The translations under genes and the position numbers were made by a program. Below the pieces are notes generated by a model. That model was given only the letters and a program-made list of their open reading frames with translations. It was not told the origin of the DNA and ran no database searches. Of a stretch of DNA of 44,602 bases, positions 1 through 44,602 are shown in pieces. Origin of the DNA: Promethearchaeati archaeon. GTDB lineage: Archaea > Asgardarchaeota > Heimdallarchaeia > JABLTI01. The DNA is taken from positions 1-44,602 of the forward strand of contig JABLTI010000019.1 of NCBI GenBank assembly GCA_013166835.1, given 5' to 3'. Each line of letters starts with the position of its first letter. Position 1 is the stretch's first letter.

Positions 1-1
1 A

Positions 2-802
2 GAACCGACTAGTGATCATAATAGTGATACCATAAGTAGTATTATTGATAAAAATCCACAATCAAACAAAATTTCTCGAGCAATAATTGCTAAATCCAAG
101 TTAAAGAGAAAAATAAATGTTGATAATGTTTCTTTAATTAAAGATCAACATAGGGAATTTTACAATGAAATAGCCCTAAATAATTGGATTTATCAGAAAA
201 ATTCTGATCGCGAGAGAGTGGGGTTATTCAAGTTATCTTTGGATGAAACGAGATTCAGAGAAAAAGAATTCAGATACTTGATCGATACAGGCATTCTACA
301 CAAAATATTAATTCCTTTTCCCTCAGGTTCATTTGTAATTTATTCTTTATATGAGGGGGAAGATAAAAAAATCATTAAAAATTATCTTGCGAAGTTATGC
401 AAACGTAATGGTCTAAGTTTCACTCAGAAATCAATTGCATTTGTGAATTATTCTGATCTTGGTTTAGAAAGAAAGAATTGGCGTTTTGATTTTCACATCA
501 ATAATTCTGTTGTTGGTATTATTTGGTTAAGTAATTTCCTCATTGAAGATGATCAAACTAAAACAATATCACTTGCGTATCAACAGAAGAAGGAATTAAA
601 AGCATTACTTGCAACCGCACAGATAAACCATTCAAATAGAATTCTGACAGCTATAATTATCACAGATTATAATTATAACAAAAAACTAATCAAGAAATAT
701 ATTGAAAATATGGGATTTGGACAAGCAACAATTTTTGCAGTAGGAGAAAAAAACTTCGAATCTCAAATAATGAAAGAGTTAAAAAATAAAATCTCTGTAT
801 GA
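2..802 (+). CDS. Hypothetical protein, 5'-truncated by window edge
   Basis: Frame of ORF 218..802 is open back to base 2 (EPTSDHNSDTISSII...), so the GTG at 218 is probably internal; no family recognised. Confidence 0.7.
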   Translation, partial: EPTSDHNSDTISSIIDKNPQSNKISRAIIAKSKLKRKINVDNVSLIKDQHREFYNEIALNNWIYQKNSDRERVGLFKLSLDETRFREKEFRYLIDTGILHKILIPFPSGSFVIYSLYEGEDKKIIKNYLAKLCKRNGLSFTQKSIAFVNYSDLGLERKNWRFDFHINNSVVGIIWLSNFLIEDDQTKTISLAYQQKKELKALLATAQINHSNRILTAIIITDYNYNKKLIKKYIENMGFGQATIFAVGEKNFESQIMKELKNKISV

Positions 803-868
803 ATTACGTGTTTGACAAAAATTCTAAAACATCAAAGATAATCAAAATGAGAAATAAGAAGAATTGAT

Positions 869-1150
869 CTATTCTTCGGTGTCTCTAACTGTTTCAAGTA
901 TTGATATAGTCTTCCAAATCAAAGTTCTAGCATGAACTGGGCAATTTGGATCAAGACTGGTTTCTTCTAAAATGCTGGTAGCAACATTTGCTCTTATTGC
1001 TGGAGAAGGTTCTTGTTCAATATTTCCTAGTGTAATTAAAGCATCGCTTGCGCTCCTGCGAATATTTCTTGGAACGCTTGTATCTTCGCTTATATCTTTC
1101 AAGATTCTTAAAGCTAATTCTTCATCTTCGGACACATCATCCACAACCAT
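869..1150 (-). CDS. UPF0147 family protein
   Basis: DTSVPRNIRR...LEETSLDPNCPVHARTLIW...LE motif of archaeal UPF0147. Confidence 0.9.
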   Translation of the reverse strand: MVVDDVSEDEELALRILKDISEDTSVPRNIRRSASDALITLGNIEQEPSPAIRANVATSILEETSLDPNCPVHARTLIWKTISILETVRDTEE

Positions 1151-1275
1151 TCAGTCAAATTTGAGAAAACTTGCTAAATTTATTTAGAACGTTCAATTCA
1201 CGCACATATTAACGCTTATTTGAATATTACTATCAATTGAAGAAAGAGCTTATGCTTGCTTTTTAATGTTGGGGT

Positions 1276-1911
1276 TTAGTTTTTTTCAAGCTTTTCTAGC
1301 TCAAATAAAACAAAAGTTATACAGGTTGAAGCTAAATATGACCGCTTTCCTAGACTAATTTGAGTTGTTGTTATACTATCAACTATTTCTTCTATTTCAA
1401 CGGATATATCATGTCGTCCACCAAAAATGAAGCAACAAGAATTAATAATTTGTATATTTTGTATAATATCATTAAATGGTTGTCCGTTTTCATGGAGATA
1501 GAAAACAGATTCATTAGCATTTTTTATTTGGTTGAATAATGACTTGACATCCTTTAAATGCTGCCAACTAAAGAATTGCAAAGATGGATCAACACAATTA
1601 TTGGTTTTATCTTGCTGCTTGAGAAATATTTGAAGAGATTCCTTAATCAAAGAAGCAACCTCAATTTCATCATATGGTTTTTCCCTTTCTGCTAGATTTG
1701 TTACTGTCAAAGTAGCAGGATTATTTTTTGTGAACAAAACGATATAATTCACAGCAAAATTATTGTTTGATGGGAAGGTAGCAAGTATATTTCTAGCAAC
1801 TACATCTATCTTTGAAGACCCGGGCAAATTTTTCAGAGAAAATGTTACTTGTGGTATTTCTTCTTCTAAAACTAACAAAAATGTCACTACTTTCTTCTTG
1901 GAAGAAATCAT
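1276..1911 (-). CDS. trmY: SPOUT methyltransferase, tRNA pseudouridine(54)-N1 methyltransferase TrmY-like
   Basis: LKNLPGSSKIDVVAR, YLHENG, FIFGGRHDI and ISLGKRSYLASTCI resemble TrmY knot motifs. Confidence 0.7.
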   Translation of the reverse strand: MISSKKKVVTFLLVLEEEIPQVTFSLKNLPGSSKIDVVARNILATFPSNNNFAVNYIVLFTKNNPATLTVTNLAEREKPYDEIEVASLIKESLQIFLKQQDKTNNCVDPSLQFFSWQHLKDVKSLFNQIKNANESVFYLHENGQPFNDIIQNIQIINSCCFIFGGRHDISVEIEEIVDSITTTQISLGKRSYLASTCITFVLFELEKLEKN

Positions 1912-1940
1912 AAGTAAAACCTAACAAAATCGATCTTACT

Positions 1941-2000
1941 AGTAAAAGAGATGCAGTATGAAGTCCCCTAAGAAAGGGGGTAATACTCATCTTTTGTACT
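1941..2000. other. 60-nt imperfect hairpin downstream of eS26
   Basis: AGATG/CATCT, AGTAT/ATACT and CCCCT/AGGGG stacked stems. Confidence 0.6.
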
Positions 2001-2010
2001 AATATTAATT

Positions 2011-2283
2011 CTAAAGTTTTCGAGTCTCTTTTGATCGAATTTTTACTTTGCCTTTATGAACTGCACACGATACACAATAGTACTTAACTCTTCTCTCTCG
2101 AGGAATAAAAGTGCCTTCTTGTCGCAATTCTCTTGCAAGAGTAGGATCCATGAGGGTTACATATTTTGTTTCTTTCTTAATTTTGTCAGAAGGAACTAAT
2201 CTACCGCAAGATGAACATTGAGTTCTTCCACCTTTGCCTTTACTTCCTTTTGATCTTCCGCCTGATTTTCTTTTTTTAGTCAT
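2011..2283 (-). CDS. rps26e: 30S ribosomal protein eS26
   Basis: MTKKRKSGGRSKG, CSSCGRLVPSDK, YCVSCAVH...VKIRS. Confidence 0.96.
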   Translation of the reverse strand: MTKKRKSGGRSKGSKGKGGRTQCSSCGRLVPSDKIKKETKYVTLMDPTLARELRQEGTFIPRERRVKYYCVSCAVHKGKVKIRSKETRKL

Positions 2284-2479
2284 TATTTCACGACCGGTTC
2301 AAATAACATGTTCCAGTTAATAGCCTTTAATATATGTTGAAATCGTTCTGTTACCATATTAAAGATTTACGTTTAACTTGAAAAGAAAAAAATAGCGTAA
2401 ATATGCCGTATGGGAAAACTTTTTTCTACTAATAGATATCTAAAAGAACTGAACTTCATTACATTAAGAAGTTTGTAGG

Positions 2480-2866
2480 TTGAGTGAAAACATGAACTCG
2501 AGTTATTTAAAAAATGATGATTTGAAAGATGATTCTAGAGCTTTCAAACGATTGAAGAAGAAGACATCTATAGATAATTTATGGATTTACATTCTTAGAC
2601 TATTGCAAGAGAAAGAAATGTATGGATACGAATTAAAAGAATCAATTAAAACTAGATTCGGTTTTGAACCTGCTACAGTTACTTCTTATACAATTCTTTA
2701 CAAACTCGAGAAAGATAACCTAGTAACTTCTCACGTTCTAGATAATCCGGAAGGAAGACCTGATAGAAAATATTATGCAATAACTTCTGCAGGTAAAAAA
2801 GCAATGAAGGAAGCTAAAGGTCTTTTTGAAGAAATAATATCAAAAGTTTTTGATAAGACAAAATAA
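2480..2866 (+). CDS. PadR family transcriptional regulator
   Basis: ILRLL..MYGYEL, YTILYKLEKDNLV, RKYYAITSAG. Confidence 0.92.
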   Translation: MSENMNSSYLKNDDLKDDSRAFKRLKKKTSIDNLWIYILRLLQEKEMYGYELKESIKTRFGFEPATVTSYTILYKLEKDNLVTSHVLDNPEGRPDRKYYAITSAGKKAMKEAKGLFEEIISKVFDKTK

Positions 2867-2873
2867 AAAGAAG

Positions 2874-2896
2874 AAGCAAATGACAAGCATTTGCTT
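2874..2896. terminator. Hairpin between convergent PadR and M24 peptidase genes
   Basis: AAGCAAATG-ACAAG-CATTTGCTT. Confidence 0.55.
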
Positions 2897-2905
2897 TGTT
2901 TAGAT

Positions 2906-4048
2906 TTATGAGATTTCAATGGGTTCTGAATTTGTGTAAACTTCGACTTTCCCATTTCTAATCATTACATTATTTTCAAGTCGTTGCCCACCTAATCCTT
3001 TGACATAGACACCAGGTTCAATGGTAAAGACCATCCCTTCTTCTACGAGAACTTCATTCCAGATTTCTAATCTTTCCGGTTCAGTGGGTTTTTGTCTAAT
3101 GCCCGGAGCATCATGAACTGTTAATCCTAATCCATGACCAAGACCATGAGGCATGTGATAACCAGCAGCTTCAATAACATCAACAGCAGCCTTAGAGATT
3201 TTCCAAAGTGGAACACCAACATCAATCGCTGCAATTGCTTCTTCATATGCCTTGAAACATGTCTTTTTGATTTTCTTTTGCTCTTCTGTCAACTTCCCAA
3301 AAGAGAGTGGAATTGTGATATCACAAACATAACCAGCACATCTAGCTCCGTAATCAATTAAGGCTAATCCATTCTCAGAATATTTGTTGTTACCAGCAGA
3401 TGGGTGACAGTGAATCATATGAGATCTTGCTACGTTCGCAACAAGAGATGGAAATGAATTTTCTTCAGCTCCGTATTCTTGCATTTTCTTCATTACAATG
3501 AATGAGAGATCATTTTCAGTTCCCTTTTTTTCTTCAGCAAATTTTCGGATATCATTTATTGTCTTATTACCAATTTTCCCTGCTTCATGCAATTTATTCA
3601 TTTCTTGTGGACTTTTAGTCGATCGGAGTTCTGTGAACATATCAGCAAGCTTATGTGGACTCTCGAAGAGTTTAACTTCAGGCATTTTTCTTTGAATTTC
3701 CAAAATGTATCGATAAGGAATATCGAGATTAAAACCTATCACTGGAGAGTCTTTTTTAGCTGTTTCTTTTATATAAGTTGCAGGATTATGTCTAGAATCT
3801 TTATCTGTTACTAAAGTATCTACTTGTGCATGATCCTCAGCTAAATCAACATCCCATGGGAGCAGAATTGTTTCTCCCCCAGAAGTAATAATAAGATTTG
3901 CATCCATAATATGCCCTGTAAGATATCGCATATTAACGTCTCGAGCATTTCCCCAATCAGTAATAAAGATCAGATCTATACTATTTTTCTCCATAAAATT
4001 CGTTAGCTTATCCATTTTTTCTTGTGTAATCGATCGCAATTTCAACAC
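2906..4048 (-). CDS. Xaa-Pro peptidase/prolidase (M24B)
   Basis: DYGA, YVCDIT, HGLGHGLGLTVHD, TIEPGVY, GQRLEN metal-binding motifs. Confidence 0.93.
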   Translation of the reverse strand: MLKLRSITQEKMDKLTNFMEKNSIDLIFITDWGNARDVNMRYLTGHIMDANLIITSGGETILLPWDVDLAEDHAQVDTLVTDKDSRHNPATYIKETAKKDSPVIGFNLDIPYRYILEIQRKMPEVKLFESPHKLADMFTELRSTKSPQEMNKLHEAGKIGNKTINDIRKFAEEKKGTENDLSFIVMKKMQEYGAEENSFPSLVANVARSHMIHCHPSAGNNKYSENGLALIDYGARCAGYVCDITIPLSFGKLTEEQKKIKKTCFKAYEEAIAAIDVGVPLWKISKAAVDVIEAAGYHMPHGLGHGLGLTVHDAPGIRQKPTEPERLEIWNEVLVEEGMVFTIEPGVYVKGLGGQRLENNVMIRNGKVEVYTNSEPIEIS

Positions 4049-4196
4049 CCAAATACTTTCTCTAATATATCCGTGAAATGATAACTTTAACCCTTTAAAA
4101 AAGATATTTCAAAATCTAATTCTAAGATCCTAGTTGAGGAAATGATTCGCAGAATTTTAATACATTAGAAGCAATAAGAGAATAGGTTGTAGAAAG

Positions 4197-4709
4197 ATGC
4201 ATCTCCCAGATTTTCTAAAAGAGGAATGGATGAAAAAAACGGAAATTAGACATTCTATACGAGAAGAAATTCCTGTTTTGAAAAAAATCATCGTTGAAGC
4301 ATACACACCTATTGAACCAATTTTGGGAAGAAAACCTCGAGGTATGTTGGAAACAGAAGAAAAAATACTCGAGAGAGTAGAGAATAAGACTGTATATTCT
4401 GTTTTATTTGAAGGTAGACTAATTGGAACTTTTACTATAAAGGAGAATACAAATTTTGGCTTAATGGAAGTTCAAAAAATTGCAATTAAAGGAGATATGC
4501 AGAACAGAGGATTTGGTTCTTTTATTATGGAATCTGCAGAGCATATAATACGTCTTATGGAAAAGAAAAAAATTATCGTTGAAACATACGAAGATCATAA
4601 GCAATTAGTTGATTTTTATCTTCATCGAGGTTACAAGATATTTCATCAGAGAATGAGGAAAGGCAATGTTGTTTTAGTTATGGAGAAGAATCTTTGGAGA
4701 GAAGACTAA
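4197..4709 (+). CDS. GNAT family N-acetyltransferase
   Basis: MQNRGFGSFIM motif A; FYLHRGY. Confidence 0.9.
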   Translation: MHLPDFLKEEWMKKTEIRHSIREEIPVLKKIIVEAYTPIEPILGRKPRGMLETEEKILERVENKTVYSVLFEGRLIGTFTIKENTNFGLMEVQKIAIKGDMQNRGFGSFIMESAEHIIRLMEKKKIIVETYEDHKQLVDFYLHRGYKIFHQRMRKGNVVLVMEKNLWRED

Positions 4710-5375
4710 ATGGAACTAGAAGTTGTCCGCGGAGGAGGAATGAGTTCAAACAGCTTTATCTTAAGTGATGAAAATGAGGGAAAAATCTTCATTATTGATC
4801 TCGGTTTAACAGGAAAACTGACAAGGTTCCCATTAAAGAAGAGTTTGAAAAAAATCGTTGGGGAAAAATATGAAGATTACGAGCTTGAAGTTTTCCTCAC
4901 ACACAGTCATCTTGATCATATTTGGGGGGATAATAATCTCAAGGATTTTCAAAAAGTTACATACAGTGCAAGTGAACTAGCAGCCAAACATATTAATACT
5001 CGAGATGAAATTACTCTTCTCTCAAAATATCGGGCGAAAATTTCCTTTACTGTAGACAGAATCTATGCAGATGAAGATGTAATTAAATTTGCAGATTCCG
5101 AATTGAAAATTATTTATACCCCAGGGCATACTGATGGTTCTGCAGTTCTCTATGAATCTAACACTAAAAGCTTATTCGCAGGCGATGTTGTTTTTGCTGG
5201 TGGAGCCTGTGGAAGAGTTGATTTTCCAACCGGTGATCGGTGGGAAATGATTGCTACCTTGGATAAATTATCAAAGCTTGATATTGAACATTTATACAGT
5301 GGTCATGGTCCTGATTTACATCAAAAAGTTAGAGAGAATATACTCACTGCCAAAAATATGATGGAATATTGGTGA
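4710..5375 (+). CDS. Metallo-beta-lactamase fold hydrolase (glyoxalase II-like)
   Basis: THSHLDH, TPGHT, LFAGD, SGHG. Confidence 0.93.
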   Translation: MELEVVRGGGMSSNSFILSDENEGKIFIIDLGLTGKLTRFPLKKSLKKIVGEKYEDYELEVFLTHSHLDHIWGDNNLKDFQKVTYSASELAAKHINTRDEITLLSKYRAKISFTVDRIYADEDVIKFADSELKIIYTPGHTDGSAVLYESNTKSLFAGDVVFAGGACGRVDFPTGDRWEMIATLDKLSKLDIEHLYSGHGPDLHQKVRENILTAKNMMEYW

Positions 5376-5400
5376 AAGGATTGATAAAAAAGAAAGTAAG

Positions 5401-5420
5401 AGAAGCATAATTATGCTTCT
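5401..5420. terminator. Perfect 20-bp palindrome between convergent genes
   Basis: AGAAGCATAATTATGCTTCT flanked by A/T tracts. Confidence 0.6.
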
Positions 5421-5425
5421 ATTTT

Positions 5426-6331
5426 TTATTTTTTCTTTATATTAGCTAATGATGTTATAATTGCCCATTGATGATCAATGTAATCTCTATAGGATTGTAG
5501 TAGCTCGCCACCTATTCCTCGATACCTGCCTTGGGGTTTCAAATATTCGTCTAGTGGTTTACGTTTTGCTGGGTCTTCGTATCTTTTGCTGAGTCTTGAT
5601 AGTTCTATGTCTCCATCAATAGCTTCCCAGAGTATATGAGCACCTGTTTCTACGGCTAATTTACCAACTTCAATTGTTTTTTCAGATGGAAAACGCCAAC
5701 CAATTGCACAAGGTGCTAGGAGGTAAATAAATTTGAAGCCATCCATTTGTTGTGCTTTTCTGAGTTTTTCAATGAAATCACGAGGATAAGAAGTGCAAGC
5801 TGTTGCTACGTAAGGTAAGTTGTGTGTCCACATGATGAGAGAAATATCTTTTGGAAAACCAACACGACCTTTTGGAGTTGTTTTTGTTCTCGCACCAGGT
5901 GGTGTTGCACCTGATTTTTGAACACCAGTGTTACTATAGCTTTCATTTGAGTAACAAACATAGATCATGTTGTCGTTTCTTTCAGCAGCACCAGAAATTG
6001 ATGCTAAACCTATATCAACGCTACCACCATCACCAGCCCAAGCAAGAACTGTGGTCTCCTTATTGCCTTTACTATCTAGAGCAGCAGTAATACCTGAAGC
6101 AGCAGATGCAGCAGCTGCAAATGCAATGTTTAAAACTGGAACGGTAATTGATGATTTTGGATAAGGACCTTGCCAAACAGAAGTGCAACAAGCTGGAATA
6201 GACATGATAACATCATCACCAAGAGCTTTCAAAGCGTATCGCAATCCTAGTGATGATGAGCAACCAGCACATGCAGCATGACCTGGTAGGATTGGTTCTG
6301 GAAGTCGTAAAATTTCTTTAGTTGTAACCAT
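5426..6331 (-). CDS. porB: Pyruvate/2-ketoisovalerate:ferredoxin oxidoreductase beta subunit
   Basis: GHAACAGC, GDGG...NESYSNTGVQ TPP-binding motif. Confidence 0.92.
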   Translation of the reverse strand: MVTTKEILRLPEPILPGHAACAGCSSSLGLRYALKALGDDVIMSIPACCTSVWQGPYPKSSITVPVLNIAFAAAASAASGITAALDSKGNKETTVLAWAGDGGSVDIGLASISGAAERNDNMIYVCYSNESYSNTGVQKSGATPPGARTKTTPKGRVGFPKDISLIMWTHNLPYVATACTSYPRDFIEKLRKAQQMDGFKFIYLLAPCAIGWRFPSEKTIEVGKLAVETGAHILWEAIDGDIELSRLSKRYEDPAKRKPLDEYLKPQGRYRGIGGELLQSYRDYIDHQWAIITSLANIKKK

Positions 6332-6342
6332 TTTTTTTCACC

Positions 6343-7524
6343 TCACTTTAAGGTTTCAAGGTCTTTTTCGACCAAACCTGCAGCATATTCAGCTGTAACA
6401 TCCATCCCACTAAGCCCTTCTATATGATGGAAAGCTTTCGGATGATTCTTGCCTTCATATAATGCAGCCATAGTGTCAATAGCAATAACCCCTTTAAATC
6501 CGTAAGAAGGAGCACGTTCAATGAAGTGAATCGTTTCAGCATCCTTACAGACTTCCCTCATATCTTCATCAGGGAATGGTCTAAGAACTCGTAATCGTAC
6601 CAAACCCACATCGTAACCTTTCTTCTTTAACATATCAACGGATAGCTCTATTTCTTCAGCAATTGAAGAGTGAGAGACTATGATGTGTTTGGTTTTCTTG
6701 TCAATACCATAAGTATCGAGGAGATCCCCATGGAATCGGCCAAATTTTTCTTTGAATTCAGCACAGACATCTTTAATGATTTGTTTTGCTCGATGAGTTG
6801 AATCCATAATATTGAATCTCTTTTGTCGAAAGTGTTCTGGATAAGATAGACTGCTATGTGTTACAGGATTCTTAGGATCAAGAATAAAATGCTCAGGATT
6901 ATATGTTCCAACAAAATCGTCTACCTCTTTTTGTGAAGGAATCTCAACTGGAGCATTAGTATGGGAGAGAATATAAGCATCTTGACAAACCAAAGAAGGC
7001 ATGTAAACATGAGCATGTTCACTTACTCTAAAAGCCATCAAGATAGTGTCATAAACTTCTTGAGCATTTTTGCAGTAATATTGAATAATTCCTGAATCAC
7101 GAAGACTCATAGAATCTTGGGTTTGTGCCCAAATAGACCAAGCGGGTGCTAATTCTCTGTTCACAATGCTTAATACAACAGGAAGTCTTGCAAGAGCAGC
7201 CCACCAAACCATTTCAGCCATGTATAGAAGTCCATGTGCAGAAGTTGATGAAAATGTTCGAGCACCGGTAGCAGAAGCACCAATTAATGCAGCACCAACA
7301 CTGTGTTCGCTTTCGACTTTAATGTAGTTAGCCCCCATTTCGCCATCTTCTACAAATTCAGCAAGCTTTTCTACACAATCAGTAGAAGGAGTAATTGGAT
7401 AAGCAGCAACTACTTCAACACGGGCCATTTTTGCAGCATAAGCAGCAGCATAGTTTCCGCTGATTATGAGTGTTTTTGGCTCATCATGCCCGATTGATTT
7501 TGGAAGTTTTTTACTAACAGTCAT
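6343..7524 (-). CDS. porA: Pyruvate/2-ketoisovalerate:ferredoxin oxidoreductase alpha subunit
   Basis: AAYPITP, VESEHS, LRPFP. Confidence 0.92.
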   Translation of the reverse strand: MTVSKKLPKSIGHDEPKTLIISGNYAAAYAAKMARVEVVAAYPITPSTDCVEKLAEFVEDGEMGANYIKVESEHSVGAALIGASATGARTFSSTSAHGLLYMAEMVWWAALARLPVVLSIVNRELAPAWSIWAQTQDSMSLRDSGIIQYYCKNAQEVYDTILMAFRVSEHAHVYMPSLVCQDAYILSHTNAPVEIPSQKEVDDFVGTYNPEHFILDPKNPVTHSSLSYPEHFRQKRFNIMDSTHRAKQIIKDVCAEFKEKFGRFHGDLLDTYGIDKKTKHIIVSHSSIAEEIELSVDMLKKKGYDVGLVRLRVLRPFPDEDMREVCKDAETIHFIERAPSYGFKGVIAIDTMAALYEGKNHPKAFHHIEGLSGMDVTAEYAAGLVEKDLETLK

Positions 7525-7527
7525 TGT

Positions 7528-7851
7528 TCATTTCTCCTCCTTATCATCCTCATTAAATTCAGTTTCCTTAACCATTTCAATGCAATGTTGTGGACACTCA
7601 TTAGCGCAAATACCGCAACCCTTACAATAATCATAGTCAATAATGATTTTCCCTTTTTCGTGAGAAGGATCATCAGGATCTAGTGTTATGACAGGTTCAG
7701 GACAATAGAGGACACACATTTCGCATCGAGTGCATTCTTCGTGATTTATTATTGGACGAAAAGTTCTCCATAAACCAGTTTTACCTGCAGAACCTTTTTC
7801 AGGTTTTGAATTCCAGGTATCAACTTTGAAATCATCTTTACTTTTTGTCAC
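7528..7851 (-). CDS. porD: 2-oxoacid:ferredoxin oxidoreductase delta subunit (2x4Fe-4S)
   Basis: KTGLWRTFRP, CTRCEMCVLYCP, YCKGCGICANECP. Confidence 0.93.
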   Translation of the reverse strand: MTKSKDDFKVDTWNSKPEKGSAGKTGLWRTFRPIINHEECTRCEMCVLYCPEPVITLDPDDPSHEKGKIIIDYDYCKGCGICANECPQHCIEMVKETEFNEDDKEEK

Positions 7852-7853
7852 TG

Positions 7854-8420
7854 TTATTTTCCTCCGTTTCCATAAGCATGAGTTTCCTTAAAGCCTCTTT
7901 CAGCAGCCTTCAAATTTTGCTCCCAGAGTCGTTCATCTAATTGATCTTTGATTGCATCTAACACAGAGTCAAGCTTCACTAAACCAGATGCTTTTGCAAC
8001 AGCTCCAGTCATTATGGTGTTAGTGATATAACTCTCAGCAACTCTCAATCCTAAATCGATAGCAATTTGCGTTGCATCGACCCAGAATTTTTTACACTTC
8101 AATTCTGGAGGAAACTCCATTTCTTGATTTGAATTTACGACAAGAATTGTGTTTTCTGTGATGCCTTTCATAAAAAGAATCTTAGGTAAGACTGGATCTA
8201 ACACAGTGACTACAGTAGGATTATAAATTTTCGAATGCCGTTTTATATGAGAGTCTGAAATACGAGTGTATGTTTCAGTAGGAGCACCTCTACGTTCAGC
8301 ACCGTAAAAAGCAAAAGCTTGGACAAATTTTCCTTCGCTATGAGCAGCTTCTGCCAAGATCTTCGCAGATGTAACTGCCCCTTGTCCACCTCTACCGTGC
8401 CAACGGATCTCTTCAAACAT
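7854..8420 (-). CDS. porG: 2-oxoacid:ferredoxin oxidoreductase gamma subunit
   Basis: EIRWHGRGGQGAVT, YGAERRGAP; GGTGA SD upstream. Confidence 0.93.
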   Translation of the reverse strand: MFEEIRWHGRGGQGAVTSAKILAEAAHSEGKFVQAFAFYGAERRGAPTETYTRISDSHIKRHSKIYNPTVVTVLDPVLPKILFMKGITENTILVVNSNQEMEFPPELKCKKFWVDATQIAIDLGLRVAESYITNTIMTGAVAKASGLVKLDSVLDAIKDQLDERLWEQNLKAAERGFKETHAYGNGGK

Positions 8421-8663
8421 GTTTTTTTCACCTTAATATTCAAAGGATGTCATTCTTTACATTGTTTTTAATTCTTTGCTTAAACTTTGCTCTTCAGATA
8501 ACATTGTTGAAAATTAACAATTTAATGCTCTGGACCTGGATTGGTATTGTATAATTCAAGCAGAGAGTATTAACTCTAGAAGTGATTATAAATATTATTT
8601 AATATTTTGCACATAAAAGCTAATGATTAAACAAAGTCAAATCGTTTAATCAAAAATGAGTAA

Positions 8664-8739
8664 TGGTAGCCCGGGGCGGATTCGAACCGCCGTCCCAGGA
8701 TTCAGAGTCCTGGATGCTTGGCCCCTACACTACCGGGCT
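8664..8739 (-). tRNA. tRNA-Gln (anticodon CUG), intronless, CCA encoded
   Basis: Minus strand AGCCCGG...CAGGA-CTCTGAA-TCCTG...GGTTCGAATCC...CCGGGCT-ACCA; A1-U72 pair typical of archaeal tRNA-Gln. Confidence 0.96.
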
Positions 8740-8768
8740 TTGGGTGATTCAAAATCATTTGAAACTAC

Positions 8769-8782
8769 TTATAACCATTTTG
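8769..8782 (-). promoter_or_regulatory. BRE/TATA promoter of tRNA-Gln
   Basis: Minus strand CAAAATGG-TTATAA about 30 nt upstream of tRNA 5' end. Confidence 0.6.
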
Positions 8783-8826
8783 ATTGATAAATGAAAAATA
8801 AAATAGACGAAGTATTCGTCTTTGAC

Positions 8827-9189
8827 TTATTCTGAACCTTCTCTTGCTTCTAATTCTTGCGGAGTTGATTCCATATCTCTTATTAGTTTATTCATTTCTG
8901 GAGGGATTATTCCTACCTCCTCTAAGTATTCAATGAACCATCTTGCCAGTCGTCTAACTTCGAGTTCTATACCTGTTTTCTCTAGATAAAAATCATGGAT
9001 TTTAGATGCAACCTGTGAGATACTCTCGCAATCTAACTCTACGTCTTCATTTCTACCATCAAAAATTTCGATTTTTACTTTCATTGCTGAGGAATAATTC
9101 TTCCTATTAGGAGCGAATGTTAATCTTGCTAAGTAATTTCCAGTTCCAAGAAATTTTTTTAAGGGGGTTTCATTTGGCATTTCTATCAC
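8827..9189 (-). CDS. Hypothetical protein
   Basis: 120-aa ORF with normal composition; downstream hairpin at 8805-8821. Confidence 0.7.
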   Translation of the reverse strand: MIEMPNETPLKKFLGTGNYLARLTFAPNRKNYSSAMKVKIEIFDGRNEDVELDCESISQVASKIHDFYLEKTGIELEVRRLARWFIEYLEEVGIIPPEMNKLIRDMESTPQELEAREGSE

Positions 9190-9344
9190 TTCTATTATTT
9201 CAGTAAAATATTGAATTATTTTTATTTAATCTTTTTTCTAGGGGAAATTGAGGTAAACTAACCTACATATAGATTATTTTCTTCAAGATTTTTAATAGTT
9301 ACTAATAAGGTATGATTTTAAAAATTAATAATGAAGGAATCATA

Positions 9345-9896
9345 CTAATCAAGTGCTATTCTGGAAGTTGTAGCAATTTTAGCTTTCTCTTCTATTTCTT
9401 CTTCGAATTGATCTTCTGTTGAGAGAGCTTCTTTTAGTTTCTGCTGGGTTCTTTTTATACGGAATAATGGCATTAGCATACTGGCTATCCCAACAACAGC
9501 TAAAAGACCTGCAAGTAAATAATTAATGATAGACTCATTATTAATAGCCATATAGAGAAATGGTCCAGATAATAATCCAACAATAGCTGAAAGAAATATG
9601 TGCTTGACTGAAGGTCTACCAGTAAGTGATACTTTCGCGGATTTTGTTTTAGTTCTTTTAGCGTGAATTTTCATCCAAAAAATCTCACCAAAAACTGTAG
9701 CAACACCCATCTCAAGAAATTGCGGATCTTTTTTAGTTAATGGTTGATCCTTTATCTTTGAATTTTTCACTTTTAATTCGAAAAATTTCTCAGTTTTCTT
9801 TAGTGCTTTATAAGGTGAAAGAGGGGATTCAAATTCCATTATAATCAGTCCTATTGGTAGATTATCTCTAATCAGAGACAATTCCTTGCTATACAA
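9345..9896 (-). CDS. Hypothetical membrane protein (two TM helices)
   Basis: Two hydrophobic segments followed by a charged C-terminus. Confidence 0.7.
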   Translation of the reverse strand: MYSKELSLIRDNLPIGLIIMEFESPLSPYKALKKTEKFFELKVKNSKIKDQPLTKKDPQFLEMGVATVFGEIFWMKIHAKRTKTKSAKVSLTGRPSVKHIFLSAIVGLLSGPFLYMAINNESIINYLLAGLLAVVGIASMLMPLFRIKRTQQKLKEALSTEDQFEEEIEEKAKIATTSRIALD

Positions 9897-10024
9897 AAAC
9901 CATTCTATTGTTTTTTTATATCTTTTTAAGACTTTTAATCTGAATTCTTTAATTGATTTTTCTTAAAATACTAAAGATTTTAAAATGAATACAAAATAGT
10001 GAATCCAATTTCAGAGGAATATCC

Positions 10025-11098
10025 ATGAAGACAATCGCAATCGTAGGTTTAGGAAAGTGGGGAAAGAATCACGTTAGAAATATTGTTCGACTTCAATCTG
10101 AAGGTTTTTGTGACAAAGTTGTCATTTGTGATGCAGATAAGAAACGTCTTGAGTCTATTGGTAATGTTAACAATATACCCAATGAGAACAGGTATAATGA
10201 CTTAGACGAATTATTGAAAAATGAAGAACTAGCAGGCGCTGTTTTGGCAATCCCTACAGCTATTCATAAGAAAATTGCTTTACAAGTTTTAGAGCATTGT
10301 GATATTTTATGTGAAAAACCATTAGCTCCTACAGTAGAGGATTGTCAAGAAATATCTCAAAAAGCAAAGAAATTGAATAGAATTATACAAGTGGGACATT
10401 TAGAAAGATACAATCCTGTTGTTGTTACTTTGAGAACATTTCTTGAAAAAGAAAGCACAGAAGATAAGATCATGCATATTACAGGGAGAAGAGTTGGTCC
10501 TGGTCCAATGAAATTGGATAGTAAGGATTTGGATCCGAATTATCTTGGCTGCGGTCATGATTTTATGGTTCACGATATAGACGTCGTTAATGGTTTACTT
10601 GGAAAGATACCCAAAAAAGTGACTGCTACAGCATGCTATATTGAGGGATTTCCTTATGAAGTGGAACTTTTTGCTATCTTCGAATATGAAGGCTTTAAAG
10701 GTCAAAATACTAATCCCATTTTATTTGATTGCAGAGCAACTTGGAGAGCTTATCCTAACTTAAAAAGAAGAAAGCTTATTGTCCAAACAACAAAGGATGT
10801 TATGACATTAGACTTTATTTTACAGTCAATAATTAGTGAAAAAGGTTTAGCTCAGCATTCTCTAAGTAATTCTTTCTCTGATTATCTTGGAGCTTACAGA
10901 GCAACTGAAGTAACCAACCACTTTCTTGCTGCAGGTAAAGATCAAGAACCATTATACTTGCAAGACAAAGATTTCCTTTCATGTATTGACACAAGAAAGA
11001 AACCATTAGTTTCAAACAAGGAAGGAACAGACGCAGTGAAATGCATAATAGCAGCTATCGAGGCAGCAAAAACTGGAAAAGCAGTAGAAATTAAGTGA
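10025..11098 (+). CDS. Gfo/Idh/MocA family oxidoreductase
   Basis: IVGLGKWG, CEKPLA, VGHLERYNP, VHDID. Confidence 0.92.
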   Translation: MKTIAIVGLGKWGKNHVRNIVRLQSEGFCDKVVICDADKKRLESIGNVNNIPNENRYNDLDELLKNEELAGAVLAIPTAIHKKIALQVLEHCDILCEKPLAPTVEDCQEISQKAKKLNRIIQVGHLERYNPVVVTLRTFLEKESTEDKIMHITGRRVGPGPMKLDSKDLDPNYLGCGHDFMVHDIDVVNGLLGKIPKKVTATACYIEGFPYEVELFAIFEYEGFKGQNTNPILFDCRATWRAYPNLKRRKLIVQTTKDVMTLDFILQSIISEKGLAQHSLSNSFSDYLGAYRATEVTNHFLAAGKDQEPLYLQDKDFLSCIDTRKKPLVSNKEGTDAVKCIIAAIEAAKTGKAVEIK

Positions 11099-11136
11099 AT
11101 CAAAACATAGATCCACTTAGTTTTCCATTATTTTTT

Positions 11137-13902
11137 TTACTTTAATTTTTGAATTTGTTCTTTAAAGTTCTCTATGGCAGCTGTGAGTTTCTTTGGATTC
11201 TTACCGCTTCCTCTCGCGAATTGAGGTTTTCCTCCACCTGAACCTTCTAGGATCTCAGCTACTTTCTTAATTAAGTCATTACTTGAAGCAACTTTTGCGA
11301 CTTTCTTTCCTGCTCCTACTGTAATATATAATGATTCAGTATCTATTAGTAGAATAAACAGATCATCAATTTCTTTAGTCAAGGTAAATACTAATTGGCT
11401 TTGATAATCAGGATCACCAGTAATCGCTTCTGCTAGAACCTTAAATTTACCAACTTTCTCTATTTTCTTCTCGAGTAAATTCGATTCCAAGATAGCTTTC
11501 TCTTTCTTGAGTTCAAGAATTTCCTTCTTCTGTGTTTTCCATTCATTGAAGAAACGTTTTGCTGTTCCCGGTAATGCCTTTAGTTCAATTCCCCACAAAT
11601 CTAAAGTTTGCTGCACAGTTTTATTTCTTCGTTGAATTTCTTTTATTGCTGTCTCTCCAGTAACATATTCAAGTCTGACAACACCATCTTGAATTCTTTC
11701 AGCACTCAATAGTATGATAGGTCCTACATCACCTGTGCTATTTGCATGTGTTCCTCCACAAGCTTCAATATCAATATCATCAATAGCAACTATTCGAAGA
11801 TACTTCCCAGGAACAACTCCTCCTTGATATATAGTAAAACCATATTGCTTTTCAGCGACATCTCTTAGAAGAGTTTCTTTTGTAATAGGCAGATTGAGAT
11901 AAACAATTTCATTTGCTCGTTTCTCTATTTGTTCCAATTGGGTTCGTGTCAATGAATCATAATGAGTAATATCTAAACGAGCTTTCTCGAGAGTTTTCTC
12001 AGCTCCAGCTTGCCAAATATGAGGTCCGAGTACTTCTCTTGCAGCAGCATTAACGATATGAGTTCCAGTATGATGACTCATTAATATCCTTCTTCGATGA
12101 GGATCAATAGTGCATCGAACTTTAGTTCTTTTAGTTGGCAAAGATTTTTCCAAGATGTGAATAATAATTGGGCCCACTTTTCTTACTTCTTTTATTGCCA
12201 CTCCATCTATTGTTCCCAAGTCATGTAGCTGCCCACCAGAGGTTGGGTAGAAACCTGTTTTCTTTAGAATTACGAAATTATCTTTTTGCCAAAGAATTTC
12301 CCCTTCAAAAGTCATCATTTCATAATCAACAATTGTTTCGGGCAAATCATCTGGCAACTTTATATCAGCTTTTGTTGCTAGTGTTTTGGCTAAACTAGTA
12401 CGTTCATGAATTTCTGCAAGTTTTGCGTAAAAGTCATCAGGTATACGAATCTCTTTACCTAAATCTTTGGCAACTTCCACAACCATTTCCGGGAGAATAC
12501 CATTAGAATCATATAATTTCACAAGTTCTTCAGTTGAAATTGATCTGGAGGTTTTCAATTTCTTCTCGAGTATTTTTGTTCCCTTTTCTTTTGTTGATTT
12601 GTATCGCTTATATTCAATATCAATAACTTTCCTAATGATATCACCATGCTTAGTGTACCCTGGGAATAGATCTTTCAAATCATCCATATGCCAATTGAAA
12701 ATATCAAAGATATCAATATCCCAATCGTTCTCTGCAATAATTGCCCAGGTTCTTCTGAGCAAAAATCTTAGATTATATCCTCCACCGACATTAGAGGGTA
12801 AAGCACCATCAGAGATAGCCCATAAAAGAGAGCGAGTGTGATCAATTATTGAATAGACAGATTTCATAGGTTGAATCTCACGTTTCAAATCATTTGGATC
12901 CATACCAAGTATTTTTGCAACATCAACCCAAACCTTTGCAACATCTGTTTCAGTATAATTTAATACTCCACTATATCGGGCATATTTCTTCCAAAAGTCC
13001 TTGTTAGGTTTAAGGCCAACTTCTTTTAGTACTTTCGGGATAACTGTATCAAAATTCACTTCATATTGTGTTGGAGTTCCATTTATCAACCAAGTTGAGC
13101 GACCGAGTCCGGCACCCATATCGATAACAGTAGTAGATAAATCGGTAAATGACCCATCTGGTTGGATTTCATAGGTCATATAAACTTGATTACCAACTTC
13201 TAAACCTCTAACGAAGAATTCCAATGAACTCCCGAGATTTCCACCTCCGCCCCAAGCATCTTCGTGATAGACTATTTCACTTGGATGTAATCCTAGACCT
13301 GTTGTCAAATAATCATGAATATACTTTATTCCTTCGTCCATAAAGTAGAGAAATTTCTTTGGTTTATTGAAGACTAATTGCCCTACCATTACAAAGGATG
13401 TAAAATGTCTTCCTGACAAACCTACATTGTCCACATCATTAAATCTCAAACAAGGTTGTGGAATTAATACTGGATTTGCAGGTGGATCAACTTCCCCACT
13501 AACAACATGAGGTTGGAAACCATACACTGAAGCTTGAACGAATTCAGCATCATCTCTCCAACGAGCAACTATGGGATACCTTGGAATGACTGTATGAGCG
13601 TGCTTTTCAAAAATCGGAACCCAAGCTTTCAACCAAGTATCAGTATAATTATAGCGTTTACTTGATGGAGGATTATCAATAAAATCATAGGGCAAAAGCC
13701 CCTTCTTCAATCGACATTCTGGCTCATCACAATAATCCCGTTCTTCCATAGTCCAAAATGCCTTTCCACAGAAAGTACAAATTCCTCTACTAAAACCAAG
13801 TTCTCTTAATGATTTAACTGGGTAAAATTTCTCTGGATTTGTTTTAGATTGTTTTGTAATCTGTTTTTTTAGTTGATTAATATCTATTACCAAGGGATTC
13901 AC
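11137..13902 (-). CDS. alaS: Alanyl-tRNA synthetase (archaeal type)
   Basis: RYPIVARWRDD, IDMGAGL, HHTGTH and EACGGTH editing motifs, GSGGG DHHA1 domain. Confidence 0.97.
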   Translation of the reverse strand: MNPLVIDINQLKKQITKQSKTNPEKFYPVKSLRELGFSRGICTFCGKAFWTMEERDYCDEPECRLKKGLLPYDFIDNPPSSKRYNYTDTWLKAWVPIFEKHAHTVIPRYPIVARWRDDAEFVQASVYGFQPHVVSGEVDPPANPVLIPQPCLRFNDVDNVGLSGRHFTSFVMVGQLVFNKPKKFLYFMDEGIKYIHDYLTTGLGLHPSEIVYHEDAWGGGGNLGSSLEFFVRGLEVGNQVYMTYEIQPDGSFTDLSTTVIDMGAGLGRSTWLINGTPTQYEVNFDTVIPKVLKEVGLKPNKDFWKKYARYSGVLNYTETDVAKVWVDVAKILGMDPNDLKREIQPMKSVYSIIDHTRSLLWAISDGALPSNVGGGYNLRFLLRRTWAIIAENDWDIDIFDIFNWHMDDLKDLFPGYTKHGDIIRKVIDIEYKRYKSTKEKGTKILEKKLKTSRSISTEELVKLYDSNGILPEMVVEVAKDLGKEIRIPDDFYAKLAEIHERTSLAKTLATKADIKLPDDLPETIVDYEMMTFEGEILWQKDNFVILKKTGFYPTSGGQLHDLGTIDGVAIKEVRKVGPIIIHILEKSLPTKRTKVRCTIDPHRRRILMSHHTGTHIVNAAAREVLGPHIWQAGAEKTLEKARLDITHYDSLTRTQLEQIEKRANEIVYLNLPITKETLLRDVAEKQYGFTIYQGGVVPGKYLRIVAIDDIDIEACGGTHANSTGDVGPIILLSAERIQDGVVRLEYVTGETAIKEIQRRNKTVQQTLDLWGIELKALPGTAKRFFNEWKTQKKEILELKKEKAILESNLLEKKIEKVGKFKVLAEAITGDPDYQSQLVFTLTKEIDDLFILLIDTESLYITVGAGKKVAKVASSNDLIKKVAEILEGSGGGKPQFARGSGKNPKKLTAAIENFKEQIQKLK

Positions 13903-14074
13903 GCGCTTCTGGATTATTGGATTACTCTTTTCTCTCGAACTAATGTTTTTAATATTTTCTCTTAAACTTTCTGATAAGAAATTAGTAATTAATGCACTTT
14001 AGATGAGCATTTAGTCTCAGCAAAAATAAAATAAAATCCCCGATAAATCGGAGATAAGAAAAATACAAGTAAAA

Positions 14075-14515
14075 CTATGATTTAGCTATTTTTGCTAAAC
14101 CGCCTGCTTTCTTTATTTTTTCTGTTGCAGAAGCAGAGAAAGATTCAGCAATAACTGTCATCTTTTTAGCTTTACCTTTACCTATAACTTTGGTAACACC
14201 CATTTTGGTTGTGTCGATAGTAACATCTTTACCAACTTTCGTTGCATAGCCTTTCTTTACGAACTCATCGATTTTCTCACTTATTTCGCCGATATTTATC
14301 GCTTTTTGTGGTGTAGATGCTCTAGGTGGTCTAACGAAACCTTGACTTCCGAACTTTCGTCCTTCTTTTATGGAACGCATCCATTCATGACGGGTCCCAC
14401 CAGCATTACCAACGCCACCTCTGCTACCAGCTTTCTTGTGACCTTTCTGGATTCCGTACCCATGATGCATGCTTCCTCGTTGTTTTCTTACTTTTCGTTT
14501 AAATCTTTGAACCAT
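14075..14515 (-). CDS. rpl15: 50S ribosomal protein uL15
   Basis: RKQRGS..HGYG, GSRGGVGNAG, EKIKKAGG. Confidence 0.96.
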   Translation of the reverse strand: MVQRFKRKVRKQRGSMHHGYGIQKGHKKAGSRGGVGNAGGTRHEWMRSIKEGRKFGSQGFVRPPRASTPQKAINIGEISEKIDEFVKKGYATKVGKDVTIDTTKMGVTKVIGKGKAKKMTVIAESFSASATEKIKKAGGLAKIAKS

Positions 14516-14531
14516 TATTATCCCTCACATT

Positions 14532-15011
14532 TCACATCATTCTTACAAGAAGATCGTTAATCTTCTCACCTCTGTAACCTAAGTCACCACCTCTGGTGAT
14601 GGGGTTTTTGACACTTTTGAAACCTTTTCTGGGAGGATGTAGTCTAAATATGGGTTTTAGACCATCAATATGACGCATGTCTGCTTTACCATCAAATACT
14701 GCTGTGATAAATGCCGCTTTGCTTTCAAATTTGTGTTCTTTCAAGAATTTAACGTCGATTTTCTTGTTACCTCTGAGGCGACCACGTTTATTAATCAAAT
14801 CTGATAAAGTTGTTTTGTTGATTTCACCCCAGGTAACTACATCTTTTAGTTTTTGTAGCATGCCTTTATGAGTGCCATCATCTGGAACAACAACAGCATG
14901 ATTGGGTCGTGTAAGATTTATCAATTTAAGAGCATGTTTAATATCTTGAGGTTGATCAACTGTACCTCTGATTCTTACAACTGCTAGTAATCCGGTTTGC
15001 TTCTTTGACAC
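14532..15011 (-). CDS. rpl30: 50S ribosomal protein uL30
   Basis: AVVRIRG, VTWGEI, FRLHPPRKG, GDLGYRG. Confidence 0.96.
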   Translation of the reverse strand: MSKKQTGLLAVVRIRGTVDQPQDIKHALKLINLTRPNHAVVVPDDGTHKGMLQKLKDVVTWGEINKTTLSDLINKRGRLRGNKKIDVKFLKEHKFESKAAFITAVFDGKADMRHIDGLKPIFRLHPPRKGFKSVKNPITRGGDLGYRGEKINDLLVRMM

Positions 15012-15031
15012 TTTCTACACATCCTTGGTTT

Positions 15032-15652
15032 CTATCTACCCCAGTCTCTAGGGGTCATTATTTTATAAGTACCCTTTAAAGCTTCAAATGTTGCTTTAGC
15101 AAAGTTTGAAGTTGTTCTAGTTTCTCCTCTTGTCTTTGTCCAGATATCAGTGATACCTGCGAGTTCAAAAACAATTTTTCCAACATTTCCTGCTGCTAAA
15201 CCTAATCCTTTTGGAGCTGGTTTGGCAATCACAACGCAATTTCCAGTTTTACCTCTGGTTTGGAAGGGAATACTATGAGGATCATGACAGGAACATTCCC
15301 AAGAACCACATCCTCTTCTAATTGGGGATAAACGCAATTTAGCATCAGTAATCGCTTTACGAATAGCTGGGCCAATCTCCTTTGTTTTTGCTTCACCAAT
15401 ACCTACAAAACCATTTCGGTTGCCTACAGCAACACAGGCTTTAAATCTTGATTTCTCACCAGCATCGGTTTGTCTTTGGACAAGATTGATGTTAATTACT
15501 TCATCTTCTAGATTTGAAACTAAAGTATCGATAATTTCTTCTTCAGAAATCTTCAGTGATTGCTGGAAGATCTCATCTATAGAGGTAATTTCACCTTTTT
15601 TGACCATTCGACCGAGTTTTGTTTTTGGTTTCCATTCATGTAATTCTGACAT
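15032..15652 (-). CDS. rps5: 30S ribosomal protein uS5
   Basis: WKPKTKLG, RRGCGSWECSC, NFAKATF. Confidence 0.97.
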   Translation of the reverse strand: MSELHEWKPKTKLGRMVKKGEITSIDEIFQQSLKISEEEIIDTLVSNLEDEVININLVQRQTDAGEKSRFKACVAVGNRNGFVGIGEAKTKEIGPAIRKAITDAKLRLSPIRRGCGSWECSCHDPHSIPFQTRGKTGNCVVIAKPAPKGLGLAAGNVGKIVFELAGITDIWTKTRGETRTTSNFAKATFEALKGTYKIMTPRDWGR

Positions 15653-15658
15653 TTTTCA

Positions 15659-16519
15659 TCACTTCTTTGATTTTGTACTTGTGGGTTTTTTGGTAGTGGG
15701 TTTCTTAGCTGTCGAGCTTGTTGTTTTCTTGGTTGTTGTAGTTGGTTTCTTTGCAGTGGATGTGGGTTTCTTAGTAGTGGTAGCTGGTTTCTTTGCAGGA
15801 GTTGTAGTTTTCTTCGGAGTTGTTTTTGGTTTAGTTGTAGTTGGTTTCTTTGCAGGAGCAGTTTTTGCTTTGGCTTTTGAAGCTAGATTCTTTTTGTTTC
15901 TTGTTCCAAGTTTAGCCTTCATCGTACCAGAAGTAGATTCTGCATCAATAGCTTTAATTGCAGCTTTGAAGTATGTCGGTAAATTTTCTGGTTTTGCAGT
16001 TGTTTTCTTATAACCTGAAAATTGCTTGTCGTACTTCGCAGCACTTTTCTTCTTTAGTGCTACAGCATAATCTGCAATGGTCTTTCCAGTATAGCGATCT
16101 TCTGATGGGAAGATAGCCTTATCATGAGGAATTTTTAATCCTGCATGAATAGCACCAGCAAGCATTGCTGAGATTCTAGTGTCTTTTCGACAAGTATTAA
16201 CGCCAATATCAAGAATTGCATCTTTTACTCCTACTGCCTTAGCATATTTACCAGCAAGATAACCTGTTAAATATGCAGAAGGAACATTACCAGTAGCACC
16301 TTTCCAGCCATATTTTTTAAGATGCTGGGAACTAGCATCAACTAGTGTCTCATCACCAATTACTTTGGCTTGTATGATACTTACTCGTTCATGTTTGTTA
16401 GATCTTCTAACAACTAATCGATTCTTTCTTGATCTGAGTAGACGTTTTCGTCTATGGAAATTTGTTTTTCCTTCTCTTCTTCTTCTAAATTGAACGTGAT
16501 AACTTGCACCTTTTGCCAT
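15659..16519 (-). CDS. rpl18: 50S ribosomal protein uL18 with basic low-complexity C-terminal tail
   Basis: FRRRREGKTN, SAYLTG, ILDIG; likely start MAKG. Confidence 0.96.
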   Translation of the reverse strand: MAKGASYHVQFRRRREGKTNFHRRKRLLRSRKNRLVVRRSNKHERVSIIQAKVIGDETLVDASSQHLKKYGWKGATGNVPSAYLTGYLAGKYAKAVGVKDAILDIGVNTCRKDTRISAMLAGAIHAGLKIPHDKAIFPSEDRYTGKTIADYAVALKKKSAAKYDKQFSGYKKTTAKPENLPTYFKAAIKAIDAESTSGTMKAKLGTRNKKNLASKAKAKTAPAKKPTTTKPKTTPKKTTTPAKKPATTTKKPTSTAKKPTTTTKKTTSSTAKKPTTKKPTSTKSKK

Positions 16520-16524
16520 CTCAA

Positions 16525-17049
16525 TCACGTACTCCTTTGGGCCTTCTTCGAGCTAGTAACACGGAGTTCACGCATAACAGCATCAACTTCTGGTAACTTT
16601 CGTTTAGACATTCTGTTATCTTGAATATACATTCGAAGATAATTTGCTGAACGAAACATTCCTCCTTTTGCTCGTAAATAGAGCAAACGATAGGTTGCTT
16701 TATCGATGAAGTTTTTATCTCGTAATACTTTCAGGTAAGCACGTTGCTTCCTTATTCGATTGATCCATTCTCTTCTTAAATCAGTTCGAGCAGCTTTTCG
16801 TCCTTTTCGACTACCGTGCCCTCGTCTTTGTCCTTTAATTCTTTTGATGTGGAGTTCTCGGGCTCTACCTCGACTGATGCCTTGTATTTTTCTAGCTTTA
16901 ATAGCACCACTATGAATTAATGCACGAATATCTCTTCTAGTAAGGGCCATTTGAACTTCATCTGCAGCATCAGGATCAATATAAACCCTATTGACTCCTA
17001 TGCCTAGTATGTCTGCTGCAATGCTTCTTTGTGTTTTCAAATCAGTCAC
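16525..17049 (-). CDS. rpl19e: 50S ribosomal protein eL19
   Basis: TRRDIRALI, GSRKG, LYLRAKGGMF. Confidence 0.96.
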   Translation of the reverse strand: MTDLKTQRSIAADILGIGVNRVYIDPDAADEVQMALTRRDIRALIHSGAIKARKIQGISRGRARELHIKRIKGQRRGHGSRKGRKAARTDLRREWINRIRKQRAYLKVLRDKNFIDKATYRLLYLRAKGGMFRSANYLRMYIQDNRMSKRKLPEVDAVMRELRVTSSKKAQRST

Positions 17050-17062
17050 TTTTCATCATACC

Positions 17063-17851
17063 TCACTTTGATTTTTTAGTGGTAGCCTTTTTTGTTGTGG
17101 TTGATTTTTTACTAGAAGTGGATTTTGTTCCTGAAGATTTAGAACTTGATGTTTTCTTTGTTGTAGTTTTCTTAGGGGCAGCGGTAGATTTCTTTGGTGT
17201 TGCTTTAGTAGCAGGTTTTTTGGTTGTAGATTTCTTTGCGGGTGGTTTCTTTGTGGTAGTGGGTTTTTTAGTAGTGGTAGTTTTCTTTCGAGGAGTTGGT
17301 TTTCCAGCAAGTTCTGCTTCTATTCTATCCAATTCTTCAATCTCCTTTTGAGTTAGGGAACTTTTAGAAGGCTTCTTCTTACGAGGAGCCTTGTCCTTTG
17401 GTTCTTTTTTGTCTTCCTCTTCAAGGAGTAATTCTTCAGAAATTTCTGAAATTGTGGCAAATGTTAATGCTTCTTCTGGACGATTAATGATTTTGATCTC
17501 AAGCTCATCGGCTTTGTTTGTAATTGCTACCTTTTTTCTGGTGCCGACGGTGGAGGCAATCCTGACAACTTGAGTTTCTTTTTCGATTGCATCTAAATCA
17601 TTGGTGTTGTGAATCAAGACTTCAACTTTACCCGTTCTTGTTAGACCACGAGTAGCTTTAGGCCCTCTAAAACCAACTCTGACAATAGTTGGAATGCCAC
17701 GTTTATGATGTCTCATGGAATTATCGATACCAATAGGCTTGCGCCAACCAGTTTTTAATCGTTTATATCGCCAACTTTCTTGTCTTCTGAATTTTGGTCG
17801 AGACTTACGTACCTTTTCTCGTACTCGTAATAATCTTTTGTCAACAGTCAT
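17063..17851 (-). CDS. rpl32e: 50S ribosomal protein eL32 with long C-terminal extension
   Basis: PKFRRQESWRYKRL..WRKPIGIDN. Confidence 0.96.
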   Translation of the reverse strand: MTVDKRLLRVREKVRKSRPKFRRQESWRYKRLKTGWRKPIGIDNSMRHHKRGIPTIVRVGFRGPKATRGLTRTGKVEVLIHNTNDLDAIEKETQVVRIASTVGTRKKVAITNKADELEIKIINRPEEALTFATISEISEELLLEEEDKKEPKDKAPRKKKPSKSSLTQKEIEELDRIEAELAGKPTPRKKTTTTKKPTTTKKPPAKKSTTKKPATKATPKKSTAAPKKTTTKKTSSSKSSGTKSTSSKKSTTTKKATTKKSK

Positions 17852-17863
17852 CTTTTACAACTC

Positions 17864-18424
17864 CTAATCAATACCTACATATTGAGCTGATAACCAAATT
17901 CCATCCATAAATCTTCGAGGATCTTTGTGGAATTTCCCACGAAGTTTACAGACTTCTTGGATGTTAGCTGATGTTTGGCCGACATGTTCTTTATTTATGC
18001 CAGTGATGATAATTTCATCACCCTCAACTTTCACTTTTACATCATTACCTAAAATCTTAGCTTTTCGGGGATCGCGTTGCCCGTAAAGATTTTTGATAAT
18101 GACTTCTTGTGGCTTAATATCTACTGTGATAGGAAAGTGAGAATATACAATAGTTAATTTGTAGGTATACCCTTGAGTTACTCCTGTGATCATATTTCTT
18201 ACATGAGCAGCAATTGTACCTAACATTGCTAATTCTCTTTTTCTTGGAAAAGCTACAGACAATTTCAAGTCACCCTTGATAGCTACCATTTTGACTGGTT
18301 CGCCTGTGAAATCTCTTTCCAAGAGACCCTTAGGTCCTTTAACAGTTACCTTCATGTTTTTGAGTTCTAAGGTAACTCCTTCAGGAGCTTCTACAGTTTT
18401 TTCTGCTAAGACAGCTTTTGGCAT
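17864..18424 (-). CDS. rpl6: 50S ribosomal protein uL6
   Basis: VKGPKG, VYSHFPI, DPRRFMDGI. Confidence 0.97.
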   Translation of the reverse strand: MPKAVLAEKTVEAPEGVTLELKNMKVTVKGPKGLLERDFTGEPVKMVAIKGDLKLSVAFPRKRELAMLGTIAAHVRNMITGVTQGYTYKLTIVYSHFPITVDIKPQEVIIKNLYGQRDPRKAKILGNDVKVKVEGDEIIITGINKEHVGQTSANIQEVCKLRGKFHKDPRRFMDGIWLSAQYVGID

Positions 18425-18444
18425 TTATTTTTTCCCACCATTAT

Positions 18445-18837
18445 TTAGTAGACAAACGCTAGGAGTCTTCCTCCTATGCCCAATGCTTTCGCATCTTCAT
18501 GACTCATCACACCTTTTGGTGTGGAGACAATCAGAATTCCAAGGTCTCGTGCAGGAAGGAATTTTTCTTCCCAAGACTCGAATTCTTTATGCTTAACTGG
18601 AAAGCGTGGTTTTATTACCGCACATTTGTTAATCCTACCTAGCAATTGCACTTTGAAGATACCAGCTCGATCATCATCAATGAATTCAAATTCACCGATG
18701 TACCCTTTAGATATCATCACCTTAATTACAGATGAAATTAGCTTTGATGCTGGTTTCAAGTAAACTTCGCGTTTTCCTAGAACTTCTGCGTTTTGAATGT
18801 TGTTCATTGCGTTTGCTAGTGTGTCTAATAAAGGCAT
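18445..18837 (-). CDS. rps8: 30S ribosomal protein uS8
   Basis: [21 protein letters not shown]. Confidence 0.97.
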
Positions 18838-18871
18838 ATTTTGTCACCTTCTTCCTTTACCAAAGAGGATT

Positions 18872-19054
18872 TTATCCTCCGTGGCCTCCGTATTTTTTGA
18901 AACCGACTGTGGTTGCTACTTCTCTGAAGCAACGTCGACAAAGATTCAACCCGTGTCTTCGAATAAGTCCTTCTCGTGCACCACAACGGGTGCATTGTCG
19001 GGAGCCTTTACCATATTTGACAACTTTTGGTTTTGTACCTGATCCTTTTGCCAT
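18872..19054 (-). CDS. rps14: 30S ribosomal protein uS14 (Zn-binding)
   Basis: [12 protein letters not shown]...[13 protein letters not shown]. Confidence 0.96.
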
Positions 19055-19064
19055 ATTTCTTCAC

Positions 19065-19613
19065 CTATTCTACGGTAATTCCTAATTCGGTTTCAGCGAA
19101 AACAATCGCTTCATCTCTAGATATCCTGTGCTTCCCAGGTATCTTTCTCGGTGATCTGAATCTTCGTTTCACCCGAAAACCTGGACGTTCTAAAGAAAAG
19201 AAGACATCCAGTCCTGTTACTCCAAGATTTGGGTCATATTTTGTTTCTAATATATCGATGTGTTCTCGGATACCAAATCCAAAATTCCCTTCTTTATCGA
19301 AAGCTCTCTTGGAAATTTTGAAATCTCGCATATCAAACAATCTTGGAATTAGTTTCATAATTTTATCTTGATTACGAATTGTTACTTTAGCTCCAATAGG
19401 TTCGTGTTGTCGTATTCCAAATTCTCTAAAGGTTCTTCTAGCCTTTGTTTCAACGGTTTTCATTTCACCTATGGATTCTATGATTTTCTTCACACGTTCA
19501 AGTGCTTCCCCGGATTCTCCTACACTACAATGTATGATTAAAGAAGCAACTTTTGGTTTACGCATTTTATGCTGTTCCCATTCTTTCAGAAAATCTTCTT
19601 TTGTCTTGGTCAT
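19065..19613 (-). CDS. rpl5: 50S ribosomal protein uL5
   Basis: VGESG, FGIR, GNFGFGIREHID, ERPG; likely start MTKTKE. Confidence 0.96.
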   Translation of the reverse strand: MTKTKEDFLKEWEQHKMRKPKVASLIIHCSVGESGEALERVKKIIESIGEMKTVETKARRTFREFGIRQHEPIGAKVTIRNQDKIMKLIPRLFDMRDFKISKRAFDKEGNFGFGIREHIDILETKYDPNLGVTGLDVFFSLERPGFRVKRRFRSPRKIPGKHRISRDEAIVFAETELGITVE

Positions 19614-19615
19614 TT

Positions 19616-20365
19616 TTAGGTATCTCCTTTGGTTGTAGTCCACCAGGGTGATTTTTCACCAAGGACGAAGATATATTCGGGGGTAGTTTGTACTTCTGTT
19701 CCATCATGTGTTGCTAGAGTTACTGTGGAAGCTCTAGGACCAAAACGCCATTGGAATTTCTTTATGGAACCATTTTTTGCTACGTTTTTACCTGCAACAA
19801 TAATCGCAAACATGCCTTCCTTAAATGGAAAGTGATTAACGATTTTTTGTGAAGGAAGATTAATTATTATCGTATCTTTTGTGTTGTATTTGTTATCAAT
19901 GCCTTCTTCTTTTGGTAGACGAATATTCCTACCATCATGAAGATTCAATTGCATGATTCCACCTTTTATTGTGGTTTTACCCATGATTTGACAAGCTTTT
20001 GAGAGTTGAGAGGTTTTCTTCATTTCAAAAGGCATCAATACATGGAGTTCATGGGGAAGGATTCGATAACTTTTGTTTATATCTGCTATCTCGACGACAT
20101 CCATTAATCCAACTGGAAAACTGAGATTGGTTACAATTCTTCCATCAATTTTCACAAGCTTCTTGTTAAGAATAATCTTGAGTTCTCTTGCAGTATTAAC
20201 TATTTTTAGGACATCTCTTAGAAGGATTCCTAATGGAATGCAATTCTCTTTACTATGAGGTCCGGGATCAGCTCTAAATACAAATTTATGCTTCTTACGA
20301 GGCAAGGACCAATTTCTGGGAGAAGCAATTCTCTTTTGATGTTTTGAACCACCAGTTTTTGTCAT
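19616..20365 (-). CDS. rps4e: 30S ribosomal protein eS4
   Basis: HQKRIASP, PGPH, FPVGLMDV, LHDGRN. Confidence 0.97.
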   Translation of the reverse strand: MTKTGGSKHQKRIASPRNWSLPRKKHKFVFRADPGPHSKENCIPLGILLRDVLKIVNTARELKIILNKKLVKIDGRIVTNLSFPVGLMDVVEIADINKSYRILPHELHVLMPFEMKKTSQLSKACQIMGKTTIKGGIMQLNLHDGRNIRLPKEEGIDNKYNTKDTIIINLPSQKIVNHFPFKEGMFAIIVAGKNVAKNGSIKKFQWRFGPRASTVTLATHDGTEVQTTPEYIFVLGEKSPWWTTTKGDT

Positions 20366-20382
20366 ATTTTTTCACATTCCTT

Positions 20383-20790
20383 TTAGTTTTCTACCTCAGC
20401 TTCCTCATCTGTTTGAGGAAGTCTTCGATCTACGACAGCTTTTCTTCCTTTATCCTTCATATTCTTCAAGTTAATAATCTCACAATTACAAGCTTGAACT
20501 GGAAAATGCTGAGAGGATCCATCTGATTTTTCAAAAGTAACTCCTTCAATGGTTAATCTCATATATTTATAATCAACATTTGAGACTTCACCTTCAATTC
20601 CTCTGAAGGAACCTTTTCGGATTCTGACAGTATCTCCTTTACGAATAACTAATTGCTTAATCCCTTCTTTTTCAGCCAAAACCTCAGAGAGGGGAGCAGT
20701 TAGCTTCTTTCGTTTTGTATGTAAAGGAGCAGTATAGAGCTGCTTTCTTTTCTTTGAAGGTTGTTTTGTGATTGTACGATTCTTCTTCAT
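20383..20790 (-). CDS. rpl24: 50S ribosomal protein uL24
   Basis: QPSKKRK..YTAPLH, IRKGDTVRIRKGSFRG. Confidence 0.96.
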   Translation of the reverse strand: MKKNRTITKQPSKKRKQLYTAPLHTKRKKLTAPLSEVLAEKEGIKQLVIRKGDTVRIRKGSFRGIEGEVSNVDYKYMRLTIEGVTFEKSDGSSQHFPVQACNCEIINLKNMKDKGRKAVVDRRLPQTDEEAEVEN

Positions 20791-20821
20791 TATTTTTCAT
20801 CTCCACTGGTACTGCTAATCC

Positions 20822-21238
20822 TTAGACGATTGTACTAGCTGTGTGGGCCACTCTGGGCCATCTTTCCGCAGCTTCTTTTGCTACTGGACCACGAATTTCG
20901 CTTCCTCGCGGACTGCCTTCGGGGCTGGCAATAACAGCAGCATTATCTTCAAATTGTACCCAAAGACCATTTGGTCGTCGGTACATTTTCCTCTGACGAA
21001 TCACTATTGCTGGGAGAACTTGTCGTCTCATCTGAGGTGTTCCTTTCTTAACAGAAACGATAACCATATCTCCTACTGAAGCAGTAGGATAACGATTTAG
21101 ACGACCTTTGAAACCTTTTACAGCAATTATCTGTATGACTTTTGCTCCGGTATTATCTGCACATGTTAAACGCGTGCCTACACTAACACCTTTGCTTAGT
21201 CTTGGTAATGAGATTCCGATCACTTTTCTTCTTGCCAT
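20822..21238 (-). CDS. rpl14: 50S ribosomal protein uL14
   Basis: [27 protein letters not shown]; likely start MARRK. Confidence 0.97.
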
Positions 21239-21261
21239 ATTAAAGTCTCCTTGCAATCAAT

Positions 21262-21606
21262 CTATTCTTGCATTTCCTCCTTAGGACTTTCCTTTGCAAT
21301 GACAACATAGGAGATAGTTTTACCTAATGGTCTACATTCGATGATAGTAACATTATCACCTTCTCTAGCATCAATGCATGGAGGATTGTGTGAACTAATT
21401 GTTGTATGTCGGCGTTCATATCGTTTGTATTTCTTCACGTAGAAGAGAAAATCTTTCCGCACTACAACTGATTTTTGCATTTTGTGACTAGTAACGGTAC
21501 CATTGATTATCCTTCCACGAACTCGAAGTGTGCCATGAAATGGACAATTATAGTCGTCACACTCAGTTTCTGGATCAGGAACATCGATACCAATATATCT
21601 GGACAT
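21262..21606 (-). CDS. rps17: 30S ribosomal protein uS17
   Basis: CPFHG.L.VRG, KYKRYE, ECRPL.KT. Confidence 0.97.
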   Translation of the reverse strand: MSRYIGIDVPDPETECDDYNCPFHGTLRVRGRIINGTVTSHKMQKSVVVRKDFLFYVKKYKRYERRHTTISSHNPPCIDAREGDNVTIIECRPLGKTISYVVIAKESPKEEMQE

Positions 21607-21612
21607 TATTTT

Positions 21613-21918
21613 TTACCACCTTTTACGCATTATATTTTTGAGTCGATTTTCTGGTTTTAATTTCAGTAAGCATCCATCCACATCCACCTGTTCTCCAGAA
21701 GGAAGACTGAATCGGAAGACACAATCTTTCTTTGGAATTCTTACACGATTTGAATCATTTTCTGATGATTCTATTGTTAACAGATTTTTTGTTTCATCAA
21801 CAACAAGACCATTCATACCCAACATTTGTTTGTCTGTGGATTGTATGATCTCGATTTTCAAACCTATCAACTCGTGTCTATGAATATTTTCAGGTGTTAT
21901 AGGGTTCAAGCTCACCAT
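21613..21918 (-). CDS. rnp1: RNase P protein component 1 (Rpp29/POP4)
   Basis: ITPENIHRHELIGL, GLVVDETKN, PENRLK. Confidence 0.95.
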   Translation of the reverse strand: MVSLNPITPENIHRHELIGLKIEIIQSTDKQMLGMNGLVVDETKNLLTIESSENDSNRVRIPKKDCVFRFSLPSGEQVDVDGCLLKLKPENRLKNIMRKRW

Positions 21919-22108
21919 TCTCTTTCATTACAGTTAATATTCTAGCTATTGTTCTTTTGACTTCTTTAACTCGACTTGGTTTTTCCAAGGAACCACCAGT
22001 TGAGATTCCGGCTCTTAAATGAGCTAGGTCTTTCTGAAGTTTCTTCAATTGATTTACTCTTTGATTCGCGGTCATATACCGGATTTCACGCATTTTTAGA
22101 ATTGCCAT
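21890..22108 (-). CDS. rpl29: 50S ribosomal protein uL29
   Basis: MAILKMREIR, KRTIARILT. Confidence 0.95.
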   Translation of the reverse strand: MAILKMREIRYMTANQRVNQLKKLQKDLAHLRAGISTGGSLEKPSRVKEVKRTIARILTVMKENGELEPYNT

Positions 22109-22122
22109 TTGTCAAGTTGCTC

Positions 22123-23238
22123 CTACTTTTTCTTTTTCTTCTTCTCATCTTTATCAGATTTGGAGGACTTGGTATCTGTTTTCTTTGTTGCAGTCTTCTT
22201 GGGAGCAGCTTTCTTTGCAGTAGTTTTAGGTGTGGTTTCTTTCTTTGCAGGTTTGGCTTTTGGTTTTGCTTTTTCTACTTCTTTCTTGACTGGTTTCTTT
22301 GCGGTAGTTTTTGGTTTGGCAACAGCTTTAGTGGCTGTTGGTTTTGTTGTCTTTGCTTTCGCTGCAGGTTCCTTTTTAGTAGGTGTTGTTTTCTTTGCAA
22401 CAGGTTTCTTTGCTTTCTTTTCTTCACCAGGAGTTTTCTCGATGAGATCAGAAAGCTCTTCAACTTTAATATCAAGATCTGTCTTCTTTTTGGTAACTGG
22501 GACTTTTTCTTTAGCCTTTGGTTTCTCTTCTTTCTTTGCAGGCTTTTCTTCCTTCTTAGGAACTTCTTCTTTCTCGGTTACTGGTTTAACAGGTTTGATT
22601 TCCTCAACATCAGGAACAAATTCATGTGTATCTTCATCCAAACGAACAGAAAGAATATTGATTTCATCTGGTAAAGGAATATCACCTCTCATTATACTAA
22701 CAGTAACACCGATAGTTCCGAGTTTCATAACTGCAGTGGCATTTGCTCTCTGAACGAGTACAGAACCAATTTCACCACTCTTGGCTAAAAGACCCATTCT
22801 ATAAGCTTCATGACGAGAACGTTTACTGGTTAATTTACCAGCTATGATTATTTCACAACCTTTTGCTCCTGCATTTACAATTCTGCGGAGAGCAGAATAG
22901 GCTGCACGTCTACGATGAACTCCACGTTCAATGGCAGAAACAAGGGAGTATGCCATTACTTGAGCGTTGGTATCGGGATTAGTAACTTCTTTTACTTCAA
23001 TTTGGGGATTTTCAAAACCGTAATTATTTACTAATTCATCAGTAATATTTCTGATGTTTTTTCCTCTTCGACCTATAACTATCCCTGGTCTTGAAGCATG
23101 AATGGTAAGTCTTTCACCGAGAGGTGTTTTTGCAATATCAACACCACCGTAACCAGCTCGTGAGAGTTCTTTTGCTAAGTATTCATCAATTCTTGCTTGA
23201 CGAACACCTTTCTTTATGAAATGATTAGTTGCAGACAT
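22123..23238 (-). CDS. rps3: 30S ribosomal protein uS3 with long C-terminal extension
   Basis: RPGIVIGRRG KH motif, GAKGCEIIIAGKL, GTIGVTVSI. Confidence 0.96.
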   Translation of the reverse strand: MSATNHFIKKGVRQARIDEYLAKELSRAGYGGVDIAKTPLGERLTIHASRPGIVIGRRGKNIRNITDELVNNYGFENPQIEVKEVTNPDTNAQVMAYSLVSAIERGVHRRRAAYSALRRIVNAGAKGCEIIIAGKLTSKRSRHEAYRMGLLAKSGEIGSVLVQRANATAVMKLGTIGVTVSIMRGDIPLPDEINILSVRLDEDTHEFVPDVEEIKPVKPVTEKEEVPKKEEKPAKKEEKPKAKEKVPVTKKKTDLDIKVEELSDLIEKTPGEEKKAKKPVAKKTTPTKKEPAAKAKTTKPTATKAVAKPKTTAKKPVKKEVEKAKPKAKPAKKETTPKTTAKKAAPKKTATKKTDTKSSKSDKDEKKKKKK

Positions 23239-23241
23239 GAT

Positions 23242-23703
23242 CTAGACCTCTTCTATAGCTATTTCAACATGTGAGAGATAATTAAACCGTGGGGATGATG
23301 ATCCTTGGGCTCTGGGAATAAAACGCTTTATGATCATTCCTTTGTGGGTAGCAGCGTGAATAATCTTCATTCTTTCGACATCCAAACCCTTGAATTCAGC
23401 ATTGTTCTCAGCGTTTTCTAATACTTCAAGAATCCTCTTTGCAGCCTTGATTGGGTAACGCCCAGCAGGCCATTTGGAAAGTTCTTTTCGATGAGCAACA
23501 TGTTTCTTGTGACGTTTGTATGGAACAGCGGCTTTCATCTGTATGACATCTTCAAGATACTCCTTTGCTTTGTCAAGGAACATACCTTTGATTGTGTTAC
23601 AAATTTCTCTAGCAGCTTTCGGACTAATGTCAATTTCTCGTGCACTTGAAATGGCAGTACGATCCGGATCTAAGCCGAAAATCGAATATCCATATTGGGG
23701 CAT
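23242..23703 (-). CDS. rpl22: 50S ribosomal protein uL22
   Basis: ISPKAAREIC, GRYPIKAA, PRAQG, SHVEI; start ATG 23703 or 23709. Confidence 0.97.
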   Translation of the reverse strand: MPQYGYSIFGLDPDRTAISSAREIDISPKAAREICNTIKGMFLDKAKEYLEDVIQMKAAVPYKRHKKHVAHRKELSKWPAGRYPIKAAKRILEVLENAENNAEFKGLDVERMKIIHAATHKGMIIKRFIPRAQGSSSPRFNYLSHVEIAIEEV

Positions 23704-23739
23704 ATGCATTTCCTCAATGTCAATGTATTTTCTTTCTCT

Positions 23740-23910
23740 TAATCGTAAAGACGACTATTTTGTTGGGTTTCAACCCAAGCTTGGAATTGATTTTTAATCC
23801 AGAGAATGTCTATTCCTGGAACCTCCAAGAGGCATGACTCCCCTTCTGCACCTTTGTGCAAGGTCGGAGCCCAATTATGCAAACGCTTAGAGAAGTTCAG
23901 CGTTGCAGTG
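23740..23910 (-). ncRNA. Candidate structured cis-regulatory leader RNA of the uL22 operon
   Basis: Five consecutive stem-loops with minus-strand G-U pairs, locally GC-richer than the flanks, between a TATA box and rpl22. Confidence 0.7.
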
Positions 23911-23931
23911 GAACAGAATTTGAATAATCAC

Positions 23932-23946
23932 TTTAAAAATCTTCTG
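23932..23946 (-). promoter_or_regulatory. BRE/TATA promoter of the ribosomal protein operon
   Basis: Minus strand CAGAAGA-TTTTTAAA about 25 nt upstream of the first leader hairpin. Confidence 0.55.
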
Positions 23947-24172
23947 TCTCTTTCTAACATAAAATTAACAGGATTTAATGTTAAAATTATACTTAATTTG
24001 AGGTAACTAGAATGGTATAAAAATTTACTTTCTAATGCTAAAAATACATCAAAAATCTCTTTTTAAAGAGAAATGTTCATATAATATTTTTTCATGTAAT
24101 AGATAATTAGCGTGAAAACGACTAAAGAATGGAATGCCTACTAAGCATTTTATATAAGCTGGGGGGCTTACA

Positions 24173-24469
24173 ATGGCTAAAAATTTAAATGAATTTATAG
24201 TGAGAAGAAAGGATGGACTAAAAATCTGCAAAATATGCCAAAGCATAATTGAAGATGAAGAAGACCATATGATGCGAAGACATCCTAAATATATGAAATA
24301 TATTGAGAAAAGAGAGGAGAAAGAAGAGAAGTATATGTGTTGCTACTGTGGATTGTGGGTGAAGAATTGGCGCGCTCATGTGAAAGATCAACATCCAGAA
24401 ATCATTGCAGATGCTGCAAGAAGAGTTAAGCCGGAACCAGAAGAAGAAGAATTCGAGTTTTCTTTTTAG
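24173..24469 (+). CDS. Small double C2H2-type zinc finger protein
   Basis: Two C-x2-C-x9-H-x4-H motifs; TTTATATA box ~20 nt upstream suggests a leaderless or short-leader mRNA. Confidence 0.8.
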   Translation: MAKNLNEFIVRRKDGLKICKICQSIIEDEEDHMMRRHPKYMKYIEKREEKEEKYMCCYCGLWVKNWRAHVKDQHPEIIADAARRVKPEPEEEEFEFSF

Positions 24470-24573
24470 CTCAACCATCATTAATGAGATGGAAAATTTT
24501 CTCCTTATTTCTTCATCAATTACAAGAGCAAAATCATCTGCTCTGTTTAGCATTGAGTGAAAAAAGAGTATGT

Positions 24574-24597
24574 AACAATCTGCTCATGCAGATTGTT
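24574..24597. terminator. Perfect 10-bp hairpin between convergent genes
   Basis: AACAATCTGC-TCAT-GCAGATTGTT with T tracts on both strands. Confidence 0.65.
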
Positions 24598-24606
24598 TTT
24601 TTATTT

Positions 24607-26691
24607 TTATTTCCTTAATTGTGTATATCTTCGTTCGATAGCCAGTGATTGGAATTTGAATCCTTGACCTTGATAGCCTACTTTTGAGAAGTATTCTACC
24701 CATTGAAGCCTGAGTGTTTGGATAAATGAGAATAATCCTTCAATGGCAAGTATGACTAACGAGCCAATTGCTACGCCAATATAATTAATTACACCCATAC
24801 CATTCTCCTCTCCAGTGAAGATTTGGAGTGTAAATATCATTGATAATGCGCCATGAACCGCATTCATTGCAAAGATTCGAGCATAGCTTACAGTATTGGA
24901 TAAAGTAGAGAGTAATATTTCAAGGAGTTCAGCTAAGCCATCAAGTTTGTGTGATATTATAAGATATACAGACATCACCACTATTGGTATAGTCAATCCG
25001 AATAAGAACAACCATAATGCGCCATTAATAGTGAAGAACTGTATTGCCAGACCATTGATTGAGAATAGAGCCAGATCAAATACACCACTAAGATCCGCGC
25101 TAAACCAAGTCATGAAATTAGTTCCGAAGGTGAATACTAGTATAAATAGCGACCAGTGGAAAATTATCCACATTAGGGTAACTAGAAATGCTTCAGCATA
25201 ATGCTTATCACGTATGTTTTTTATGAATCGTAAAACATATCCTACAGTCATATGAACCATACCAAGAACTAATGAAAGTTCAAGCATTAAGATAACTGGG
25301 GAAGCACCATTATGGAGGTGATGAGCATCTTCAGGACTGAACCAAAGTGGTTTTGGAACATATGAAGCAGCGTGATTGGTTACTCCGAAATACGAACCAA
25401 ATAATACACCAAAGAACATAGCACATGCACCTGACGCTATTATCAGCATTGCACCATTCTTGAAATAATTCTTAATTTCACCTCCAAAACCAGAAGTGTC
25501 AAGTTTCCTATTTCGGAGAGTTAAGCCATAGACGCCTAGAAGCATGAATAAAAGTCCATGTCCGACATCTGCAAACATAATACCAAAAGTAATGGGGAAG
25601 AAAATCTGTAAAATTATTGCAGAATTGAATTCATTATAACCAGGTGTTCCATAAGCATTTACTAGCCCATCATAGACTCGCATAAATTTTGGAACAGAAG
25701 TTTTGGTTGGGTATTCTGATTCTTCAAAAACAGGTTCAGAAATTTCAACTTTTGCAGAATCTACTGTTGCTTTCAGAACACCATTTTCAAATTTCTTCTT
25801 TCGCTTGTTAGGTATCCAAGCCCAGAAAGTAATGTTTCTATCTGTATATCTCATCATATTTGAAATCTTAAGATATTCCTCTTCAATATCAATCTGTTCA
25901 CCATAGGCAAGAATCAAATCACCATTTTCTTTGATTAGCTTGTTTGCTTCTTTCTTATAGTCAGCTATAATTTGTTCTAAACTTTCAATCTTACTTTTGC
26001 TTTTGTTAACAACCTTTCCTGGATCCCCTGAGATTCGCTCGGGAACCGCTAATTTCTCAAAGTCAAAAGCAACTAACAATCGGTTAATATCTTCTTGATA
26101 ACGACCTAAGAAACCGATTGCCATGAAGGTCAGGTTATCTTGTGATTTAGATTCTTTAAGAACATAATTACTATCAGTGATTGCATCAAGGTTCCACTTA
26201 AAACGAGGAATTCGTTTCGTGTTAATTTTACCGACCATGACAGTAAAATAGGGACTCTCATCACCAAGATCCTCAAAACTGAATCCGAATGGTATCAGAT
26301 TTTGGGCAATTAGTATCACCGATTTATTCTTTTCCAATTCTTGTTCCGCAAGAGTTATTCGATCATTCAATTTTTTTAATTGTTGAATAACATCCTTAGA
26401 TACCTTTTCTGCATCCTTAAGAACAACACCCAAATCATCATCAAGAATTGTTATCTTCTTAGGTCTGCCAACTTTATCTTTGACTTCAAAGTCTTCAATA
26501 ACTTCGTCAAAATCGTTGGATAAGTCTTTTATTCTTTGTCCATTATCAAATGTAGTGATGTCAAAAGGTTTCTTTTGGATATCTATAATATCAATATCCT
26601 CACACGATGATATGAACCGTAGTAGATTTCTGGAATAATCTTTTGGAATGACTACTTTTACTGTTTTCATTCTATCAGGTAATAAACTCAT
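24607..26691 (-). CDS. atpI: A/V-type ATP synthase subunit I (a)
   Basis: YGTPGYNE, FGIMFADVGHG, SNTVSYARIFA, IQTLRLQWVEYFSK. Confidence 0.95.
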   Translation of the reverse strand: MSLLPDRMKTVKVVIPKDYSRNLLRFISSCEDIDIIDIQKKPFDITTFDNGQRIKDLSNDFDEVIEDFEVKDKVGRPKKITILDDDLGVVLKDAEKVSKDVIQQLKKLNDRITLAEQELEKNKSVILIAQNLIPFGFSFEDLGDESPYFTVMVGKINTKRIPRFKWNLDAITDSNYVLKESKSQDNLTFMAIGFLGRYQEDINRLLVAFDFEKLAVPERISGDPGKVVNKSKSKIESLEQIIADYKKEANKLIKENGDLILAYGEQIDIEEEYLKISNMMRYTDRNITFWAWIPNKRKKKFENGVLKATVDSAKVEISEPVFEESEYPTKTSVPKFMRVYDGLVNAYGTPGYNEFNSAIILQIFFPITFGIMFADVGHGLLFMLLGVYGLTLRNRKLDTSGFGGEIKNYFKNGAMLIIASGACAMFFGVLFGSYFGVTNHAASYVPKPLWFSPEDAHHLHNGASPVILMLELSLVLGMVHMTVGYVLRFIKNIRDKHYAEAFLVTLMWIIFHWSLFILVFTFGTNFMTWFSADLSGVFDLALFSINGLAIQFFTINGALWLFLFGLTIPIVVMSVYLIISHKLDGLAELLEILLSTLSNTVSYARIFAMNAVHGALSMIFTLQIFTGEENGMGVINYIGVAIGSLVILAIEGLFSFIQTLRLQWVEYFSKVGYQGQGFKFQSLAIERRYTQLRK

Positions 26692-26876
26692 TTCTACGCA
26701 CCTGTATTTGAAGTCTTATGACTTTCAAGAGTATATAGATAAAAAACTTGTGTATATTCATATAATTCAGTTTTAGAATATTTTACCTTATTTTAAGTGA
26801 TTTTTAATGAAATAGAAAATAAAAAGATAAGAGATTATCTAACAGTTTTGTTAGAAAAATCCTTTTGCTTATGCAA

Positions 26877-28166
26877 TTAATCTAATTCTTTGGTTAGGAG
26901 TTTTCCTAATTTGGTTATGCCTTCATATATGTCCTTATCATTATTGTAGGAGTAACCTAATCTCATAGTATTAGTTTTAGCAATAGAGTCAACAATTGTG
27001 CTATCACTTTCTTCTATACTCCAACCTTTAATTGGATAAAAAGCAGCACCTGGAACAAACATAATGTCATTTGGAATACTAGTTTTCATTAAGAATTCCT
27101 TTGAATTGAATTGCTTCTCGGATTCATACCAAACAAAGAATCCACCATTAGGTTTAGTGTGGCTACCAGCAGGAAATGTTTCATTAATACCTTTGAGCAT
27201 AGCTATAGCATTCTTTTCATAAGTTTTAAGACATACAGGTAAAACTTTGTCAATGTATTTCTTATAATAAATAGCCATAACTTTCTGTAGTATAGTTGGT
27301 GAACAAAGGTCAAGATAACCCTTACTCTTAAGGACTTCATACTTCAAGCTTTCAGGTAAAACAGAATAACCCATACGCAGGACAGCTGCTTCTTTAGAAG
27401 TAGTTCGCAAATAAGCAACACGGGAATTATCACGATCTAAAGATTTGATTGGTTTGATCAATTCTCCCTGGAATTGAATCTCTTTGTAAGCTTGATCTTC
27501 AAGAATAAGTATATCATGTTCTTCTCCAATATCGAAAAGTGCTTTTCTTCGTTTCCAAGGCAAAGTAGTCCCCTTAGGGTTATCAGAATCAGGAACAACA
27601 TAGAGAATATTTGGTTTTTTACCAAATTTCTTTTCACACAATGGAATAGCTTTTTCGACATACTCAGGAATCATACCATCAAGGTCTGTTGGAATAGTTA
27701 CTATTTCTGCACCAATTTTGTAAGCGGGTGCAAGAAAACCAAGATAGGCTGGACTTGGGGTTAAAATAACATCACCAGGATCAATCATTGTATCAAGAAT
27801 AGCATATATTGCTTGTTGTGAACCAGCAGTTAATATAATGTCTTTCCAACCTGTTTCCTTATCAAGATTAATGTCATCAATACGTCTAAGTCGTTCAGCA
27901 AGAACTCTTAAACAAAACTCTTGACCACCTGTTGGTCCATAGTTCCACAATGAAATGGCTTTACCCTTCTTCCCTGTTGTATAATCTTCTTTGTTTTCAT
28001 TGCCAATTTCTATTAAAATATCTGACAATGTTTCTATTGGTAAAGCACCTGGAAGACCTCCGCCGAAATTGTATTTTACTTTATACTCAAGTAATGCTCG
28101 AATTTCAGATGGAGGTAGTAATTTCGTCCATGCAGCAAAATCGAAACTTTCATTATTTTTGGTCAT
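26877..28166 (-). CDS. PLP-dependent aminotransferase class I (2-aminoadipate/aromatic type)
   Basis: FGGGLP, NYGPTGG, GSQQA, NPKG, EDQAY, TTSK, PNGGFF. Confidence 0.9.
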   Translation of the reverse strand: MTKNNESFDFAAWTKLLPPSEIRALLEYKVKYNFGGGLPGALPIETLSDILIEIGNENKEDYTTGKKGKAISLWNYGPTGGQEFCLRVLAERLRRIDDINLDKETGWKDIILTAGSQQAIYAILDTMIDPGDVILTPSPAYLGFLAPAYKIGAEIVTIPTDLDGMIPEYVEKAIPLCEKKFGKKPNILYVVPDSDNPKGTTLPWKRRKALFDIGEEHDILILEDQAYKEIQFQGELIKPIKSLDRDNSRVAYLRTTSKEAAVLRMGYSVLPESLKYEVLKSKGYLDLCSPTILQKVMAIYYKKYIDKVLPVCLKTYEKNAIAMLKGINETFPAGSHTKPNGGFFVWYESEKQFNSKEFLMKTSIPNDIMFVPGAAFYPIKGWSIEESDSTIVDSIAKTNTMRLGYSYNNDKDIYEGITKLGKLLTKELD

Positions 28167-28398
28167 GATTTTTCAACCTACTATGGTTGTATGATCTTTT
28201 TTTTATTAACGAAACCACGATTACAATTTTTCGTCGCTTCCTAAAGAATCGGATTTCAAGTGATTATAAGAATTCGTATTAAAAAAACTGTTGGTCGAAT
28301 GATTTAATCAAAAATTATTAGAAAATAACGACCAAGTAAAGCAATTTTAAGTATATATAAAGTGAAAGTTAAATAAAGAAAAGAAAAAATACTTGGGT

Positions 28399-28416
28399 GA
28401 CAGCATTATTGCTGTC
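28399..28416 (-). terminator. Hairpin plus U tract downstream of atpK
   Basis: GACAGCA-ATAA-TGCTGTC then TATTTTTTCTTT on the minus strand. Confidence 0.6.
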
Positions 28417-28463
28417 GTACATTATTGTCTTGTGCCCTACCTAAATTTCCTCTTTTGGATATT

Positions 28464-28877
<414 letters not shown>

Positions 28878-28896
28878 TTAATCTTTACTAAGATTC

Positions 28897-29970
28897 TTAC
28901 ACTAAGACAATTTTGTCTAGGATATCATTTATTGACCTTTTATGAATTTTTCCTAGGATAATTGTACGAAGGTTGCGTATCTCCAATTCCTTTAGATAAA
29001 AAAATGCAGGAAAGATACCGATATTGAAACTCGCTCCTCGGAAGAGAGAGTTAGCTTTATGGGCCAAGTGTTGATCAGCAAATCTATCGAAATCCTCAAG
29101 AGGAGCACGTTCTGCTTCAAGATTCTCAAGCAAGCGATTTGCTAAATCACTGAAAGACGTTTCATTTCTTATTAAGAGGAATGCTTCCTCTAAATCTTGG
29201 GTTGCAATTAGTCTATCTCGGAATTCAGTTCGTAAAGGACAGAATTTAGTTTCCATAATCCAATTCTTTACAATAGTGGGAGAAATATCGAAAGTTTTTG
29301 AGCGAAGTATTATTTCTAAGTTCTGAATACCAATTTTTGCAGAAAAGAATCCTTTTGTGCTGGTTTTATCTGACCCTTTTAATTTAGACATTTCTTTACA
29401 GAGAGAGCTATAGTAGTATTGGTCGACAGCAATAATCAATGGATATACAAGATCTAGGAATTTATATTCACCAATCACAGCATCTAAAGCAATTCGAAGT
29501 TTTTCATTTTCAAGTTTTAAGATTAGATCTTCGGCATTTGTTGATTTGTAAAGTTCTTCGCTTTGTCTATTCTCTACCTCGGAAAGGTTAAGTAACATAC
29601 CCCGAGCATCTTCGTAACGATTGGCTCCATGAAGAGCTGAAAAAATTACTTTAATGTTGTTTAGAAAATATGAATTACTAAAAGCATCAATAAACCCTTT
29701 AGCTCTTTTTGGAATGAATTTACGATAAATGTTGTATTGATCTACAAAATTTTGAGTGAGTCGACGATCAATTTCAATTAAGTTAGGATATTCCTTGACC
29801 ATTTCTGCTCCAATGATATCATCATATCGTGTTTGTGATAACATTTGACGCAAATTGGCAAAATCAGTTGCACTAGCAAGTAAATTATAATTTCCTGCTG
29901 TGAACAATTCCGTACGTTGAGCTCGCATATGAACATTTAACGAGCCGTAGTCTTGAGCATCTCGTAACAT
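28897..29970 (-). CDS. atpC: A/V-type ATP synthase subunit C (d)
   Basis: YGSLNVHMRA, NNIK, DQYYY, KELEIRNLRTI; adjacent to atpK. Confidence 0.88.
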   Translation of the reverse strand: MLRDAQDYGSLNVHMRAQRTELFTAGNYNLLASATDFANLRQMLSQTRYDDIIGAEMVKEYPNLIEIDRRLTQNFVDQYNIYRKFIPKRAKGFIDAFSNSYFLNNIKVIFSALHGANRYEDARGMLLNLSEVENRQSEELYKSTNAEDLILKLENEKLRIALDAVIGEYKFLDLVYPLIIAVDQYYYSSLCKEMSKLKGSDKTSTKGFFSAKIGIQNLEIILRSKTFDISPTIVKNWIMETKFCPLRTEFRDRLIATQDLEEAFLLIRNETSFSDLANRLLENLEAERAPLEDFDRFADQHLAHKANSLFRGASFNIGIFPAFFYLKELEIRNLRTIILGKIHKRSINDILDKIVLV

Positions 29971-30108
29971 CGTCTTAAACTCACAAACGATTTATCTTGT
30001 TAAGATAGATAAAACATTTTCGGAAAGTTTCATCTTCTTTAGTTTGATTCTCTGAAATCTTAGTATATTTATAATTGTTTTTTCTTATCCTTTAACTAAA
30101 AATAGGAA

Positions 30109-31575
30109 TTAGAGAAGAGCAACTTGTTTATTAAACTCGACAATTAACTCATCCAGTTTTGAGGCAACACTGTAAATAGTATTCCAATAATTCTCTTCTT
30201 CATACCATTGTTGATTTAATTCTTCAACACTTTTACCTTGTTGTTCCACCCAGGTAAAATACTTCAAGTGATGAATTCGTTGTTTCTCAGTGTATCTTAA
30301 TTCTATCATACTATCTGTTTTGATTCCTTCGAGAGAACGATGATAATCTATTGCAGCATCGATTTCCTTGTATTTTCCAAATTTCTCTTCATATTCTTTC
30401 AATCTTGATTGATACATTGTCATAGAATCGGTAAAGACTGTCAAAAGTGTGTCCTTTCTTGTTAACTCATAGTACTTGGCAAATTTGATGGTCATTAATA
30501 GATTTGCAAGACTAGAAATTCCCAAAAGAGGTAGATTCGAGATGACTTTATTCGGTACACCCATTTTCTCTAGATACTTTTGACCAGCTTCTTCATTGAA
30601 CAACCTCATGAGATTAATACAATCTTTATCATCAATTGCTATAACAAGATCCGTTTGTTTAACGTTGTGAATCCATGGAATGTGTTTATCACCAATACCT
30701 TCGATTTGATGATAGCCATAACCATTTAGAAGCATTGTAGGACATTGTAATGATTCCCCAGCAGCAGTTTTAGCAGACGGATAAATTTTCTTAAGATAAT
30801 CAGCAGAACCGAGTGTTCCTGCTGAGCCAGTAGTTAAACAAGATCCACGAAACTTTGAACTCCCTAGCTCTTTATCTAAGACTTCTTTCATTGCAGGTCC
30901 TGTTACCTCATAATGCCAAAGTTGATTGCCAAATTCATCAAATTGATTGAAGATTTCAATCTCATCTCCCCTTTCTTGTTTGAGTTCTAAGCATTTATCA
31001 AAAATTTCCTTAACATTACTTTCTCCACCTGGAGTAGTAATTATCTCTCCTGCGACCGTTTTCAACCAATCAAATCTTTCTTGAGACATTTTTTCTGGTA
31101 AAATAGCTAAAGAATTACATGCTAAGAGAGTAGCGTTATATGCACCACCACGGCAATAATTGCCGGTAGATGGCCAAACAGCAATTTGTTTAGAGGGATT
31201 AAATTGACCGGTAACAAGTTTTGGAACTAAACATCCAAATGTTGCACCAACTTTATGAGAACCGGTAGGCATCCATTTGCCCACAAGTGCAAAAATTCTT
31301 GCTTCCACACCTGTTAGTTCAGATGGTAACTCAATATAATTAGGCAACTCATTAAATCCTCCACCCTTATCAACTGGTTCATTTTTCCAGGTTATTCGAA
31401 AGAGATTTCTCGGATGAACTTCCCACAAACTTAAGAGACTTAGTTCTTTCATGATTTTATTTGAGATTTTTTTTGGATTTCTTTGTTGTTCGAGAGTCGG
31501 AATAATGATATTTTGTTTTCTTGCTCGCTTGACTACTTGTTTTAGTACTTCTTCATTTATTGTTAAATCAATCAA
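30109..31575 (-). CDS. Fold-type II PLP enzyme (cysteine synthase/threonine synthase-like)
   Basis: PTGSHKVG PLP lysine, STGNY, GSAGT, IEGIG. Confidence 0.85.
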   Translation of the reverse strand: MIDLTINEEVLKQVVKRARKQNIIIPTLEQQRNPKKISNKIMKELSLLSLWEVHPRNLFRITWKNEPVDKGGGFNELPNYIELPSELTGVEARIFALVGKWMPTGSHKVGATFGCLVPKLVTGQFNPSKQIAVWPSTGNYCRGGAYNATLLACNSLAILPEKMSQERFDWLKTVAGEIITTPGGESNVKEIFDKCLELKQERGDEIEIFNQFDEFGNQLWHYEVTGPAMKEVLDKELGSSKFRGSCLTTGSAGTLGSADYLKKIYPSAKTAAGESLQCPTMLLNGYGYHQIEGIGDKHIPWIHNVKQTDLVIAIDDKDCINLMRLFNEEAGQKYLEKMGVPNKVISNLPLLGISSLANLLMTIKFAKYYELTRKDTLLTVFTDSMTMYQSRLKEYEEKFGKYKEIDAAIDYHRSLEGIKTDSMIELRYTEKQRIHHLKYFTWVEQQGKSVEELNQQWYEEENYWNTIYSVASKLDELIVEFNKQVALL

Positions 31576-31703
31576 TATTATACCTCAGAAAATCTCAGTA
31601 TTGATTAATTCTCTCAATCATCACTAATATTTTTATTGTGAAACAACTTTACTAGATAGTTAGTTATATCTCAGGATTCCAAGACAGAAATTAACGAGGT
31701 TAA

Positions 31704-32435
31704 TTGTTGCCAGATAGTAATCAAATCAGCAAAGTAGAAAATCAAATCTTCACAAATGAAATCAAGAAATTTATTTTAAGTAATGGAGCTTCGATTGTTG
31801 GGATTGGAGATCTTACTGTTTTGAATGATTATAAGCATGATCCAGAAGTTCCAAGAGGATTTTCAAGAGCAATTTCAATGGGAATCAGATTATCAGACGA
31901 GATAATTAACAAGATAACAAAAGGGCCAACAAAGGCATACGCAGAACTTTATCGAAAAACAAATGATAAATTAAACAAAATTGCCACACAAACTGAAAAG
32001 CAATTAGAAAAAAATGGTTTTAAAACAATGAGAATTCCAGCATCACAAAGAGTTAATCATCAAAAACTATATGGAAAATTTCCTCATAAAACAGCAGCAA
32101 TTTTAAGTGGTTTGGGATGGATTGGAAAAAGTGCTCTATTGATCTCTTTTGAACATGGACCAAGAGTTCGTTTTGCAACAATATTAACAAACGCCCCGCT
32201 AATTGCTGACAAAGCTCAAGAGACAAGCAACTGTGGATCATGCAAAATATGTGTTGAAGCCTGTCCCGCTGAAGCAATGACAGGAGAATTATGGTTTTTT
32301 GGAAATCCTAGAAGTAAAATATTCAATGCTCATGCTTGTCATAAGCATTTGAAAATTCAAGAACAAAGAGTTGGTGAAACTATTTGTGGAATTTGCATAG
32401 CTGTTTGTCCATTCGGAAAGAAAAAACAAAAGTAA
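31704..32435 (+). CDS. QueG/reductive-dehalogenase-like 4Fe-4S protein
   Basis: HKTAA..SGLGWIGKS, GPRVRFATILT, CGSCKICVEACP, CGICIAVCP. Confidence 0.85.
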   Translation: MLPDSNQISKVENQIFTNEIKKFILSNGASIVGIGDLTVLNDYKHDPEVPRGFSRAISMGIRLSDEIINKITKGPTKAYAELYRKTNDKLNKIATQTEKQLEKNGFKTMRIPASQRVNHQKLYGKFPHKTAAILSGLGWIGKSALLISFEHGPRVRFATILTNAPLIADKAQETSNCGSCKICVEACPAEAMTGELWFFGNPRSKIFNAHACHKHLKIQEQRVGETICGICIAVCPFGKKKQK

Positions 32436-32520
32436 ATTGGCTAAATTTTCTTATCGATTAATGGAAACCAGCATTATTATTTTTATAATAGGAAATGCAA
32501 TGAATATCTGGTTCATAACT

Positions 32521-33931
32521 ATGAAAGACGGTAAAGATATCGCTGATTTTGCTGTAGATTACGGAACCAAGAAAGGAGCAAACTACATAGAAGCAAGATA
32601 TGTAGACTCAAGAGATGAAGGTTACACCACTAGAAATGGAGCTCTTATAGGAGGAGGAATTGTTAATACTCAAGGTATAGCAATAAGAGTTCTAGCAGAT
32701 GGTGGAATTGGCTTCTGTTCTACGGCTAAATTAGAGAAAGATCATGTGAAGAAAGCAATTGAACTTGCAATCAAAATGGCCAAAGCCAGTAAGAGAAAAG
32801 AACCGATCATATTCTCAGAAGAAGATGTTGTGAAAACCAAATGGTCAACACCAGTAAAACAAAACATTGCAGACATTTCTGATGAAGAAAAAATCAAGTT
32901 TGTATATGATCTTGATAAAACACTAGTTAGTCAAGATTACGGTGAAAGTTTGGTAACAAGAACACTAATGTTAAACTTGAATGATGTCAAGAAATACATT
33001 CACAACAGTGAAGGATCACAAATAGAATCAGAAAAATCGTTAATCTTCTTTTACACTTTCAATACTGCAAAAGGAACTTTAGGAACAGAACAACGATTTA
33101 ATGGTATGGGCGGTTCAATGGGCTGGGAATGGTTTGAAGAAGAAAATATCGTGGAAAAAGTAATATGCAAAAGAGATGAAACTTGGAGTGATTGATGTTA
33201 TTGTCAGTAGTGAAGTTGCAGGTATTATTGCACATGAAAACACTGGACATCCCTCTGAGGGTGATAGAATACTCGGTCGCGAAGGAGCACAAGCTGGAGA
33301 GTCATTTTACATAGATCTCTTAAAAGATCAAAAACTAGGAGAGATCAAGATTGGAAATGAATGCGTGAATCTCATAGATGATCCAACTCTTCCAGGCAGT
33401 GCAGGATTTTACTTATACGATGACGAATGTGTGAAAGCTCGACCAAGGTACTTGATTAAGAATGGAATAATCACTGAAGTACTGCTCAATAGAGAATTCG
33501 CATATAAATTTGAAACAAAATCAAACGCATCTTCAAGATCCATGGGTTACGATAGAGAACCATTAATACGAATGGCAAACACCTATTTCGGACCTGGAGA
33601 TCATAACATAGAAGAGCTTTTTGAGGATGTCAAAAAGGGCATTTACATGAAAAGCTTCACAGAATGGAATATTGATGATCGAAGATTCCAAAGCAAATAC
33701 GTTGGATTAGAAGCATATCTAATCAAAGATGGTATGCTAACTGAAAAGATGGTTAGAAGACCAATTCTCGAATTAACGACCTTTGGTTTGTATGGAAGTG
33801 TTGATGCAATAACTAAAGACGCTGAATTCCCCATGGGCCATTGTGGAAAGTCGGATCCCGGTCAAGGAGCACCTTGCTGGATGGGTGGAAGTCAAGTTAG
33901 AATGAGAAATATACGTCTTGGAGGAGAATAA
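32521..33931 (+). pseudogene. tldD: TldD family metalloprotease, split by a frameshift near 33160-33170 (pseudogene or assembly error)
   Basis: N-half YIEARY..GIAIRV..GGIGF (ORF to 33195); C-half HENTGHPSEGD, RMANTY, CGK (33176-33931). Confidence 0.8.
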
Positions 33932-33932
33932 A

Positions 33933-35303
33933 ATGAGTAACAATTTTACAGAAAAAGCATTAGAAGTAGCACAGAAAGAAGGAGCAACCGAAGTTATTGC
34001 TCGATTAGTCGAAGGACCAAATTATCAAATTCGATTCTCAAATTCCAACATTGATATTTCTAAACAATGGGATCAAAGTATGTTAGAAGTCTTCATTGCG
34101 ATTGGCAAACAAATAACTCAAGTAGATATCCAAGATCCTACAATTCCAAAAATAGAACAAATTGTTAAGCAAGCTACCAATTTTGTTAAAAGAATGCCTG
34201 ATAGTCAGCTCTATGCTACAATGGAGTCAAAGAAGCATTCCTACAATGCAATTGATGGTTTGTATGATAAGACTATTGAGACTTTTCCTGAGAAAGCACC
34301 TGAGATGGTAAATATTGCTATAGAAAAAGCACTTGAAGTCGGTGCAAAAAGGGTTGCTGGTGTGCTTTATTTTGGAAAAACGAGGTCGGAATTACTAACA
34401 AGCTACGGAAATTCAGGTTCATACGATTCATCGTTCTATAGAATGACAATACGCTCATTCGTTGATTTTGAAAGTAGTGGTCAAGATGTAGTTGTTGGAA
34501 GAAATATGTCTGACATCGAAAAGAAACTTTCAGAAGCAGGCGAAAATGCTGGAAAACTCGCTAAAATGGCTGTTGGTGGAAAACAAGGCAAAGCAGGAAA
34601 ATACGATTTGATTCTTAGTCCTACTGTTGGTGGTAATCTCTTTGGACAAATAACTGATGGAGCTAATCCCTTAATGCTCTTATTAAACATGAGTCCATTA
34701 GGAGACCACTTTGGTGAGCAAATAACACCTGAGAATTTTCATGTGGTAGATGATCCACATATAAGTGAAGGTTTAGGAAGCAAACCATTTGATGTGGAAG
34801 GAACTCCTACCAGTAAAACACCAATCATTCAAAATGGTGTCTTAGTTGGTTTGATTCACAACACAACTTCTGGAATAATGATGCAAGCTGAAAGTACTGG
34901 AAATTCAAATCTCACCAGTTTCTTTGGTTCTGGATCCAAGTTTCTCGCTCCTGAACCAACAAATATGGTTTATAGTAAAGGTGATTACTCCCTCGATGAA
35001 ATCATTGCTGAATCCAAGAAACCAACAATCTATGTTACCAGCAATTGGTATACACGTTATACAAATATGTTAGAAGGAGAATTCTCAACCATACCTCGAG
35101 ATGGAATGTTTCTTATTGAAGACGGGGAAATCAAAAAACCTGTCAGGAAGCTTCGAATCTCAGAGAACCTTCTCAAAATGAGTAAAAGAGTAGAAGCAAT
35201 TGGTAAGGACCGCAAACAGATTTATTGGTGGGAAGTATATACACCGACATTTATTCCAACAATAAAAATAGCAGACTGCAATATCACTGCAGCTACTCAG
35301 TAA
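33933..35303 (+). CDS. pmbA: PmbA/TldE family protein
   Basis: IRFSNS, GKYDLILSP, PFDVEGTP, STGN; follows tldD. Confidence 0.9.
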   Translation: MSNNFTEKALEVAQKEGATEVIARLVEGPNYQIRFSNSNIDISKQWDQSMLEVFIAIGKQITQVDIQDPTIPKIEQIVKQATNFVKRMPDSQLYATMESKKHSYNAIDGLYDKTIETFPEKAPEMVNIAIEKALEVGAKRVAGVLYFGKTRSELLTSYGNSGSYDSSFYRMTIRSFVDFESSGQDVVVGRNMSDIEKKLSEAGENAGKLAKMAVGGKQGKAGKYDLILSPTVGGNLFGQITDGANPLMLLLNMSPLGDHFGEQITPENFHVVDDPHISEGLGSKPFDVEGTPTSKTPIIQNGVLVGLIHNTTSGIMMQAESTGNSNLTSFFGSGSKFLAPEPTNMVYSKGDYSLDEIIAESKKPTIYVTSNWYTRYTNMLEGEFSTIPRDGMFLIEDGEIKKPVRKLRISENLLKMSKRVEAIGKDRKQIYWWEVYTPTFIPTIKIADCNITAATQ

Positions 35304-35314
35304 TTTAGAAAAAC

Positions 35315-35360
35315 CTCTCGAACTCGTAATAGAGTTTGAGAGAAAAACTTTTTTTCTTTT
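35315..35360 (+). terminator. Hairpin plus U tract after pmbA
   Basis: CTCTCGAACTC-GTAATA-GAGTTTGAGAG followed by TTTTTTTCTTTT. Confidence 0.7.
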
Positions 35361-35455
35361 AATTGTATGCTGATAATTTAAATAAAGCATCTACATAAAG
35401 TTCATATAGATAAAAGAATTGATATGATTTTTTATGATGAAAAGAAGATGAGTAT

Positions 35456-37096
35456 ATGTCGAAAAAAACCAAATTTGTGTTTATCGTTGGTGGAGTCATG
35501 TCCGGTATTGGAAAAGGGATTGTGACTTCCAGTATAGGGAAAAATATTCAGATTCGTAAAGGAACAATTGATCTTATTAAAATTGATCCCTACCTAAACA
35601 TCGATGCTGGTACCATGAATCCAATACAGCATGGTGAAGTATTTGTAACAGATGATGGGGGAGAAATAGATGTTGATTTTGGTCATTACGCTAGGATTCT
35701 AGGATTAAATATGAAGAAAAGTCAGAACATTACCACAGGTAAAGTTTATCGAGAGGTTATTAGAAAAGAACGAGCAGGAGATTATCTCGGGCAAACTGTA
35801 CAAGTTATCCCTCATATTACAGATGAAATTAAGAAAAGAATTCGAGCGGTTGTTGAATTAAGAAATCCTGATGTTTTACTTATTGAAGTTGGTGGTACAG
35901 TTGGTGACATGGAGTCTCAGCCTTTTCTAGAAGCTATTCGGCAAATGATCATGGAGGAAAACAAAGAAGACACCTTGCTAGTTCATACAACATTTATCCC
36001 AGTTCCTGCCCATCTTGGTGAACCAAAAACAAAACCAACTCAACATTCAGTGAAAGAGCTAAGAAGCATTGGTTTGAATCCAACAATCATAGTGTGTAGA
36101 AGTCACAAAGTTTTAGACGAACAAACACAAGAAAAAGTAGCTTTATTCTGTAACGTACCGAAAGAAGCTGTCTTTACTTTACCAGACTTGGATACAGTAT
36201 ATTCAGCACCATACATGCTTGATCAACAAGGATTTGGTGAACTAGTATTCAAAGAACTTGATTTAAAGGGAGAAAAAGTCGATTGGAAAGAATGGAATGA
36301 TTTAACTGAGCGTTACGAAAATCCAGAAGATTGTGTAAAAATTGCAATGGGTGGAAAATATACAACTATAATTGATTCATATATTTCTGTTAACGAGGCA
36401 TTGAAGCATGCAGCTGCCTTTTTCAAATATGGAGTTAAAATCGATTGGATAGATACTGAAGAAATTGAACAAGATAAAGACAAAGTTAAAGTTGTGGAAG
36501 AATATGATGGGTTGTTAGTTCCCGGGGGATTCGGTTACAGAGGTACCGAAGGAAAAATCACGATGATCTGTCATGCACGTGAGAATAATATTCCTTTCTT
36601 AGGATTGTGTTTTGGATTTCAATTAGCTACTGTAGAATTTTCAAGAAATGTAGTTGGTGTTAAAGATGCATCCAGTTTTGAATTCACAATGAATGGTGAA
36701 GTAAAATCCAAAAATCTAGTTATCGATCTTTTACCAGAACAAAAAGGAGTTACAGATTTAGGAGGAACTATGAGATTAGGTGGCTTAAAAGTACTAATCA
36801 AGAAAGGGACAAACACACATAGACTTTACAAAAAGGATCTAATTGTAGAAAGACATAGACATAGATTCGAAGTAAATCCAGAGTTCATAGAACGAATTGA
36901 GAAAAAAGGTCTTGTTTTTGCAGGAACATCTGAAGATGGACGAAGAATGGAGATTTTTGAATTACCAGGACATAGATTCTTCCAAGCATCACAATTTCAT
37001 CCTGAATTTACTTCACTTCCTTGGAATCCAAATCCTTTGTTCAGAGGTTTCATAGAAGCAGCAATAGAAAGGAAGAAGGAAAGACTCAAAACCTAG
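35456..37096 (+). CDS. pyrG: CTP synthase
   Basis: GGVMSGIGKG, DPYLNIDAGTM, KTKPTQHS, GLCFG, RHRHRFE, QFHPE. Confidence 0.98.
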   Translation: MSKKTKFVFIVGGVMSGIGKGIVTSSIGKNIQIRKGTIDLIKIDPYLNIDAGTMNPIQHGEVFVTDDGGEIDVDFGHYARILGLNMKKSQNITTGKVYREVIRKERAGDYLGQTVQVIPHITDEIKKRIRAVVELRNPDVLLIEVGGTVGDMESQPFLEAIRQMIMEENKEDTLLVHTTFIPVPAHLGEPKTKPTQHSVKELRSIGLNPTIIVCRSHKVLDEQTQEKVALFCNVPKEAVFTLPDLDTVYSAPYMLDQQGFGELVFKELDLKGEKVDWKEWNDLTERYENPEDCVKIAMGGKYTTIIDSYISVNEALKHAAAFFKYGVKIDWIDTEEIEQDKDKVKVVEEYDGLLVPGGFGYRGTEGKITMICHARENNIPFLGLCFGFQLATVEFSRNVVGVKDASSFEFTMNGEVKSKNLVIDLLPEQKGVTDLGGTMRLGGLKVLIKKGTNTHRLYKKDLIVERHRHRFEVNPEFIERIEKKGLVFAGTSEDGRRMEIFELPGHRFFQASQFHPEFTSLPWNPNPLFRGFIEAAIERKKERLKT

Positions 37097-37144
37097 TACC
37101 ATTTGAGAAACAGAATAAAGAAATCCAAAAAGAAATTGGAAAAA

Positions 37145-37423
37145 TTATATCTTGAAAATTACTGTATCAACTTTTGTACTGCAAATCTTTCGAACACCAT
37201 GCATTCCCGGTTCATAACGAGAAACCAAAAGCTTTGCATTTTCAAGAATTTTAATTTGAGCACTAATATTTGCTTCTGTTTGATTTAATAAACCCGCAAT
37301 ACGGCTTACGTCAATGTCTTTTTCAGAGGTCAGCCTAAGAATTCGCACCCGTGTTTTGGATGAAAGTGCTTTTGCGACTAGGTTGATATCGTCACTATCT
37401 ACATCTAAAGTTTCTTTTGACAT
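37145..37423 (-). CDS. ArsR-family winged-helix regulator
   Basis: KALSSKTRVRIL, ANISAQIKILENAKLL, PGMHGVRKIC. Confidence 0.88.
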   Translation of the reverse strand: MSKETLDVDSDDINLVAKALSSKTRVRILRLTSEKDIDVSRIAGLLNQTEANISAQIKILENAKLLVSRYEPGMHGVRKICSTKVDTVIFKI

Positions 37424-37654
37424 GTCAATACCTCTTCCATTAAGAAGTTCGGAGTACTACTACAATTAATACAATAAATAAAAGTTTCTGTGAATTTTTT
37501 AATGATTGTTTTATGAAAAAAAAGTGTTGAATGATATAAAACCTTTTTTATTAAAGGCGAAGAAGAACAAATTACTTAAAACAATGGATAGACTTTATCC
37601 ATAAATAGAAAATTTGCATTGAAAAAAACTTACAGCAAATATAAGTGATGATTC

Positions 37655-38548
37655 ATGTCAAAAGCAGCTGAGTATTTACTTGAATTAGAGAAGAATGATT
37701 TCCGGTTATTAACAGCTGTAGAAGTGGGAATGCGGACAGCTGAGTATGTATCAGTGGATTCTATGGTTGAATTTAGTAAGCTCAGACCTGATCAAGTCAT
37801 TAAAAGACTGGATAATCTTCATTATAGGGATCTTCTTCATCGTTGGAAGGGTCAATTCACAGGTTATCAATTGACACATCATGGTTACGATGTTCTAGCA
37901 TTTCGAGCATTATCAGAAAGAGACACAATTATTGCAATAGGTAGAGAATTAGGGAAAGGAAAAGAATCCGATGTTTTTCTTGCTTATGATGAAGAACAAA
38001 AAACTTTGGTAGCAAAAATCCATCGAGTTGGTCGACCTAGTTTTCAAAGAAGTAAAAAACTTAGAGGATATCTAGGGTCAAAAGGACACATTAATTGGTT
38101 ATATAAATCAAGATTATCAGCAGAAAGAGAACTGCTTGGATTAAAAATCGCTAACAAAATAAAACTAAAAGCTCCAAAAGCTATTGATGGTAACCGTCAC
38201 ATAGTAATTATGGAGTTTTTCGAAGGAACAGAACTAATGAATATTGGATTGAAAAATCCTTTGAAAATTTTTAATGGAATAATTTCCGAAATCAGAAAGT
38301 TATTTGTTAAGGGAAAAATTATTCATGGAGATCTTTCGGAATATAATGTCCTAATCACTCCAAAAGAAGATTTTCTGATAATTGATTTTCCACAATACGA
38401 GTCTGCTGAACATGTTAATGCTGGGGAATTACTTTATCGAGACATAAATAATATCTGCAAGTATTTTAAACGAAAATTCAAAGTGGAGTCTGACCCACAA
38501 ACCATCACAGAAGTTATTATGGAAGAATATGAAAAACAAAAACTCTGA
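37655..38548 (+). CDS. rio2: RIO2-type atypical Ser/Thr kinase
   Basis: N-terminal wHTH with GYQLT..GYDVLA, GKGKESDV, IHGDLSEYNV, IIDFPQ. Confidence 0.93.
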   Translation: MSKAAEYLLELEKNDFRLLTAVEVGMRTAEYVSVDSMVEFSKLRPDQVIKRLDNLHYRDLLHRWKGQFTGYQLTHHGYDVLAFRALSERDTIIAIGRELGKGKESDVFLAYDEEQKTLVAKIHRVGRPSFQRSKKLRGYLGSKGHINWLYKSRLSAERELLGLKIANKIKLKAPKAIDGNRHIVIMEFFEGTELMNIGLKNPLKIFNGIISEIRKLFVKGKIIHGDLSEYNVLITPKEDFLIIDFPQYESAEHVNAGELLYRDINNICKYFKRKFKVESDPQTITEVIMEEYEKQKL

Positions 38549-38626
38549 TTCATTTGTTTTATGTTTTTCGGAAAAAAACTTTTGTAAGACTGTGTATTAA
38601 CATCACTGGTAAATGAAAAAATAAAG

Positions 38627-39637
38627 GTGTCACAAATGGGTTGGTTTTTTAGTCAAGCAATAAATGAGGTCCTTCAGAAACTCCCTAATTGGTTAATAGT
38701 TATTTTTCAAGGAATAACATTCTTGGGTGATCCTATTATCTACATTGTTATTTTAGCTGTTGGTTTCTGGATTTACAAAAAGAGGGATGCAATAATTGCT
38801 ATGTATGTTTTGTTAACATCTGTTTTTCTGAATTTCTTCCTTAAAACCCTAATACAGAAACCCAGACCTACGGAATCAATTCGGATTATCGAAGAGGACG
38901 GTTTTAGTACTCCCTCTGGTCATGCTCAAAATTCAACAGCAGTTTATGGATGGATTATGCTTTACTTTAAGAAAATCTGGTTGTATATTGTTACTCCAAT
39001 TTTAGTTTTTTTAATTTGTCTTTCACGAGTAGTTTTAGGAGTTCATTACATTGGCGATGTGATTATTGGATTTCTCATTGGTGCTGTTATATTGATTGCT
39101 TTATATTTCCTCATGCCATATATACTCAAGTGGATGGAAAATTGGTCTGATAGAAGAAAAATTATTGTAGGTGAAGCATATGGAGTTGCTGTTTTTATCA
39201 TAACCTTTACTCAAGGTTTATTTGGTAACTGGGATCCAGATCATGTAACAAATCCAGTTCTTGTGGATAATACAGCACAAATAGTGTCTGCGTTAATTCT
39301 CATACCAGTTTTAGTCTGGTTTGAATCAAAATTTATCAAAATGAAGAATGAGAATATTGATTGGTCTTCCAAACTTCTCCGGGCAATCGTAGGGTTAGTA
39401 GTTTTAATTGGAGCCTATTTTGGTTTTGCTTTGCTTTTTGATTTAATTGATACCACAGAATTAGCATTTATGGCAAAGTATTCAGTTGATTATTTGCTTA
39501 GATTTATCCGATATTCCATTCTTATGGTCTTAGCAGTTTTATTATTACCCCTATTATTTGCTCGAGTAAAATTATTCTCTAAAGAAAAAGAAGTTGCTCA
39601 GACAGTAAAGTCAACAGAAAAAAGTGCTAAAACTTAG
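38627..39637 (+). CDS. PAP2 family membrane phosphatase
   Basis: K..IQKPRP, PSGHAQ, SRVVLGVHYIGD. Confidence 0.92.
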   Translation: MSQMGWFFSQAINEVLQKLPNWLIVIFQGITFLGDPIIYIVILAVGFWIYKKRDAIIAMYVLLTSVFLNFFLKTLIQKPRPTESIRIIEEDGFSTPSGHAQNSTAVYGWIMLYFKKIWLYIVTPILVFLICLSRVVLGVHYIGDVIIGFLIGAVILIALYFLMPYILKWMENWSDRRKIIVGEAYGVAVFIITFTQGLFGNWDPDHVTNPVLVDNTAQIVSALILIPVLVWFESKFIKMKNENIDWSSKLLRAIVGLVVLIGAYFGFALLFDLIDTTELAFMAKYSVDYLLRFIRYSILMVLAVLLLPLLFARVKLFSKEKEVAQTVKSTEKSAKT

Positions 39638-39638
39638 A

Positions 39639-40925
39639 TTATTTTTTAGCTCTTTTTCTTTCAACTATCTCATTAATTTCTTCATTTGATGCACCTAATG
39701 CATAATCTAAAATTTCTGTAAAAAAGAAGGTTGGCAAATAACTATTAGAGTACACACTTTGATGCACAGTAAAATTCATACTACAATTCCCACAACCCAA
39801 TATCAGTGCATCAGCCTTATGGTTAATTAATGACTTAATTCTCTTTTTGGCAATTTTATACGCTAATTCTTCATCATACTGCAACATCGAAGAACCACAA
39901 CAGAATGTCTCAAAGGGATACTTGATCGTAGTGACTGAAGTCAAGGTTAAGAGATTTCTCAATAAATCAGCTCCATGTATTGCAGATGGAGAGTATTTCG
40001 AAGGTCGTATTACTTGACATGGTACTTGTGTTGCTACTTTCAGAAAGTTTAGATTCTGCATTTGTTTTTGTTTTCTCAATGCCAGTATTTTAGATTGCAT
40101 TTCTTCTTTTAGAAGAAATTCAGATAGATGTTCAACTATTATTTCTCCTGAGTAAACCAATGAGACTTTAGCCAAGTATTTGTTAACAAGTTTGAGTTTT
40201 TCCTTGCTATCTGAAAGAATCTGATTTCCTCTCCTTAAATTACCAGAACAACCTCCACATAGACTAACAATTTTCTTATAACCATATTTCTCTGCGATTG
40301 CAAGATTATAAGCAGTAATAGTCAACCAAAGCTCTTCTGATTGCGATTCAGTCATAATTGATCCACAACATGAAAATGGCAAATCTTGATACTTTACGCA
40401 TAGTTTGTCTAGTAATTGTCTTGCTGATAATTCATAATTTGGAACTCTATATGGAATTAAGCAGCCTAGGAATAATGCAATTTCTTCTTTCTCTTTTCTG
40501 AGGAATTCTGGTTTTGATTCAAAAACTATCTTGGTTTGATCCTTTTCTAATTCTCCCATAATACCATTGATAAGATATTTAAAACTCATTAGCTCTGGTA
40601 ACGGTAATTTAGGCAAACCATAATCATGTCTAAATTCTCGTATCGATTTATTCAGATCAAACAAAAAACCATATTTCTTTAGGTTCTCGAGAGGTTCTCT
40701 CATCCTTGTTGTTTTTTGTTCATGAGTTCTTCTCTGGTCAATTGCATATTGTCTTGGGGAATTATCTATGCAAATATCTTCACAATAAAAGCATGAAGTG
40801 CAGTACCACATATCACCCTCGTCTCGAGTTATCGGAATAGCTCCTTCACTCTTATCAGCTACCGTGACTGGGCATGCTTTGCATTTGTAAAAATCGTCGC
40901 ATTCTTCGTATGGCATAACAATCAA
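39639..40925 (-). CDS. Heterodisulfide reductase B-like protein (two CCG domains) with N-terminal HdrC-like Fe-S segment
   Basis: WYCTSCFYCEDIC; FLGC..SCCG..CGGC; VPC..FCCG..CGNC. Confidence 0.85.
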   Translation of the reverse strand: MIVMPYEECDDFYKCKACPVTVADKSEGAIPITRDEGDMWYCTSCFYCEDICIDNSPRQYAIDQRRTHEQKTTRMREPLENLKKYGFLFDLNKSIREFRHDYGLPKLPLPELMSFKYLINGIMGELEKDQTKIVFESKPEFLRKEKEEIALFLGCLIPYRVPNYELSARQLLDKLCVKYQDLPFSCCGSIMTESQSEELWLTITAYNLAIAEKYGYKKIVSLCGGCSGNLRRGNQILSDSKEKLKLVNKYLAKVSLVYSGEIIVEHLSEFLLKEEMQSKILALRKQKQMQNLNFLKVATQVPCQVIRPSKYSPSAIHGADLLRNLLTLTSVTTIKYPFETFCCGSSMLQYDEELAYKIAKKRIKSLINHKADALILGCGNCSMNFTVHQSVYSNSYLPTFFFTEILDYALGASNEEINEIVERKRAKK

Positions 40926-41013
40926 TGACTAATTCTAAATGCCTATCATGTATAATAATTTCTGTTTCTAAGCAATAACAAAATTTCAAAAATCCTTACT
41001 TTGTAAAGTTGAA

Positions 41014-41322
41014 TTAAAGTTTTCCGAGTTCGGTTTCCGATGAAAGTATTTGGTTTAGTTCATTACATAATTCTAAATTTATAGCATTCTCAGCATCGGA
41101 TAAGTAGAGTGTTAAGCATTCTTTCACTGTATCAATTTCAGGCAAATAGGTTTTCCCAAAAGTAATGGCAGCTGTTAATTGCTCTCCTCCCTCATGTACG
41201 TAAGCATTTTCTGCAATTTTCACATAACCAGCAGTTCGTAGTAATTTATCGAAAAGTGTTTCAAATTTCTTTGGCTTTGAAATAAAGCAGGTGATTATCA
41301 TAGGAAATCGAATAGTGCTCAA
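41014..41322 (-). CDS. Hypothetical protein, possibly Cas2/VapD-like ferredoxin fold
   Basis: FDKLLRTAGYVKIAENAYV segment. Confidence 0.5.
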   Translation of the reverse strand: MSTIRFPMIITCFISKPKKFETLFDKLLRTAGYVKIAENAYVHEGGEQLTAAITFGKTYLPEIDTVKECLTLYLSDAENAINLELCNELNQILSSETELGKL

Positions 41323-41490
41323 TCTCGTATCACTTTCCCTAGTATTCGTTATTAATATGGTATTTTGGATTAAATTTGTTTCTAGGATAAAACATTGGTT
41401 TCAATGGATAATGGTTACTGGGCATCCAAAAAGTAAAAAGATAAGAAGCACCTTGTCCATTAATGGATTGAGCTATTCGGTGTAAAAATT

Positions 41491-42816
41491 ATGAAGCAAA
41501 TCCAAGTTACAGTTCCAGCAGGAGATGGGAATGAATTAGTGAAAAGCTTAGATGAAGTTGTTTCTCCCTCTCAAATCACTCATGTTAAAGGCAGTGATTT
41601 CAGCTTAATTTTGATTACTGTATCCCCTAATAGAACTGGTTTTGTGTTGGATCATCTTATAGATTTAGGGATTGGAAGAGTAAAAGGTAGAATATCCATC
41701 ACAGATGTTGAAGCAACTATTCCGAGGATTAGACCTAGAAAACAGGATCGATTCCTCAGAAGAATATCGATTGAGGAATTGGAAGAAAATGTTTCATCCT
41801 TAACAAAAATGAACTTTAATTTTATTTCCTGGACAATTTTATCCTCAATACTTGCAGCATTAGGACTTGTTGGAGATGATAATGTAACGCTAATTGCTTC
41901 TATGATTATTGCTCCATTAATGGGTCCCTTAGTAGCTCTAGCATTTGGGGCTGTAACTTCTAACCAAAAAATTCTACGGGAAGGAGTTATTACTTCTAGT
42001 GTTGGCATTCTAATTACTATAACAATTGGTATAATAATTGGTTCATTTTATAGATTTACTTTATCCGAGCCTAGCACTTTTATCATTGCTCGTGGGGAAC
42101 CAAATGTTGTAAATCTAGTAATTGCCATTGCATCTGGTTTAACTGCAGGAATTTGTTTTGTAAGCGGAACTTCACTTGCCTTAGTGGGTGTTGCTGCTGC
42201 AGCTGCTCTTTTACCTGTTTCTGTTAATATTGGAATAGCACTTGTTTTAGCTGAATGGCAAATTGCTTTAGGAAGTCTAGTATTATTCATTACTAATGTT
42301 ATATGCGTAATTCTTGGTTGTATGGTTGTTTTTTGGATCAGAAAAGTGGAACCACCTCAAGCAGTGAAAAAAGTCAAAGCAAGAAGAACATTACGAAATC
42401 AAATCATAGCATTTGTTTTAGTCCTGTTAGTAGTGGCATTTCCAATTGTCCAAACTTCTGTGCAAATCATACGGAAATGGCGTTATCAAACATTTGCAAA
42501 TGAAGCTATGAATGATTATATTCGTCCCTTGGATGGTGTCATTTATCCTCCGGAAGTAGTTGATGTTATTATTGGTGGTGGGATTTTTGGCGGTTACACA
42601 GTAGATATAACAATCCGCATATTTTCAACAAAAGAACTGCCTAATTCAACGTATACAAATCTGAAAATTTCAATTGAAGGAAGAGCTAATCATGGCATAC
42701 GGACGCTGAAACTCGAAGTAGTATTAATTCAAAGTTTTGACACAAGTATGTCTCCACGATACGTTTTACCATATAATTGTGCACCACTGCTAAATTTGTA
42801 TAAGCTTATCAACTAA
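41491..42816 (+). CDS. TIGR00341/DUF389 family membrane protein
   Basis: LAALGL..IASMIIAPLMGP, LVGVAAAAALLP, LFITNVICV. Confidence 0.9.
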   Translation: MKQIQVTVPAGDGNELVKSLDEVVSPSQITHVKGSDFSLILITVSPNRTGFVLDHLIDLGIGRVKGRISITDVEATIPRIRPRKQDRFLRRISIEELEENVSSLTKMNFNFISWTILSSILAALGLVGDDNVTLIASMIIAPLMGPLVALAFGAVTSNQKILREGVITSSVGILITITIGIIIGSFYRFTLSEPSTFIIARGEPNVVNLVIAIASGLTAGICFVSGTSLALVGVAAAAALLPVSVNIGIALVLAEWQIALGSLVLFITNVICVILGCMVVFWIRKVEPPQAVKKVKARRTLRNQIIAFVLVLLVVAFPIVQTSVQIIRKWRYQTFANEAMNDYIRPLDGVIYPPEVVDVIIGGGIFGGYTVDITIRIFSTKELPNSTYTNLKISIEGRANHGIRTLKLEVVLIQSFDTSMSPRYVLPYNCAPLLNLYKLIN

Positions 42817-42836
42817 TCAAAAAGAATAAGTTAGTC

Positions 42837-43631
42837 CTATGAAACACCTTCAACGGAAAGATTATACCGTTTTAATAACACTGCAATTTCTTCAAGTTCT
42901 GTGACAGTTTTAGAAGTCAGTTTCTTCTTATATAAATGGGAGTTTAAATTAGCTGCTGCACGATTAATTTCATGCTTTCTCCAAATAGACATCTCAGGAT
43001 CAGCTAAGAGAGAATAAAGTATTTTCTTTTTCTTATCAGCAATTAAGAAAACATCTCGATGCATAATTTCCTTACCAATTAATTCCTTAATTACCCCTTT
43101 ATCAGTGACTGTGAAAACTCTTGGAAGGACCCCTTGAAAAAGCATATTCATCTTTCTGTAAACGTTGCTGAGGTTATTAGGGTGTAAATCCTTATCATAA
43201 TTTATCTCTCGAGAGATAATATTGAAGTATGGTTCAATTAATCCATAGGAATCCAAAATCAACCTTGTATGTTCGACATTGTAAATTAAAAATAAAACAC
43301 AAAAACGACCGAAGGTTCTAATTCTATGATCGGTGGAATCTTCCGCTTTAACAACAAAAGATATTGCAAGTGCTTTTAGGGTAGCTCTATCTTTAATCGG
43401 GAAAGGACCAAATTGTTGTATAGTTGATCTCCTTTCCTCATCATCATTTATATCCTCAATGGCATCAAGGGGATTATCTAATCCAATAACTGTCATGCCT
43501 TTTATGGCTAAAATCATTGCTTCGTCATCAGCTAATTCTGTGTTATTAAAAACAGTATCAGGACCACTATCAGCAAAGGATGAAACTATAATACCAACTA
43601 GTTTTGGATCGTACTGCCCATCTATATCCAT
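42837..43631 (-). CDS. Putative longin/uDENN-like plus gelsolin-like domain protein
   Basis: IIVSSFADSGP, FGPFP; C-terminal PRVFTV...DVFLI...ILY; likely start MDIDGQ at 43631 rather than 43817. Confidence 0.6.
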   Translation of the reverse strand: MDIDGQYDPKLVGIIVSSFADSGPDTVFNNTELADDEAMILAIKGMTVIGLDNPLDAIEDINDDEERRSTIQQFGPFPIKDRATLKALAISFVVKAEDSTDHRIRTFGRFCVLFLIYNVEHTRLILDSYGLIEPYFNIISREINYDKDLHPNNLSNVYRKMNMLFQGVLPRVFTVTDKGVIKELIGKEIMHRDVFLIADKKKKILYSLLADPEMSIWRKHEINRAAANLNSHLYKKKLTSKTVTELEEIAVLLKRYNLSVEGVS

Positions 43632-43968
43632 TTTTTCTATACTCCGATGATTTAAGATTCGAGAACCGACGTAAATTGCTATGATAATATTACATATTCT
43701 GTAGCTAGGGTTTATATTCCTTTTCAATGGAACATAAAAGAGAATTCTTGAAAAGACAGCAAAATTCGGGTTATTTTTTATTTTTACATAAAAAAATCTC
43801 TTGTTTGTAATTGCCACAACAATAATTCTTTAAATTTGATTAACAGAATATTATGAAGGCAAGAAGCAATCTCTCAGGAGTAACTGTTGATTGCTAAACC
43901 ACAATCAATTGAGTGAATAATGATAATTAATCACAAGAAAATTGAGAAATACGGATGGTTATTAAAGA

Positions 43969-44418
43969 ATGAAAATGATCCTAAAAAGAAAGAATGCAGT
44001 CTCACCAGTTATTGCAACAATTCTTTTAATTGCATTAACTGTAACTGCTGCAGCAATCGTATATTTTGTTGTTGTACCATTATTACAGTCTAATCCAGTT
44101 TTAGCATACACAGAACACGGCAAAGTTGCTGGAACAAGCAACAAATACGAAGTTACAATAGTGAACAATGGGGGCGCTGATGCAAATCTTGCAGGTTTAA
44201 CCGCCTTTACATTTACAAATACTACTGATGATTATAATCCAGCACATGTTTATTATTCAATATCAACGGAAGTTACAACGTGGCCATATGTTGTAGCACA
44301 AGGCGAAACAGTGATAATTCATTCGATTTCACTTTTACCTATTAAGAATGATTTATTCATTCTTTTCTTCTTTTTCTTACAATTAAAATCCCAAAGGTGT
44401 TTTGATTTAATTAAGTGA
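43969..44418 (+). CDS. Archaeal type IV pilin/archaellin-like protein with probably frameshifted C-terminus
   Basis: Class III signal peptide KRKNA/VSPVIATILLIALTVTAAAIVY. Confidence 0.88.
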   Translation: MKMILKRKNAVSPVIATILLIALTVTAAAIVYFVVVPLLQSNPVLAYTEHGKVAGTSNKYEVTIVNNGGADANLAGLTAFTFTNTTDDYNPAHVYYSISTEVTTWPYVVAQGETVIIHSISLLPIKNDLFILFFFFLQLKSQRCFDLIK

Positions 44419-44602
44419 ATATTTAATTAGTGGTTTGTTTTATTAAACTGATGAAAAATTTATTTACATTTATATACTCATACAACCTATATCTACACAA
44501 GTAAAAGTTCTAAATGAAAATTCGTCTTTTCCATTAGTAAAAGGACTTGAAAAACAAAGACTTTTACAGTTGTTATATACTCAATTTATTTAAGAGGGGA
44601 AA

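Follow-up and report, generated by a model that had tools for sequence, protein, structure and literature searches.

The leader of the S10 operon in Escherichia coli, which is bound by L4, is a case of autogenous control by one protein of the operon, and the bacterial S10 leader acts in part through a terminator hairpin with a U-run. In archaea just a few cis-regulatory RNAs have been confirmed or predicted, and four ribosomal-protein leaders (r-leaders) have been proposed: L4-Archaeoglobi, eL15-Euryarchaeota, S15-Halobacteria and S15-Methanomicrobia (Eckert and Weinberg 2020, PMC7247131). A 5' structure that is bound by a ribosomal protein and controls translation is found in the archaeal K-turn leader of L7Ae (PMC5539422, PMC6298567), and in a methanogen, processing in the 5' UTRs of ribosomal-protein operons raises stability as well as translation (Qi et al. 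2017, PMC5499594).

Here we describe a conserved, structured RNA element in front of uL22, the gene that opens a large ribosomal-protein operon in a Heimdall archaeon. The element is real, it lies on the mRNA strand, and it spans about 200 bases of the minus strand between a strong promoter and uL22. The window, that is the whole stretch of DNA that was analysed, is 44,602 nucleotides long. With the S10 leader of Escherichia coli the element shares a multi-hairpin build, a similar size and a position before an operon with uL22, uS3, uL29 and uS17, but it has no U-run, uL4 is not in its operon, and no homology was detected. With the archaeal r-leaders it shares a conserved, covarying 5' UTR structure that is confined to one lineage and whose ligand has to be inferred from the downstream genes (PMC7247131); it differs from them in having uL22 at the head of the operon, in belonging to a Heimdall lineage, in being larger (five hairpins, about 200 nt), and in resembling neither rRNA nor, in sequence or structure, any Rfam family. 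Like the L7Ae leader (PMC5539422, PMC6298567) it is a 5' structure, here with a ribosomal protein as candidate ligand, but the GA bulges of its second hairpin lack the K-turn arrangement (by eye) and L7Ae is not encoded in the operon. The system of Qi et al. likewise involves a long 5' UTR of a ribosomal-protein operon and regulation upstream of the ribosome binding site through stability or processing, but there the signals are cleavage sites with a uridine signature and not a conserved folded domain (PMC5499594).

An earlier note on this DNA, made from the sequence alone, knew of no leader described for an archaeal operon headed by uL22, and this still holds, as none of the r-leaders in the cited passages of Eckert and Weinberg concerns uL22 or the Asgard archaea (PMC7247131). 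In the full-text literature available without subscription we found no ribosomal-protein leader, nor any structured non-coding RNA of this sort, in Asgard archaea. If its function holds, the element would be a new family of the ribosomal-protein-leader kind.

Promoter, leader and operon

The coordinates of the locus are collected in Table 1. None of the 16 distinct sequences that we could compare departs from the TATA box TTTTTAAA, the promoter block as a whole is 65-100% identical across relatives, and a 25-mer search that allowed up to 6 substitutions found no second close copy of the block in the genome. The spacing from TATA box to start is established archaeal promoter geometry, and together with the invariance of ACTGC it lets us predict a transcription start at 23909, one base before the first hairpin, H1. 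At the other end, the uL22 start that is common to all relatives is the second ATG, at 23703, and not the one at 23709. Judged by eye, a second promoter could lie in the A/T-rich stretch that some relatives have between H5 and the Shine-Dalgarno (SD) sequence.

Table 1. Features of the uL22 locus, with positions counted from the first letter of the window.
Feature	Position	Strand	Description
Divergent neighbour gene	24173..24469	+	98-aa protein with two CxxC-x9-H-x4-H motifs (C2H2-like)
Promoter block	23932..23956	-	Conserved upstream element, BRE-like purines and TATA box TTTTTAAA (23939-23932)
Predicted transcription start	23909	-	A of ACTGC (invariant), with the first T of the TATA box 30 nt before it
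Predicted leader	23704..23909	-	206 nt
H1	23878..23907	-	9-bp stem with one bulged U; conserved 11-nt loop GAAYTTNTYTA
H2	23836..23871	-	6 bp, 5' GA bulge, 3 bp, 3' GA bulge, 5 bp, variable loop
H3a	23821..23833	-	Hairpin GCCTC-TTG-GAGGT, with GGAGGT resembling an SD site
H3b	23798..23820	-	9-bp stem with one bulge; loop of variable length
H4	23763..23778	-	Hairpin of variable sequence
H5	23740..23757	-	Hairpin around the conserved core GTCTTTACGA
A/G-rich linker	23716..23739	-	Predicted mostly unpaired (mean unpaired probability 0.31-0.74)
SD sequence	23709..23715	-	GAGGAAA; GAGGA(A/T)A in 16/16 sequences
uL22	23242..23703	-	First operon gene; Pfam Ribosomal_L22, 4.4e-26; conserved start 23703
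Operon genes 2-9	within 14075..23238	-	uS3, uL29, Rpp29, uS17, uL14, uL24, eS4, uL5 (Pfam)
Operon genes 10-18	within 14075..23238	-	uS14, uS8, uL6, eL32, eL19, uL18, uS5, uL30, uL15 (Pfam)

The earlier note had read five stems in a row after the TATA box, and all five are found on the minus strand where it placed them, both when the sequence is read directly and in the minimum-free-energy fold of that strand, which reproduces H1, H2, H3, H4 and H5. The description of H1, of H2 with its two GA bulges, of H4 and of H5 was exact. For H3 it has to be revised. The long-range outer stem CTTGGA/TCCAAG, between 23829-23824 and 23785-23780, is missing from all four of the closest relatives and is peculiar to this genome. 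In one relative (G010) there seems to be a compensatory change, but a longer H4 accounts for it better, and we have dropped the outer stem from the model. The CCTC/GAGG hairpin, which had been given only as a competing structure, is instead the conserved one (H3a), invariant in 15 of the 16 sequences. The structural judgements on the outer H3 stem, on H4 and H5 and on a possible K-turn were all made by eye. The G+C content, which the earlier note had described as higher than in other intergenic DNA, is 44-49% at 23750-23899 against 20-26% at 23900-24149, and the leader stands out as a G+C island between flanks of 20-25%.

The operon behind the leader consists of 18 tightly packed genes, from uL22 to uL15, with T-runs only after uL15. 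Oligo-U tracts are a known termination signal in archaea. Runs of at least four U are absent from 15 of the 16 leaders, which are 200-236 nt long in an A+T-rich genome; there are seven such runs in the 240-nt spacer just upstream (counted by eye) and five within 60 nt after the last gene of the operon. With U-runs so depleted, polymerase should read through from the leader into the 18-gene operon, which argues that the element is a 5' leader. The U-run that an attenuator would call for is lacking in the same 15 leaders.

The position of uS19 gives some background to how uL22 came to stand first. This gene directly precedes uL22 in family f4 (four of the five genomes sampled) and in f6 (all three), and in f3 it is inverted and lies about 400-480 nt from uL22 (9/9). 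It is absent from the 1.4 kb upstream of uL22 in the two genomes sampled from f1, which is the leader's own family, in those sampled from f2 (one) and f5 (one), and in one f4 genome; the sole f7 locus has too little upstream sequence to judge. Since its position varies in this way, uL22 has come to head the operon in more than one lineage, that is in several families, of which the one with the leader is a case.

Conservation and covariation

All genomes that were compared are metagenome-assembled genomes (MAGs). When 41 related genomes were searched at the DNA level, eight of the ten genomes of the same genus had the element, and the sole genome of the family's second genus had a partial copy. 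Both misses are due to gaps in assembly: one genome (G002) gave no uL22 match, and in the other (G003) the match to uL22 begins only at residue 77, near where the returned stretch ends. The element is thus present in every genome of the family where this stretch is assembled. A pattern search based on H1 recovered eight metagenome contigs and nine genome records from MAGs of the Heimdall group, and when duplicates, one record cut by a contig end and one without the promoter side had been dropped, 16 distinct full leaders were left. Every one of them, the second genus included, lies directly upstream of uL22.

Outside the family the picture is different. A covariance model built from H1-H3b (R1) finds a single copy per genome in the leader family and no credible match in any of the other 71 genomes of the class, the exception to complete silence being one match of 22.5 bits with an E-value of 0.16, and the regions upstream of uL22 in families f3 and f2 have no motif in common with the leader. 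The conservation is, as far as these genomes go, restricted to one family of Heimdall archaea. Within the genus, identity to the window is 79-94% for the H1-H3b core, which equals the coding sequence of uL22 (78-95%). The spacer upstream of the promoter reaches 54-62% and the part with H4 and H5, from the core to the SD, 50-71%, each in eight of nine relatives.

Folded as a single sequence, the element is weakly better than chance, with a z-score of -2.13 on the minus strand, where 7 of 200 shuffles fold as well, and of -1.87 on the plus strand. The earlier note had also argued from G-U pairs that the mRNA strand is the structured one, and since the z-scores are similar on both strands that argument is weak on its own; the mRNA strand itself is upheld by the comparative evidence. 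It is this evidence, and not the folding energy, that gives the structure its real support, and conservation and covariation among relatives were both found, in an alignment made without regard to structure as well as in one fitted to a model. The former is a MAFFT alignment of nine sequences of the genus; in it both sides change in 7 of the 37 pairs, where shuffles give 3.1±1.2 (one shuffle in 500 gets as high), and 97.9% of the cells pair against 33-49% for slid partners. The latter has 17 distinct rows and is biased towards the structure; changes on both sides are seen in 11 of 37 pairs, where shuffles give 4.3±1.2 (0/500), and 97.6% of the cells pair against 32-49% for slid partners. The covarying sequences are close kin, however, so that the number of independent events behind these counts is small.

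The covariation falls in H1 (one pair), at the apex of H2 (two pairs) and above all in H3b, the best-covarying helix, in which six of nine pairs change on both sides. In H1 the covarying pair appears as A-U, U-G and C-G and another pair wobbles, and the stem sequence is kept even in G011, the representative of the second genus. The apical pairs of H2 change from A-U to G-C in 4 of 15 sequences and from C-G to U-A, and its bulges and lower stems are invariant within the genus, the basal 6 bp also in G011. H3a does not vary at all within the genus, and covariation therefore speaks neither for nor against it. Further downstream the structure is looser. Between H3b and H5 the relatives are predicted, from folds of each sequence, to have a G+C-rich hairpin of 3-8 bp with unrelated sequences in the place of H4, and the 18-nt sequence of the H5 hairpin is identical in 10 of 16 distinct sequences, the other variants still forming a hairpin with an ambiguous pairing register. 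While the stems covary, the 11-nt loop of H1 and the two GA bulges of H2 change little or not at all, and this is a pattern typical of a protein site, which is how we would read it.

Known RNA families, rRNA mimicry and the 5S genes of the class

The earlier note expected no match in Rfam, and this was borne out. With the 4227 models of Rfam 15, which include the known r-leaders and riboswitches, the only match at gathering score in the window is a tRNA at 8667-8739; no match overlaps the element at E-values up to 10, and none was found in three relatives at E-values up to 5. The leader is not one of the housekeeping RNAs either, because RNase P RNA and SRP RNA were located elsewhere in five genomes of the genus, and a 5S-like RNA, too, lies elsewhere in these genomes. 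By eye it has no C/D boxes and no ACA box with a pocket. A K-turn consists of a three-base bulge followed by tandem sheared G-A pairs, the GA opposite standing next to a canonical stem, but the GA bulges of H2 lie on opposite strands, 3 bp apart, and on inspection neither has the required partner. A pseudoknot between the H1 loop and the A/G-rich stretches downstream was also considered, but the complementary words occur at inconsistent places and were judged by eye to be low-complexity chance. Nor is the element a leader peptide or another reading frame: the 47-aa frame at 23739-23882 starts with TTG, open frames are not conserved, the loops of H2 and H3b differ among relatives by lengths that are not multiples of three, and the AUG before CCUC is replaced by GUG, GCG or UCG in relatives.

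Mimicry of rRNA, which the earlier note had in mind for an r-leader, could not be found: compared with the 16S, 23S and 5S-like RNAs of the genus, the leader shows nothing above chance. With blastn-short, five leaders gave only words of 9-14 nt against the 23S/16S loci of the genus, among them one 11-mer in sense in 23S and one 11-mer antisense to 16S, each with an E-value of about 1.5. A fuzzy search of the rRNAs with seven motifs from the leader gave nothing for the six motifs of 17-21 nt and only chance-level matches for a 10-mer. When R1 was run with filters off over the rRNA loci, no sense-strand match in 23S/16S went above 4.6 bits, and the best score at these loci, 14.1 bits, fell in a flank. 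Another mechanism that comes to mind is an anti-SD switch, in which the CCUC of the leader would pair with the real SD and GGAGGT would act as a decoy. For 12 of 16 sequences the predicted probability of that pairing does not exceed 0.02, the predicted ensembles leave the SD about half open, and the flanking bases do not covary (by eye); in these models a simple anti-SD switch is not supported.

The 5S rRNA genes of the class deserve a paragraph of their own. The standard model, RF00001, detects no 5S in the leader family and passes its cut-off in only 4 of the 83 genomes of the class. A weak candidate, found by synteny, is a 156-nt RNA (G000:C173:37004-37159) that has the parts of 5S in circularly permuted order: in the Rfam alignment, model positions 48-120 come first and 27-51 follow downstream. 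The consensus fold is 5S-like, a three-way junction with helix I closed by a tetraloop and the ends of the RNA paired in a helix from loop C, and in the alignment of these RNAs 490 of 490 cells pair, with 7 of 49 pairs compensated against 3.4±0.9 in shuffles. A model of the permuted order (R2) matches 75 of 83 genomes of the class, including 14 of the 14 high-quality ones, mostly over its full length; matches occur in every family except f6, and alignments from four other families show the same order. From these alignments the 5S rRNA genes of the class appear to be circularly permuted. Permuted 5S has been reported for organelles (PMC4267664) and permuted 23S for Pyrococcus (PMC7758197), but judged by titles and passages we found no report of a permuted archaeal 5S. 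Such genes bear on the annotation of rRNA, on quality metrics for MAGs and on ribosome evolution in the class, and may matter more widely.

As RF00001 had found no 5S in the genus, it was natural to ask if the leader could be the missing gene. It is not, as the 5S-like RNA lies elsewhere and its model is not matched by the leader, where RF00001 gives nothing at E-values up to 10 and R2 at most 4.5 bits.

Proposed function of the leader

The reading that we favour, and which may equally well turn out right or wrong, is that the element is a new 5' leader, confined to one family, that binds a protein and tunes the operon, most likely by way of a ribosomal protein made from it. Regulatory control of the operon by the leader, however it is exerted, is probable. 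We infer that transcription starts at the conserved strong promoter, one base before H1, and that the leader is co-transcribed with uL22. The 5' two-thirds, H1, H2, H3a and H3b, would form an autonomous folded domain, and the invariant nucleotides of loop and bulges would be the site where a protein docks. The most likely ligand would be a ribosomal protein from the operon itself when it is made in excess over free rRNA, and its binding would presumably lower the expression of the operon. The folded core ends more than 80 nt before the SD and has no predicted pairing with it, so that the effect is likelier to be on mRNA stability, 5' processing or elongation than through occlusion of the ribosome binding site.

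The same distance between core and SD can be explained in another way, if the element is a small RNA with a function of its own, either from a separate gene or cut as a stable species from the operon transcript, and is placed before the operon so as to be made in step with the ribosomal proteins. We consider this unlikely, but it has several observations behind it. There is a strong and invariant promoter of its own, the start falls exactly at a terminal hairpin, the H1-H3b core of about 112 nt is split from the SD by the poorly conserved H4-H5 part and does not interact with the SD in predicted ensembles, and endonucleolytic processing is documented in 5' UTRs of archaeal ribosomal-protein operons (PMC5499594). 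Against it, 15 of 16 sequences have no terminator-like U-run after the core or after H5. The RNA also has none of the features of known guide or housekeeping classes, neither in Rfam nor by eye (C/D boxes, an ACA pocket, a K-turn), and it has never been found away from uL22.

Autogenous control is not the only kind of control that could act on such a leader, as there is a protein next door. The leader, or the upstream element of the promoter, might be the target of the divergently encoded two-finger C2H2-like protein, and the two would then be a lineage-specific pair of regulator and operator; this we regard as quite improbable. Its gene is the divergent neighbour in all 16 distinct loci, and in the class the protein family has the same range as the leader, occurring in the 12 genomes of f1 and in none of the 71 others. 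But the common range and the adjacency may both go back to one origin with little divergence since, and amount to about one observation. The AlphaFold2 model (pLDDT 75) shows two beta-beta-alpha units, and the nearest structures according to Foldseek are nucleic-acid-binding C2H2 fingers, but all of them have E-values above 0.1, so that the matches are not significant, and those to Pfam are below cut-off. A paralogue in the same genome stands beside metabolic genes, and no link to ribosomal genes was found at its locus. The finger protein is therefore a possible partner of the leader, a lead and not a finding.

Two ideas go further. One is that leader and lineage-specific finger protein together form a dedicated RNA-protein (or promoter-protein) switch which sets the output of the operon and arose with the split that made uL22 its head. 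This would be a long shot, but if true, the switch would be an archaeal zinc-finger regulator of ribosome synthesis. The other, which is bolder, is that H1, the linker and H2 are a structural stand-in for the permuted 5S, bound by uL18/uL5 or by the finger protein. There is a coarse likeness, a capped hairpin, a 6-nt linker and an arm with purine-rich loops, the arm having 6+3+5 bp in the leader and 6+3+4 in the 5S-like RNA, and both uL5 and uL18 are encoded in the operon. The variant is only weakly allowed, because the covariance models, RF00001 and R2 alike, see no similarity, and the real 5S-like gene sits at G000:C173.

A leader might, finally, do its work without any ligand, as a structural 5' end that only protects the operon mRNA from 5' exonucleases or sets its processing and senses nothing. 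H1 begins one base after the predicted start, and processed or structured 5' ends are described as stabilising archaeal ribosomal-protein mRNAs (PMC5499594). Protection needs pairing, though, and not a particular sequence, and yet the H1 loop and the H2 GA bulges hardly vary, which points to specific recognition; we hold a ligand-free end to be decidedly improbable. That the hairpins arose by chance in a promoter-proximal spacer and were conserved through close kinship only is highly improbable and was already disfavoured by the comparison, for although the opposite strand has a z-score close to the modest -2.13 of this one, and all homologues come from one family, the flanking spacer is conserved far less (54-62% in eight of nine relatives) than the core (79-94%), the compensatory changes exceed both shuffled and slid controls, and a G+C island depleted in U-runs has to be accounted for as well.

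The leader shows how, once an operon has been split, the gene that now heads it gains a control region that is new as well. If it is a protein-binding leader of the kind we favour, it would be a defined and compact RNA, about 112 nt long, for which there are clear candidate ligands, and it could be used to study how the closest prokaryotic relatives of eukaryotes balance the synthesis of their ribosomal proteins.

The junction upstream of uL22 and its neighbours

The arrangement of uS19 and uL22 varies between the families of the class: f4 and f6 have the two genes side by side, in f3 uS19 is inverted, and in f1 (the family that carries the leader), f2 and f5 they are separated. When the loci upstream of uL22 in the other families were compared (L057-L059 and L109-L127), f3 was found to have its own conserved promoter, followed by about 110 nt of 5' UTR that are conserved though weakly structured, and in G016, a genome of family f2, we could see by eye a long hairpin at the corresponding place. 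The longest reading frame of uL22 in the window begins at 23709; the second ATG, at 23703, is the start that is kept in all relatives and has the correct spacing to the Shine-Dalgarno sequence.

In all 16 loci (16/16) the gene that diverges from the uL22 promoter encodes a small protein of 98 amino acids with an acidic tail at the C-terminus. Its predicted fold consists of two beta-beta-alpha units, and a Pfam search with the protein gave no family at the cut-off. Within the class its homologues are restricted to the family of the window itself, and there is one paralogue per genome, which has metabolic genes as neighbours.

Features and their coordinates; the 5S-like counterparts are a partial list, as further ones exist
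Feature	Position	Strand	Remark
tRNA-Gln (CTG)	8664-8739	-	Rfam and ARAGORN
uS3	22123-23238	-	371 aa
uL22 alternative starts	23701-23709	-	in the window
98-aa protein	24173-24469	+	in the window; two CxxC-x9-H-x4-H motifs
5S-like gene	G000:C173:37004-37159 (L128:1524-1679)	+	outside the window
5S-like counterpart	G005:C89:84570-84725		
5S-like counterparts (two in G016)	G016:C1:2238489-2238633; G016:C1:2590542-2590707		
5S-like counterpart	G077:C1:1285099-1285254		

Extended ribosomal proteins and rRNA matches

Several proteins of the operon are extended. The Pfam domains of uS3 stop near residue 182 and the remainder is a long tail rich in lysine, glutamate and proline, eL32 has 262 amino acids with its domain at 18-123, and uL18 has 289. 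The 23S rRNA matches in G008, G009 and G005 (loci L038-L040) span 3259, 3389 and 4282 nt against a model of 2987 positions, and they therefore contain large insertions, either expansion segments or introns. Eleven bases in the 5' strand of leader hairpin H2 (23861-23871, minus strand) form a perfect complement to 16S rRNA at about position 298-308 (L043, L045), and a shifted 11-mer is present in sense in 23S rRNA near position 1245, but since each has an E-value of about 1.5 we judge both matches to be due to chance.

The order of the 5S rRNA gene

The tRNA-Gln gene is the only match of either Rfam or ARAGORN in the window. Among the 83 genomes of the class, the Rfam 5S rRNA model (RF00001) scores above its cut-off in just four, and a covariance model of the 5S-like RNA, in permuted order, has matches in 75. 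This RNA opens with the gamma domain, together with the 3' strand of helix I, a helix that is capped by a tetraloop, and then follow loop A, helix II, helix III and loop C, with both ends of the RNA paired in a helix that extends from loop C. All cells of the alignment are paired (490/490), and 7 of the 49 pairs are compensated. No report of a permuted 5S rRNA in archaea was found in those parts of the literature that the search covered. The same order is borne out in four further families, and the 5S rRNA gene appears to be circularly permuted in this class.
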